Below are positions 1 to 60,980 of a DNA stretch of 60,980 nt, in pieces. Source of the stretch: Pelomyxa schiedti (taxonomy: Eukaryota > Protista > Evosea); NCBI GenBank assembly GCA_020536535.1, contig JAHLWZ010000313.1, positions 1 to 60,980 of the forward strand. The letters are read 5' to 3'. Position 1 is the stretch's first letter, and each line of letters starts with the position of its first letter. The translations under genes were made by a program, and so were the position numbers. The notes beneath the pieces are model-generated. The model made no database searches. It had not been told where the DNA came from and saw only the letters and a program-made list of their open reading frames with translations.

Positions 1-196
1 TCAATCACTGGTGAGTCGGCTCAGAAGAAAGCTTGTAAAGGAATTGAATGAGCACGAGAAGAGGATGCAGGACATGATCACTAGCGTGCAAGACGAAGCC
101 ACGAGGCTACAAAAGGAACTGACTAGGCTCCAGGAGGAAAGGACCAGGCACAGAGAAAAACTTGAGAAGCTTTTGGCCCAACTCCCTGAAGACTAA
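1..196 (+). CDS. 3' end (coiled coil) of Q/P-rich protein; paralog of 50414-52144
   Basis: Near-identical to 51949-52144; heptad-like SRLRRKLVKELNEHEKRMQ...QLPED*. Confidence 0.8.
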   Translation, partial: QSLVSRLRRKLVKELNEHEKRMQDMITSVQDEATRLQKELTRLQEERTRHREKLEKLLAQLPED

Positions 197-243
197 ACCT
201 TTTTCATTTTGTGACAGTGGCAAAAAAAATTTAGTAAGTGGTG

Positions 244-1694
244 ATGGAACGTAAGCTGATACTGATTGTTGTCGGTCTCTTTATCAGTGGCACAGTTCAG
301 GTACGATTGGCGAATTGTGGGTTGCATTTTTGTGTTCGGGCGGATTTCGGCTCCATGGTTGGTTTTTATACAAGAGTGCAGGTGGTAGCACAGAAGGTGT
401 TGTTTTCACTTCCGATTGGGGAATCACCTGAACATCAGTTCAGAAAGCCTTGGTTTCAGACTGGTAATGCAGCCCCGTATGTGAAGATTCTATTCTTATA
501 TCTCTTCCTTTGTACAGTAAGTAACTATGAAAACAAAATAAACACATACAGCGTCAATGTTTGCAGCAATGCTTTTTTGCTTGCTTATACATGGGATCCA
601 CAATTGCATCCAGCTTAAATATGATCAGGGAGGTGGTAAAAGAAGTGGGAATTACTATGGAAATGACACTGGAAGTCATATCTCGTTTCGGACTGTAATT
701 ACTTGCTCTATTCCGGCACTGTGTGACATGGGAGCCACCGTACTGATGAATGCCGGTCTTCTGACACTTTCTCTCTCAATGTGGCAGATGCTCCGTGGCT
801 CAACTGTTGTTTTCACTGCTATTTTATCTGTATTTGTCCATGGCCGAAAACTCGGAGGTTACCATATCACTGGGATTGCGATCGTGGTCTGTTCATTTGT
901 TGTGCTGGGTTTTGCTTGCTCACATATGAACGGCGGCGCTGTTGAGAACGTTGTACTGCCGCAGTTGCATAGCATTGCCTCCACTGATAGGAATACGTGG
1001 GCTTACATCATCGCGATATTTCTTGTTCTTAGTGCACAATTCCTTGCATCTGCACAGTTCATTTTCGAAGAAACACTTCTGAAGAGATCGTTAGACCCTG
1101 TTCCACCAATGTTACTTGTTGGATTGGAGGGTCTGTGGGGATTACTTGCCTGTTTTTTACTGCTTCCATCACTTCAGATGCTGCCTTTCTGCCGGGGGTC
1201 ATCAGGAAACAAAGGAGGAAAGAGTTTCTGGGACTCTGTATGTGAAGTCACATGGGGCGGGGAATGGTCAACAATCTCCATGCTGCTGCGGAATAGGCTG
1301 ATTTTGATTGTTGCGTTGATTTATTTCATGGGTGCCTTTGCATTCAACATGTGCTCGATTTTGACTACAAATGCCTTCACAGCTGTGCATCACACTATAT
1401 TTGATGGTTCCAGGACTGCCTGTGTGAGTATACCCCACTTCCAAAGTTCTACGTAGGGATTCTCAGTTGATACAATAGATTTGGATCGTGATGTTGTTAC
1501 TGCATGCCTTCATAACAGATTTGGGAGAGGCCTGGATAAAATGGAGTTGGCTTGAGCTAGGCGCATTTGGATTGCTCACTGTGGGAACCCTCCTTTTCAA
1601 TCGTGTGGTGAGACTGCCGTGGTGCTTCTCATACACTGTCGGAGATCAACATCAGGAGTGGGCTACTTTGCCTCATGACGAAACGTGCACATAG
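244..1694 (+). CDS. SLC35F6-like DMT/nucleotide-sugar transporter family membrane protein (multi-exon)
   Basis: F.KPWFQT, MFAAMLFCLL, PALCDMGAT.LMN.GL, S.WQMLRGS.VVFTA, QF.FEE, LVGLEG.WG, T.FD..RT motifs; ~10 TM helices. Confidence 0.85.
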
Positions 1695-1944
1695 AGTCGA
1701 GTACTGGGGCAGTTGGATGTGTATGTGTCTCATTATGCCACAGGAAGTATAACGATTGTTTTTGGTAAAAAACTCTTTTTCTACACGGAAATAAGCGGGC
1801 TTGTAACAAAGGATGCATTCTTATTCTGCTCGCAGCAAGCCCTAGTCAAAGTTGTTAACTCAGCTTCAATTCAATATATTTGTTTAAGTAAAAAAAAAGT
1901 GATCCCAAAGAAAAAAAAATAAAAGTAAAGCCCCAGAGGAGACG

Positions 1945-2652
1945 ATGTCGATGGAAGGATCACGGTACCCGGTAACGAGTCTCAGCGACAAAAGGCCAAC
2001 ACTTCGAGCGGTGGGGTTTATGCGGCCTGTGTCGAGATCTGAAGTAGAAGACCACGTCGGTGGCTCAAAATACGTGTACGTAACACCCACCTTCCACGCA
2101 CAAAGACGTAAAAAAAGTGAAAATCAGTTCACACACCATTCCATCAGGGAGGACGTGCTATCCTCGAAACGTGGCAGAGTGTATGTCCAATTTAGCAGCA
2201 GGGGGGCTGCCAATTTTGCACGCAGTCACCCGAGAGACTTCGAGGGCTCGATCATTAGATTTCTGCTCAACGAAGAGGCCGACGCTGAAGAAGAGGTCTT
2301 TGGAGACGCCAGAGACGGCGGCGACCACGAGGAGGAGGAGCTTTGCAGCGACGAGGAAGCTTATGGGATGTACCTGGCCACCACAGAGCAAGAAAGGCAA
2401 GTCGCCGCTCAGATGCTTTCTGTGGAGGAGGAAGAAGTAGAAATCGCACCCACAATTGTAATCAAGCAGGAGCCAGATTACCTGCCCCCGCCACCTTTTG
2501 AGCACCGCGGGCCACCTGTAATGTTCTGGAAGGCAAAGGCTGGAGATGAATGCTACACAACTTCAACTGAAGCTGAGACCAATTGCACAACTACTACAAG
2601 AACACCTGGCACTGTTCAAGTGAAAACAGAACCAATGAATGAGGATGTATAG
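1945..2652 (+). CDS. RRM-like domain protein with acidic tail
   Basis: RNP2-like LRAVGF and RNP1-like RGRVYVQF; probable intron ~2079-2147; conserved in copy at 53854. Confidence 0.55.
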   Translation: MSMEGSRYPVTSLSDKRPTLRAVGFMRPVSRSEVEDHVGGSKYVYVTPTFHAQRRKKSENQFTHHSIREDVLSSKRGRVYVQFSSRGAANFARSHPRDFEGSIIRFLLNEEADAEEEVFGDARDGGDHEEEELCSDEEAYGMYLATTEQERQVAAQMLSVEEEEVEIAPTIVIKQEPDYLPPPPFEHRGPPVMFWKAKAGDECYTTSTEAETNCTTTTRTPGTVQVKTEPMNEDV

Positions 2653-2779
2653 CAACACCTTTAGGAACCTCATGTACACTGTCCATAGCCTTTGTTGTTG
2701 AGCATTTGGTTTTTTAACCAAACACTTTTTTTTTGCAGTGGCTTTTTATTGTTACTTTTTCTAATAAGCTCCTTTTGTG

Positions 2780-4020
2780 ATATATATAGAGCAATGTACG
2801 CAAGGCGTGTGTCCTAAATAATAATCCAACATACATGCCCAAGGCAAGTACACCAAATATCTGACATTGGTGAGAATGTAATGCATGAGAAACAACTTGG
2901 AACTACTTCACACCACTGAATGTTCCTTCATCCTTTGAATCCCAAAGTGATTCCTATTCCTCAACCATTTGATGCACTTTGTATGAGAGACGTCTTGGTA
3001 TTTTCTTGATGTTCGGAATCGGTGTTAGCTCAGTTTTTTTCCCAAATCTAGATGCCAAAGTAAGCTTTGGCTTGACGGGTCGATACACACTTTCTCCTTC
3101 ATCACTTCTGTTTGTACAGGACTGTATACCTCTGCCTTTGCCATAACTGGTATGACTTGTGCGTATTGCATTGCAACTCTGAGAGCTGGAACATCTATGT
3201 CGAGTATCCTGTAGGCAGTGAGACCAAATTAAAGAGGGAAAAGGAAAACCTGTGGGGAATATTATGCCCGGTAAATGCACTGAAAGCTACCTACCACCAG
3301 GCCGGTATCGCCATATTAGAATGGTTTAAGGCTTCAATCAACATGTCCGGCACATCCAAAATATGCAAATGGAGCCTTGTCTTACCACGTTGAGTGACTG
3401 CCATTATAAACCGTTGGTGCTTTTGTAGAGTCCTGAATAGGAACGCGCTTGGATGTGGGAGCCAAAAGGTCAGTCACATTTTGGGGACCTCTGTCATATT
3501 TATGCTTGACTGGGTCGAACAGACGGCCAGGTTTGAGTTTGTCTGTTGGGTGTGTTACAAAAGCTACGCGAAGCTAATAGTTCATACCGACTACTGCATT
3601 GCTTTGTAGAATCTTTGAATGAGAAGTCTGCCCAGTTCCACTCATCCCTGTGCGTTATTTTGATCAAAAAAAAAGGAAAAAGGGGATAACAAACCAGCAA
3701 ATATGATGTTGAGTGTGATATCAACTACAGGAGCTTTGTCACAGGGAGGAATCTTCAGTTCCATATTACTCTTCATCTCAGCCTATCACATGCAGGGAAA
3801 AAAAGGAGAAGAAAGCCTCAAGAAGTACTAGTAGCACTTCCCGTTCCCCAGAGAGCGTCGTCTCACTCTTCAATGCTGATGACATCCCATCCTCGATCAT
3901 TTCGAGCATAACACCCTCATTTTTAACAGGCTTCCAATCATATCAGCCACACACAACGTGCTCTGTCATTCGATTTGGCTTTCCACATACGCAAGCACCA
4001 CTGTCCTTGTGCACCTTCAT
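2780..4020 (-). pseudogene. Degraded coding-like sequence, unknown product
   Basis: Ends align with 54670-54810 and 55240-55340; stops in all frames; centre does not align with copy 2. Confidence 0.3.
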
Positions 4021-4137
4021 TTGTTTAACTTATGGGACTTCCTAGGCCGTCGCCCGACCTGCTCTGTTGGCCAAATTTACAAGAGGAAAAAAAAAACGGA
4101 ATTTTCTTTGGTTTGTGGTGCGTAATCGAAAAAAGTT

Positions 4138-6385
4138 CTAGACATCAGGAGGCCACCAGCCAGGTAGCATCAAGTCTTCTGTTTGTATCACTGGGTCATC
4201 AACCATGCTGAAGTCAGTGAACTGTTGGTCAAAGAGGGGCAGAAGCTGCAGCGGTGGCCCGGTGTGTTCATTTAGTGACCCTATTATGCTTGCAGCTGGT
4301 GTAGAGGGTGACAGAGGGGGTGGCTGGCTACTATACTGAGTGTTGTTGGTGATTGGTGTAGTGGGTTGTGGCGGCTGTTGGGACTGTGGTTGTGAGTCGC
4401 CGGGTGTAACTTGAGGTGTTGTTGGGTGCTCTGTAGCACCGTTTGTTGTAGTAGGTACATCGGTGGTTGGGATGAGAAGTGATGGAGGTGGCATTGGAAC
4501 AAGAAGGGGTGGAGGTGGAGTTAGAGTGTTCCCCGTATCAGGTACGCAGATGGGTGGCTGGACTTGTGCAGAGAATTCGAAATTGGGGATTTGGGAGGAT
4601 ATATCAGTGGCTGCTGGCCTGTCTTTGGAGGTACTTGCAATTTCTTCCACCTCTGTAACTTGACGAAGTTCCGTAGGTTTCCGAGTAATCCTTTGCTTTT
4701 GAGCCACCTTGGAGGGAGGCTGGTTTAGAATGTGTTCAACCATGCTTGGAGAGAAAGGTTGTGGAGGGATGTTGTGAAGCATTGAGCTCGATTCCGTAAA
4801 AAGAGATGCTGCCTCTTTTCCGATACGAGCTTTTTCAGTAAAACCTACATATCCTTAAGACTTAGTGACGGCAAAAGTTGCACACCCTTAAATGTCTCAG
4901 ATAAGGTATGAAGACCTCCCACTGTGGCCCATAAGAGATCTACAAGAACGGTTGGCGATAAACACTTACAAAAACACATCAAAGCAACACATTGGAAGGG
5001 TATTCACCAAAAAGGTGAGAAATGAAAGCTTCACTCAAGCCATAGGTTCGTAGGAAAAGTTGTTGAACTTCCAAAAGCTCAGTATCTAAACAGGGAAAAG
5101 GAGAAATTTGTGGTTATATTATTTGAGAAACGTGAGTGTTACACAAAATTACTTAAAAAAAAAAAGAGGAAGTGCACCAGAAGCGCGTACTTTCCCTGAC
5201 GGCCTTGCTTGGTTCATCATGGGAAGGTCCGCATTTTCACCCAAGATGAAGTGCGACACACCTTGTGAATCCACTAGCCTGAAGGTAGTAGTTAGAGCAA
5301 CTAGAAGTTGGAAAGAGAACAACTTAAGGACTACACTTCGGAGTGATTCAACACTCCACGGCATTATGGCTTGTTCCACACAAAAGTACTGAAGGGAGGG
5401 ATCAACAACGTAAAGGGGAAAAAAGATGGGCACACAATTTGGAGCGGAGCTTTCAATTCGGGTGGATTAAACAAAAGGAGTACACTTCGGCGATTTGAAT
5501 CGGTGAAGGCGCATGCAGAACCCCGTTCAAAATGGAGTGTTGTCAAACTATCCAAAACTTTCTTGCACTAAAGAGAGGAAGTTAGTCAGTCAATATTAAT
5601 AAAACGAGTGAAGAGTAAAAATGTCTCGAGGTCTTTACAGTAGAGTTCATACATCCAGTATCACTTCTTTCTGTATCTGATGATGATGCTCAAGCTCTGT
5701 CACGAACTCGAGAATATAGTCTTGTAATAGATAGTCATACTCCAGCGTGTCAAAAACACCAACTGCCTCTGCTATGAGTGCAGATGCTTCTGCTTCCTGC
5801 GAATAGGTGTTGTAAATGAAATCCATGTAAAAAGGCAAGAAAACCTACCGATGTTATCTTCAGGGATTGTATAGCATTCATAAACTCGGCATAATGCTCC
5901 ATGTTTTCTTGGGACATCTCCGTTCCTGGGAAGGTGATTTTTCTTGTTTCATATAGAGGCCCACCAAGGCTGCTGGCACTGGTTGGCACCGCAGGAGCGG
6001 CAGTAGTGGTGGCAGTCGATGTTGTGGTGGCAGTAGCAATAAATCTGCCGTATGCAAAGGGACTATTCGAGGGAGGACTTGGTGGGGAAGTCTTTTTAAC
6101 TTCGGGCGATTCCTCACAGGATGATGGGGTGGGAGCAGGAGTAGGTTTTTCCTTTTGGAAAGAATGAGTTTAGAACTTTAAAATTGTTGATTGTCCTTAC
6201 AAGGCATTTTTCTTGCTGATTGAACAAAATTCGAGGTGTCACTCTAGGGAAAACGCTTATCGCTGGAGGAGGGGGTGGTGATGTATTTGGTATAACAGAG
6301 AGTAACAGTGTGGGAATTGGGTGATTGGGTGAGTACTCGCGTTCCATTTCTGCAATAGCGTCTTCTGCGAGTTTATCAAGATAGA
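4138..6385 (-). CDS. 3' part of multi-exon Q/P-rich TPR-like protein (5' part lost in N gap); paralog of 55478-59589
   Basis: Exon ORFs 4138-4782, 5149-5555, 5647-5989, 6114-6385 conserved with copy 2, mostly synonymous or conservative changes. Confidence 0.7.
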
Positions 6386-6485
6386 NNNNNNNNNNNNNNN
6401 NNNNNNNNNNNNNNNNNNNNNNNNNNNNNNNNNNNNNNNNNNNNNNNNNNNNNNNNNNNNNNNNNNNNNNNNNNNNNNNNNNNNN

Positions 6486-8310
6486 CAAAAAAATTACAGT
6501 GTGGGTATCAAAGAACATGCCATGGGCAAAGAGGGAGAGGTTTTCTGTGAGCATTGTTCCATTGGATCTTGGACTTGTGTTGAGCAAGAAATGGTGTCCC
6601 ACATCACCATATCCATCTCTCAACGATATCTTGTTTGGCACAAACGATATCCCCTATCGTAGAGGCCATGTCTTTGTTGTCGTTAATATAATTTATAATT
6701 AACTTATGATCCTTATCGGTGCGGAGTCATCAACACCGGGGTTTCCCTTTTATTTTTTCTTTTCGATTTGTTTCCCAAACAGCAAGCCGGGTGTCTGGAC
6801 AGTTCCGTTCCCAGACCCCAGGGGTCGTGGGATCAACTCCTGCGGACTCCTCCAGCTTTTTTTTCTTGCATTTTTTAAAGGTTGTCAGCAGATACCACAA
6901 ACTAGCATAAGGAATGCACGGGTTTGAGGAGGGTCAGACTACTTCACAATGAACTATGTCATGCTTTCCCTAAACAGGTGAGAATTCCTATTGAATGACA
7001 ATAGATTACGGTTTTTTCGTTGTTCTCCAGTCCCGCAATTGGTTGGCCAAATTTCCAAGTCGAACCAAAGGAGAGTGATGAAGGAGAGATGCGAACTACT
7101 CTTGAGGAGTCAGAGCACAAATAGAACAGATGGTTGTACTTTTCAAGGGCTGGAGAATCTTTGTAATCAATGGTTGACATATATTGGGAGGGCTCAGAAC
7201 GAGATCTAAATCAAAGCTTCCATGGGTGAGTCCAAGGCTTATTTCTGACAAGGCACATTTGAGTGAGAGAAAACAGAAGACAAAGGAACCTGGGAGTGCA
7301 CCTCTAACGAGGAGAGTGCTGTGTGAATATCACAGAAACCAGTTGCGGGTGAACAACAGTATCTTCTGTGAAGCCGACATCCATTTTGAGTAGGATCTCT
7401 CAACTTTGAAAGGGAATTTTGATGTAGAAGAAGGTGTGAAATGTGCACATAGGTTTCTCCGAAAGGTCAGATATATTTGGGCCTATACTATCAGTTAAAA
7501 GGGAAAAAAGGAACTTTTGTGTTAGACCTGAGCAAGTCAATCCCACCTAAAATCTGTAGATAAAATACCAGTTTGCATTCAACAAAGAAAACGCTAACAG
7601 TAGTGCATGGTGATCACCAAGTGAGGCAAACCAACAGAAGTCCCATATTTCAGTTAGAGAAATGTTAATGAGTTGCGAAAGGCATACAGTTCTATTAGAA
7701 AAGTTCATGGTGTTACCTTCAAAAGATAGTATATTACACTTCAGATTACATTCTCGATGTTCCTGCCCTGTAAATTGTTTTAGATTGTTACAACATAGTT
7801 GACATTCTGACCTTGGAGGATAAAGAGCTTATTGAGAGATAACTGCTTTTTGTGACGCAAGGATTTCCCCTTGAGAGGATAAAAAGCAAGTTGTCTGAAC
7901 CCCACACTAATACAAATTTCCTCCTGGCATGGAGCATTAATTAGGCCGAGAAATTCTCAGAAAAAGCACAAGAGTGCTGTTGAACACAGAATTGGAGGGA
8001 AAAAAGAACTTCGTATATTGGCACATTAAAAAATTGCCGAATTTCAACCTTACAACTACAAAACTGCGTTGATGAAAACCCCTGCAACAAACAACAAGTC
8101 ACTCTTAAGAGTCTTTGAGTGGTTGCCAACCACCATTTCCGACAACAAATGAGTTATTTCAACCCAGGGATCTTGTTTCCACATAATCATAAGAAATCTA
8201 CTGGTTCCACGCCTCTTGTTGTCGCGTGGGGTTGAGGTAGTGGCGCGGTGCGGGGAAAGATCCAGGTATGTGGAGTGGTGAGTCTTAATTCGTTCGGACC
8301 CAACCCTGCT
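6486..8310 (-). pseudogene. Fragmented coding-like region, unknown product
   Basis: Short open stretches interrupted by stops; partly duplicated at 59974-60545. Confidence 0.25.
6821..6864 (+). other. tRNA-3'-half-like sequence with encoded CCA and T-run
   Basis: GGTC GTGGG-ATCAACT-CCTGC GGACTCC T CCA then T8; no canonical 5' half. Confidence 0.3.
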
Positions 8311-8538
8311 TGAGAAATCAAAAAAAAAAACCCTGCATCTGTGGTGTTACGCAACGCAGACCTGGCACCATTCTTGGCTCAATGACTCTCCCAACGTGTG
8401 GCTCCAACCCATAAATTTCACATGGAACAAGTTTCGTTTGAAACTACGACAGGTTATTGACTAATAAACCGGTTCTTGACTAATAAACCTTCGACGTTAC
8501 AAAACAATTGCCGACCACAAATACAATAAATAAAGGAA

Positions 8539-9890
8539 ATGGCGGACGAGGCTGGGCGTGTGCCGTTCTTACAACAAATATTGGGTATGCCGGCTGAGTT
8601 TAAATGGTTGTTGGTCAAATCTGCTCGTGTCATTGTGTTGAACGAAACGTCTTTCTCAATGGATGTGAATGTGCCTTTGGTATGGTTTTTTTTTTTTGTT
8701 AAAGCATTTGATTCCTAAAAACAATGGATAGAAAAACAAGCCAACAATATAATACTTATTAAACCCAAATGAAGAATGTTTTACTCCCTCCCAGGAGACT
8801 TCCATACTGTACAAAGGGATGGAGTCGGCATTGATGTTTATAAACACCAAGCAGACATCCGACATTGCAGGCATCGATGAAAAATATGGGAAACAAGTGT
8901 GTCGTGAAATCTTCTTGCAGCAGATACAAAGTGGGCCAGGGGGTATCAAAAAATGGATACAGAACCCCCCACGCGAGCAGCTGCACAAGCTATGTGTAGC
9001 ATTTGACATGCCTGGAAGGTTGCATTTCAGAGTTAGCCTTATTAATTCCTCAAACCAAATATAGAGTCTTTGATGAGGATTCAGAAAAGCATTGGCTCCA
9101 TGAAAAGCTCACCAGGATGGGTGTTGGATGCATTGGTCAACTGGTTAGTCCCTCCCTACTTCCATTCTGAGTTTCTACTTAACGAAACAAAACGTACTGC
9201 CACAGACTGGGGGGAAAGCATTATACCAGATTGCTGAACATCTTGGATTACGACCAAGAGATGATGACTCGGATGGGCAGTTGGCCGAAGGAATTACAAT
9301 GGGGAAAGTGTGTTGCAAGCATATGTAATTTTCTTAGACTTAACAAGGCCTGCCAGATTCCCAGTAGATTGAGCAGCATACATTCCGTTGAACCAATGCA
9401 AATTCCCCCACCTGTTTCTGCTCCAACTCCCATACCTGTTTCTACTCCAACTCCCGTGACCCAATCAAAGCCGAAAAGCGTAAACATACCGAAACTGGAG
9501 CAGGATGCTGAATACAGAGTAAAATACCCTACGTTCATGAATCGCAACATACGTAATCCAACTTCACCATGTCTACAAGTAACAAACTATTAGATGAGTT
9601 ACAGCGTTTATGCCACACAAATAAGGTCAGCTCCCGAAAAGACAAGGTAGGGTGCATCAAGAGTCTTGAGCACCTCATAACCAGTGGGAATTTGGGTATG
9701 AACAGCTCTAACAAGAGCTGATTGCTTGCACTATGTGGAGACTTATATACCCTCAGTAGAGGAAACAACTACAGAGAGTGGATCAAAGCCAAAGAAGGCA
9801 AAGCTACAAAGCAAAGAGTCTGAATCTGAGTGAAGTGGAAAGAAGCCAACCAAAGCCAAAAACACCACGCCATCCTGTCAATAGAAATAA
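8539..9890 (+). CDS. Uncharacterised multi-exon protein with possible SAP/helix-extension-helix motif (3' end approximate)
   Basis: ATG after A-rich leader; exons 8819-9030, 9231-9590; LDELQRLCHTNKVSSRKDKVGCIKSL. Confidence 0.45.
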
Positions 9891-9986
9891 GTTAAAACAT
9901 TTATTCTTTTTATTCTTTGTGCCCCAACACTCCATCATCTGCAGTTACCAGAAAAGTTCCATCATACGATAAAAGAAACTCACAAC

Positions 9987-10746
9987 ATGTCTACGGTATC
10001 CGCACCCGTTCAGGAGCCAACGGAACCCATAATACCAACCGAGCCGACACCCAACACCAGCGCCCCACAGGAGGCCACCGCCGCGGCCGAGCCGGCACCA
10101 ACCACGAGTACAGAGCAGCCACAACAGAATGAGGCGGAGGGTGCTGTTCCACCTCCTGTGGTGGCTGAGAGCAAAACGACTGCCGCAATGACTACTATGT
10201 TCTCCGCGGTTTCTGATTACCTCAAGAGCGAGATGGAAAGTGAGTGTGCTGTTGCAATGTTGTTTTGCTTGTGTGTAGGGTTGGGGAATATGGCTTGTGG
10301 GATTTAGGAACCTCCTATTTCTATAGTATTGCTTAACAAACAAAAACAACATTACAGTTACGAAGGCTGACTTCAGGCTTTTGGTTACTATGAACAAGGC
10401 TGCTTCAACAAAGTACGGGGCACTTGCTGACAGTGCTGCGTCTTCAGTCAAAGCAATGGAATCCCTACAGCCTCACTGTATGTACTTTTTATGCTTATTT
10501 GAGAACCCTTTTTTGCTTAGTTTCAAACAACATTTTCACGAACTCATTCCATGACTTTAGATGAGGAACTGAAGCCATACCTTGCTAAAGTGGATGAAGT
10601 CGAGAAAGAGGTGCAAGAACTCCATAAATTGGTTGTGGAACTTGATAAATATTCCAGGAGAATAGGTATCACGGTAGTTTTATTGTTGTTGTGCTTACTC
10701 CAATATATTAGAGGATAAATTGAAAGCATTGTCCTTCAAATTTTGA
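9987..10746 (+). CDS. BLOC1S2: BLOC-1 complex subunit 2
   Basis: Stitched: MFSAVSDYLKSEM..KADFRLLVTMNKAASTKY...LKPYLAKVDEVEKEVQELHKLVVELDKYSRRIEDKLK matches the BLOS2 pattern. Confidence 0.85.
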
Positions 10747-10954
10747 TTGGGTTTGTAACAGTGGGTTCATGATGAAGTGTTGGAAAAGTAAACGAAGAAA
10801 AATTTGCAACCTATTTAAAATCGGGAAAAATTTACGCCCGAGAACAGAGCCTATTCTGATACTTGCCCCCAGTCCCGTAGTTGTTGTTCTTTGATAGCCT
10901 TTTTCAAGTTTTTTACTTGAGGGTTTTCCCAGTCCTCCGCCATTACAGCCAAAT

Positions 10955-12586
10955 CTACTGTAATTCAGTGTGGAAAAATGCCTTGTAGTCCATACCAGGG
11001 AAGTTTCTTGCAAACAAAGTTCGCATTAGTCCAACATTCTCTTTTCTTGGGGCATATGTGCCAGAGCCGTTATCAATGAGTAGAGTTTTCTGGCACGTCT
11101 CGGGATTGTCAAAAATCAAGAACTCACCTGCATACCGAACCTAACCCTGTAAGATTCGATAAAAGGAAAAGTAAAACCTTCTCAGCTGCATTACTGTAAG
11201 AGAAATAAACTTAGGTTTGGAAAGAAAATAGGTAGAAAACTATGTACCTGTGCATTGCGTGCTTACTCATAAAATCCTTTTAGAAGGTGAGAGGTGTCAA
11301 AATAAAGAATTACCTTAAAGAAAGATGCTCCAGTTTCTGAAAAATTGAATTTGTTGTCTTTGAGAACATATGTATAGATTGTTGCGGTTCTGTCTCGAAT
11401 TCCGTAGTTCAGTAAGCGTAGAAAATCTTCTCCACTTCTAAGAATCCCTTTTTTTGCGTTCTTGTTTTTGTACAGTGTTGCATGCTGCACATGTATTGCG
11501 CCTTTGTGTTTATTAAGAAGGAAAATATGCATTTATGTGACTCTGACCTCTTATGAATGAGGCTTGTACATTACTACCAAAAATTTTCTGTGCTTTATCA
11601 TATTTCTCATTCCAGCCATGCGTTAGAGTGCCAAAAACTTCGCTGACTCCTTTTAGAAGCAGTTGGTAGCACATAAATCGTCTAGAAATGGCTGAGATCG
11701 AGGGAAAGTGAACATAATAATGACCTGTAATGTTGGCCTTGGGAAGTGGTAGCCAGCCCAATAACACCGTCAACATGCACTATATAGGGAATCTCCACTG
11801 AAGGCATTGGTGCTGATGAACCACCTGAAAGAAGCTCCTCAGGGAACACAAATTCACTTCCTGTGGGTTCTGGTGGTGGTGTAGCTGATACTGCAATCGA
11901 GGAAGAAGTTCGAATGCTTCCACCAACTGTGGAAAACGTAAAGCTGGGTGGTGCAAGAGTTGAGGTGACAGTAGGGATTCCTGTATTTGACGATCTCAAT
12001 GAAGATACTACAGAGGAAGGAGAGGGTGATCGTACGCCTGGTGTACCAGAACCATATCTGAGAACTTATGGGAGCTAAGGACAAAATGACGATGGGCTTA
12101 CGAATCATCTGCCACAATTTCAACTTTAATGGCTCCGTGGTCAACGTTGTCAAGGGTGAACCACCTAGTCTCAGATGTGATTGTTCCAAGTGGAATTGTC
12201 ACATCCCCAAGGGGGTCATCTCGCTTGCACCTATCCTGAGATGCATTACATATAGCACATGCAGAAGGTTCGAGTACCTCGTCAAAAACTTTGACTACCA
12301 AGGCTTCACCAGCTCGAGTAGAATAAGTAAAAGGAGGAATTGCCTCTGCCCACACAGGCTCTAGTGTGCAGTACTTTGTTCTCGTACGATATTCAGGCCC
12401 TCCACTACGAAGAGAAACGAGGCAGTACCTATCAACGAGAAGGGGAAGAAAAAACAGGGACATGAGATCCAACGTAAAACTAGCAATAAAAAGTCGAGTG
12501 ACTGCTCCATACGGGTCAGATTTGCCGTTGATATCAGCGGCAACGAGTTTGCGCCCTTTGTGTATTGTCACACGTAACAGCCCCAT
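10955..12586 (-). CDS. C2-domain protein with conserved C-terminal enzyme-like domain
   Basis: C2: LRVTIHKGRKLVAADINGKSDPY..VKVFDED...DDPLG; C-term FSETGA.F..DFMSKHAMH..RYAGEF..LLIDNGSGTYAP. Confidence 0.85.
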
Positions 12587-12759
12587 TTCCACCAACACCG
12601 TTCCGTTTAATTTAAAAAAAAAAAACAAACACTGCTGTGGATGAATTCGCCGATTTGGCATTTGAGAGAATTGATTACCCGTATTTGGCACCTGATGGAG
12701 AGAATTCGACTGAACTCAAAAAAACAAAGATGAAACAAAAAGGCCTATGGGGTTATGTA

Positions 12760-13123
12760 TCACAACAGAAGTGAGAGGGCACAGGACGAACAGAGGTCGT
12801 ATCTGTTGTGGCAGAGGAAGGAAGAAGTGAGTGCAAGTGCTGTTATCTTATTAGTGCATACCCACAGCGAGCACAGTGCATTGCCTTCTCGCCAGTGCCC
12901 TTATCAGAACCACATAAATCGCAGTGGAAGCTGGAGTTGCAGTGAGTAAGAAAAAAAAAAGAACAGGGAAAAGCACAAACCCTGTTGAATAAGCGGACTT
13001 CTCTGTGACAAGCTCAGCGTTTGACATCGCCTTCAAAGTGTGGCCAGATTTACATATAAGCTTGGGGAGATTAGCAGCAAGAGCGGTGTTGAGATTGGAG
13101 AGGTCCCTCACGAGAAACTCCAT
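12760..13123 (-). CDS. Small ZZ/C1-like zinc-finger protein
   Basis: CKSGH...FHCDLC...MHCARCGYDLCSSC after removing two short introns. Confidence 0.65.
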
Positions 13124-13149
13124 GTCTGGATACAGTTATTACCTTAACA

Positions 13150-13728
13150 ATCCAAATGGGACTGAACACACCACCAAGTGTAGAAGGTGATGGCAGGGTG
13201 TTAGGCGGTTCATTCATCCTATGGACTTGGCGCAATATTGCCAACCGAACAGGGGGGAGCAGAAGCTGCTGGTCTGTGAACCTGGCGTTGTGCAGAGTTG
13301 ATCTCCATTCATTATGATCAATAAGCGGATCGCGTGGAAGAGGTGCGTGTAGGGTTGTTTGAGGTATGGTGACCTTCAACGAGTCAGTGAAGTAGGAAAG
13401 ACCTCCTCCAAGAACAACGAATACCGAAACTGATCCCATCATAGCAAGTCGCCCAGTGGTTCTCGGCAGAGGATCACCACAAAACCTAGGTCAAGCCTCA
13501 GTGACAATGGTACCAGGAAAACACTTGCTCAGGGCCATACAGGCATATGTTACGTGAAGTTGAACAGGCAGGGCACATATCAGTAGAGCCACCTGGGTAG
13601 GTCATTTTCCTGCAAAACCGACATACTCCTACTCTCTTGGTGGATTTCCCTAAGCACCTGGCAATCAAACAAACAATGAGAAGTGTGGGTAGCAGTTTGT
13701 CCCCAAAGTACTTTGTGCATGCTGGCAT
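13150..13728 (-). CDS. Small cysteine-rich protein (CxxC x4, CRIPT-like C-terminal pattern); boundaries uncertain
   Basis: MPACTK|CLGK..CRFCRK..MCPACSTSRNIC..CREPL. Confidence 0.4.
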
Positions 13729-13819
13729 TTTTTATTTCAATTGTTTTGAAGTTTTCGGTTCCCCTAAAAAGACAATTTTCCGTAAAATCCCAGATCAATC
13801 GATTGATCACGAGCCTTTC

Positions 13820-14948
13820 ATGGCAACCAAAGACACGAAACGAAGCGACGTACAACTGTCCAAAGTATGCTATTTTCCTTGTTATGGCTTAATAATTCTT
13901 TTCCCTGCCACAACACAAGGCACTAACGTGGTTATTGAGACATGGAGCACATAAGGCACATGTGGCGATTGGGCGTGACGGATTTGTGCTACTTAAAGAT
14001 ATATTACCATTGAAGAGATTCCGTGGTTATACTGGTTGGTTTCTTTCTTCTTGTGACTACGATTTAATTCCTTTCCTTTCAGTGGAAGATGTCTACCGAG
14101 TTGTTGCAACAGATAATAAACAACGATTTGCTATGGAAACCAGAGAAGGCCAAGTTTACATTCGTGCAAATCAGGGTCACTCCTTTGAGGTTTTCCTTGA
14201 AACTGTATACAGACAGTACTGGCCCATTTAACCGTGTTTTAGGTACCGGAACTAAGCCTAACGTGCATTACTGATGCCTCTAAATATCCCATTGTGGTTC
14301 ATGGGACATACAAACAGTATTTATAGTATATGAAGCTCTTAATCTAATTACTTTTTCTCAAGACATTGGGATGCTATAAAAGCTACAGGCCTTTCAAAGT
14401 TCTTGTTCTTTTTCCCCTACAATCTTACGAACATCCTACTATAGAATGGGGCGTAACCATGTCCATTGTGCCAAAGGATTGTGCGGAGATAATGTTATCA
14501 GTGGTGAGCCACACCAAAAGAGCACTTACCACCAAATTGACTTTTCCGGCAGGAATGCGGACAAGCTGTGAAGTATACATTTTCATTAACCTTGAGCAAG
14601 CACTATCTGGTTTGAACCATTTTCTTTGTACCATCGATTTCCATAACCTACAAAGAGGGCCTCCGCTTCTTCGAATCAGCCAACGGAGTTGTACTCTGCG
14701 AACACATTCCACCACACCTCTTTAAATACGTGCTGACCAAGGCACTGGTGCCCTTTGACCCAAGATACCCAACACCAATAAGTGGTAAGCACTCCTCTCC
14801 TTCACACTTTTCCTTTCCCTGAACATACACTCCCACAGACACAGAAAGAGCTCTCCTTGTAACCTCGACCTCAACATCAACATCAACATCAACACCAACA
14901 CCAACAACCACAACAGCCCCCACTTCTTCCGAAACTACCGGCTATTGA
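13820..14948 (+). CDS. TRPT1: tRNA 2'-phosphotransferase (Tpt1/KptA family)
   Basis: LSKALTWLLRHGA, DNKQRF, IRANQGHS, HGT, GLSKMGRNHVH, GMR, SANGVVL. Confidence 0.95.
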
Positions 14949-14984
14949 TTGTTTTCAGAGAAATAAAAAATTCATTCGCCTAGC

Positions 14985-16323
14985 ATGAGAGTCGTGGGTT
15001 GGTTAACCGTCATAAGTCTGGTGGTTGCGTTGTCTACAGCACAGACTGCTTATGTTTCTGCTCCTGTGGTACGATGAGAGAGATGGCCCTCCCCCGCGCG
15101 TATTTTGCGGCTGTGTGAGTGGGGAGGGGGTTGGCGGACGGGTTCACGCGTAACTGATGAATGTAGGCTGATATACGGAGCAGCAACTTGTGCCCTACGG
15201 CTTCTCCTTGTTGCGACTATACAATTGACAGGTGTGAGCTTACCCAGGTGCTGTTTGGGGACGAGCTTAGCATATTGGAAGTGCAAGGTGACTGGGCCTA
15301 TGTGGAAATCCCTGGGCAATATGACTGTGACAATGGAACCTGGGGATTGTATCTGCTATCATTCCGAATTACTCTGTTGTAATTTGTCAATGTAGCTATC
15401 AAGGGTGGATTGAGACGTCAAAGTATGTTGTACCGACGAAACCTATGTCACCAACTCTCTCTGTGATTGCACCATACGCCCCCGTCTACAAGCGATCATG
15501 TGAATCGTTTGGATGTTTACCCAGTGATCAGGTGAGATTTTGCACTGGAGTCTTGTATGTCACACTCCGCCCAGTTATTTATTGCCTCTATGGGCACATG
15601 GCTTGCTGGAAGAGTCTTGAGTAATGGATGGTGGAAAGTTATGCTACCAGATGGTACATTTGGATATATTGCGGATTCCATGGTGCAAGTCCTTGATCAC
15701 CGTACGGATGATGTAAGTAACTCTTTATGTCTTCCCATTGTCCACCTTGTCACAGGTGGTTAGAGCCATCGTTATAGCACAAGCTAAAAAGTTGTTGGGC
15801 TCCTACTACTTTTGGGGTGGGAGGTCTTCTTTCATTGGTGACTACTTCTCCAGTAACACCGTATTGACTGGAGTTGATTGCAGTGGCCTAGCAGGACTTT
15901 CTTTCCAGTCTGCCGGTAATAAGATATCCCAGTGTATAATGCAAATAACTGTTTTTTCCCAGGATACCTCATTCCTCGTGATGCCGATCCCCAGTTTTTG
16001 ATGTCGCGTAACGTGACTGACGGTCCCACGGCCTTACAACCAGGCGACCTCTTTTTCTATGCATCGCCAAGCAATCCAGATTACAAGACACACGTGATGG
16101 TAGAACCTCTCATAAGCCGTTCGATATTTAACACAATCAAAAGATGATGTACGACAGCGAGACAATCATCGAGTCTACGGTGAGTGAGCCGGCATTCAAC
16201 GGCACGAGGATGATACCAATCAAAGAAGCCTATGGGATGGATCTTGCTGATCTTAAATGGGGCCAACCTGTATCCAATGGAGAGCTCCTCTTCTGGGGCA
16301 CCTATTTTCCTTGGTACTGCTAA
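14985..16323 (+). CDS. Secreted SH3b + NlpC/P60 peptidoglycan endopeptidase (YkfC/dipeptidyl-peptidase VI-like)
   Basis: Signal peptide; TQVLFGD...GDWAYV..YQGW (SH3b); LG..YFWGG, GVDCSGL, IPRDADPQ, LQPGDLFF, THV; ~6 introns. Confidence 0.92.
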
Positions 16324-16520
16324 AAGCAGGAACGAAACCCTCTTTGTCACCACATGTCAAAACAAGTAGAACCAGCAACCCATTTTTGAGTTGTTCAAGT
16401 TACTTTTTTTCCAACCAAACGTCTTTTGCAAAAAAATTTGTAAATTACGTTGTGTCGGGAAGGACGCCGCACACTCTCATTGTATTTAACCTCATAACTG
16501 CACAACAACTTGTTGGAATA

Positions 16521-19500
16521 ATGGACTCCACCACAATCGGCACTCCTCCCACCACACACCAACTGTTCACACCCAGGCCACCCCCCACGCCTGCACCACG
16601 CAGTGCCCAGGCACCACTCTCCACCAGCCCCCCCGCGGTGCGCTCCCACTCTGCCTCCCCCCCTTCCACTCGCGACCCACTCCCGATGATCGAGCCCAGG
16701 CCCAGGCCCGCCACCCCGCCCTCTGCCCTCCCTCCCAGGACGCCCCCGCCGCCGCTGCACCACCACTTCGCCCCGCCCCCGCCCGGCCTCCCGCCACCAA
16801 GCACCGCGGCGCCCCCGCCGCCGGCGCAGCGGAGCCCTCCTCCTCCCCCCACGTTCGCCCTGCCGCCTTTTGGCCCGCCTCCTGCTCAGCTGGCCCCGCC
16901 GCCGCCGACGCTGCGGCCCCCGACGTACCCTGCGCCCTCTTGCGCTATTCCCATTGCGTGTCCTCGCCCCCATCCTACGGCGGAATCCGAGGCTTCGTTG
17001 TCGCCGCCCTCGCCTAATTTATTGCGTTCGGCCACTCCCCCTTCCACACCGCCAGGGACATCCCCGTCTAAACAGTTTTCGGCGGGACCATGTAACATTC
17101 CAAGCCAATCGCCAGGCAGTAGTTTGACGTCTACGTTGCAGACGGTTTCGTTCGAACCGGATCCTGCACCTCAGCCCAGGTTCGAGACGGTTCCAACTAC
17201 AGAGGAAATGGCAAATCAGTTTCGTAGTTTCGAGGCGATCATTCAAAAACGAAGAGCTGCAGCCCAACTCCTGTCATCATTCATAGGAATACCTCAGAGT
17301 GTCGTTGTATTTCCCTATTCAAATTTGGAAATCTGAATGATGGAAGATAGGAGTCACTGGAAAAAGAATCTATTGTACATCAGGGTGAATTAACTAAAAT
17401 ATCTCGCAGGAATCAACACCATAAAAGGTATGTAGTGTTTTATATTTCATACGATTTAACACCCATCAAGGTTGTTTATATTATTTGAGAAATCTATTTT
17501 GTGTGGTGCCAAAAGCAAAAAAGACAGCAAATACAAATTTAAGATTATGTTTGATAAATTCAGAGTCGAAGTCATCCAATCTGCAGGTGGTGTCTTTCAA
17601 CATGGTTACTTGGCAATTTACTTTCAACAGGCACACCAAATTCATTCAACTTGATCTCACGGTACAAGTCCTTTATCCTACAAGCTCAAAGCGCTGATGA
17701 AAAGCAATGCTGGCTCCAGCTCATGGAAGGAGTTTTTGACAATGTGCAAGCGCATGGTATTATACATTACTGTACTCTTTTTCTCAGATCTTTAAAGTGG
17801 GTACTTCAACAAATCTTGACCAGGCGTGGTCTCCCCCATTTTTACCAGACAGTGAGTCTGGCTTTTGCAGTCAGTGCAGTAAATCATTCACACTCACAAG
17901 GCGAAGGGTAAGCCATTTCTATCTTGGCTTCTGTTAATACTTCCTAGCATCACTGCCGGAAGTGTGGTATGCCGGAAATGTGCACTTCGTGGACTAATTT
18001 GACAAGGTAAAATATTTTGTACGAAGTGCAGTTCCAAACGGGTGCTACTTCCGGTTCAGAGCTCGGAGGTAAGAGTATGTGATGGCTGCTTTGCTTATCT
18101 GGAGTTGCACCCCTGCTCCTCAGTGTGTAAAGTCCATTCCAAAGTGTCCTGTGTAATTGCATTTAGGAACCAGAAATAACTTCAGATAGGACACATGAAC
18201 TGCGTCTTCATGTAATATTTTTTTCTGCAAATCTTCTTCTAATTTTTTCAGTTCACACCAGACTACTTGCAAAACCAAAGCCAATGGCAAGATATACTCC
18301 GTGACCCCATCCTCCTGAAGGTCGCCCTAAATATGGCTAAATCTGGAGAGGTTACACTTCACCAGCCAATCGAACCCCAACATCTTGTACTTGACCGTAG
18401 CAATTTTCTTGGTAAAGGGAGCAGTGGCCTTGTTTTCAGGTATAGTTACGTCTCGCCCTGCGAAGATCCTAACGATACAAGAGCAACTTACAAGCAACAG
18501 CAAGTAGCACTGAAGGAAACTCAAGCATACTCGGATAACGGGGAATTTCTCAAAGAAGTGGCCATCTTGAGGTATAAATAAGGGTTCTCACTTTTTTCAT
18601 TTGACTTGTATCAGCCTCATAAATCACCCGAACCTGCTAGGGTGCTTTTGTGCATCGATTAACCCCAACTGGATTATCACTGATATTCTGGACAAAACGT
18701 TAGCAAGTTGCACATCAGTTGTTGGACTAACTCCCCAATCTCCAGGCTGACCACATACCTCGAAATTGATGCGAGTTGTTGCTAGAAAAAAATCACTTAT
18801 TACTCACCTTTATTTCTAGACTCTCCTCCACACATTCCCCAAGAAACTATTACACATATCCTTTACGGTGCGGCTAGTGGAATGTCATACCTACACCAAA
18901 TGGGGCTCTTGCACAGGGATCTGAAAACGTACCTCTTACTCTAATTTTTTGGTCACACTACCCATTAACCTAAAAAAGGGATAACATTATGGTTCTTCTG
19001 ATTCTTTCTGTATGACTATTTACCCTCTACAGTTATCTATTGCAGCGAACGGGATTACAGTCAAAATTATTGACTATGGAAGGTACTAATTCCTTACCGA
19101 GTCACTGTCCTCAATCTTTCTAGTTCAAGACTCCTGGACCAGAAGAATATGACTGTATGTGTTGGAACCCGTGTGTCCTCTTCTTTATCTATTGTGCTCT
19201 TAACCCTTCACAGCCACATACATGGCTCCAGAGGTTTATGAAAAACCCAAGTACACATTCAGCTCCGACGTCTACTCCTTCTCCATCAGTGTGTTCTAAT
19301 TGAATGTACCTGATAACACTGACCCATACAGTAATGTGGGAATGCTTTGCCAAAGTACATGCCTACAAAGAGTGGGAGAATATTGTTCGCCTAAGTGAGA
19401 ATGTAAGGAAAGGTGCGCGCCCACAACCCCTTGTCCCTCCACTCATGCCTCCTCCCTTGGCTGACCTGATGAAGTAAGAGTCAAACTTTTGTTGTTTTAT

Positions 19501-19635
19501 CTGGAACTCATTCTGTTTGCCAGGAAATGTTGGAATGCTGATCCGGAAAAAAGACCCACATTCCCTGATATAAAATCTATTCTCGCCAGACACAACAAAG
19601 TGGATTCTACCACTACATCTCAAAACAACTCTTAG
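16521..19635 (+). CDS. Pro-rich PH-FYVE-TKL protein kinase
   Basis: PH (GELTKISR..EKQCWL); FYVE (C..C.KSF....RRHHCRKCG..VCDGC); kinase GKGSSG, VALK, HRDLK, DYG, YMAPE, DVYSF. Confidence 0.9.
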
Positions 19636-19682
19636 ACAAAATTGTAATTATTTTTGGCTGAGAGCCCCGTTTTATGTGCAAT

Positions 19683-21115
19683 TCAACTCAGAAGGGATTT
19701 AGCAGCTTCTGTTTGGGGTGTTTCTGTTGTTGCTTTTGTGGTTGTGGTTGTAGTTGTAGTTGATGTTGTAGCCGATGCCGACGTTAGAGTACTTGGTGCC
19801 GGTGCCGGTGCCGGTGCTTGTTTTGTTGGTGATGATGGCTCAGGAGGGAGATCAATGTCGGGGTACGTAAAATCCTCCTGTTCAGACAAATCGGAAAGTT
19901 CTACAGATATCTCTTTGAGTTGGACGTGAGAGTCTTGTTGCTCATTGCGTGTGCTTGCTTGAACAGCCACAAATGCCTGGATGAGGGTTAGGGGAGAGGA
20001 TAGTGAGGTGGTCGTACAATGATCATGTTGGAGAAAAACACAACAAGGTTGAACAAGGGAATCTGTAGTGCTGTAGCAAAATGCCTTAGCTAAATATGGA
20101 AAAATCAGCCTTACCAGAGGGCATCATGTAAATTCCTGAAACTGCAGGAATCCATAGCATCCAAATTGAGGCAAGGAGACTAGGAACTGCAACAAAATAA
20201 AACTTGCATGTTGTCTCTCTCCATACTCTGATATTTCGCTGAGACGGAAAAAAAAAAAATTTGATGGGAAAAAAAGGGAAAAGGTGTACTTTCTAAAGTC
20301 GAAATTTAGGTCTCTCCAGTGGTAACATGTACTAAGAATCCATACGTTTATAAACGGATTAAATATACTAAATAAAACTAGTTTAGGCGATAGTGTGTAA
20401 CTGTAGGGAAGTGTACAATTGGTCTACAATAACCTAGGGATGGTGAATCCTGTGCTTCAAGACGAAAAGTACATACTTTGCATATTATAGTTACAGGATC
20501 TAGTTCGTATCCAAAAATTATTCCTTGGATCGTGTACAGCAAGTCCACTGAAGATATGTCAGTACAATGAAAGTATTTCAAGACTGACCCTCAACACCAA
20601 CAAAGGCCCAATATATCAAGTAGAAAAACAGATTTGGAATGAAGTAACGCCGGGGGATTTGTTTCATAATGCACAGGACAATGAACGGAAATAAACCCCC
20701 AAAAAGTGACGTTGCCAGAGCAGAGTATCCATAACTGGGTTTTTGTCAGGAAGAATAATTCTTTCCCATCATTGTCCCCGAATCCATGGGGAAACCTCCA
20801 GGAGTTTTTCAAGTCTTCGATCCACGCAAACACAACGTAAGTGGCATCCACAAGGTAGTAAAGAATGATGACAACAGCCAACAAAACCAGAGTTACAGCC
20901 CCTTTGACGTCCTTCAATTATCACATTCATTCATATTACGAGGGGAAACAACCAGAAAAGAAAACACAGCAGGGCAAACCAAACCGAGGCAAAAAAAAAA
21001 AAAAAAAAAAAGGGACACACGCACCTGGAATAAGATTGGTCTTTAATGCTACCCATACGTTGTGGCCCACGGTAGGGGCCAGATCCTTAACGTCGTTCTT
21101 CGTAATACCGCACAT
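19683..21115 (-). CDS. Multi-pass membrane protein, Mpv17/PMP22-like C-terminal signature
   Basis: Hydrophobic exons; DQ.Y, W.LWIPAVSGIYMMP..LQIPLFNLV; T/P-rich tail. Confidence 0.55.
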
Positions 21116-21207
21116 GGCGGCAATTGATTTTGTATGTTTGTTTTGTGGAAAATGAATGTTCAAAATTCCAAATTTTTACACCCATCAGAAGGGTCAAGGT
21201 TTCCCAT

Positions 21208-24200
21208 CTAACTCTTTTGTGCTGTTGAGGTTGTGCTGGCGTTGCTTGCTCCGGTCCTTTGCTCCCTGAGTTCCTCCAAACCGGTTTGAACTGACAGATG
21301 GCAGGTCCAACAAGTTGTCATTTCACGGGTCTCTGGATCGAGCTTCAAGTGCACTTCCACGTAGGTCTTCAATTCTTCGTTGTCGCCACATAAGCCACTT
21401 AGTCGCTTTCTTTCTTGCTGTGTTGGTCTTGGTCAGTTGCTAAAGCCCCTGGTATAAATAGTCTCGCGAACCTTAACAGCTTCGTTCTCAGCAGCCAGCC
21501 TCAGGGATTCGGCATCCTCAGTGGTTCTCGCACGGTTGAGTTTGAATCGTAGAAGCGCACTGGACATAATCGTAGGCTCGAGTGCAACGAGGCTGCTGGA
21601 TTGGGGTTCCCGCAATTCCGCTGCCAAGGTGCAAAGCTTGTTACCAAGATACTCTAGAGAGCAGTGAGTGAGGCGGGCGGGGGAAAAGAAGATATGTGTA
21701 CCCTTCTCAGTTTTTGGCATTTTGCCCTGAGGGTGGATTGCTTCTTGGGCATCGCCGGAATGTGGTCTCTTTCCCAATAAAAGTTGTGCTGTTGTAAAGT
21801 CATGAACCGTTACAAAGGAAAACAAAGCATTTGCCCACCTTTCATTAGCCGTGCAATGGTTGCTTGTATTGTCTCCTCAAACCTTTCAAAGTAGGTGTCC
21901 ATGCTTGCACTGAAGCACTGTTGTAACTTTTCAATGACCTCTTTCCCAAACAGGGTGTCCATCCCTTCAGCACCAAGAATAACCAAGTCGCAATTTGGAG
22001 GTATGGATATGGTAGGAGCAGTAGAATCAGGCTCTTCCTCAAGCATCTACCGTGAGGAAGAGAACTGGTTAGCCATGTAGAAAAGGTTACAGGTTTTTAT
22101 ACCATTCCATGAGTGCCTGGGCGAAGTTGCCACTTTCTTTCATTGTCACCACTGGATAAGACGACCCAAGGGTTCCCCTTGAAAACAGTGAACACCTTCC
22201 TCTTAAGCTCCATGGAGGCAAAGACTAAGGTGAAATGGGTGCTGGCAGTCAAGGCATTGAGGGTCCTCGGTGCGTAAAGGCCTTTCTGAACCTCTTCTCT
22301 TATGTCTTTCCAGGAAGAGGTTCCTTTTGTGCCAGCAGGGCCTCCCTGTATGTTCTTGAATGCAAACTCAAGCAGGCAGTGGACTACGGTAGGTTCTGTG
22401 CCACATGCAACAATGGCAGTTTTCTCTGAGTTGCAGGCGAGTGGAATGAGAAGATCAGGGCCCTGTGACTGTGGGCTGGAAGGGATTGCGATCTTATTTA
22501 GGCATTTCTCTTGAAGTGCATTGATGTAAAGGTCCCAGTCGTTGGTGTTAAACGAGTTGTCTGTTGGATTGCGTCTCGTTGTATTGGCATTTAAGCTTGG
22601 GGCAACAGTTGGTTGGAAGAGGGCTCTGAGGTTACTGGATGACGCTGCAGTAGCACTTGACCCAGGGAGAAGAAGTTGGCCCGGCATGGTGTCTTGGAGA
22701 AACTCCAAGACAGAACCAACGGTTTTTTCAGAGGTATACATGAGACAGGAGGACAGAACTTCTGAGCCAATAAGTTCAAGAAGCCGGCCTTGTGGGAGGG
22801 TTGGTGGCGAAGTCTGGAGCAAGCAAGGCAAAGTGGAGAGTGGTACAGTAAGATTCCTTTTCTCCATTTTGTAAAGCCAATATCTGGAGAAGATGGGCTT
22901 GAATCCTGTCCCAAATGGGGTTATATAGCACGGGAACACGCTCAATATATTTGCGGCATGCAAGGAAGGGATGACAAGGTCAAGAAGATCTTTTGTGGTT
23001 ATTGTTGGGTAAGAGGAAAAAGGTTACAGAAACCACATACACATGTGCAAAAGAGTAACCTCGTGTTTGTCAAGCTCAGGTCTTGGAACATTGGGATGAA
23101 GTGGCTCAACGACAAGAGTGGTCTCCTGGAGTATTTTCTGACCGATGATACTCTCAGGAGAAAGCAGGTTCTTAAAGCCTTCAACGGTCACTGTCGAGGT
23201 TTGCAAGTAATGGTGAAGGTAGTGGCACATTGTCTCAATGAAGCGTGGTACGCCTCCACTCAAGTGATATATCACCTCTGCCAGTGGTGTAACCTGGGTT
23301 TTTGGGAGGTACTTGCTGCATTCGGTCCCCTTTAAGATTTCCTCAATATCTGGCACCTGAAGAAAAAATGAGTCTTCCATTTATAGTTAGGCAAAGGGCG
23401 GTATACATACGTGCAAAGCCCCCATTGCAAGGTAGTGTAGGCTTACAGGAGAACTGGATGAAAGTCGTAAAGCCAAATTTATGAGGGTCCACGATTTTCC
23501 ACAAAGAAAAATAAATACCTGCGATTGGTTTGTCAGATTTTCTTTTTTCACTAACGCAAACTTTGCCCTCAGAACCCCATATGAGATCCTGTGTGAACTG
23601 CATAAGTGGGAGGTAGCGGTTTTCCTTTGCTGTGATCTCTGGAAATTGGGTACCTATATCATCACCCTCGAACACTCCAATTTCATCAATACAGATGAAC
23701 CAGTACCCAGGCCACATTGGCAGCAGATGTTTCTTTAAAGAATAAGTAAGGATAGGAAACCAATAGAAAAATGAGAGGAAAGAAGACGAACCGTGTAAAG
23801 GAGTTGAGCTGTCAAAACACTATCTACCTGAGCCTCTGGGGTTATTTCCGAAAGGATACACCATGAAAGTGCGTTCTCAATGGTCGTCGACTCCTTTGGC
23901 GGTCTGATAGACGGCACTTGTACAACAATATTCTTCGCTTGTGAGAAAGCTTTCACCTCTGTTTCAGAGAATTTGTGAGCACGCAGGAGGCCCAAGTCAG
24001 CTCGGTCGTCACAATCGGCCACTGGTCCGGGATTCATCAGGTTCTTGGCGATCCTCAATCAAGCCAGATATAGGATATATCTAAATGAAAGGAAAGAGAA
24101 GAAACCTGTGTTATGGAACCACAGTTTCGAAAATCCTGGCGCAGGTGAGGGATGGCTTTCTGGGCGAAATAAGTTTTGCCAGAGCCGAAAAGCTGCGACG

Positions 24201-24398
24201 AGAACAAAACAGTAGGTTTGATAGTGGGCATTCTCGGTTTGGCTTTTCTACACTGCAATTCGTTCTCGCGGGCCCAACGGATCAAAATCTCGATTTCAAC
24301 GTCCCTTCGACAAAAGGAAGCGCCTGTAATATGGGGTCTGGGTCTGTTTCCCCTGGAGTTGTCACTGTCGTTGCGGTTGTGAGGTAGGTGCCGGACAT
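21208..24398 (-). CDS. Crinkler/RHS-like P-loop NTPase + PD-(D/E)xK nuclease protein, frameshifted near the start (possible pseudogene)
   Basis: FV[G]RDVEI, Walker A SQLFGSGKT, Walker B FICIDEIG, LSGGVPR, then GPDLLI...EFAFKN; 3' end approximate. Confidence 0.7.
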
Positions 24399-24509
24399 AT
24401 GCCCACTCAAAAACTTAATACCCAAATTATACAATCGTTGGTCAGTGACCATTGGCCATTCGCGTCCCCTAGTTTTTCTCTGAATCCCAGATCTCGTTTG
24501 ATTTAGTCG

Positions 24510-26358
24510 ATGAAGGGACGCGGAACCAAGGAAGCGCAAGCGGCGTCGGCGCGCAGCAGCGGGGGCGACCGCACCACGTCGGCCCGAGCCAGGCGCGGGA
24601 GGAGGGCCGGGGGGACGGGGGCGCTGGGCGCGGGGTGCGCGTGGGCCGCGGCGCTGTTCTGCGTCTGCGCGGCGGTGAGCGCGGCGCTGGGGGAGGAGGA
24701 GCCGCCCTACATGGACGAGGTGTTCCACGTGCGCCAGACGTGGCGCTACTGCCGGCTGGAGGTCTCCGCCTCGCACTGGGACGACAAGATCACGACCCTC
24801 CCCGGGCTCTACGCCCTCGGCGCCCCCGCGGCCCTCGCCTGGGGCTCCCTGCAGTGCCTCCTCTCCTCGGTGCTGTGGGCCCCCTCTCCCGGCGGTGGCG
24901 ACTCACCGTTGCGCGGGTCTTCGAATTCATCATGGGCGTCGTCGCTGGTGGAATGTGCGTGCGACGTTGGGGCGAGGCCGCGTGTTTTGAGGCTGGTGTC
25001 GTGTTGTTTTGGAATTTTGCTATTCCCTGTGCTGGTGGCTATTTTGCACCGATTGGACCCAAGTGCTAAAACGTCTATGATCGTACCAAAAGTGCGTAGC
25101 TCAGTTGGTTTTCGTTTCGTTTCTTTTCTTTTCTTATCTGTGATTTTTGGATTCACCGAACAGCAGGTTCTATCTTGTTGCTTGTTTCCACCTCTTTTTT
25201 TCTTCAACTTCTTGTACTATACTGATACGGGGTCTATTCTATTCGTCTGCCTCAGTTACTTGTTTTCTCTCAAGGAGGCATACCTAATGAGTGCAATTGT
25301 GTGCTATTGCCTCTTTCATTCTTTATTGGAACAAACTCAAGATAGGAGCACTTGCCGTTTTTTTCCGTCAAAATAACATAATATGGGTAGTATTCATCGC
25401 TGGTGAAGCTTGTATAAGAATATCACATGAAAAAGGTATGGAGGCTTGTTGGCAAGAGAAACCTTACTTCTGCCCAGAATTATTGCCATTCTTCATGTGG
25501 GCTGTTAAAAATATTCCCGAAATTGTGAAAAAGTTCTGGGCTCATGCCCTTCTTGGAGTGGCGTTTGCAGCATTCGTGGTCATCAATGGAGGCATAGTTG
25601 TTGGTACAGCCCTTGGACTAAACATCCTCTTAACCCTAACTTAGGTGATAGATCTCATCACGTGGTGGCTTTCCACTTTGCGCAGTTTCTGTATTTCTCT
25701 TTGATAGCAGCCGTGACCCTCATTCCCAGCACACTTTTCCTTGTGGATTGGTCCACATTATGGGCCAGAACAAGAACCAAGCACCAGGGTAACTCAGTCA
25801 AGCAGTATTTACTTTGGGCTGTAGTAGCATCAGCACTGACTATATTGTTTACTTTCTTGGTGAAGAATTATACGTAAGTCATACAGATGCGAAAACAACC
25901 GCTAAAATTCCACAAAAAAGGTTTGTTCATCCTTTCATTCTTGCAGACAATAGGCACTACACATTTTACATCTGGAAAGACTTATTTGTCAAGTATGAGT
26001 ACTTCAAGTACTCTCTAGTCCCTTTTTACGTAGCATCGTTTTTCTTCCTCCACTGGCTTTTAAAACGTACAGAAGCTTACCACCAATTGAATGTGACCCG
26101 TTTATAGGAAGTCTATCCTACTCCTGGATTCTGCTGTATGTCTTGTGTGCTTCCTGTGTGCTGGTGACATCAACCCTGGTGGAAATGAGATACTTTGTGA
26201 CTCCCATGGTCATACTTCACCTGCGCGTTCACAAATCCAACAAAGGAACCTGGATGGAAGTTGCATGCTACCTGTGCATCAATTCCCTTACTATAGCTAT
26301 GTTCGCATTGCATCCGTTTACATGGCCTGATGGATCCACCGCACGATTCATGTGGTAA
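24510..26358 (+). CDS. ALG10: Alpha-1,2-glucosyltransferase ALG10/DIE2
   Basis: PYMDEVFHV.Q..YC, WDDKITTLPGLY, FLYYTD, FRQNNIIW, NGGIVVGD, HPFILADNRHYTFY, C-terminal RFMW. Confidence 0.96.
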
Positions 26359-26599
26359 ACAATCTTGTTCTACAGCATAAGAATCAACTTTTTGTGCCTT
26401 TGGTACCTGGGAGAATAAAAGATGCCACAGACCAGTGCGACTGAGGGATCGAAAAGCTGTGCCTTCGTCAGTCGTTGACTTCCTAGAAGCAGATCTTCTT
26501 CACAACGCGTTGTTGTTCCTACTGTCGAGGTACCTACTTCTAGTCGTACGCGCAATACTCACTGTTATAGCGTCGTCAAGGAAACAGAGTTGTGGGAGC

Positions 26600-27700
26600 C
26601 CTGGCCGCGACGATGACGATACTTGGAAGACTACAAATACGTCAACCGCTACGTCGCTGAGCTGCTCAGTCCACGGACACATTTGCAACTGCAGAGAAGT
26701 CGGAACAAATTGTAAAACTTCTGCCGAATGTTGTGTACAGGTTCCACTTCCGCGTACTCTACGCGGCACACCAGCAGCACGGAATATAAGCTAGCCACCC
26801 TAGTACTCCACTATCTGGTAACAGGGTATGCATGGGAAAAAGGTGCGCAGCTGGGAAAAGACTGGAGGACTTCCACTACGGTTGGGAGGCGATGGTAGGC
26901 CTACTGAGAGCTGGAACAGAGATAAGGTTAACTGAGCACTATAATGGAGCCACGTTTTATTTGGGTTCCAATGGTGAACTGGCTCAGAATACACTCTTCT
27001 ACCCTGCAAATCCCCAGCACAAATCACTCCGGAGACACTTCAAAAACTCCGATGTTTCTTGTCTGTGCAACACAGTTGTCAAGCCAGGAACAAGAAATCC
27101 TGGGTCTCTTCTCCTCTCGCAAATTTTCGCGACATTCACTCTTTTTTTTTTTCATACAAGCTTTGATGTTGCACGGGCTTCATTAGGCAGAAAATAGCAG
27201 AAGAGCACGGTGACCCACCACTCTTGCAGGGCGAAACGCCAGTGGAGGATGAAACACCTGTGGCAGCACTACACTCAGCACTATGGATATTGAAAAAAGT
27301 TCATGTCAACCATGCGGTCATTCCAGGGGCGAGTACAACCTACAGCTTTTATTCTTGTGTCCCGGCAAGGCCTTCCTCCCAAGAACAACTTCAAGAAGCC
27401 TGGGAGAGCAAGCCGGCTGTTCTTGTGGCTATATCGCAGGATGACTTTGAGCTCCTCTATGGCCCAACACTTGCCACACAGGCACAGTTTATGCTGTCAC
27501 TTGGAGACCTGTCTGCAGTACCCCCTTCATTACAAGCACCAGCAAGGGCACACCCCAGAGAATCACCCCAGCTAGGTATCATCACTACTCGTTCAACAAG
27601 CTCTGCAACCATTCCATCAAGTGAGGCAGAAACAGTTACTAGAAAGAGGCCACCCACTTCGTCCAGGAAAAGAAGAACAACGGACCCCGCACCTATGACA
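26600..27700 (+). pseudogene. Degenerate Crinkler-type restriction-endonuclease-fold relic
   Basis: Fragments across frames: GKRLEDFHYGWEAM, LFYPANP/NHSGD, LF..RKFS, VLVAISQDDFELLYGPTLA. Confidence 0.35.
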
Positions 27701-27929
27701 CTGTACTTCTCTTTGGAACTCGAACTGACCCACAGACTTGGAGACCCACAGGCCCCTGTACTTACTTCATGTGTCAATGGCAAGCTACCTGGCACCACCG
27801 GTTGTTGTGTGACAACACATCTGTCAGTGATGGGTGAGGATGCACTCAAACTAGAGATCACTGGCATTGCCCCACAATTGCATTTCCCCACCGCCTCCCC
27901 CATCCCATCACAACCACGCACTGTTGTTG

Positions 27930-28070
27930 TGGAGCTCACCATCACTGGGGACCTCTCACCATTGCACACCGCAACTGTGGAGCTCCCAATGTTGACCACG
28001 ATTGCCGCGGACCTCACATTGTTGACTGCCGTCATCGTGGGACCCCCACTGTTGACCACCGCACTACCAC
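27930..28070 (+). repeat. Degenerate ~30-bp tandem repeat (about 4 units)
   Basis: ggacctctcaccattgcacaccgcaactgt / ggagctcccaatgttgaccacgattgccgc / ggacctcacattgttgactgccgtcatcgt / gggacccccactgttgaccaccgcactacc. Confidence 0.6.
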
Positions 28071-29929
28071 TAGCTCCGCAAGCACCATCAGCGCTACCGC
28101 TACGTCGCATGCCAAATGGGCCGATTCTGCTCATTGGTAGGCCTCCTACTCTTTGACTAGAAAATCTCACTATGTCGGGGGCAAGATAAATCCAGGTGAG
28201 GCCGTTATAGTTTCAGCCACAGGTAACAGTATTTCCACACCACAATCTACTAATATCTTCAGTCAGATGCGGGAGTTTTGTTCTTACCAACACCACGGAT
28301 GTTGTGCATTCATCCGTTAATGTTCAAATCAAATACAAGTGGAAGACTTAATTGGTTGACTGGACACCATGGGGACACGTATCTTCTTTGTCTTTCTTTT
28401 ACCGTTCTCCCATAGCGGCAGACCGACCTGTGGAGACAGCAGCACAAAGCACGGGAACTCCTTCTCCCCCTTTGAACTCTGTCTCCCCTTACACTCATAG
28501 CTCATTTCACGTGCACCATAATATGGTACTACCTAATTCCCTTCTGTGCCTGCCTTTTCACTTGAGCTTACAAAGGAAAACTTGTTCATTCAAGAACACC
28601 AGTTGGACGACCACAACTAATTCCTGTAGGAAAAAAAAAAGTGTTTTTTCTTTTTTTATTCTGACCAGGAACAAAGGGTGTTACCGACTGGATGGCGTGA
28701 AATTTGAGTAAATGCCGCCTGTGATTGTCTGCGTCACACTGCATCAGATATGCATCTGAATCATACAAGCCTGCAAACAGGAGTTTGGGTTTGTCATAAT
28801 CCGTCAAGTTCAGCTTCACAATTCTCCCCGCTGGGATTGAGAGTGCTCTCTGGTGGAAACGGCCTAAGCAAAGTGAGTGTAAATTAATTGTTGGCTGAAC
28901 CTACTGGGTTTGAAGACTGCCCGATTTTGCTTTTGCTGTAGAATTGAGAGTGCTTGAATTGAATCACCGCTTCCCAAATATATTCCCATCCATCCCTCAG
29001 TGTGTAGCACATCGCAACCTCGCTCAGTATCGCACGCCAACCACCGCACTCCAGACACTCTACGACAACGCACAGTGCAACACAGCACCCATGTAAGATC
29101 TGCCTTGTGTAGCGGTATCGTCTCTGCTACCATCTCCGCTGTAGTTGTTGTTTTTTTTTTGTAATCATGGTTTAATTTAACTTTGTTTGCGGAAAAACAA
29201 AAAAAAAGGGAAGTTAGAATTTTAGATTTTCGCCTGTTGGGAAGTTCCCAGGGTCTGAGGAACCAATCACCAATCTGAACTGGAGTAGCAGGACTGAATC
29301 TGAAGTGGAGGACCAGGACGGACTCTATTGGTTGCCAAAGGGCCTCGGCCTGGAGGCGATACTACCCGAAAAATGAGCACACCAGCGGACACGAGTGGGG
29401 CGACAGCCAAGACTTTGAGTTTGCGGGATTTGATTTTCCACTTTATCACGTCCACCGTGTGTTATTTCGTACAACGAACGCGTCTTAATTGAGCCCTTGT
29501 TTGCAATGCCTGTTGAGTGGTGACGTATCAATGTGTTTGACTATATCCACCTGAGAACTGTGCAGTGCGGTGTTGGAAGTGACTGCTGCTTATGGGCTTG
29601 GGTCGTTTATCGTCGTTGCGTTACCACTGCTCGCGGAGTTTACACTGGTCACCGTCACACCATCTGTCAACATTGCCATGCAAGTTTTTTTGTTTTTAAT
29701 ACAAAACTTCGGCTGCACAGAAGCAAGTTCCGCCCCAAACGAAAGGAAACAAAGTGGGTAAAGCAAAGCGTTTCAAAACGGATGCAAAAGCGTTTAAAAG
29801 ACTTATCACGGGTGCGTGGGTGCGTTTAACAGATCCGATTAAAACCCCGGATCGTTCGGCTAACAAGTTGTTGTAAAGCCAAAAAAATAAAACCCTAGTT
29901 CTCTACAAAGGAATAAACAACTAAGTCGG

Positions 29930-31668
29930 ATGGTGGTTACTGGAGGCCGAGGTTGCCGTCGCGTTCGTGCTGTGTCGGTGTTTCGGCAGCCCCTCGTGTT
30001 GCTCGTTGCTGTTGTTTTTGCAGCGATCATTAGGACGGCGCAGTGTGGCACGGGGTGGTGCGACGCCGACGCGTGCGGCGCCCTGTCCGGCGACGGTAAC
30101 TGTGACATGCTTTGCTACTCCGATGATTGCGATTATGACGGAGGAGACTGTGAAACTACTGGTTGGGTGGACCTTTTCTCAAACAAGCCAACACAAAAAC
30201 CCCACAAGAGCCGTTTCGCGAAAATAAAGCCGGATGAATTCAATTGTTGTTAATAGAGACACTTTATAGATTTTTGCCACCCTGGATGCTTTGCGGCTGA
30301 CATACAGGATGGCATTTGTGATATCTACTGCTACACGCAAACGTGTATATGGGATGGAGGTGACTGCGACTCTGATTGTGGAGACTGGGGATGTGATTAC
30401 AATTATTACGGTGACGGACATTGTGATCCAGTGTGTGCTACAAGCAGTTGTGACTGGGATGGAGGCGATTGCGGTACTACTTTATAAAAGCAACTGCAAA
30501 CTCGTCCTTACGTTGATCCAGAAAAGTTCCATTGTGCTCCAGGCTGTGAAGGTGGCTGGGTTGGAGATAAACACTGCGATTCGGCTTGCTGGGTTCCTGC
30601 TTGTGACGATGATGGTGGAGACTGTGAATGTAATACCTTTTATTTCCCACGAGTAATCTTTCAACTAAGAAAAAAATAACACAGTTATGTGCTCGGAATC
30701 ATGTAACCAGTGGGACCTTGGCGATGGCTACTGTGACTATGGTTGTTATGTTGAAATCTGTAACTGGGATGATGGAGATTGTACTGGTTTCATTCAGTCA
30801 TGTCAATGAAGTTTGACTTTGTATAACAGAGTACGCTGCTAATTATTGCTCTTTCCCCGATTGTCTTTCACTGTCTGTTGGAAACGGTGTTTGTGATGAT
30901 TTATGCTACAATTCACTCTGTGACTATGATGGGGGTGACTGTGGTAGGCTCTGTTTCAAATCAAACAAAAATATGTCTGCTTCATTCAAGTTGATATCCT
31001 CTAGATTCCGTGTTTTGTTCCTCCGAGTGCTATAACTCCAGTGTTGGAGATGGCATATGTGATTTACCCTGTAATGTAACTGACTGTGACTTTGATGATG
31101 GCGATTGTGACTTTCAATATGCTTATATTGAAGGAGTCTTCCAAGATTCAGAATGCCAGACTGCTGTATCGTTGTCAGTTACTCTAGTGGTGGAGTGTCC
31201 TACTGGAGTGGATTCTTCCCTTGAATGTGATAGTACCACAAATGAGGGGATAGTGTGTATAGATCCTGCTGACTTCCAAAGCCAACTTATATCCTGGGGC
31301 ACAGGGTATTTTCTTTTACTCATTTACAGCGTTTTCGGCCTAATTTACCCCTCAGGTTTGTACAGGACGGGCTGTGGTCCAACAGTGCCTGCGCCGGGCT
31401 GCCATATTATGCTGAATACTACTCAACTGGCTGCGTTATGATTTCCAATAACGTTTGGGGATACACAGAGGTAGCCCATGATGTTCTAGTGCCCTGGATG
31501 TGCACTGATTTTGAGTGCAATAATTGTGTGACACTGGAGACTGAAATTCGTGAAGTCGAAGGCACTTGTGTGACCAATGGATTTATTTCCAGCATGACAA
31601 GTAGTGCCCCAACACTCCTTGTTGGTTGTTGTGCCATTATGATGGCACTTTTTGTGGTGCTAATGTAG
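29930..31668 (+). CDS. Secreted surface protein with 7 LNR (Lin12/Notch) repeats and C-terminal hydrophobic (GPI/TM) tail
   Basis: Seven C..gC....GDG.CD..C....C.(W/Y/F)DGGDC units; N-terminal signal; terminal LLVGCCAIMMALFVVLM. Confidence 0.9.
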
Positions 31669-31768
31669 ATGAAAATAATTTTCCTTTTTTTTACCTTACA
31701 AATACTCCAATAAATGGAAATACAGGTTTGAAAAAAGCGTACAACAATTTTTTTCTTTTAGTTTGAGC

Positions 31769-34450
31769 CTAGGAGTTACTTACACTCGTATTAGTTGTGT
31801 TTGTGGGCTCATCTTCATTATACTCGTCTCTGTATGCATTGGAATCGTAACTGTAGCATTCACCATAAGCTTCTATCTCTTCTTGTGTTGGCGATATTAC
31901 TGTGGTGCTGGGAGCGGCTGTTGGATGCGTTGGGGAGTGTTGCTGGTCAAGAGTAACACTTGGGATTTGAGGTGGTGGCATCGGTATTGGCATTGGTGTT
32001 GGTTGTGCAAGAAGGTGTGCTGGTGTTGCGATGGTTGTGGGTGTAGAAGGCACCTGCTTCCGAGGTGGTGTGGCGGGATTGTTTGTCGTGCTAGCTTGTT
32101 GTTGAGTTGTGTTGGTTGGTGTTCCAGGAGTCTTTTGTGACTTGGATTTTACTGGAAGCAATGTGGAAGGTGGAGGACGTAATGGTCGATTTGGAGCTGG
32201 TGAAAGTAAAGGGGAGATAATGGAACCTGAAAGCCCAGGAAAGGACTTGTCTCCAATAACTACAAAAAAAGTTAAATATGGATAATGGTGAGAGCTTACT
32301 TCACCTTTGCCTTTGGCAATTAGAGGCGCAGCCCCTTTCCAGGCATCAGTTGATACCCACAACTCAAAAAATTTCCCTTGAACTTGATGTTGGCACCAAA
32401 CACGGGCTTTATCGAACACTGTTGCTGTCACTACTTTTCGGTCAGCGCTTTCCCGATTATTTCCACCAGGTAAAGACCCGGAGGAGTTTAGAGTTGCAAG
32501 TATACCAGAGGATGCTAGCGAAGGTGGTGGGGGTGGGTGAGGAGTAGGGGCTGATATTGGAAGTGGGGCTGGCATCGAGGGGACAGTGGAGTCTGTGATA
32601 ACATGTTCGGAAGCAGAGGCAGTTGTACTTGCCTCGGAGGGAAATAATCTCGTATACAAGTCCTCCCTAATCGACATGGGCAACTGATTAATAGGTTCTT
32701 GGGCTTCAAGCTCTTTAAATGGGATATATTTTCGGAATAAGTGGCACGCTTGGGCTCGCATTGCCTTTTTACACATTAAAACGAATTCTCTGAAGCAAGG
32801 TAGTACCTCAGGTGATAGAAGCTTGTTGTTGGCAAAATCCTCAAGTTCTTGGGAAAAATGGGCAAAATTTTGTAGGCCCAATGCTCTTAGATAATCCACA
32901 AATCTAAAGCAGTTAGACAACTAATAGCTATTCAGATACCTGCTCCGCAAAAAAGGATTTCTCATGGTTTGTTCAAAGGTAGGGGCAGTATCACCATCAA
33001 ATTCTTGCTTTTCGCCAGGCTGTGGAGAAAATGTGAACTGTGTGTCTAGTTCTTTAGGGAACTCACGACTGTCGGCCTTTGAACGATAATTGATCTTCTG
33101 GAATTCTTCAAATTTACACGTGTAACTTGACTATTAGCAGACATAGCAGGTACACCTTCCCAGCACCCAAATAAACTACACCATTTCCCGTATATAGTTT
33201 GCAACTGCTGGAAGGCATCATCTATTTCACAATTAGGTTGGCAACCGTGTGAAGAAAAACCTTGCACTTGAAGAAACATTGTAGGCTTGAAACCTACTAA
33301 GCTTGCAGAGTCATAAATAAGTTTACCGATCGGTATTCTCCTGTCTTCTTTGATTGGGACGAAGTTAGCTGTCCCTGGCTTGAGATATTTTTCAAATATT
33401 TCTTTTGCCCCTTTCTTCAGTTCCTAAATATATGTAAATGCCCTCTTCGGTGCAGAATAAGAAACTTAACAGATGGCGGAGTTGAAGATGGCTGTATGGA
33501 GAACTGTTCAAGTGCCTCCCATAAACAAAGTGCTGATAGCATGTGTGGATCCAATGTTGTTAAATACTTTTTGAATGTCCTGTGCAGCCCTGGGTTTCCA
33601 AGAGTGACTGCAAGAGACGGGGGCCGGGGATTCCTAGTCTTGACACCGCTTAGGAGGAGAAAATTATATGGAATACTCATACAGGAGGTGGTGGGACTAC
33701 AGGTGCAGGACAAGGAGCTCGTGCCACTTCTTTAACCGGCTCAGATTCTTGCGTTTTGGTTTTGACAGTATTTTGGTATGTTTGGTGAAATAAAGGGGAA
33801 GTACTTGGGGCCCATTCAACAGACTTTAGCCATCTTGGAAATGAGTGACATAACAAGAGGCTGTGGGCTTCTGTTTGTGCTTCAAAGAGAAGTTGCTCTT
33901 CCACTGCCAGGGCACCTACTTCGGCTGGAGGAGCAGTACTGCCAAGTGGAAATGTTTCCAAAGAAATCTCCATGCTCCGAGAGATATGCCCCGGGAGATT
34001 GACTTCAAATTCAGCGTCGGGTTTGATATATAGTTCATAAATTCTCTTTATCTCGTCTCGTAGAACCTTGCAAAGAACTGTTTGGTTACGCACAAGTCAA
34101 GATAGAAAGAAAAACAAAAAGGTCATCCATTTAAAATACCGTTGGGGAAGAACCCATTTGAGAGAGTTTCTTGTACCCCTCAACCTCGTTCCACAAAATG
34201 AGGCTCTCTTCAGCATACTCGCTCTCTAAGAATTCTCCAAAGTGCTGCTGAAGTTCAGGAGACCCCAAGGTTTGTTTCAAAGTTGGGGCCTCACACTCTG
34301 GTTTTTCATAGTATGAATAATTACACTCATACGGGTTGGGTTGAATTGAAAACGAGAACAAACGTCGAGCACGTAAAGACACACAAAACAACCCCAAAGA
34401 CCGTACTTGGTTTCCACGGTGTCGTGGTGGTACCCTTCATTTCAAGGTTT
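31769..34450 (-). CDS. Regulator of G-protein signalling with three RGS domains and P/T-rich tail (start approximate)
   Basis: RGS1 HFGEFLESEYAEESLILWNEVEGYK..IYELYI....EVNL..SFPRW; RGS2 FKKYL..LCLWEALEQF..IFEKYL; RGS3 FVDYL..FSQELEDF..LFRKYI. Confidence 0.85.
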
Positions 34451-34653
34451 ATTTTTTATTATTTCTGTTTTGACTGCTCGAGCACAAAAAGAGTATATAA
34501 CCATACCAGGAAACTGGCACCATTCCCCTGCTTTAATGTGCCATTGTTTCACCGGCAGATCTGGGATCTTGAAATTTTTTTTGAGGAACAAACAAAAATA
34601 AAAAATTTGAACGCGAAACGCTGGGCCTGTGTCGTCGTGCCGTGTCCATAATC

Positions 34654-37600
34654 ATGGAGAAAAGACGAGAGATCCAATGGGGAGATGCACGGAAGGTGCC
34701 TTTGTGTACGCCAGGAGGGTCTTGTTGAAGATAGTCGTTGCCGTTGTTTTGATGCTCACGACTACTTCTATGCTTGTTTGCCACAAACTGGCGATACTGG
34801 CCTTGTGTTCGCTAGCTGCAGTTTGTTATTGCCTGCTTTTTTTTTTTGTGGTTTTTGTCTCATCAGAGACTGGAGGGGAAGGAAGGATTCCACGTTGGAG
34901 GGATGATGACTCTTTCTGGTTCCGGGCCTGTGCTCAGTTTAATAGCTTCGCTCTTTCAGATAAAACGTAGGACTTTCTCTGATTACTCCTTCAAGGTTTT
35001 CTTGCTCTTATTCATGGTTTTTTTTCTTACAACAGCAGCATTCTATACGGGCCTCACTCGAAGGGTCAGTGGAAGCAATATCGTGTTCATTTTTCATTGT
35101 CGGAGTGATGGTTGCTGCAGAAGAAGACAGTGACGGTGGCGGATTCATATTAATGTCGGCACTCTCTTCCAGTTCTCTGGTGCCCTCATTTTCCGCATGT
35201 GTGATATCTCTTGTTCGAAGAATTGGACAGTGTAATCCTGCACACACTTGGCAGGATTCCTTACTTTTTGGTACTCATCTTTTAGGATTTGTAATTCAAG
35301 TATGTGGACGATAACATCCCTATAAATTGAAGAGGCACAGATTTCAGGGATCGTGTTGATGTCTGTTAAGTCAACGATACCGTGGATATTGCCAATTCAT
35401 TTTCTTCTTGTAAGTGCTTCGCAATGGGGAGCCCTTGTGACATGGGGGTCCCGAAATAGCAGCGGAAATCCAATTTTCCAGGAGCAGGCAGGTCACCTGT
35501 ATAATTTGGCCCACCAAGGCTCCAAGGTACCAAGAATTCCTCACTTGATTTGCTCAAAGCACAAAGATTTGTGTTTTAAGCATGGCGATACCTTTTCTTC
35601 ACTGGATGTTTTACCAAGATATTCCAGTCTTCAAGCTGAACAAAGATGTCGGGTTATGTATTATTGTTGCGGGGGTCTGTGCTGTTTTTAGTACTTTACT
35701 ATGCTGGGTGGCCTGCAAAGCACGAATGCAGGTTTTCATATTCACGAGCATACTCCAGTTCATGACATTCTAAACAAGATCTTTTGTTTTTCGATCCCGA
35801 TACTTCTTTGTGCACCTCTTTCTTTTTTCGCTTTTGTTGGACTATGCCTTTTACCAAACATCTTGCCCTCCATAACGTTTAATGTATTATGCCCTCTTTG
35901 CAAATACTTACTCATGAGTAACTTTACTTACAGTGTCCGTCTTTTTATGAGCTGGCGCAGTTTATAGGACCTGGTCTGCTTTTTTTCGGTTCCGCTATTT
36001 CAACAGGTGAGCTGCTATGCCAATACTTGCCCCCTCTGGTGTCAAATTCTGCTTCCTGTGAGCAGGTAGGGCTTCTCCAACTTATTACATCTCATTTACC
36101 TATTTTCTCAGATCTTAAATAAACCTTATTACTGCAGTATTGGAGTTGAACCAATCACGGTCCTGAATCGTTGCAATACAAGAACCGTGCTAAAGGATAA
36201 TAGCAATGGCGACTCATCTTCACAACAAATGGAGAGCGGTGATTGTAATAAGATCAGCAACCCCTTTTACGTCTATGTTTGTGTACCCTTGTACCACGAG
36301 ACTGAAGAAGAAATGTCATGTGCTTTAAAGTCCCTTACGCAGGTAGTGCAGCTTCTTCCCCTATTTTTTTGGAAGGGACACACTATCAACACGCCTTTAG
36401 TTGTACTTTTCTGATCTTCACTGTGAAGCACATGTGATGTTTGACAATAGTTTACTGGACAATGGAGACCCAAACACCTTTGCTCAACAGTTTATTGCCC
36501 TTGCTGCTAAGCTCAGTGTATCACCACCTTCCACCAAATCGACTGAATATGGGAAATGTACCACCTTTTTCCTTCGTGAGGGGCTGCCATTTTTTATTCA
36601 CTTCAAGGACTCTAGAATTGTATTTATTCTGAGTGTATTGGAAAAAAAACTTTCTCACTCATTGATACTAGGTGAAAAGGAACAAGAGATTTTCACAAAT
36701 TCTCTTTTTTTACATCCTACAAACCAGAAGGTGCAAACAGGTTTGTTGCTTACCATTGATAACCAAAAAAAAACGATTTAAATAAGAAAAATGAGAACTC
36801 ATTTTTGCTGATGGTTGATGGAGACACACGGTATGGAAAGAGATCAGTGAGGAAGTTATGCCTTCTTCTACAGAGTGATTCTACTTGCGCGGCTGTTTGT
36901 GGAAGAGTGTATGCTTTTGCAGTCAAAGGCTATCTCTCAAATAAATATAGGTTTCCTATCGGAAGTGGACTTCTGGCGTCATATCAAAAATTCGAGTATG
37001 CCTCAGGACACTGGTTACAGAAAAGTGCTGAAGATATTCTTGGAACTGTGTTGTGTTCCCCAGGATGTTTCACACTGGTAACTGTTGAACCATTTTGGGT
37101 TTTTGCGAAACATAACGTGAAAAGATGAAGACTGCAGCCCTTTTTGGGAGTGAGAATAGTGTTTCTGAGCAATACAGTTCCGATGCTCTTACTGCAGTGG
37201 ATGCTCTCACTCACGACCAAGGTGAAGACAGATGGCTCTCAACACTTTTAATCAAAACTGGTTGGAGGATCAGATACTGTTCAGTTGCAAAGGTGGGTTT
37301 TCTTTTTGAACTATAGTTGAGTTGACGAACATAAGGCAAAAACATTCTGCCCTACTACCTTTAAGGAGGCATGCTCCGATAAAAAAAACCGCATCATTAT
37401 CTTAAACACATTTAGTTTTTTCAGCAGAGAAGGCGGTGGATTACATCAACGCTATTCAACTTAGCTCTTGTATTGGCTAATGGTAGAGAAATTATAAAAA
37501 AGAATGATTCTGCTGGATGGCTCTATCTTCTGTACACTGCAGTGCTTTTACTATGTGCAATTCTCGGCCCAGCAACAACAATCATTATTTTCATAACGGT

Positions 37601-38858
37601 ATCCTAAAATCCATGTCGTTTTCGTCTTTCATATGGTTTGGAGGTATCTTACTATGCGTTTGATCTGCCTTTCTTTGTGGCTATTATTGTGGGTGTAGCT
37701 CCTGTCACAGTATGGTGTTTCATGGCCTTGATATCTCGCGCCTCCAAGAAACCATCAATACAAATATGGTGCTCTGCTGCATTTTGTGCCTTGTATTCCG
37801 TGGGTGTTGCATCGTTGCTTGCTGGAACTGCTTATAAGGTGGTATCTTGTCTGATTTATGAAGTTTATCATTAACACACATCATAGGTAACTCTTGATGC
37901 TCACGGCTTTAGTATCAACATTGGGATTGTTTGCTGTGTGGTTCTTATTGTGACAACTGTGGCAGCTGCTGCTTTGCACGGTGAAACTTTAAGCCTTGTG
38001 ACTGGTGGAATTATATACCTCTTTTTGATGCCATTTATGTCTTGCATTTTAGTGATGTATCCATTCCTCAAATGAAGTGAATTTACGAATATACATTAGT
38101 TACGCGATATTCAACATGCATGAAACTTCATGGGGAACACGAGATGTATCCAAACAACAATTATGCGATCCAAGCTCCTCTCTTGCAGGAGTCAACATAT
38201 CTCCACGCAACATGACAGAGACGGACTCCACTTATTGCGCAGCCCAAGCCAATGAATGCATGAATTTCAACATGGAAGGCGATCAGGCTCAGGAAAGTGT
38301 GAGCAGCGGTGATGACCTTGCTAGTTTCAGCGATTGCAGTGAGAAGAGCAGACTTTCTGGGGATATTCCGGTACCAGATTCATTGACAGGTACGAACTTT
38401 ATAACTGCAACTTTACTTAACCGTCTTAAAGGTGAAATAGAGGCCACTTTCTCTCTTCCAAATTCGTTGTCTCCCAAACCAAATGGAATTCCACCAAGTC
38501 CTCATGAGAAAATGGTATTTTCTCCCACTACTGTTGAAATTCCAATAACTTTCACCCACAGGCCCTACTGCAGATACTAACCGTGGCTACGTTTGGGATT
38601 TTCGGAGCGCTGTGGGTATCATCAGCATGTATAGCAACCCTTTACGCCAAGAAGAGCGGAGGCACAAGAGGCTGGGGTGTACTAGGTGACGACGGACAAA
38701 TGTGCTGGGCCTGCCTGGTGCCACTTATAACAGCCGGGTTTGGAAGCGCACTCATCCTACTGCAGCTCTTGGCCCTGATATGCCACCGGGTGTCAACGCT
38801 GCTCCTTGTGTTGGCAACCACTCCCCTGATTCCTTGCCTGTACCCTGGCCAGCTGTAA
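34654..38858 (+). CDS. CHS: Chitin synthase (GT2), N-terminal multi-TM region
   Basis: VPLYHE, DGD, YQKFEYASGHWLQKSAE..G.VLCSPGCF, DQGEDRWL, QRRRW, SWGTRD. Confidence 0.95.
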
Positions 38859-38969
38859 ATTGATAAAATCGGTCTTCGAAATTAGATCAACTTGAATTTC
38901 TTTTTGTGTGATTCGCGAGAACCCGATTCCGGTAGCAATTGAAAAGGTCTGATTTCGAAGAAAACCAAA

Positions 38970-41426
38970 ATGTCGATGCTCAAGGACATCACACGGCGCA
39001 CCACAACACGGATTTTGCAAAATTTGGGTGTGGTACGTTAATAGAGCTCTGTTTCTTCTTTCTTTTCGGTTTTTTTTTCTTTTTCCCCCCCCCTATCGCA
39101 TGCCAGTACGAATTTTTCATGAGAAACAAAAATTTATGAATTGAGCTACAAGTGGCCAAGTTTTCATAAAACGTGTAAAGGCAGAAAAGACAGTGGATGA
39201 AGAATTCGAAACGTTGCAGGGTGAGTATGCTTCGTTGGGTGAGTTTATACAAGAAGCCAAAGTCAATGTGAAGAATTGTGGCCACTCCCTTGATGTGCGT
39301 TCCATTGCTTTAACATAACACTTTCCTGATGTTTTAATTGCTTATAGGCATTTTGCCAATCAAGTAGAAAGTGGGCGGGTCAAATACGAAATGCAGAACC
39401 TTCCCTTGTGAGTTTATCTGGACTTGCTCATTCTGGAAAGCCCACAGGTTTTTTTCCCTCTCAAACTACCCGTTACTGAAAGAAAACCACCAAAAAAAAA
39501 GAGTCTGACCCCTCTCAGCTTCTACATCAAACTCTCACCATGGTGCATACATGCTTAGAGCAAATTGGATCAGAAATCCTTCTAAACTCCCTTCGCTCAT
39601 TAGACAACACAACTATCGCGCACATCATGGCCGATGAAGAGGCTGCCAAAGATACTCAGTTGCTGCTGAATCGGAGAAAACAAGCCAGATTGGACTACGA
39701 CACAGTCCGAAGGAGCAGGTATGCTATCTCAACATTAGATTGTATTAGTGACCTTTGTGCAGCTCCTCGGAGAGAGATCCAAGATCCGAAGAAGCCAGAT
39801 TGGTGTTTGAAGAGATATCACGTGGTGTAAGCACTTCCGTCACAGATAGGAGTGCAATGAGGTGACTAATTTAATCCGTTCCAGGCTTCTTTCTTACTAA
39901 ACAAAACTCCCAAACAGGTACCAAGCCATTATCAGCATCATTCTTGGTTTTGTTAGGAGCTTTCATCAATTCTTCTCACAGTCATTGGAGACCCTTGAGC
40001 CTCTAATGAAACTTGTTGATATTCTGGCCACATCTTTCCAGGCTTCAAAGCAGGGAAGTGCTTCCGCTGTTTCGCACCCCTCATCACCAGTTGTATCGCA
40101 GCCGTCATCGCCAGGGGTCACTCCATCGAATTCACCACCTCCCACAGTCATTCCTCAAGTATTACAGATGCCAACACCGCCACAACAGCAACCACAATTG
40201 CACCAACCAGTGCCGGTACAACCACACCAACCACAACAAATGCCAGTACAGCCACCCACGCAATTTGTCCCGTCACAACCGCACCCCACACTGGTGGATC
40301 TGACAGGTGGAAACCACGACAACGCGTTTGGCGGGGCTAGGAACAGTGGAAATAACGATACTGCATTCGGAGTCAGGAACAGTGGAAGTAACGATACTGC
40401 CTTTGGAGTCAGGAACAGTGGAGGCTCACAGGTTTCTCTTCTTAAATATCGCATGTAATCATTGTCTTCCAGGTACAAAATACTACCAGCTCCAGTGCTA
40501 GCCTGCTTGATTTTACATCCCCCGGTGTTGTTAACAATAAACCATCAACCACCTCCCTACTTTTTGATTCAGTTCTCGATCCGACGCCATTGTCCCCGGC
40601 AAGCAAGTCATTCTCAGTTCCGTCTATCGTCCCAACAAGCAATACTTCCAGTTTTGATAGTCTCTTTGGATTCAAGCCTCAGGCTAACATGGCACAACCA
40701 ACAGTGCAAACCCCGCCGAGCGCCACAACCCCACCTCTGCATCTACCAACTGTTCCCACAGGCCCGGAGATGACAAAAGAAGAAATTACACTGAAAGTCA
40801 GCCAGTGGAAAATGCAAGGAGGGCGAGAGAGCAACTTGCGTGCCCTCTTATGCGGTCTCCATCAGGTGTGTTCCCTTCCCTCTTGGCCCCTTTTTAACCC
40901 TCGCATTTAGGTTCTCTGGCCCAACAGCGGTTGGACTCCTGTAGGTTTATCTGACCTTGTTGACCACGCACATGTCAGTGAACACTATAGACACGCCATT
41001 ACGGTTGTACATCCCGATAAGGTAAGAATTCCTATCAGTGTCTACATAATTCTACCACCCACTACCTAATATCAAATTAAACAAAAAACCGGAAGTAAAA
41101 ATTAACCCCTATCTCAGGTCCGAGACTTCAGTGTCAGTCACAAGCTTCTGGCCCAAATGGTGTTTGACGCCCTACACACAGCTTACACGAAATTCAAGGA
41201 GGAATCCGCCACTGGCGCACCTTCGGTTCCCCGTTATGGGTTCAAAAACCCCAACGACCTCAACCGGGCAAAGTCTCCAGGTGCGAGTGGCGGGACCAGC
41301 AGTGCCAACAACATCAACATGAACATCAACAACAGCAACCCCAACGACCCTCTGGCTTCCCTGTCGCCACCATCGAAGACCTCTCCTCCCACAAGTCCGC
41401 CTCCTTCCACTGGCGACGTGGACTGA
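38970..41426 (+). CDS. BAR-domain + auxilin-like J-domain protein
   Basis: N-term ILQNLG..AEKTVDEEFE..RRKQARLDYD (BAR); C-term NLRALL..L..VLW....W.PVGLSDLV...Y..AI.VVHPDK..AQMVFDAL..AY.KF. Confidence 0.85.
40338..40422 (+). repeat. 36-bp coding tandem repeat (RNSG.NDTAFGV)
   Basis: aggaacagtgga..taacgatactgc.tt.ggagtc repeated 2+ times. Confidence 0.85.
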
Positions 41427-41720
41427 TATTGTTCTCAGCAACACAGCCTCTTTCCTACATTTCATTTTCGAAAATGCAATTGCCTTTTTGTGTTTTTGGG
41501 TTTTAGGCCTGGTCCTTGTGTGGGCCTTGTGGTAGTGGAGGGAAGGCTCTCAACGCACAGAGGTGGAAGGCTCAAGGCTCATTGCACAGAGATGCCAGGA
41601 CCAGAAAATACGCGCCACTATTTTTCTGTTCCCAAAGGAATTGCGCTTTCAGGTAAAGGAGATCTCTTTTTTCGAAAAACAAAATAAAAAAAAATTTCCG
41701 ACACAATAAACAGACATGCA

Positions 41721-42790
41721 TGCGGGGATGCGACAAGGCTGAAGCAGTGTGGTGTCATTCTGTGCTGTGCTCTGCCGACGGATCTCTCACGACGTATTCC
41801 CCTTTGCTTTGGTTTTTTTCCATTTGTTTCTTTGTCGCGGTTTTTTTTTTCCTTCGTGGCGTTGTTGGAGCTATGGTTGTGTGCGCTTATCTATTTCTTT
41901 TGTTTTTTGTGCAGATAGTACTCTCTGGTGTGCGCTGATTGATATTGATGCTGCTGCAGAGGATGATCATGGTGGTGGGGATGGTGTTGGTGAGTGGTTG
42001 GATGTTGGGCTGTTTTTCAGCAACAATCCATTGTTTTGTGTCGGGCTGGCTTGCACACACACAAGAAGCCAGTCGTGACGGCCCTTTTGTGTCTGGCCGG
42101 AGCTACATCTCTTCCCCGGTTTCATGACGGCCCCTTACGGGCCCCTTTCATTGTGTCTGGCCGGAGAGGAGCTACATCTCTCTCCGGTTTCATGACGGGC
42201 CCTTATGTTTGTCGGGCTGGCTTCCACACACACAAGAAGCCAGCCGTGACGGCCCTTTCTTGTCTGGCTGGAGAGGAGCTCCATCTCACTCTCCGGTTTC
42301 ATGACGGCCCCTTACGGGCCCTTTTTCATTGTGTCTGGCCGGAGAGGAGCTACACCTCACTCTCCGGTTTCATGACGGCCCCTTATGTTTGTCGGGCTGG
42401 CTTCCACACACACAAGAAGCCAGCCGTGACGGGCCCTTTTTCATTGTGTCTGGCCGGAGAGGAGCTCCATCTCACTCTCCGGTTTCATGACGGCCCCTTA
42501 TGTTTGTCGGGCTGGCTTCTACACACACATGAAGCCAGTCGTGACGGGCCCTTACTACTTTGTGTCTGGCCGGAGAGGAGTCTATCACTCTCTCCGGTTT
42601 CATGACGGGCCCCTTTTTGGGCCCCTTTTCTCACAAAATAGGTCACTCCTCACTGGTACTGTCTGTGCTGACTGCTGCTTTTGACTCTTGTTGACACACT
42701 ATTCTGACATTTGTGCAAATGGCTTGTCCCTTGTCTCTTTTCATTTCATTTCACTTCATCTCCTTCAATAAACCACATTCCTTCTCCACA
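41721..42790 (+). mobile_element. Possible LTR-like / non-autonomous element containing the hairpin array
   Basis: Starts TGCGGGGA, ends TCTCCACA (6/8 inverted match), AATAAA ~20 nt before end; no TSD, PBS or coding evidence. Confidence 0.3.
42031..42630 (+). repeat. Array of 10 palindromic hairpin modules of two types (ABBABBABAB)
   Basis: A: GTCGG GCTGGCTTC-CACACACACAA-GAAGCCAGC CGTGAC; B: GTCTG GCCGGAGAG-GAGCT..-CTCTCCGGT TTCATGAC; each followed by GGCCC(C)TT; 180-bp higher-order period. Confidence 0.95.
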
Positions 42791-43489
42791 CAGTAAGACA
42801 GGTTCTTTTGTGGGAGCCGATCCCAAGCAGCAGGCACAGCAAGCAAGCAAGCAGGCAAGGAGGAACACTCTGGGGGGTCTCAATCCCCAAGTAAGTGCCA
42901 CAATCAAATTACTTTCTACTCTTCTGACTTCCCTTCACATGTACTCTGGCGGACTTGAGGACCCTTTGGGAACAAACACCGCACTCAGGTAAATTCAACC
43001 CCCACCGATAAACAACAGCACTCACTTTTCCCCCAGAGAGGCTGAGGCTGAGGCTGATTCCGCAGATGAAGATGATTACGACATATATGATTTATATGAT
43101 TTTTCCCGGCTATTTGCGGTTCTTGAGGCTCTTCACGGTTCACCATGGCTCTTCTCTGGGGTTCTTGAGCTCTTTCCGCACCAACACCCACACTCCAGCA
43201 GTATCTTGTTACCCCGTTATCAATAAAAGATACTTTTTCTCTTGTAAGCATCTCTTAGTTTGGACTCCCTTTTTTCAAAAGCATCCTTGGAATTGGGGTC
43301 ACCTTGCACCTTTAGCTGCCACAGTCTCCAAGTTGGTGACCTTCCCAGGAAGTTTGAGAATACACTCCGAGAGAGAGGTTCTATCATTCTTTCTTGAGTG
43401 GAACCGAGTTGGCCTAGTGTTGTTTTCCTGTGCTGCCATCCTCTTCATCAGGAATTTTCATTCTTCAAGTAATCATCGTTGTTCATTGG

Positions 43490-46851
<3,362 letters not shown>

Positions 46852-46922
46852 AGAGCCTTCAATAGAAGAATAGGTTTTTGTTTATCACACAGCAAGTGAA
46901 TAAGAACGACAAAAAGAAAACC

Positions 46923-48248
46923 TTAGTCGTCTTCTTCACTGTACAATGGCTCTATACGTGAGCCGAAGTCTGTGAGTGGAAGTGGTGATGTGGATGATGT
47001 TGGGGGTGTTGTGTCATCGTACAGAAGCTGTAAGTCAGATACGTGAATAGTGGCACTCCACCGGTTGGCTGTTTGTCTGGCTCCAATTCTGGACATTAAT
47101 CCAGTGAGACCGTGCAGGATTAGCCGCCAATGTGCGTGGCTGTAGACAAGGCTGCTGCTCAGCCCCCAGAGTCTCGTTAGGGTCCCAGCAATGAAGCCGA
47201 AGACGGGAGCCTCAGCTTCACATACAAGTATAATGCGATAAACCAGCATAGGCATCCATGTTACCAAGAACACTATTGGAAAAGGTGCAAGGGTGGCAAA
47301 TATCAGTCGTCTCCTTTCGTCTGCTTTAGAGAGTTCCTTTACTGAAGCTGCTCCTAGTCTGTACCAACTTCTGATTTCACTGCGGCGCTTGATAATTAGC
47401 TGAGGAAGAGTCAAATGTGGGGAGTTTATGATATGTACACACCCACGTGTATAGGCCGACCAAGAATATGAATGTTAGAAACAGAGGAGCGTAGAACACG
47501 ACAATTCTCATAAGGTAATCTGGCGCACACCCAGTGACAGCTCGGCGGACAGTGTATCCACCAACAGTGAACGGAATGAGTGCCAATATCAAGGGAACAC
47601 CGCAACATGTAAGAAGGAAGATCCAGTCCCGTAACAGCAAATTCGCTGCTTTGCTTGGTTCCTTTGAGGTGACGGCAGCACTGCATAATCCGATGCTGCA
47701 GACCCAAAAAAAACTAGCAAGATCTGACCAAGCTATCAAGAATCCCTAAATAAATGAAATAAATACAGTCGGTACGGTAAATGTAACTTAGTAATTTTTT
47801 TTTTTTTTTTTTGATATTAGAATAATATTGACACAATGGCATAATTATAAACCCTGACAGGGTTATTCAATGAATTAAACGTACCAATAGTTGACAAGCT
47901 ATTGTTGGATCTACAAACTGGTTTAGTGAGAGAGGTTCTACGCAACATCTACGGAGAAATTCATATTACTTAATACAAAACCCAGATGCAGCACTCACTG
48001 TCAGATCCAAAGTTGACGAGTTCAGCAATGATCAATGCAAATGACGAAACTGTCCACAACAAGCTGCAGCAGTTCAAATACGATACTAACCGCATGGAGA
48101 GTCTAGATCTAGCCAAGGAAACGAAGGGAACTACAGCCAACGACACCAGCAGCGCCACAGTCGACGCCAAGCACGCGCAGAAAAACACCCACAAGACGGC
48201 AGTATCGAACGACGTTCGTACGTAAGACGAAGAACAGGACGAAGACAT
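46923..48248 (-). CDS. 7-TM GPCR, cAMP-receptor-like (CAR/GCR1-type)
   Basis: Seven hydrophobic segments; RLVSYL, ASFFW..SI, GVPL.LA.IPF....Y, FYAPL, FPIVFL.TW.P, G..SSLVY. Confidence 0.8.
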
Positions 48249-49085
48249 TGTCTTCGGTTTGCAGAAATTATCTGATAATCAAAAAAGGTCGAATGAATAA
48301 TGCATGGCACATTTCCACTTACCAGAGAAGTGAGCCGATCACTTGAACAATGTTTCACCCTCATCATTGTTTCCTAATGCTGAGCAATGACAAGATAGAT
48401 CGGCACAGTTCCTCAGAACTTGGAGTAGGGAACAAGAAAAATGTGCAGTGGGCCACTTTCTTGCGCACTCTGCCTTGTGTATGAAGATTTGCTCCAGTTC
48501 TACATTCAAGTTGTTGGTATTCCTCGGAGTGCGTCCAACAACGTCTAACTGTTAGGACCGCGTCGAGTTGAGCCCCAATCACATGGGCGCCGCGATTCCT
48601 TGGAAATCCACCAGTGCAACCTGTCGGCCCCTGAGCAATTGACTCCAACCTGGAATGTGCCTCCTCAGTCAGTGCCTTGCTTCAATCACGATGAAGTAGT
48701 ACAAGCTGAGTCTCCAATCTCGCAACTGGAGGTTGATCAGTCCCTGATGGAATCGAGCTGGGTGAGCTGTCTGTGCTCTTCCTTTTTTCTCACTCCCCTT
48801 TCAGGAGTTTGTCTAGCCCTTCACAGAACTTTTTTTGAAGAACAAGCGCCCAGCAAAACAAACAGAAAAGAATAAAAGGCACGAAATGACCAACACACCG
48901 GAGTACCTCGTACCACACCGTCTTGTTTTTTTTTTTTTTTTTTGCATAGGTGGTAGATTGACGTTTGGTTGGTTTTAGGAGCTAAAGGCAAAGTATGACA
49001 GTCTTCAGAACGAAGTCTCCAACGAGAGGGTAAAAACCTACCAACACAATCGCTTCCTCGCAAACAAGAAGTTTTTTTTTTTGTT

Positions 49086-50308
49086 TTGCCTGACCTTTGT
49101 TTCAAGCAAGAATTGGATTGCTTGAGGCAATTTTCGGCTGCAGCTAGGCTTATTTTACCTATGCACTTGAGTATTGATGCTTTTGAACTTGTTGAATTCC
49201 TTGGAAGCGGATGCAGTGGAATCGTTCTTCTGACTAGGTTCAGTGCGCAAGTCAGGCAGTACTTCGGCAATCAAATTGCACGGACTCCGTTGGTTGTCAA
49301 GGCCGTTTTTGATGTTGAGGAAACTGGTCAGGACAGTCTTATTCTTGTAAGATACATGAATGAGTGCAGAATTCTGTCACTTGTACCAAATCACCAGGGA
49401 ATTTTACACCCATTGTCATCATTCATTATATCTCCCTCGTATGTGCACTCTTCCACAAATAGTAAATCTTACCTCTTTATAGATTGCCTGCAAGTTGGGT
49501 GGAGGCTATCCCACGAGAGCGTGTGTCTGAGCGAGCCTTTTATCGCAAGATGGCTGGTGGAAAGTCTTTGGGAATTGTAATGCCTTTTGGTGGTAATCCA
49601 ATAACCACCCTCGCCAACTCTACACTGTCCCTTGAAGACGGCATCTCTCTGTTGGGACAACTTATATCTGCAGTTGCCCACCTTTCTAACAGCAAGGTCG
49701 TTCACAGGTTTCTTTCCCCCCGCTGTACAACGAAAAAACCCTACCTTGCAGGGATATCAAAGGTGATGATGTTCTAGTTGTTGGAACCACTGGTAACTTC
49801 CACATCAAATTGATTGATTTCGGAAACGCTATTGAATGTGTCGATTCTACTCTGAACTTCAAAATCCTACAAGGTATGTCTCGCTTGATTCCAAGAGTCG
49901 AAAAGTATAGCCGCACCCATAATAATAACACAAGCCGACAAACACTACCTCAAAACCAACTCCACCCCACCAGGCCAAAAACGCTGGGGCAACACCCAAA
50001 CGTGCCCCCCCGAGCACGCCAAGGTCTGCGCCTTCGAGGAGCTCGTCTCGTTCCACAACGCGGACTCGTTCGCCGCGTGCCTGACGGTCTACAGCGTGCT
50101 TCTGGGCGGCGCGACGGGCGGCAGCAGCCTGCTGGACACCCTGCCGCAGGCCCCGGCCCAGCGGGCGGCCCTGGACGCCCACACCCTCCCGCCCCTGCCC
50201 TCCCACCTCCAGCCCCTGCACCCCGTGCTCATGGACGCCCTGAAGCGAGAGCCCAAGGAGAGGCTCTCCCCCGCCCAGATCCTGCAGCGCCTGGCCTCCC
50301 TAATTTAA
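49086..50308 (+). CDS. Divergent Ser/Thr protein kinase (5' end uncertain)
   Basis: LGSGCSGIV, LVVK, NEC, HRDIKGDDVL, LIDFG, GN...CPPE, P.ERLS. Confidence 0.8.
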
Positions 50309-50413
50309 CAAAGATCGGTTGGTTATTTATTGGGTCGTCTTCTCCTAGCCCATTTACCCGAAGAATCATCAATCCCTAGTAGCTACTACTAACTCTCAAC
50401 ACTACGAAAGACG

Positions 50414-52144
50414 ATGCCGGAAACCGGGCCCGCGACGCTACCCACCGCGCCCACGGCCACCACCGCGGCCGCGGCGACTCCTCCTCCTCCTCGTGAGCTC
50501 CAGTGGCACCAGCAGCAGCTCCCACGCACCCACAAACCAACCAACAAAGGGGGTCCTCGTAAGCACAACCACCAACAACAGTCAAAATCGCAGCCGCTAC
50601 CACAGTCACGGCCGCAATGCGATACATTCCCCGGGGGAGCCCCCCCGTGCTCCCCTGCTCCTGCCCCTGCCCCCCCTGCCATTAGCTCCCAGCAGCCACA
50701 GCAGCAGCCGCAGCAACAACAACAGCAGCCACCACAAACGCCACAAGGGAAGGGGGGCTGTTCCACACCCACTGGCACCAGGACTGGCACGGACACGCCT
50801 CCTCAGTACCAGCAGGCGCAACCATCAGGGGGGCCGCACTCGGCAGGTGTCTCTGCACCTGTTTCTTCTGCTTCTGGCGGCAGTGGCGGTGGTGCCACGG
50901 CACAATCTCAAACCACCACGGACCAACAAAGGCCACGACCCAATGCCAACAACAACAACAACCAGCAGACTGTTGAGACGAGTTCGCAGCAAATGCAGGA
51001 ACCTGTGCAACTGCAACCACAACTGCAACTGCAACCGCAATTGATCGGGAACCCACCGGAAGCTATACCTCACAGGACTGCAACTGCTGAGGCTGCTACA
51101 AATGGTGATGTGGCTACAATACTACGGGAAACAGTGAGACTGAGTAAGGAAAAACCGGGCGACATGGTCCCTATTGCAGCCTACTTGTCCAAGCAGAAAA
51201 AGTGTCACCTCATACAGCTGCTTTCACGGTTCTGCCTTTCTCAGCAGAATCCAAAGGGCAGCAAACGCAGCAAACGCGAACTCCTTGTAGCTGTGTTGGA
51301 GTCACAAATGCCAGCATACACCAGAGACCAACTCCTGGGATTGATCAAAGCTCAAGGTGGTCCTGACCCCTCTCCAACAATGAAGGTTTTGGAGCTACGG
51401 ACTGTGTATGCACATTTACTTGTGCCACAGAAGGTCCCCAAAGTAGGCAATGGTTGTGGTGACTCACCCTGCCCCCCTGATCCCAAGAAGAACAGAGTTG
51501 CCAGTCATAGCAGAAACAATGCACTGCAAATGCCTGTACAGAATCCACCCCCTGTGCAACAAAACACCCAACCAACCAACACAGAATTCCAACAACAAAA
51601 CCAGCAAATACAACAACAAGCCCATCAAATAATACAGCGTGCCCTACAGCTTAAACAACACCACCAACAGCAGCAACAAGCCCAACTCTCCCCACATCAA
51701 TACTCTCCACCTTCCTATTTCCAATCACAGCTACCACCCCATCCTCCAGAATTCCAAGCCCAACAACCACAATTAGAACCACCCCAATCACTTGCACCAA
51801 TACAGGCATTACCACAGCCTCAGGTTTCTGAACTGGTCATTGTGGGACAGTCAAATCCTGCACACCTTCAGGTACTTCAACCGTTCCTGCCTCAAAACTT
51901 GCAGCAACACAGCTACACAACAGCCTCGACAACAAACATTCCAACCACTCAATCACTGGTGAGTCGGCTCAGAAGAAAGCTTGTAAAGGAATTGAATGAG
52001 CACGAGAAGAGGATGCAGGACATGATCACTAGCGTGCAAGACGAAGCCACGAGGCTACAAAAGGAACTGGCTAGGCTCCAGGAGGAAAGGACCAGGCACA
52101 GAGAAAAACTTGAGAAGCTTTTGGCCCAACTCCCTGAAGACTAA
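50414..52144 (+). CDS. Intronless Q/P-rich low-complexity protein with central helical domain and C-terminal coiled coil
   Basis: 576-aa ORF; poly-Q/P tracts; C-terminus duplicated at 1-196. Confidence 0.75.
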   Translation: MPETGPATLPTAPTATTAAAATPPPPRELQWHQQQLPRTHKPTNKGGPRKHNHQQQSKSQPLPQSRPQCDTFPGGAPPCSPAPAPAPPAISSQQPQQQPQQQQQQPPQTPQGKGGCSTPTGTRTGTDTPPQYQQAQPSGGPHSAGVSAPVSSASGGSGGGATAQSQTTTDQQRPRPNANNNNNQQTVETSSQQMQEPVQLQPQLQLQPQLIGNPPEAIPHRTATAEAATNGDVATILRETVRLSKEKPGDMVPIAAYLSKQKKCHLIQLLSRFCLSQQNPKGSKRSKRELLVAVLESQMPAYTRDQLLGLIKAQGGPDPSPTMKVLELRTVYAHLLVPQKVPKVGNGCGDSPCPPDPKKNRVASHSRNNALQMPVQNPPPVQQNTQPTNTEFQQQNQQIQQQAHQIIQRALQLKQHHQQQQQAQLSPHQYSPPSYFQSQLPPHPPEFQAQQPQLEPPQSLAPIQALPQPQVSELVIVGQSNPAHLQVLQPFLPQNLQQHSYTTASTTNIPTTQSLVSRLRRKLVKELNEHEKRMQDMITSVQDEATRLQKELARLQEERTRHREKLEKLLAQLPED

Positions 52145-52191
52145 ACCTTTTTCATTTTGTGACAGTGGCAAAAAAAATTTAGTAACTGGTG

Positions 52192-53641
52192 ATGGAACGT
52201 AAGCTGATACTGATTGTTGTCGGTCTCTTTATCAGTGGCACAGTTCAGGTACGATTGGCGAATTGTGGGTTGCATTTTTGTGTTCGGCGGATTTCGGCTC
52301 CATTTTCCCCATTTCATGGTTGGTTTTTATAAAAGAGTGCAGGTGGTAGCACAGAAGGTGTTGTTTTCACTTCCGATTGGGGAATCGCCTGAACATCAGT
52401 TCAGAAAGCCTTGGTTTCAGACTGGTAATGCAGCCCCGTATGTGAAGATTCGATTCTTATATCTCTTCCTTGGTACAGTAAGTAACTATGAAAACAAAAT
52501 AAACACATACAGCGTCAATGTTTGCAGCAATGCTTTTTTGCTTGCTTGTACATGGGATCCACAATTGCATCCAGCCTAAATATGATCGGGAAGGTCGTAA
52601 AAGAAGGGGGAATTACTATGGAAATGACACTGGAAGTCATATCTCGTTTCGGACTGCAATTACTTGCTCTATTCCGGCACTGTGTGACATGGGAGCCACC
52701 GTACTGATGAATGCCGGTCTTCTGACACTGTCTCTCTCAATGTGGCAGATGCTCCGTGGCTCAACTGTTGTTTTCACTGCTATTTTATCTGTATTTGTCC
52801 ATGGCCGAAAACTCAGAGGTTACCATATCACTGGAATTGCAATTGTGGTCTGTTCATTTGTTGTACTGGGTTTTGCTTGCTCACATATGAACGGCGGCAC
52901 TGTTGAGAACGTTGTACTGCCGCAGTTGCATATCATTGCCTCCACTGATAGGAATACGTGGGCTTACATCATCGCGATAGTTCTTGTTATGAGTGCACAA
53001 TTCCTTGCATCCACCCAGTTCATTTTCGAAGAAACACTTCTGAAGAGATCGTTAGATCCTGTTCCACCAATGTTACTTGTTGGATTGGAGGGTCTGTGGG
53101 GATTACTTGCCTGCTTTGTACTGCTTCCATCACTTCAGATGCTGCCTTTCTGCAGGGAGTCATCAGTTAAGAGTTTCTGGGATTCTGTATGTGAAGTCAC
53201 ATGGGGTGGGGAATGGTCAACAATCTCCATGCTGCGGAATAGGCTGGTTTTGATTGTTGCGTTGATTTATTTCATGGGTGCCTTTGCCTTCAACATGTGC
53301 TCGATTTTGACAACAAATGCCTTCACTGCGGTGCATCACACCATTTTTGACGGTTCCAGGACTGCCTGTGTGAGTATATCCTACTTCCCAAAGTTCCACT
53401 TAGGAATTCTCAGTTTATACAATAGATTTGGATTGTGATGTTGTTACTGCATGCCTTCGTAACAGACTTGGGTGAGGCATGGATAAACTGGAGTTGGCTT
53501 GAGCTAGGCGCATTCGGCCTGCTCACTGCAGGAACCCTCCTTTTCAATCGTGTAGTGAGACTGCCGTGGTGCTTTTCGTACACTGTCGGAGATCAGCATC
53601 AGGAGTGGGCTACTTTGCCTCATTACGAAACGTGCATTTAG
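52192..53641 (+). CDS. SLC35F6-like transporter, copy 2
   Basis: High identity to 244-1694; in-frame indels only. Confidence 0.85.
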
Positions 53642-53853
53642 AGTATTGGTGCAGCTGGAATCACGATTATGACGAGTGTTTTTTTGGCAAAGTTTAGTTT
53701 GTCTACAAAACGTCTTGTAACAAAGGATGTATTCTTATACTGCTCGTAGCAGGCATAGTGATAGTTGTAAACCCTTTTATATTCTCAAGATAAAAAATTA
53801 TCCAAAAGGAAAAAAAAAAGTAAAAAGTAAAGACAAGCACCGACATCGAAAAC

Positions 53854-54585
53854 ATGTCGGCGGAACGTTTGTGGTACCCGATAACGAGTCTCAGCGACAA
53901 AAAACCAATACTTCGAGCGGTCGGTTTTCCACGTACTGTGTCGAGATCTGAGGTGACGAACCACGTAGGTGGCGCAAAATACGCGTACGTAATACCCAAC
54001 TCCCACGTACACCACTTCTCGAAACGACTGTCTTGTTTTTTTTTTTCAATACTCGCAATATCAACACTCCTCTCCATCAGCGTTGTGCTCTTGTCAAAAC
54101 GTGGCAAAGTGTATGTGCAATTTAGAAACAGGGCTGCTGCCAACTTTGCACGAAGTCACCCGCAAGAATTCGAGGGGTCCCTCGTTAGATTTTTGCTAGA
54201 GGAAGAGGTTGAGGCGGAAGAAGAGATCTTTGGTGCCGATGACAGACACAAGGAGGAGGAACTCTACAGCGACGAAGAAGCTTATGCGATGTACCAGGCC
54301 ACCACTGGCCAAGAAATTCAAGCCGCTCTGGCCCTCCAGATGCTCGATGACCAAGAGGAAGTCGTAGACATCACACCCACAATTTCCATCAAGCAAGAGC
54401 CAGAGTCCTACTTGCCACTTCCGCCGTTGGAACATCGTGGGCCACCTGTCATGTTCTGGAAGGCAGAGCCAGCAGGCAATGAATGGTACACAACATCAAC
54501 TGAAGCTGAGACCAATTGCACAACTACTACAAGAGGAACTGGCACAGTCCAAGTAAAGATGGAGCCAATGAATGAGGATGTATAG
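53854..54585 (+). CDS. RRM-like protein, copy 2
   Basis: LRAVGF and RGKVYVQF; paralog of 1945-2652. Confidence 0.55.
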   Translation: MSAERLWYPITSLSDKKPILRAVGFPRTVSRSEVTNHVGGAKYAYVIPNSHVHHFSKRLSCFFFSILAISTLLSISVVLLSKRGKVYVQFRNRAAANFARSHPQEFEGSLVRFLLEEEVEAEEEIFGADDRHKEEELYSDEEAYAMYQATTGQEIQAALALQMLDDQEEVVDITPTISIKQEPESYLPLPPLEHRGPPVMFWKAEPAGNEWYTTSTEAETNCTTTTRGTGTVQVKMEPMNEDV

Positions 54586-55477
54586 TGAGCCTCCTTTGCA
54601 CTGTCTATAAGCTTTGTTGTTCAGGATAAACCAAAAGCACTTTTTTTTTTTTGAAAAAATTGTTGGGTTGTTGCTGTGCAGAGCAATTTAAGCAAGGTGT
54701 GTCCAAAACAATGCTTCAACAAACATGCCAAATACAAGTACACCAATTATCTGACATTGGTGAGAATGCATGAGAATGGAATGAAGAACTACTTTGGAAC
54801 TACTTTTCCTTTTTTGAATTATTCAAGGCGTACCAACTGCATGACCTTCTGGAAGGCAAACCCCTTCTCGCGAATCAAAAAGGTATTCACGATGTGGTAA
54901 TTTGCACTAAGCTTCTATAGCATCTGCCGCAAATCTTAAAACACAGCTTGTCCAGACCGCTGCAGGTATATGATGAACTCCATTTTTAGGGCAGCCTGCA
55001 TTTCTTACATGCTACTATATCAAAAAGAGGAAGGAAAATCTAATGATAATCATTACGCTTCGATGCATCTTTTGCAGTTGAAAACGAGTTTAAAGAAGGG
55101 GTTTCTTGCTAAACTGCGAGCTAATGCACTCAAGCCATGCCCAAACTGTACCAAGTATGTCCACTTGATTTTCGAGGAGACAACTTAGGTCTCAGGAAGC
55201 ACCATTTCCTGCAATAGCCACTTGTCATTTCTAGCACAGAACCCTCATTGTTAACAGGAATCCAATCATATCAGCCCATTGTGCTGTGTGTCATTCGGAC
55301 TTGGTTTCCGCAAGCACCACTATCATTGTACACCTTCATTTGTTTAACTTATGGGACTTCCTCCTCCGCCATCAAGGCAGACACTCGGACGCAGTCGGCC
55401 AAAGATGGACAAAGTTGGTAAAGTTTTCGTTGTAAAGGAAAGCGGCATTTTATTTTCGTTACGAAAAAAAGTTTCAC

Positions 55478-58400
55478 CTAGACATCAGGAGGCCACCAAC
55501 CAGGGAGCATCAAGTCTTCTGTTTGTATCACGGGGTCGTCAACCATGCTGAAGTCAGTGAACTGCTGGTCAAAGAGGGGCAGAAGCTGCAGTGGTGGCCC
55601 GGTGTGTTCATTTAGTGACCCTATGATGCTTGCGGCTGGTGTGGAGGGTGACAGAGGGGGTGGCTGGCTACTATACTGAGTGTTGTTGGTGAGTGGTGTA
55701 GTGGGTTGTGTCGGCTGTTGGGACTGTGGTTGTGTATCGCCGGGTGTAACTTGTGGTGTTGTTGGGTGCTCTGGAGCACCGTTTGTTGTAGTTGGTACAT
55801 CGGTGGCAGGGATTAGAAGTGATGGGGGTGGCATTGGAACAAGGAGGGGTGGAGGCGGAGTTAGAGTGTTCCCTGTATCCGGTACACAGATAGGTGGTGG
55901 CACTTGCGTGGAGAATTCGAAATTGGGAATCTGTGAGGACATTTCGGTGGTTGCTGGCCTGTCTTTGGTGGTACTTCCAATTTCTTCCACTTCTGTAACT
56001 TGACGAAGTTCCGTGTGTTTCCGAGCAATCCTTTGCTTTTGAGCCACCTTGGAGGGAGGCTGGTTTAGAATGTGTTCAACCATGCTCGGAGAGAAAGGTT
56101 GCGGAGGGATGTTGTGGAGCATTGAGCTCGATTCCGTAAAAAGAGATCCTGCCTCTTTGCCGATGCGAGCTTTTTCAGTAAAACCTAATATCCTTAAGAC
56201 TTAGTGAAAGTAAAAGCTACACACTTTTAAATGTCTCAGATAACGTATGAAGACCTCCCACTGTGGCCCATAAGAGATCTAAAAAGAACGGTTGGTGACA
56301 AACACTTACAAAAACACATCAAAACAACACATTGGAAGGGTATTCACCAAAAAGGTGAGAAATGAAAGCTTCACTCAAGCCATAAGTCCGGAGGAAAAGT
56401 TGTTGAACTTCCAAAAGCTCGGCATCTAAACATGGAAAAAGGAGAAATTTGTGGTTATATTATTTGAGAAACGTGAGTGTTACACAAAATTACTTAAAAA
56501 AAAAGAGGAAGTGCACCAGAAGCGCGTACTTTCCCTGACGGCCTTGCTTGGTTCATCATGGGAAGGTCCGCATTTTCACCCAAGATGAAGTGGGACACAC
56601 CTTGTGAATCCACCAGCCTGAAGGTAGTCGTTAGAGCACTAGAAGTTTGAAAGAGAACAACTTAAGGACTACACTTCGCAGTGATTCAACGCTCCACGGC
56701 ATTATGGCTTGCTCCACACAGAAGTACTGAAGGGAGGAGGGATCAACAACGCGCAATGTGAAGGGGAAAAAAAATGTGGCACACAATTTGGAGTGGAGCT
56801 TTCAATTCAGGTGGATTAAACAAAAGGAGTACACTTCGGCGATTTGAATCAGTGAAGGCGCATGCAGAACCCCGTTCAAAATGGAGTGTTGTCAAACTAT
56901 CCAATACTTTCTTACACTAAAGAGGAAGTTAGTAAATCAATATCAAAAAAACGTGTGAATAGTAAAAATGTCTCGAGGTCTTTACAGTAGAGTTCATACA
57001 TCCAGTATCACTTCTTTCTGTATCTGATGATGATGCTCAAGCTCTGTCACAAACTCGAGAATATAGTCTTGTAATAGATAGTCATACTCCAGTGTGTCAA
57101 AAACACCAACTGCCTCTGCTATGAGTGCAGATGCTTCTGCTTCCTGCGAATGATGTTGTAAATGAAATCCATGTAAAAAGGTAAGAAAACATACCGACGT
57201 TATCTTCAGGGATTGAATAGCATTCATAAACTCGGCGTAATGCTCCATGTTTTCTTGGGACATCTCTGTTCCTGGGAAGGTGATTTTTCTTGTTTCATAT
57301 AGAGGCCCGCCAAGGCTGCTGGCACTAGTTGGTACGGCAGGAGCGGCAGTAGTGGTGGCAGTCGATGTTGTGGTGGCAGTAGCAATAAATCTACCGTATG
57401 CAAAGGGACTATTCGAGGGAGGGCTTGGTGGAGAAGTCTTTTTAACTTCGGGCGATTCCTCGCAGGATGACGGGGTGGGAGCAGGAGTAGGTTTTTCCTT
57501 TGGGAAAGAATGAGTTCAGAACTTCAGATTTGTGGATTGTCCTTACAAGGCATTTCTCTTGCTGATTGAACAAAATTCTAGGCGTCACTCTAGGGAAAAC
57601 GCTTATCGCAGGAGGAGGGGGTGGTGATGTATTTGGTATAACAGAGAGTAACAGTGTGGGAATTGGGTGATTGGGTGAGTACTCGCGTTCCATTTCTGCA
57701 ATAGCGTCTTCTGCGAGTTTATCAAGATAGAGAGAACTAATGTCAGTAGAAACATTAGGATCCTCCAACGCCGTGAGGATATTCATTGCAGCTGGAGACT
57801 TACTACACTCAAACGCTTCCCTAGAGACGAAAATTACCAAAAAATAAAGGTGTTATGGAAGAGCTGTTACTTTGTCTTTGCGATATCTCCTTCTCGTGCA
57901 TAGAGAGTACCAAGAAGTACCCAGCTTTGAGATGTATTAATGGCTTGGAGAAGCTACAGAACATCTTAAACTTGGTGCAAACAAATTGAGGATACCTGCT
58001 TTGCTTCAGCTGGTTGGTTCTCCTGTATCAGAAGGTGGGCAAGCCTCATTCTGCCCAAGGGTGAATTGGCTGCTAAGTATGACAAGGCTGCTTGATCTGG
58101 GCGTCCTGTCCTCTGACACAAAGCCTGCAGGTGTACATAAGTGGGAGTGATTTCACTTCTATACTGAGGCTGTTACCCCAAGGGCAGTCATTGCTGTTGC
58201 AGATCCAGATTGCGTATAACAGAGTTCAGCTTTGTCAAAGGAACCTCTCATCTCGTACAGTTGTCCCAATTGATACAATGCAACAGGTTTGCCGATCACC
58301 TTCACGTAGTCTTCAAGTTGACGTTTTACATTTTCCTGCCCACACCAGGAAGGCAGGGAAGATTGTGCATCAAAGGTGTGTCTTAATGACCGCCTTGTGC

Positions 58401-59589
58401 TGAGGGTGTTTCCTTGTGAATATTTTCGGTGAGTATGTTGTGACGAAGCAGTGCTTGCAGAATGTCCAGTAGGCAACCACTGTCCTGTGGATTGTTATGG
58501 CCAAGGTTTTAACAAACTCTGCAATGTACAATACAAAGTCAATGTAAAAAAAAGCACTTACTTTCTTCTGGGCTGTCAGAAAAAGAATCTGTTCCAGAAG
58601 TGTGGCCGTCTGAGTCACTGTAACAGTCATGTGTAGTGGATGCTTCACAGGTTTGAGGAATGTTAATTGGTTTTGAACGTTGATGACAGGTCACTTCAGC
58701 ATCCTGAATATCAGTCTGTTCTTGTGTGGATGGTTGTTGGATTGGAGGTATTTGGTGTGGTGGTTGTTGAAGTTGCAATTGCTGACGGAGATATTGCTCC
58801 TGCAATTGCTTTTGATGTTTCTTTTGTTGTTGCAGTAGCAACTGTTGCTGTTGAAGTAATTGCATTTGTAAATGTCTATGGTACTGATCCTGTTCAGAGG
58901 GAGGAGCTTGCTTCCTTCTTTTTCGCCGCGAGTGACTATTACAGGCCACAACATCGTCCCTTGAAGGATCTTCCTGCAGTCCTGGAATTTGAGTATCTAA
59001 TGGAATTTGCCATGGTACCTACACTGTGTTGGCGTAATACAACTGCGATAGAACACACCTCGTTACGCGTAAAACTATCTGTGATTGGTGCTGCTGAAAC
59101 AAAGTGATTTACTGGGTACGTCAACTGCGACGAACTTCGTAATGCAGCAGGTGGTGTGGGTATGGGCACGTCTCTGTCCTGAGGCAGAAGAATAGACTGT
59201 TGCGGTATTTGCATTTGCATTTGCATCGCGGGTGCCAACAAAGCTCCTTGGCTTTGTATCACACCTAGCGGCACGCCAGACGACGCGTCGGTGCTGCAAC
59301 ACGTAGGGACGGCTCCGAGCAGCGGAAAAGAAATCGGCTGCGGGGGAGGTGGCGCCGGAGTTTCGCACTCGAAGTTTGACGACAGGGACGTACCGGGCAG
59401 TACGGGGGAGATGCCGTCGGTTGACGTTGTACAACTGGCAGCACATAGAGCTTGTCTGCTTAGATCTTGGTGGAGCTCTGAATGCGACGGCGCGTGGGAC
59501 GGGGGGGCCGTTCGGTGGTTATTATTGGCGTAGGTTGGATTTCCAGAGCGGTACTTTTCTTTACGTCTTCGCTCCGGCTTCATTTGCAT
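55478..59589 (-). CDS. Large multi-exon Q/P-rich protein with TPR-like motif
   Basis: Exons 58939-59589, 58539-58980, 58159-58480 (PVALYQLGQLYEMRGSFDKAELCY), 57442-57840, 55478-56122. Confidence 0.65.
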
Positions 59590-60742
59590 TGCGCTACGTC
59601 CACCACTACGATACGAGGCTGTTGTATTCCTACGATTTTAACACTTTTCGCCTGTTTCTGTTCCGTTCAATTGATCAACAAGCCCGAAGATCGGCGCCTA
59701 TTTTTAGCCTTGTACCATAAAAATAAAAATCGAATACAACTAAAGGCAACCAGCCAACCAGGAGCCAGCTGGCTCCTGGTTGGCTGGGGTGGTCACCCCC
59801 CTTGCTGTGGCTGTTGAGGATGTGGTGCAGTGGTATTACTATTGGCTACAGACGGTACCATTGGCGACCCGCTNNNNNNNNNNNNNNNNNNNNNNNNNNN
59901 NNNNNNNNNNNNNNNNNNNNNNNNNNNNNNNNNNNNNNNNNNNNNNNNNNNNNNNNNNNNNNNNNNNNNNNNNACCTTGGAGGATAAAGAGCTTATTGAG
60001 AGATAACTGCTTTTTGTGACGCAAGGATTTCCCCTTGAGAGGATAAAAAGCAAGTTGTCTGAACCCCACACTAATACAAATTTCCTCCTGGCATAGAGCA
60101 TTAATTAGGCTGAGAAATTCTCAGAAAAAGCACTATAGTGCTGTTGAACACAGAATTGGAGGGAAAAAAGAACTTCGTATATTGGCACATTTGAATATTG
60201 GATGAACATATGTCCCAATATTTGTTACTAACTTCCTACATGAATGTATCAGTTGTATAAAAAATTGCCGAATTTCAACCTTACAATTACAAAACTGCGT
60301 TGATGAAAACCCCTGCAACAAACAACAAGTCACTCTTAAGAGTCTTTGAGTGGTTGCCAACCACCATTTCCGACAACAAATGAGTTATTTCAACCCAGGG
60401 ATCTCAGCCTCAGGGTTGGGTCCGAACGAATTAAGACTCACCACTCCACATACCTGGATCTTTCCCCGCACCGCGCCACTACCTCAACCCCACGCGACAA
60501 CAAGAGGCGTGGAACCAGTAGATTCTTATGATTATGTGAAAACGGTGGCTTGAGAAATCAAAAAAAAACCCCTGCATCTGTGGTGTTACGCAACGCAGAC
60601 CTGGCACCATTCTTGGCTCAATGACTCTCCCAACGTGTGGCTCCAACCCATAAATTTCGTTTGAAACTACGACAGGTTATCGACTAATAAACCTTCGACG
60701 TTACAAAACAATTGCCAATCACAAATACAATAAATAAAGGAA

Positions 60743-60980
60743 ATGGCGGACGAGGCTGGGCGTGTGCCGTTCTTACAACAAATACTGGGAATCTGGCAGG
60801 CCTTGTTAAGTCTAAGAAAATTACATATGCTTGCAACACACTTTCCCCATTGTAATTCCTCGGCCAACTGCCCATCCGAGTCATCATCTCTTGGTCGTAA
60901 TCCAAGATGTTCAGCAATCTGGTATAATGCTTTCCCCCCAGTCTGTGGCAGTACGTTTTGTTTCGTTAAGTAGAAACTCA
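60743..60980 (+). pseudogene. Disrupted copy of the 8539 gene (inversion plus 1-nt deletion)
   Basis: MADEAGRVPFLQQI joined to reverse complement of 9168-9366. Confidence 0.7.

Follow-up and report, generated by a model that had tools for sequence, protein, structure and literature searches.

A ten-hairpin array within a spliced, apparently non-coding transcript of Pelomyxa schiedti, a putative multivalent protein-binding platform

The DNA analysed here (the window) is a stretch of 60,980 nucleotides from Pelomyxa schiedti, in which an array of hairpins lies between two protein-coding genes. The upstream gene is on the plus strand, contains a J-domain exon of 37 residues with a readable HPD motif and a weak match to DnaJ, and ends at 41426. 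The downstream gene, also on the plus strand, encodes a DEAH helicase, with DHX35 as the best among its solved relatives; the start codon (ATG) lies at 43490, which places the array 860 bp upstream of it. The array belongs to a unit of about 1.6 kb (about 41661-43257) that has paralogues in the same genome. Transcription was assessed from RNA run X1, a single-cell RNA-seq run of low depth consisting of contigs from poly(A)-primed long cDNA, in which ends, levels and small products are not visible. Published transcriptomes of P. schiedti were made by Smart-seq2 (PMC8887013). The features of the unit are listed below.

41661-41694, plus strand: start of the unit and presumed promoter, with GATCT and a T-run (41661-41672) and an A-rich, TATA-like box (41681-41694)
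41762-41793, plus strand: exon 1, the 32 nt before the splice in X1 record 2, with an undefined 5' end
41794-41914, plus strand: intron 1, 121 nt, GT..AG, with a T-rich tract; its joint is present in X1
41915-42890, plus strand: exon 2, covered by X1 records 2-5; the 3' end at 42890 is predicted from a conserved donor
42039-42630, plus strand: hairpin array of ten modules in the order A1 B1 B2 A2 B3 B4 A3 B5 A4 B6
42040-42079 (A1), 42211-42250 (A2), 42391-42430 (A3) and 42506-42545 (A4), plus strand: A-type hairpins of 13-14 bp with a CA-repeat loop of 11-13 nt
42091-42128 (B1), 42155-42196 (B2), 42262-42305 (B3), 42333-42376 (B4), 42448-42491 (B5) and 42564-42606 (B6), plus strand: B-type hairpins of 16-17 bp with bulges on the 3' side and a loop of 5-6 nt, B1 being degenerate
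42631-42825, plus strand: spacer between the array and the 3' block, with several YUGAC words, covered by RNA (X1 record 5, 42471-42839)
42826-43277, plus strand: 3' block (about 0.45 kb) that recurs dispersed in the genome; it contains a small G/C stem-loop, and a donor is predicted at the 42890/42891 boundary and an acceptor at the 43036/43037 boundary
43222-43227 and 43249-43257, plus strand: end features of the 3' block, namely AATAAA and the unit end motif, respectively

The modules of the array have one layout in common, which consists of a T-rich lead, GUC, a stem with its loop, RUGAC and GGSCCC, followed by a U-rich linker, with 10-27 nt separating one hairpin from the next. The initial annotation had described ten modules in the order ABBABBABAB, and every one of its coordinates was matched, far above chance, by the GTC starts at 42040, 42091, 42155, 42211, 42262, 42333, 42391, 42448, 42506 and 42564. 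The word RTGACGGSCC was found 10 times in the 60,980 bases of the window, with all ten occurrences inside the array and on the plus strand, where shuffles gave an expected count of 0.31. Furthermore, Tandem Repeats Finder detected two higher-order periods with 90-92% matches, one of 180 for A-B-B and one of 115 for A-B, each unit being present twice, and the two 115-nt A-B units are 95% alike. Being composed of head-to-tail repeats with higher-order periodicity, the array has the form of a minisatellite, a label that refers to form and with which function is compatible. The array arose recently, by tandem amplification of two hairpin types through unequal crossing-over, and its ten modules, as copies of two hairpins, do not represent ten independent observations.

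In nine of the ten modules the hairpin has 13-17 bp and a folding energy of -17 to -22 kcal/mol, the degenerate exception being B1 (10 bp, -7.8 kcal/mol), and folding of the whole array gave a z of -9.0 relative to dinucleotide shuffles. With R1, a covariance model of the B type, the B modules scored 64-91 bits, on the plus strand only. It was initially claimed that the stems of A and B are unrelated, which proved to be overstated, as the two types have a basal stem in common. One register of 14 pairs fits both A and B, and eight of the 14 paired positions are identical, comprising the GUC/GAC base and most of GGCYGG/CCRGYY. At pairs 8 and 11-14, A and B differ on both sides with standard pairing retained, and in B3 pair 8 is U.G, which is intermediate between C-G and U-A. 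Within one type the variation is found mostly in the loops and the distal stem, and the changes in the basal stem are C>U and preserve pairing by wobble; one more C>U variant was seen in read data at 42365. MAFFT does not place A and B in structural register, and the model-made A+B alignment includes chance rows. The pairing evidence for selection is made up of few events in non-independent copies from one species. The C>U wobbles on the plus strand could alternatively originate from deamination of the non-template strand, and the both-sided differences between A and B could reflect a single block replacement or a template switch instead of selection. It was reported that arms matched on both sides can arise in one event by template switching (PMC8794818).

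In the 14-pair register, 125 of 126 cells are paired on the plus strand compared with 113 of 126 on the minus strand, where fewer cells pair because G.U pairs turn into C.A. The plus strand is therefore the better-pairing strand, the strand for which the initial annotation had noted G.U pairs from stem substitutions. The summed energy of the ten hairpins was -189.5 kcal/mol in the sense and -171.5 kcal/mol in the antisense orientation. The better pairing of the plus strand, together with an RNA splice on the same strand (see below), means that the strand that folds is the strand that is transcribed.

X1 contains 86% of the sampled words of the array. When X1 was analysed on 40000-45500, one contig was found to join 41793 to 41915 and to run on into the array up to 42175, and the 121 nt that it skips (41794-41914) have GT..AG ends on the plus strand. 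Further X1 contigs extend over 42147-42299 and 42471-42839, and exon 2 is covered at least over 41915-42299 and 42471-42839. The joint from 41793 to 41915 is absent in three other runs, which span the whole stretch and look like DNA, their kind not being on record. The upstream J-domain gene is represented in X1 by one contig from which three GT..AG introns have been removed. X1 coverage was missing on 41472-41655, within an uncovered gap given as 41390-41761, and there was none at all on 42944-45500, the helicase region. Since the J-domain gene occurs only as a spliced contig and the helicase region is uncovered, carry-over of DNA into X1 is unlikely. From the joint and the coverage it follows that the array is transcribed on the plus strand within a spliced RNA, which is probably not the helicase mRNA. 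The initial annotation had read the array as a structured RNA and had named lack of transcription as an argument against this; contigs from an RNA library do lie on the array and are joined to a plus-strand GT..AG splice, which fits that reading. As no X1 contig was found on 42840-43277, intron 2, exon 3 and the poly(A) site of the unit are predicted ones. A 31-nt mini-intron at about 41990-42020 was also considered and rejected, this stretch being unspliced in the RNA contig and the acceptor being absent in C612, a paralogue described below.

Searches for known families were made with the window and with paralogues of the unit. Rfam gave no match for the window at gathering score, for 41500-43200 at E up to 10 or for seven paralogous loci, so that the comparison by Infernal with Rfam, proposed at the outset, ended with no family matched. 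The single match to a ribozyme model was to the hairpin-ribozyme at a chance level of 9.5 bits, far under gathering score, and a self-cleaving ribozyme satellite (hammerhead, twister and others) was rejected, as no covariance model matched above the gathering score. A tRNA scan found nothing. Two further candidates were dismissed: a cluster of box C/D or H/ACA snoRNAs, for which there was no Rfam match and of which no boxes were seen on reading the modules, and a cluster of miRNA-type hairpins, whose duplex of about 21 nt compares with stems of 13-17 bp in the array.

The genome searched was the P. schiedti assembly of 52,367,397 bases in 5337 contigs; the published single-cell genome of this species has 52.4 Mb in 5337 scaffolds (PMC8887013). 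BLAST of A2+B3 in the genome recovered the array itself only, and a genome search with model R1 found the six B modules only. The frame motifs, either singly or paired across a gap, gave background matches in the genome, none of them with an adjoining hairpin. Near-complements of the arms with up to 3 mismatches were found nowhere else in the genome except in the C612 paralogue. In pattern scans of metagenome and prokaryotic genome collections, the 120 matches listed for each were chance singletons from GC-rich bacteria, with no arrays among them. Since the host is a eukaryote, readings of the array as REP/BIME, attC or CRISPR elements are out of place. The array had already been said not to be CRISPR, and a CRISPR array can indeed be rejected, given that unique spacers are absent and the linkers are repeated. 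The analogies with ssDNA hairpin sites, REP/BIME and attC that accompanied that statement have to be abandoned, considering the eukaryotic host, the background level of the frame motif elsewhere in the absence of hairpins, and the lack of an integron or transposase context.

The closest paralogue was found by a search with a 20-nt A arm (one mismatch) and lies on the minus strand of C612. It covers window 41687-42070 and 42847-43164 with 71-92% identity and has one truncated, A-like remnant hairpin, the array itself being absent. This paralogue aligns across the intron 1 region (window 41687-41839 and 41919-42070), and the 5' part of the unit, comprising the unit start and the intron region, matches it at 71-80%. 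The 3' block (42826-43277) has at least nine further copies with 75-85% identity. The splice donor is kept in all nine copies of the block that cover it, the segment in C4115 ending a few bases into the donor, and most copies keep the acceptor with its pyrimidine tract and an AATAAA near the end. No frame of the 3' block is open or conserved across the copies, and an apparent acidic peptide in this block was rejected, as no frame is common to them. In C940 the block is preceded by a 62-nt repeat in three copies, and every copy has a hairpin of 9-10 bp. In C794, C805, C1938, C4115 and at the start of C498 it is preceded by seven hairpins each, whose stems differ and whose apical cap is constant (UGAC-GACAUU..-GUCA) with a GACAUU loop (the GACAUU subfamily), and two copies of the block, C498 at 53.5 kb and C1515, are without an array. 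The central array thus differs between units, with seven capped hairpins, three 62-nt hairpins or, in the window, ten hairpins of two types. The early description of the array as cassette-like gains support at the level of the family, in which paralogous units bear different hairpin arrays at the same place.

Like the window unit, the GACAUU-cap units of this genome have the 3' block, the unit end motif and a central sense-strand hairpin array at the same position, and they appear to resemble it in the unit start and in an intron-bearing 5' part. The units of C794 and C805 are homologous to each other over about 1.35 kb, with start and end motifs as in the window unit. The same start motif stands at the head of both, and at the collinear position of the unit start the window and the C794 copy match locally at 86% over 35 nt; a promoter role for the region 41661-41694 is presumed. 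Compared with the GACAUU subfamily, the 5' part of the window unit has only short collinear matches (E 3e-4 to 0.04) in addition to the start motif, the 3' block has 75-77% identity, and a stretch faintly similar to the 42631-42825 spacer precedes the 3' block. The window array and the GACAUU arrays have only words of 7-9 nt in common, no more than a reversed control, and are not alignable. The homology of the window unit to the GACAUU units is one of flanks and not of arrays. In the GACAUU-cap units the cap is constant and the stems differ, whereas in the window the helix base and the linker are constant and the tops differ; the window modules thus lack a constant cap, and the across-linker register of the capped design works in the window only at the two B-to-B junctions. 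The window array is accordingly a relative of the GACAUU subfamily and not a member of it. In the four GACAUU-subfamily copies tested, as in the window array, folding is more favourable for the sense than for the antisense strand, and no both-sided changes were found among copies of the GACAUU subfamily.

The genes beside the units differ and some are convergent (at C498, for example, a TMEM185-like gene runs on the opposite strand), so that the unit is not a general 5' leader; we infer that it is an independent gene. A reading of the whole unit as a transposable element was rejected, although it may still hold for the 3' block alone. The boundaries of the C794 and C805 units have neither terminal inverted repeats nor target-site duplications, the introns have been retained, and the homology fades with no sharp stop.

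Structured lncRNAs with tandem protein-binding hairpins are represented by a few animal cases, for example the Xist A-repeat. To our knowledge nothing comparable to such hairpin-platform lncRNAs has been described in Archamoebae. The window array is of the repeat-structured non-coding RNA kind, with cassette-like differences between paralogues. The Xist A-repeat is composed of tandem GC-rich hairpin cores with U/A-rich single-stranded linkers in a spliced and polyadenylated ncRNA, and forms a multivalent protein platform (PMC6917512). The window array has the same layout of hairpin cores and single-stranded linkers, with no relation to the A-repeat in sequence or evolution. The A-repeat has one 26-nt repeat type in 7.5-8.5 copies, whereas the window has two types in ten modules, and its function and its partner SPEN/SHARP are established, whereas protein binding by the window array is putative. 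By analogy of layout, the A-repeat may be taken as the closest functional counterpart of the array.

Another amoebozoan system that was considered is that of the Dictyostelid Class I RNAs, which are 42-65 nt long, are clustered in intergenic DNA and have a stem kept by structure over sequence; every such RNA is encoded by a gene of its own, with a DUSE promoter about 60 nt before it, and has a terminal stem of 6 bp and a motif of 11 nt (PMC7919456). Like these RNAs, the window modules are amoebozoan, short and clustered, with structure kept over sequence. Unlike them, the window has one presumed promoter region upstream, linkers of 10-27 nt and a spliced host transcript. A reading of the modules as Class I RNAs was rejected, as the linkers leave no space for a promoter in each module and there was no Rfam match. 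REP/BIME and attC elements likewise resemble the window array in being imperfect palindromes whose base is conserved and whose top varies. They are prokaryotic elements of ssDNA recombination or of mRNA ends, either in many dispersed copies or tied to an integrase, whereas the window array is eukaryotic, is confined to a single locus and lies within a spliced transcript.

The array is very probably a real sense-strand RNA exon within a paralogous non-coding unit. The reading that we favour, with a probability of roughly 0.45, is that the array is the amplified hairpin core of a lineage-specific ncRNA gene and serves as a multivalent protein-binding platform. According to this proposal, the array would form the core of exon 2 in a spliced, sense-strand and apparently non-coding RNA, whose host transcript would belong to a P. 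schiedti-specific family with units of about 1.3-1.6 kb. Such a unit would have a promoter-like start, at least one intron, a hairpin array at its centre and, on the 3' side, a conserved block that contains AATAAA. The two hairpin types, with the same basal helix (GUC/GAC and GGCYGG/CCRGYY) and different tops, would have been amplified by unequal crossing-over into A-B-B, A-B-B, A-B, A-B. The RNA would display ten stable helices with single-stranded GGSCCC and U-rich linkers between them, and one or two RNA-binding proteins might use it as a multivalent platform or scaffold or be taken up by it as by a sponge. These proteins may read the constant helix base or the linker, which would leave the tops and loops free to vary. 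That selection maintains the hairpins and that they bind protein is put forward tentatively.

The main and serious rival to the platform reading is a neutral hairpin minisatellite within a transcribed exon, generated by template switching or block replacement followed by unequal crossing-over, in which the fold is functionless. Hairpin minisatellites and template-switch inverted repeats are like the window array in their higher-order tandem structure, in unequal crossing-over and in perfect arms, and template switching can make a perfect stem in one event (PMC8794818). The periods of 180 and 115 are typical of minisatellite dynamics, and both the lack of an array in the closest paralogue and in two copies of the 3' block and the absence of both-sided changes among the close GACAUU paralogues would be in line with neutrality. 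However, such repeats predict neither different arrays at the same place of paralogous units nor a strand-specific fold. It is hard to explain by chance that related units have, at one and the same position, hairpin arrays of three unlike sequences. The loops vary whereas the frame and the basal stems are invariant, and the sense strand is favoured in the window array and in the four GACAUU copies tested. We regard the neutral account as possible, if rather unlikely.

The other explanations have a lower standing than this. The regular spacing of the hairpins, their constant base and constant 3' tail, and the spliced and seemingly non-coding nature of the host transcript would suit a polycistronic small-RNA gene, whose precursor would be cut into products of about 40-60 nt or into guide RNAs shorter than these. 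This is nevertheless improbable, as the stems of 13-17 bp are under the length of a 21-nt duplex, no Rfam match was obtained at E up to 10, C/D or H/ACA boxes were not seen, near-complements of the arms are limited to the C612 paralogue within the genome, and the array is intact in long cDNA contigs. It was also considered that the array might regulate the translation or stability of a neighbouring mRNA, as part of a long, structured 5' leader of the DHX35-like helicase transcript or of the 3' UTR of the J-domain transcript. In favour of this, the three transcription units have the plus strand in common, no ends are defined by the RNA contigs, and the 41390-41761 gap is merely uncovered. Yet X1 covers the array and nothing on 42944-45500, and the unit has start and end motifs of its own, common to paralogues that stand beside unrelated and partly convergent genes, which makes a role as a UTR quite improbable. 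Still fainter is the case for an element acting at the level of DNA, in which palindromic protein-binding sites with TGACG-type half-sites would serve the helicase promoter as an upstream enhancer or insulator: TGACG occurs ten times at even spacing in the array, which lies 860 bp upstream of the helicase ATG, but binding to duplex DNA needs neither long complementary arms nor strand-specific G.U pairs, and the region is transcribed and spliced. We give next to no credence to a repeat-containing protein, despite a 203-codon open frame (41994-42605) that crosses the array and stays open through nine of the ten modules, all of which bear a TGA. In that frame the modules fall in phases 0, 1 and 2 (A modules 1, 1, 1, 2; B modules 1, 2, 1, 0, 1, 0), which means that no peptide repeat is kept. 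By a rough estimate, nine TGAs would miss one given frame by chance in about 3% and any of three frames in about 8% of cases. The frame has no in-frame ATG at its start, no Pfam match and no protein relative, and the array transcript is apparently non-coding.

Beyond the window, it is conceivable, though on the speculative side, that these ncRNA genes are built on one chassis, with the start, at least one intron and the 3' block in common, in which the array is an exchangeable, fast-evolving cassette, that their RNAs are multivalent and scaffold or titrate RNA-binding proteins, and that amplification tunes their valency. As natural multivalent hairpin arrays, the proposed P. schiedti RNAs would be comparable to engineered MS2 arrays. 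If the family is functional, its paralogues, with different arrays on one chassis, would offer a natural series for the origin and the change in valency of RNA platforms. If the array is neutral, it would be a clear example of hairpin minisatellites feeding new structured modules into transcripts. For this family of hairpin-array units, the window locus provides RNA evidence of both splicing and strand.

On another P. schiedti contig, C940 (extracted locus C940:10227-13562), a 62-nt tandem repeat was found in three copies on the minus strand, immediately upstream of the copy of the dispersed 3' block carried by that contig, in the position that the ten hairpin modules occupy in the window. Every copy of this repeat contains one hairpin, with a stem of 9-10 bp and a loop of 6 nt. 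Downstream of the hairpin array itself, the stretch at 42631-42720 holds four or five YUGAC words within about 60 nt, the UGAC of which is also the word that closes each hairpin of the array. A YUGAC cluster of this size likewise follows the array, in the equivalent stretch, in units of the GACAUU subfamily, the paralogues whose seven hairpins bear a constant GACAUU cap. Two microsatellites lie inside the unit:

42824-42859, 4-nt CAAG-type repeat, at the start of the 3' block
43038-43057, GAGGCT hexamer repeat

Both differ in length among paralogues and among sequencing runs, one run having an 8-nt insertion at 42837, and contig breaks coincide with both of them.

The 3' block (about 0.45 kb, window 42826-43277) also occurs in copies free of any hairpin array, at C498:52042-55370 and C1515:1-2671, and it may spread independently. 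The C498 copy, at 53.5 kb, adjoins a TMEM185-like gene of the opposite strand and possibly lies inside it. In C1515 the homology begins just a few bases upstream of the conserved splice donor. C498 also seems to carry two units, approximately 1.3 kb apart. The window's unit opens and closes with similar words, ATCTCTT, roughly 8 nt long (in 41661-41672 and 43249-43257), and so do the units on C794 and C805 at the corresponding places. This hints that the units arose as head-to-tail copies or by recombination at this word.

The unit is flanked by an auxilin-like J-domain gene (40312-41426), whose HPD motif lies in the exon at 40911-41021. Its three short introns (41, 45 and 96 nt) were confirmed by an RNA contig, and at 40339-40422 the gene has a tandem repeat with a 36-nt period that stays in frame. 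On the other side, from 43490 to about 46850, lies a DEAH-box helicase gene with a long N-terminal glycine-rich stretch (about 43680-43810) and DHX35 as its best solved relative; this gene was silent in the sole RNA run covering the array. Near both ends of the contig, two EamA-like transporter open frames (557-1456 and 52518-53438) and the two copies of an identical 17-nt repeat (6316-6332 and 57662-57678) are separated by about 51-52 kb, an arrangement suggesting that a large segment was duplicated within this contig.
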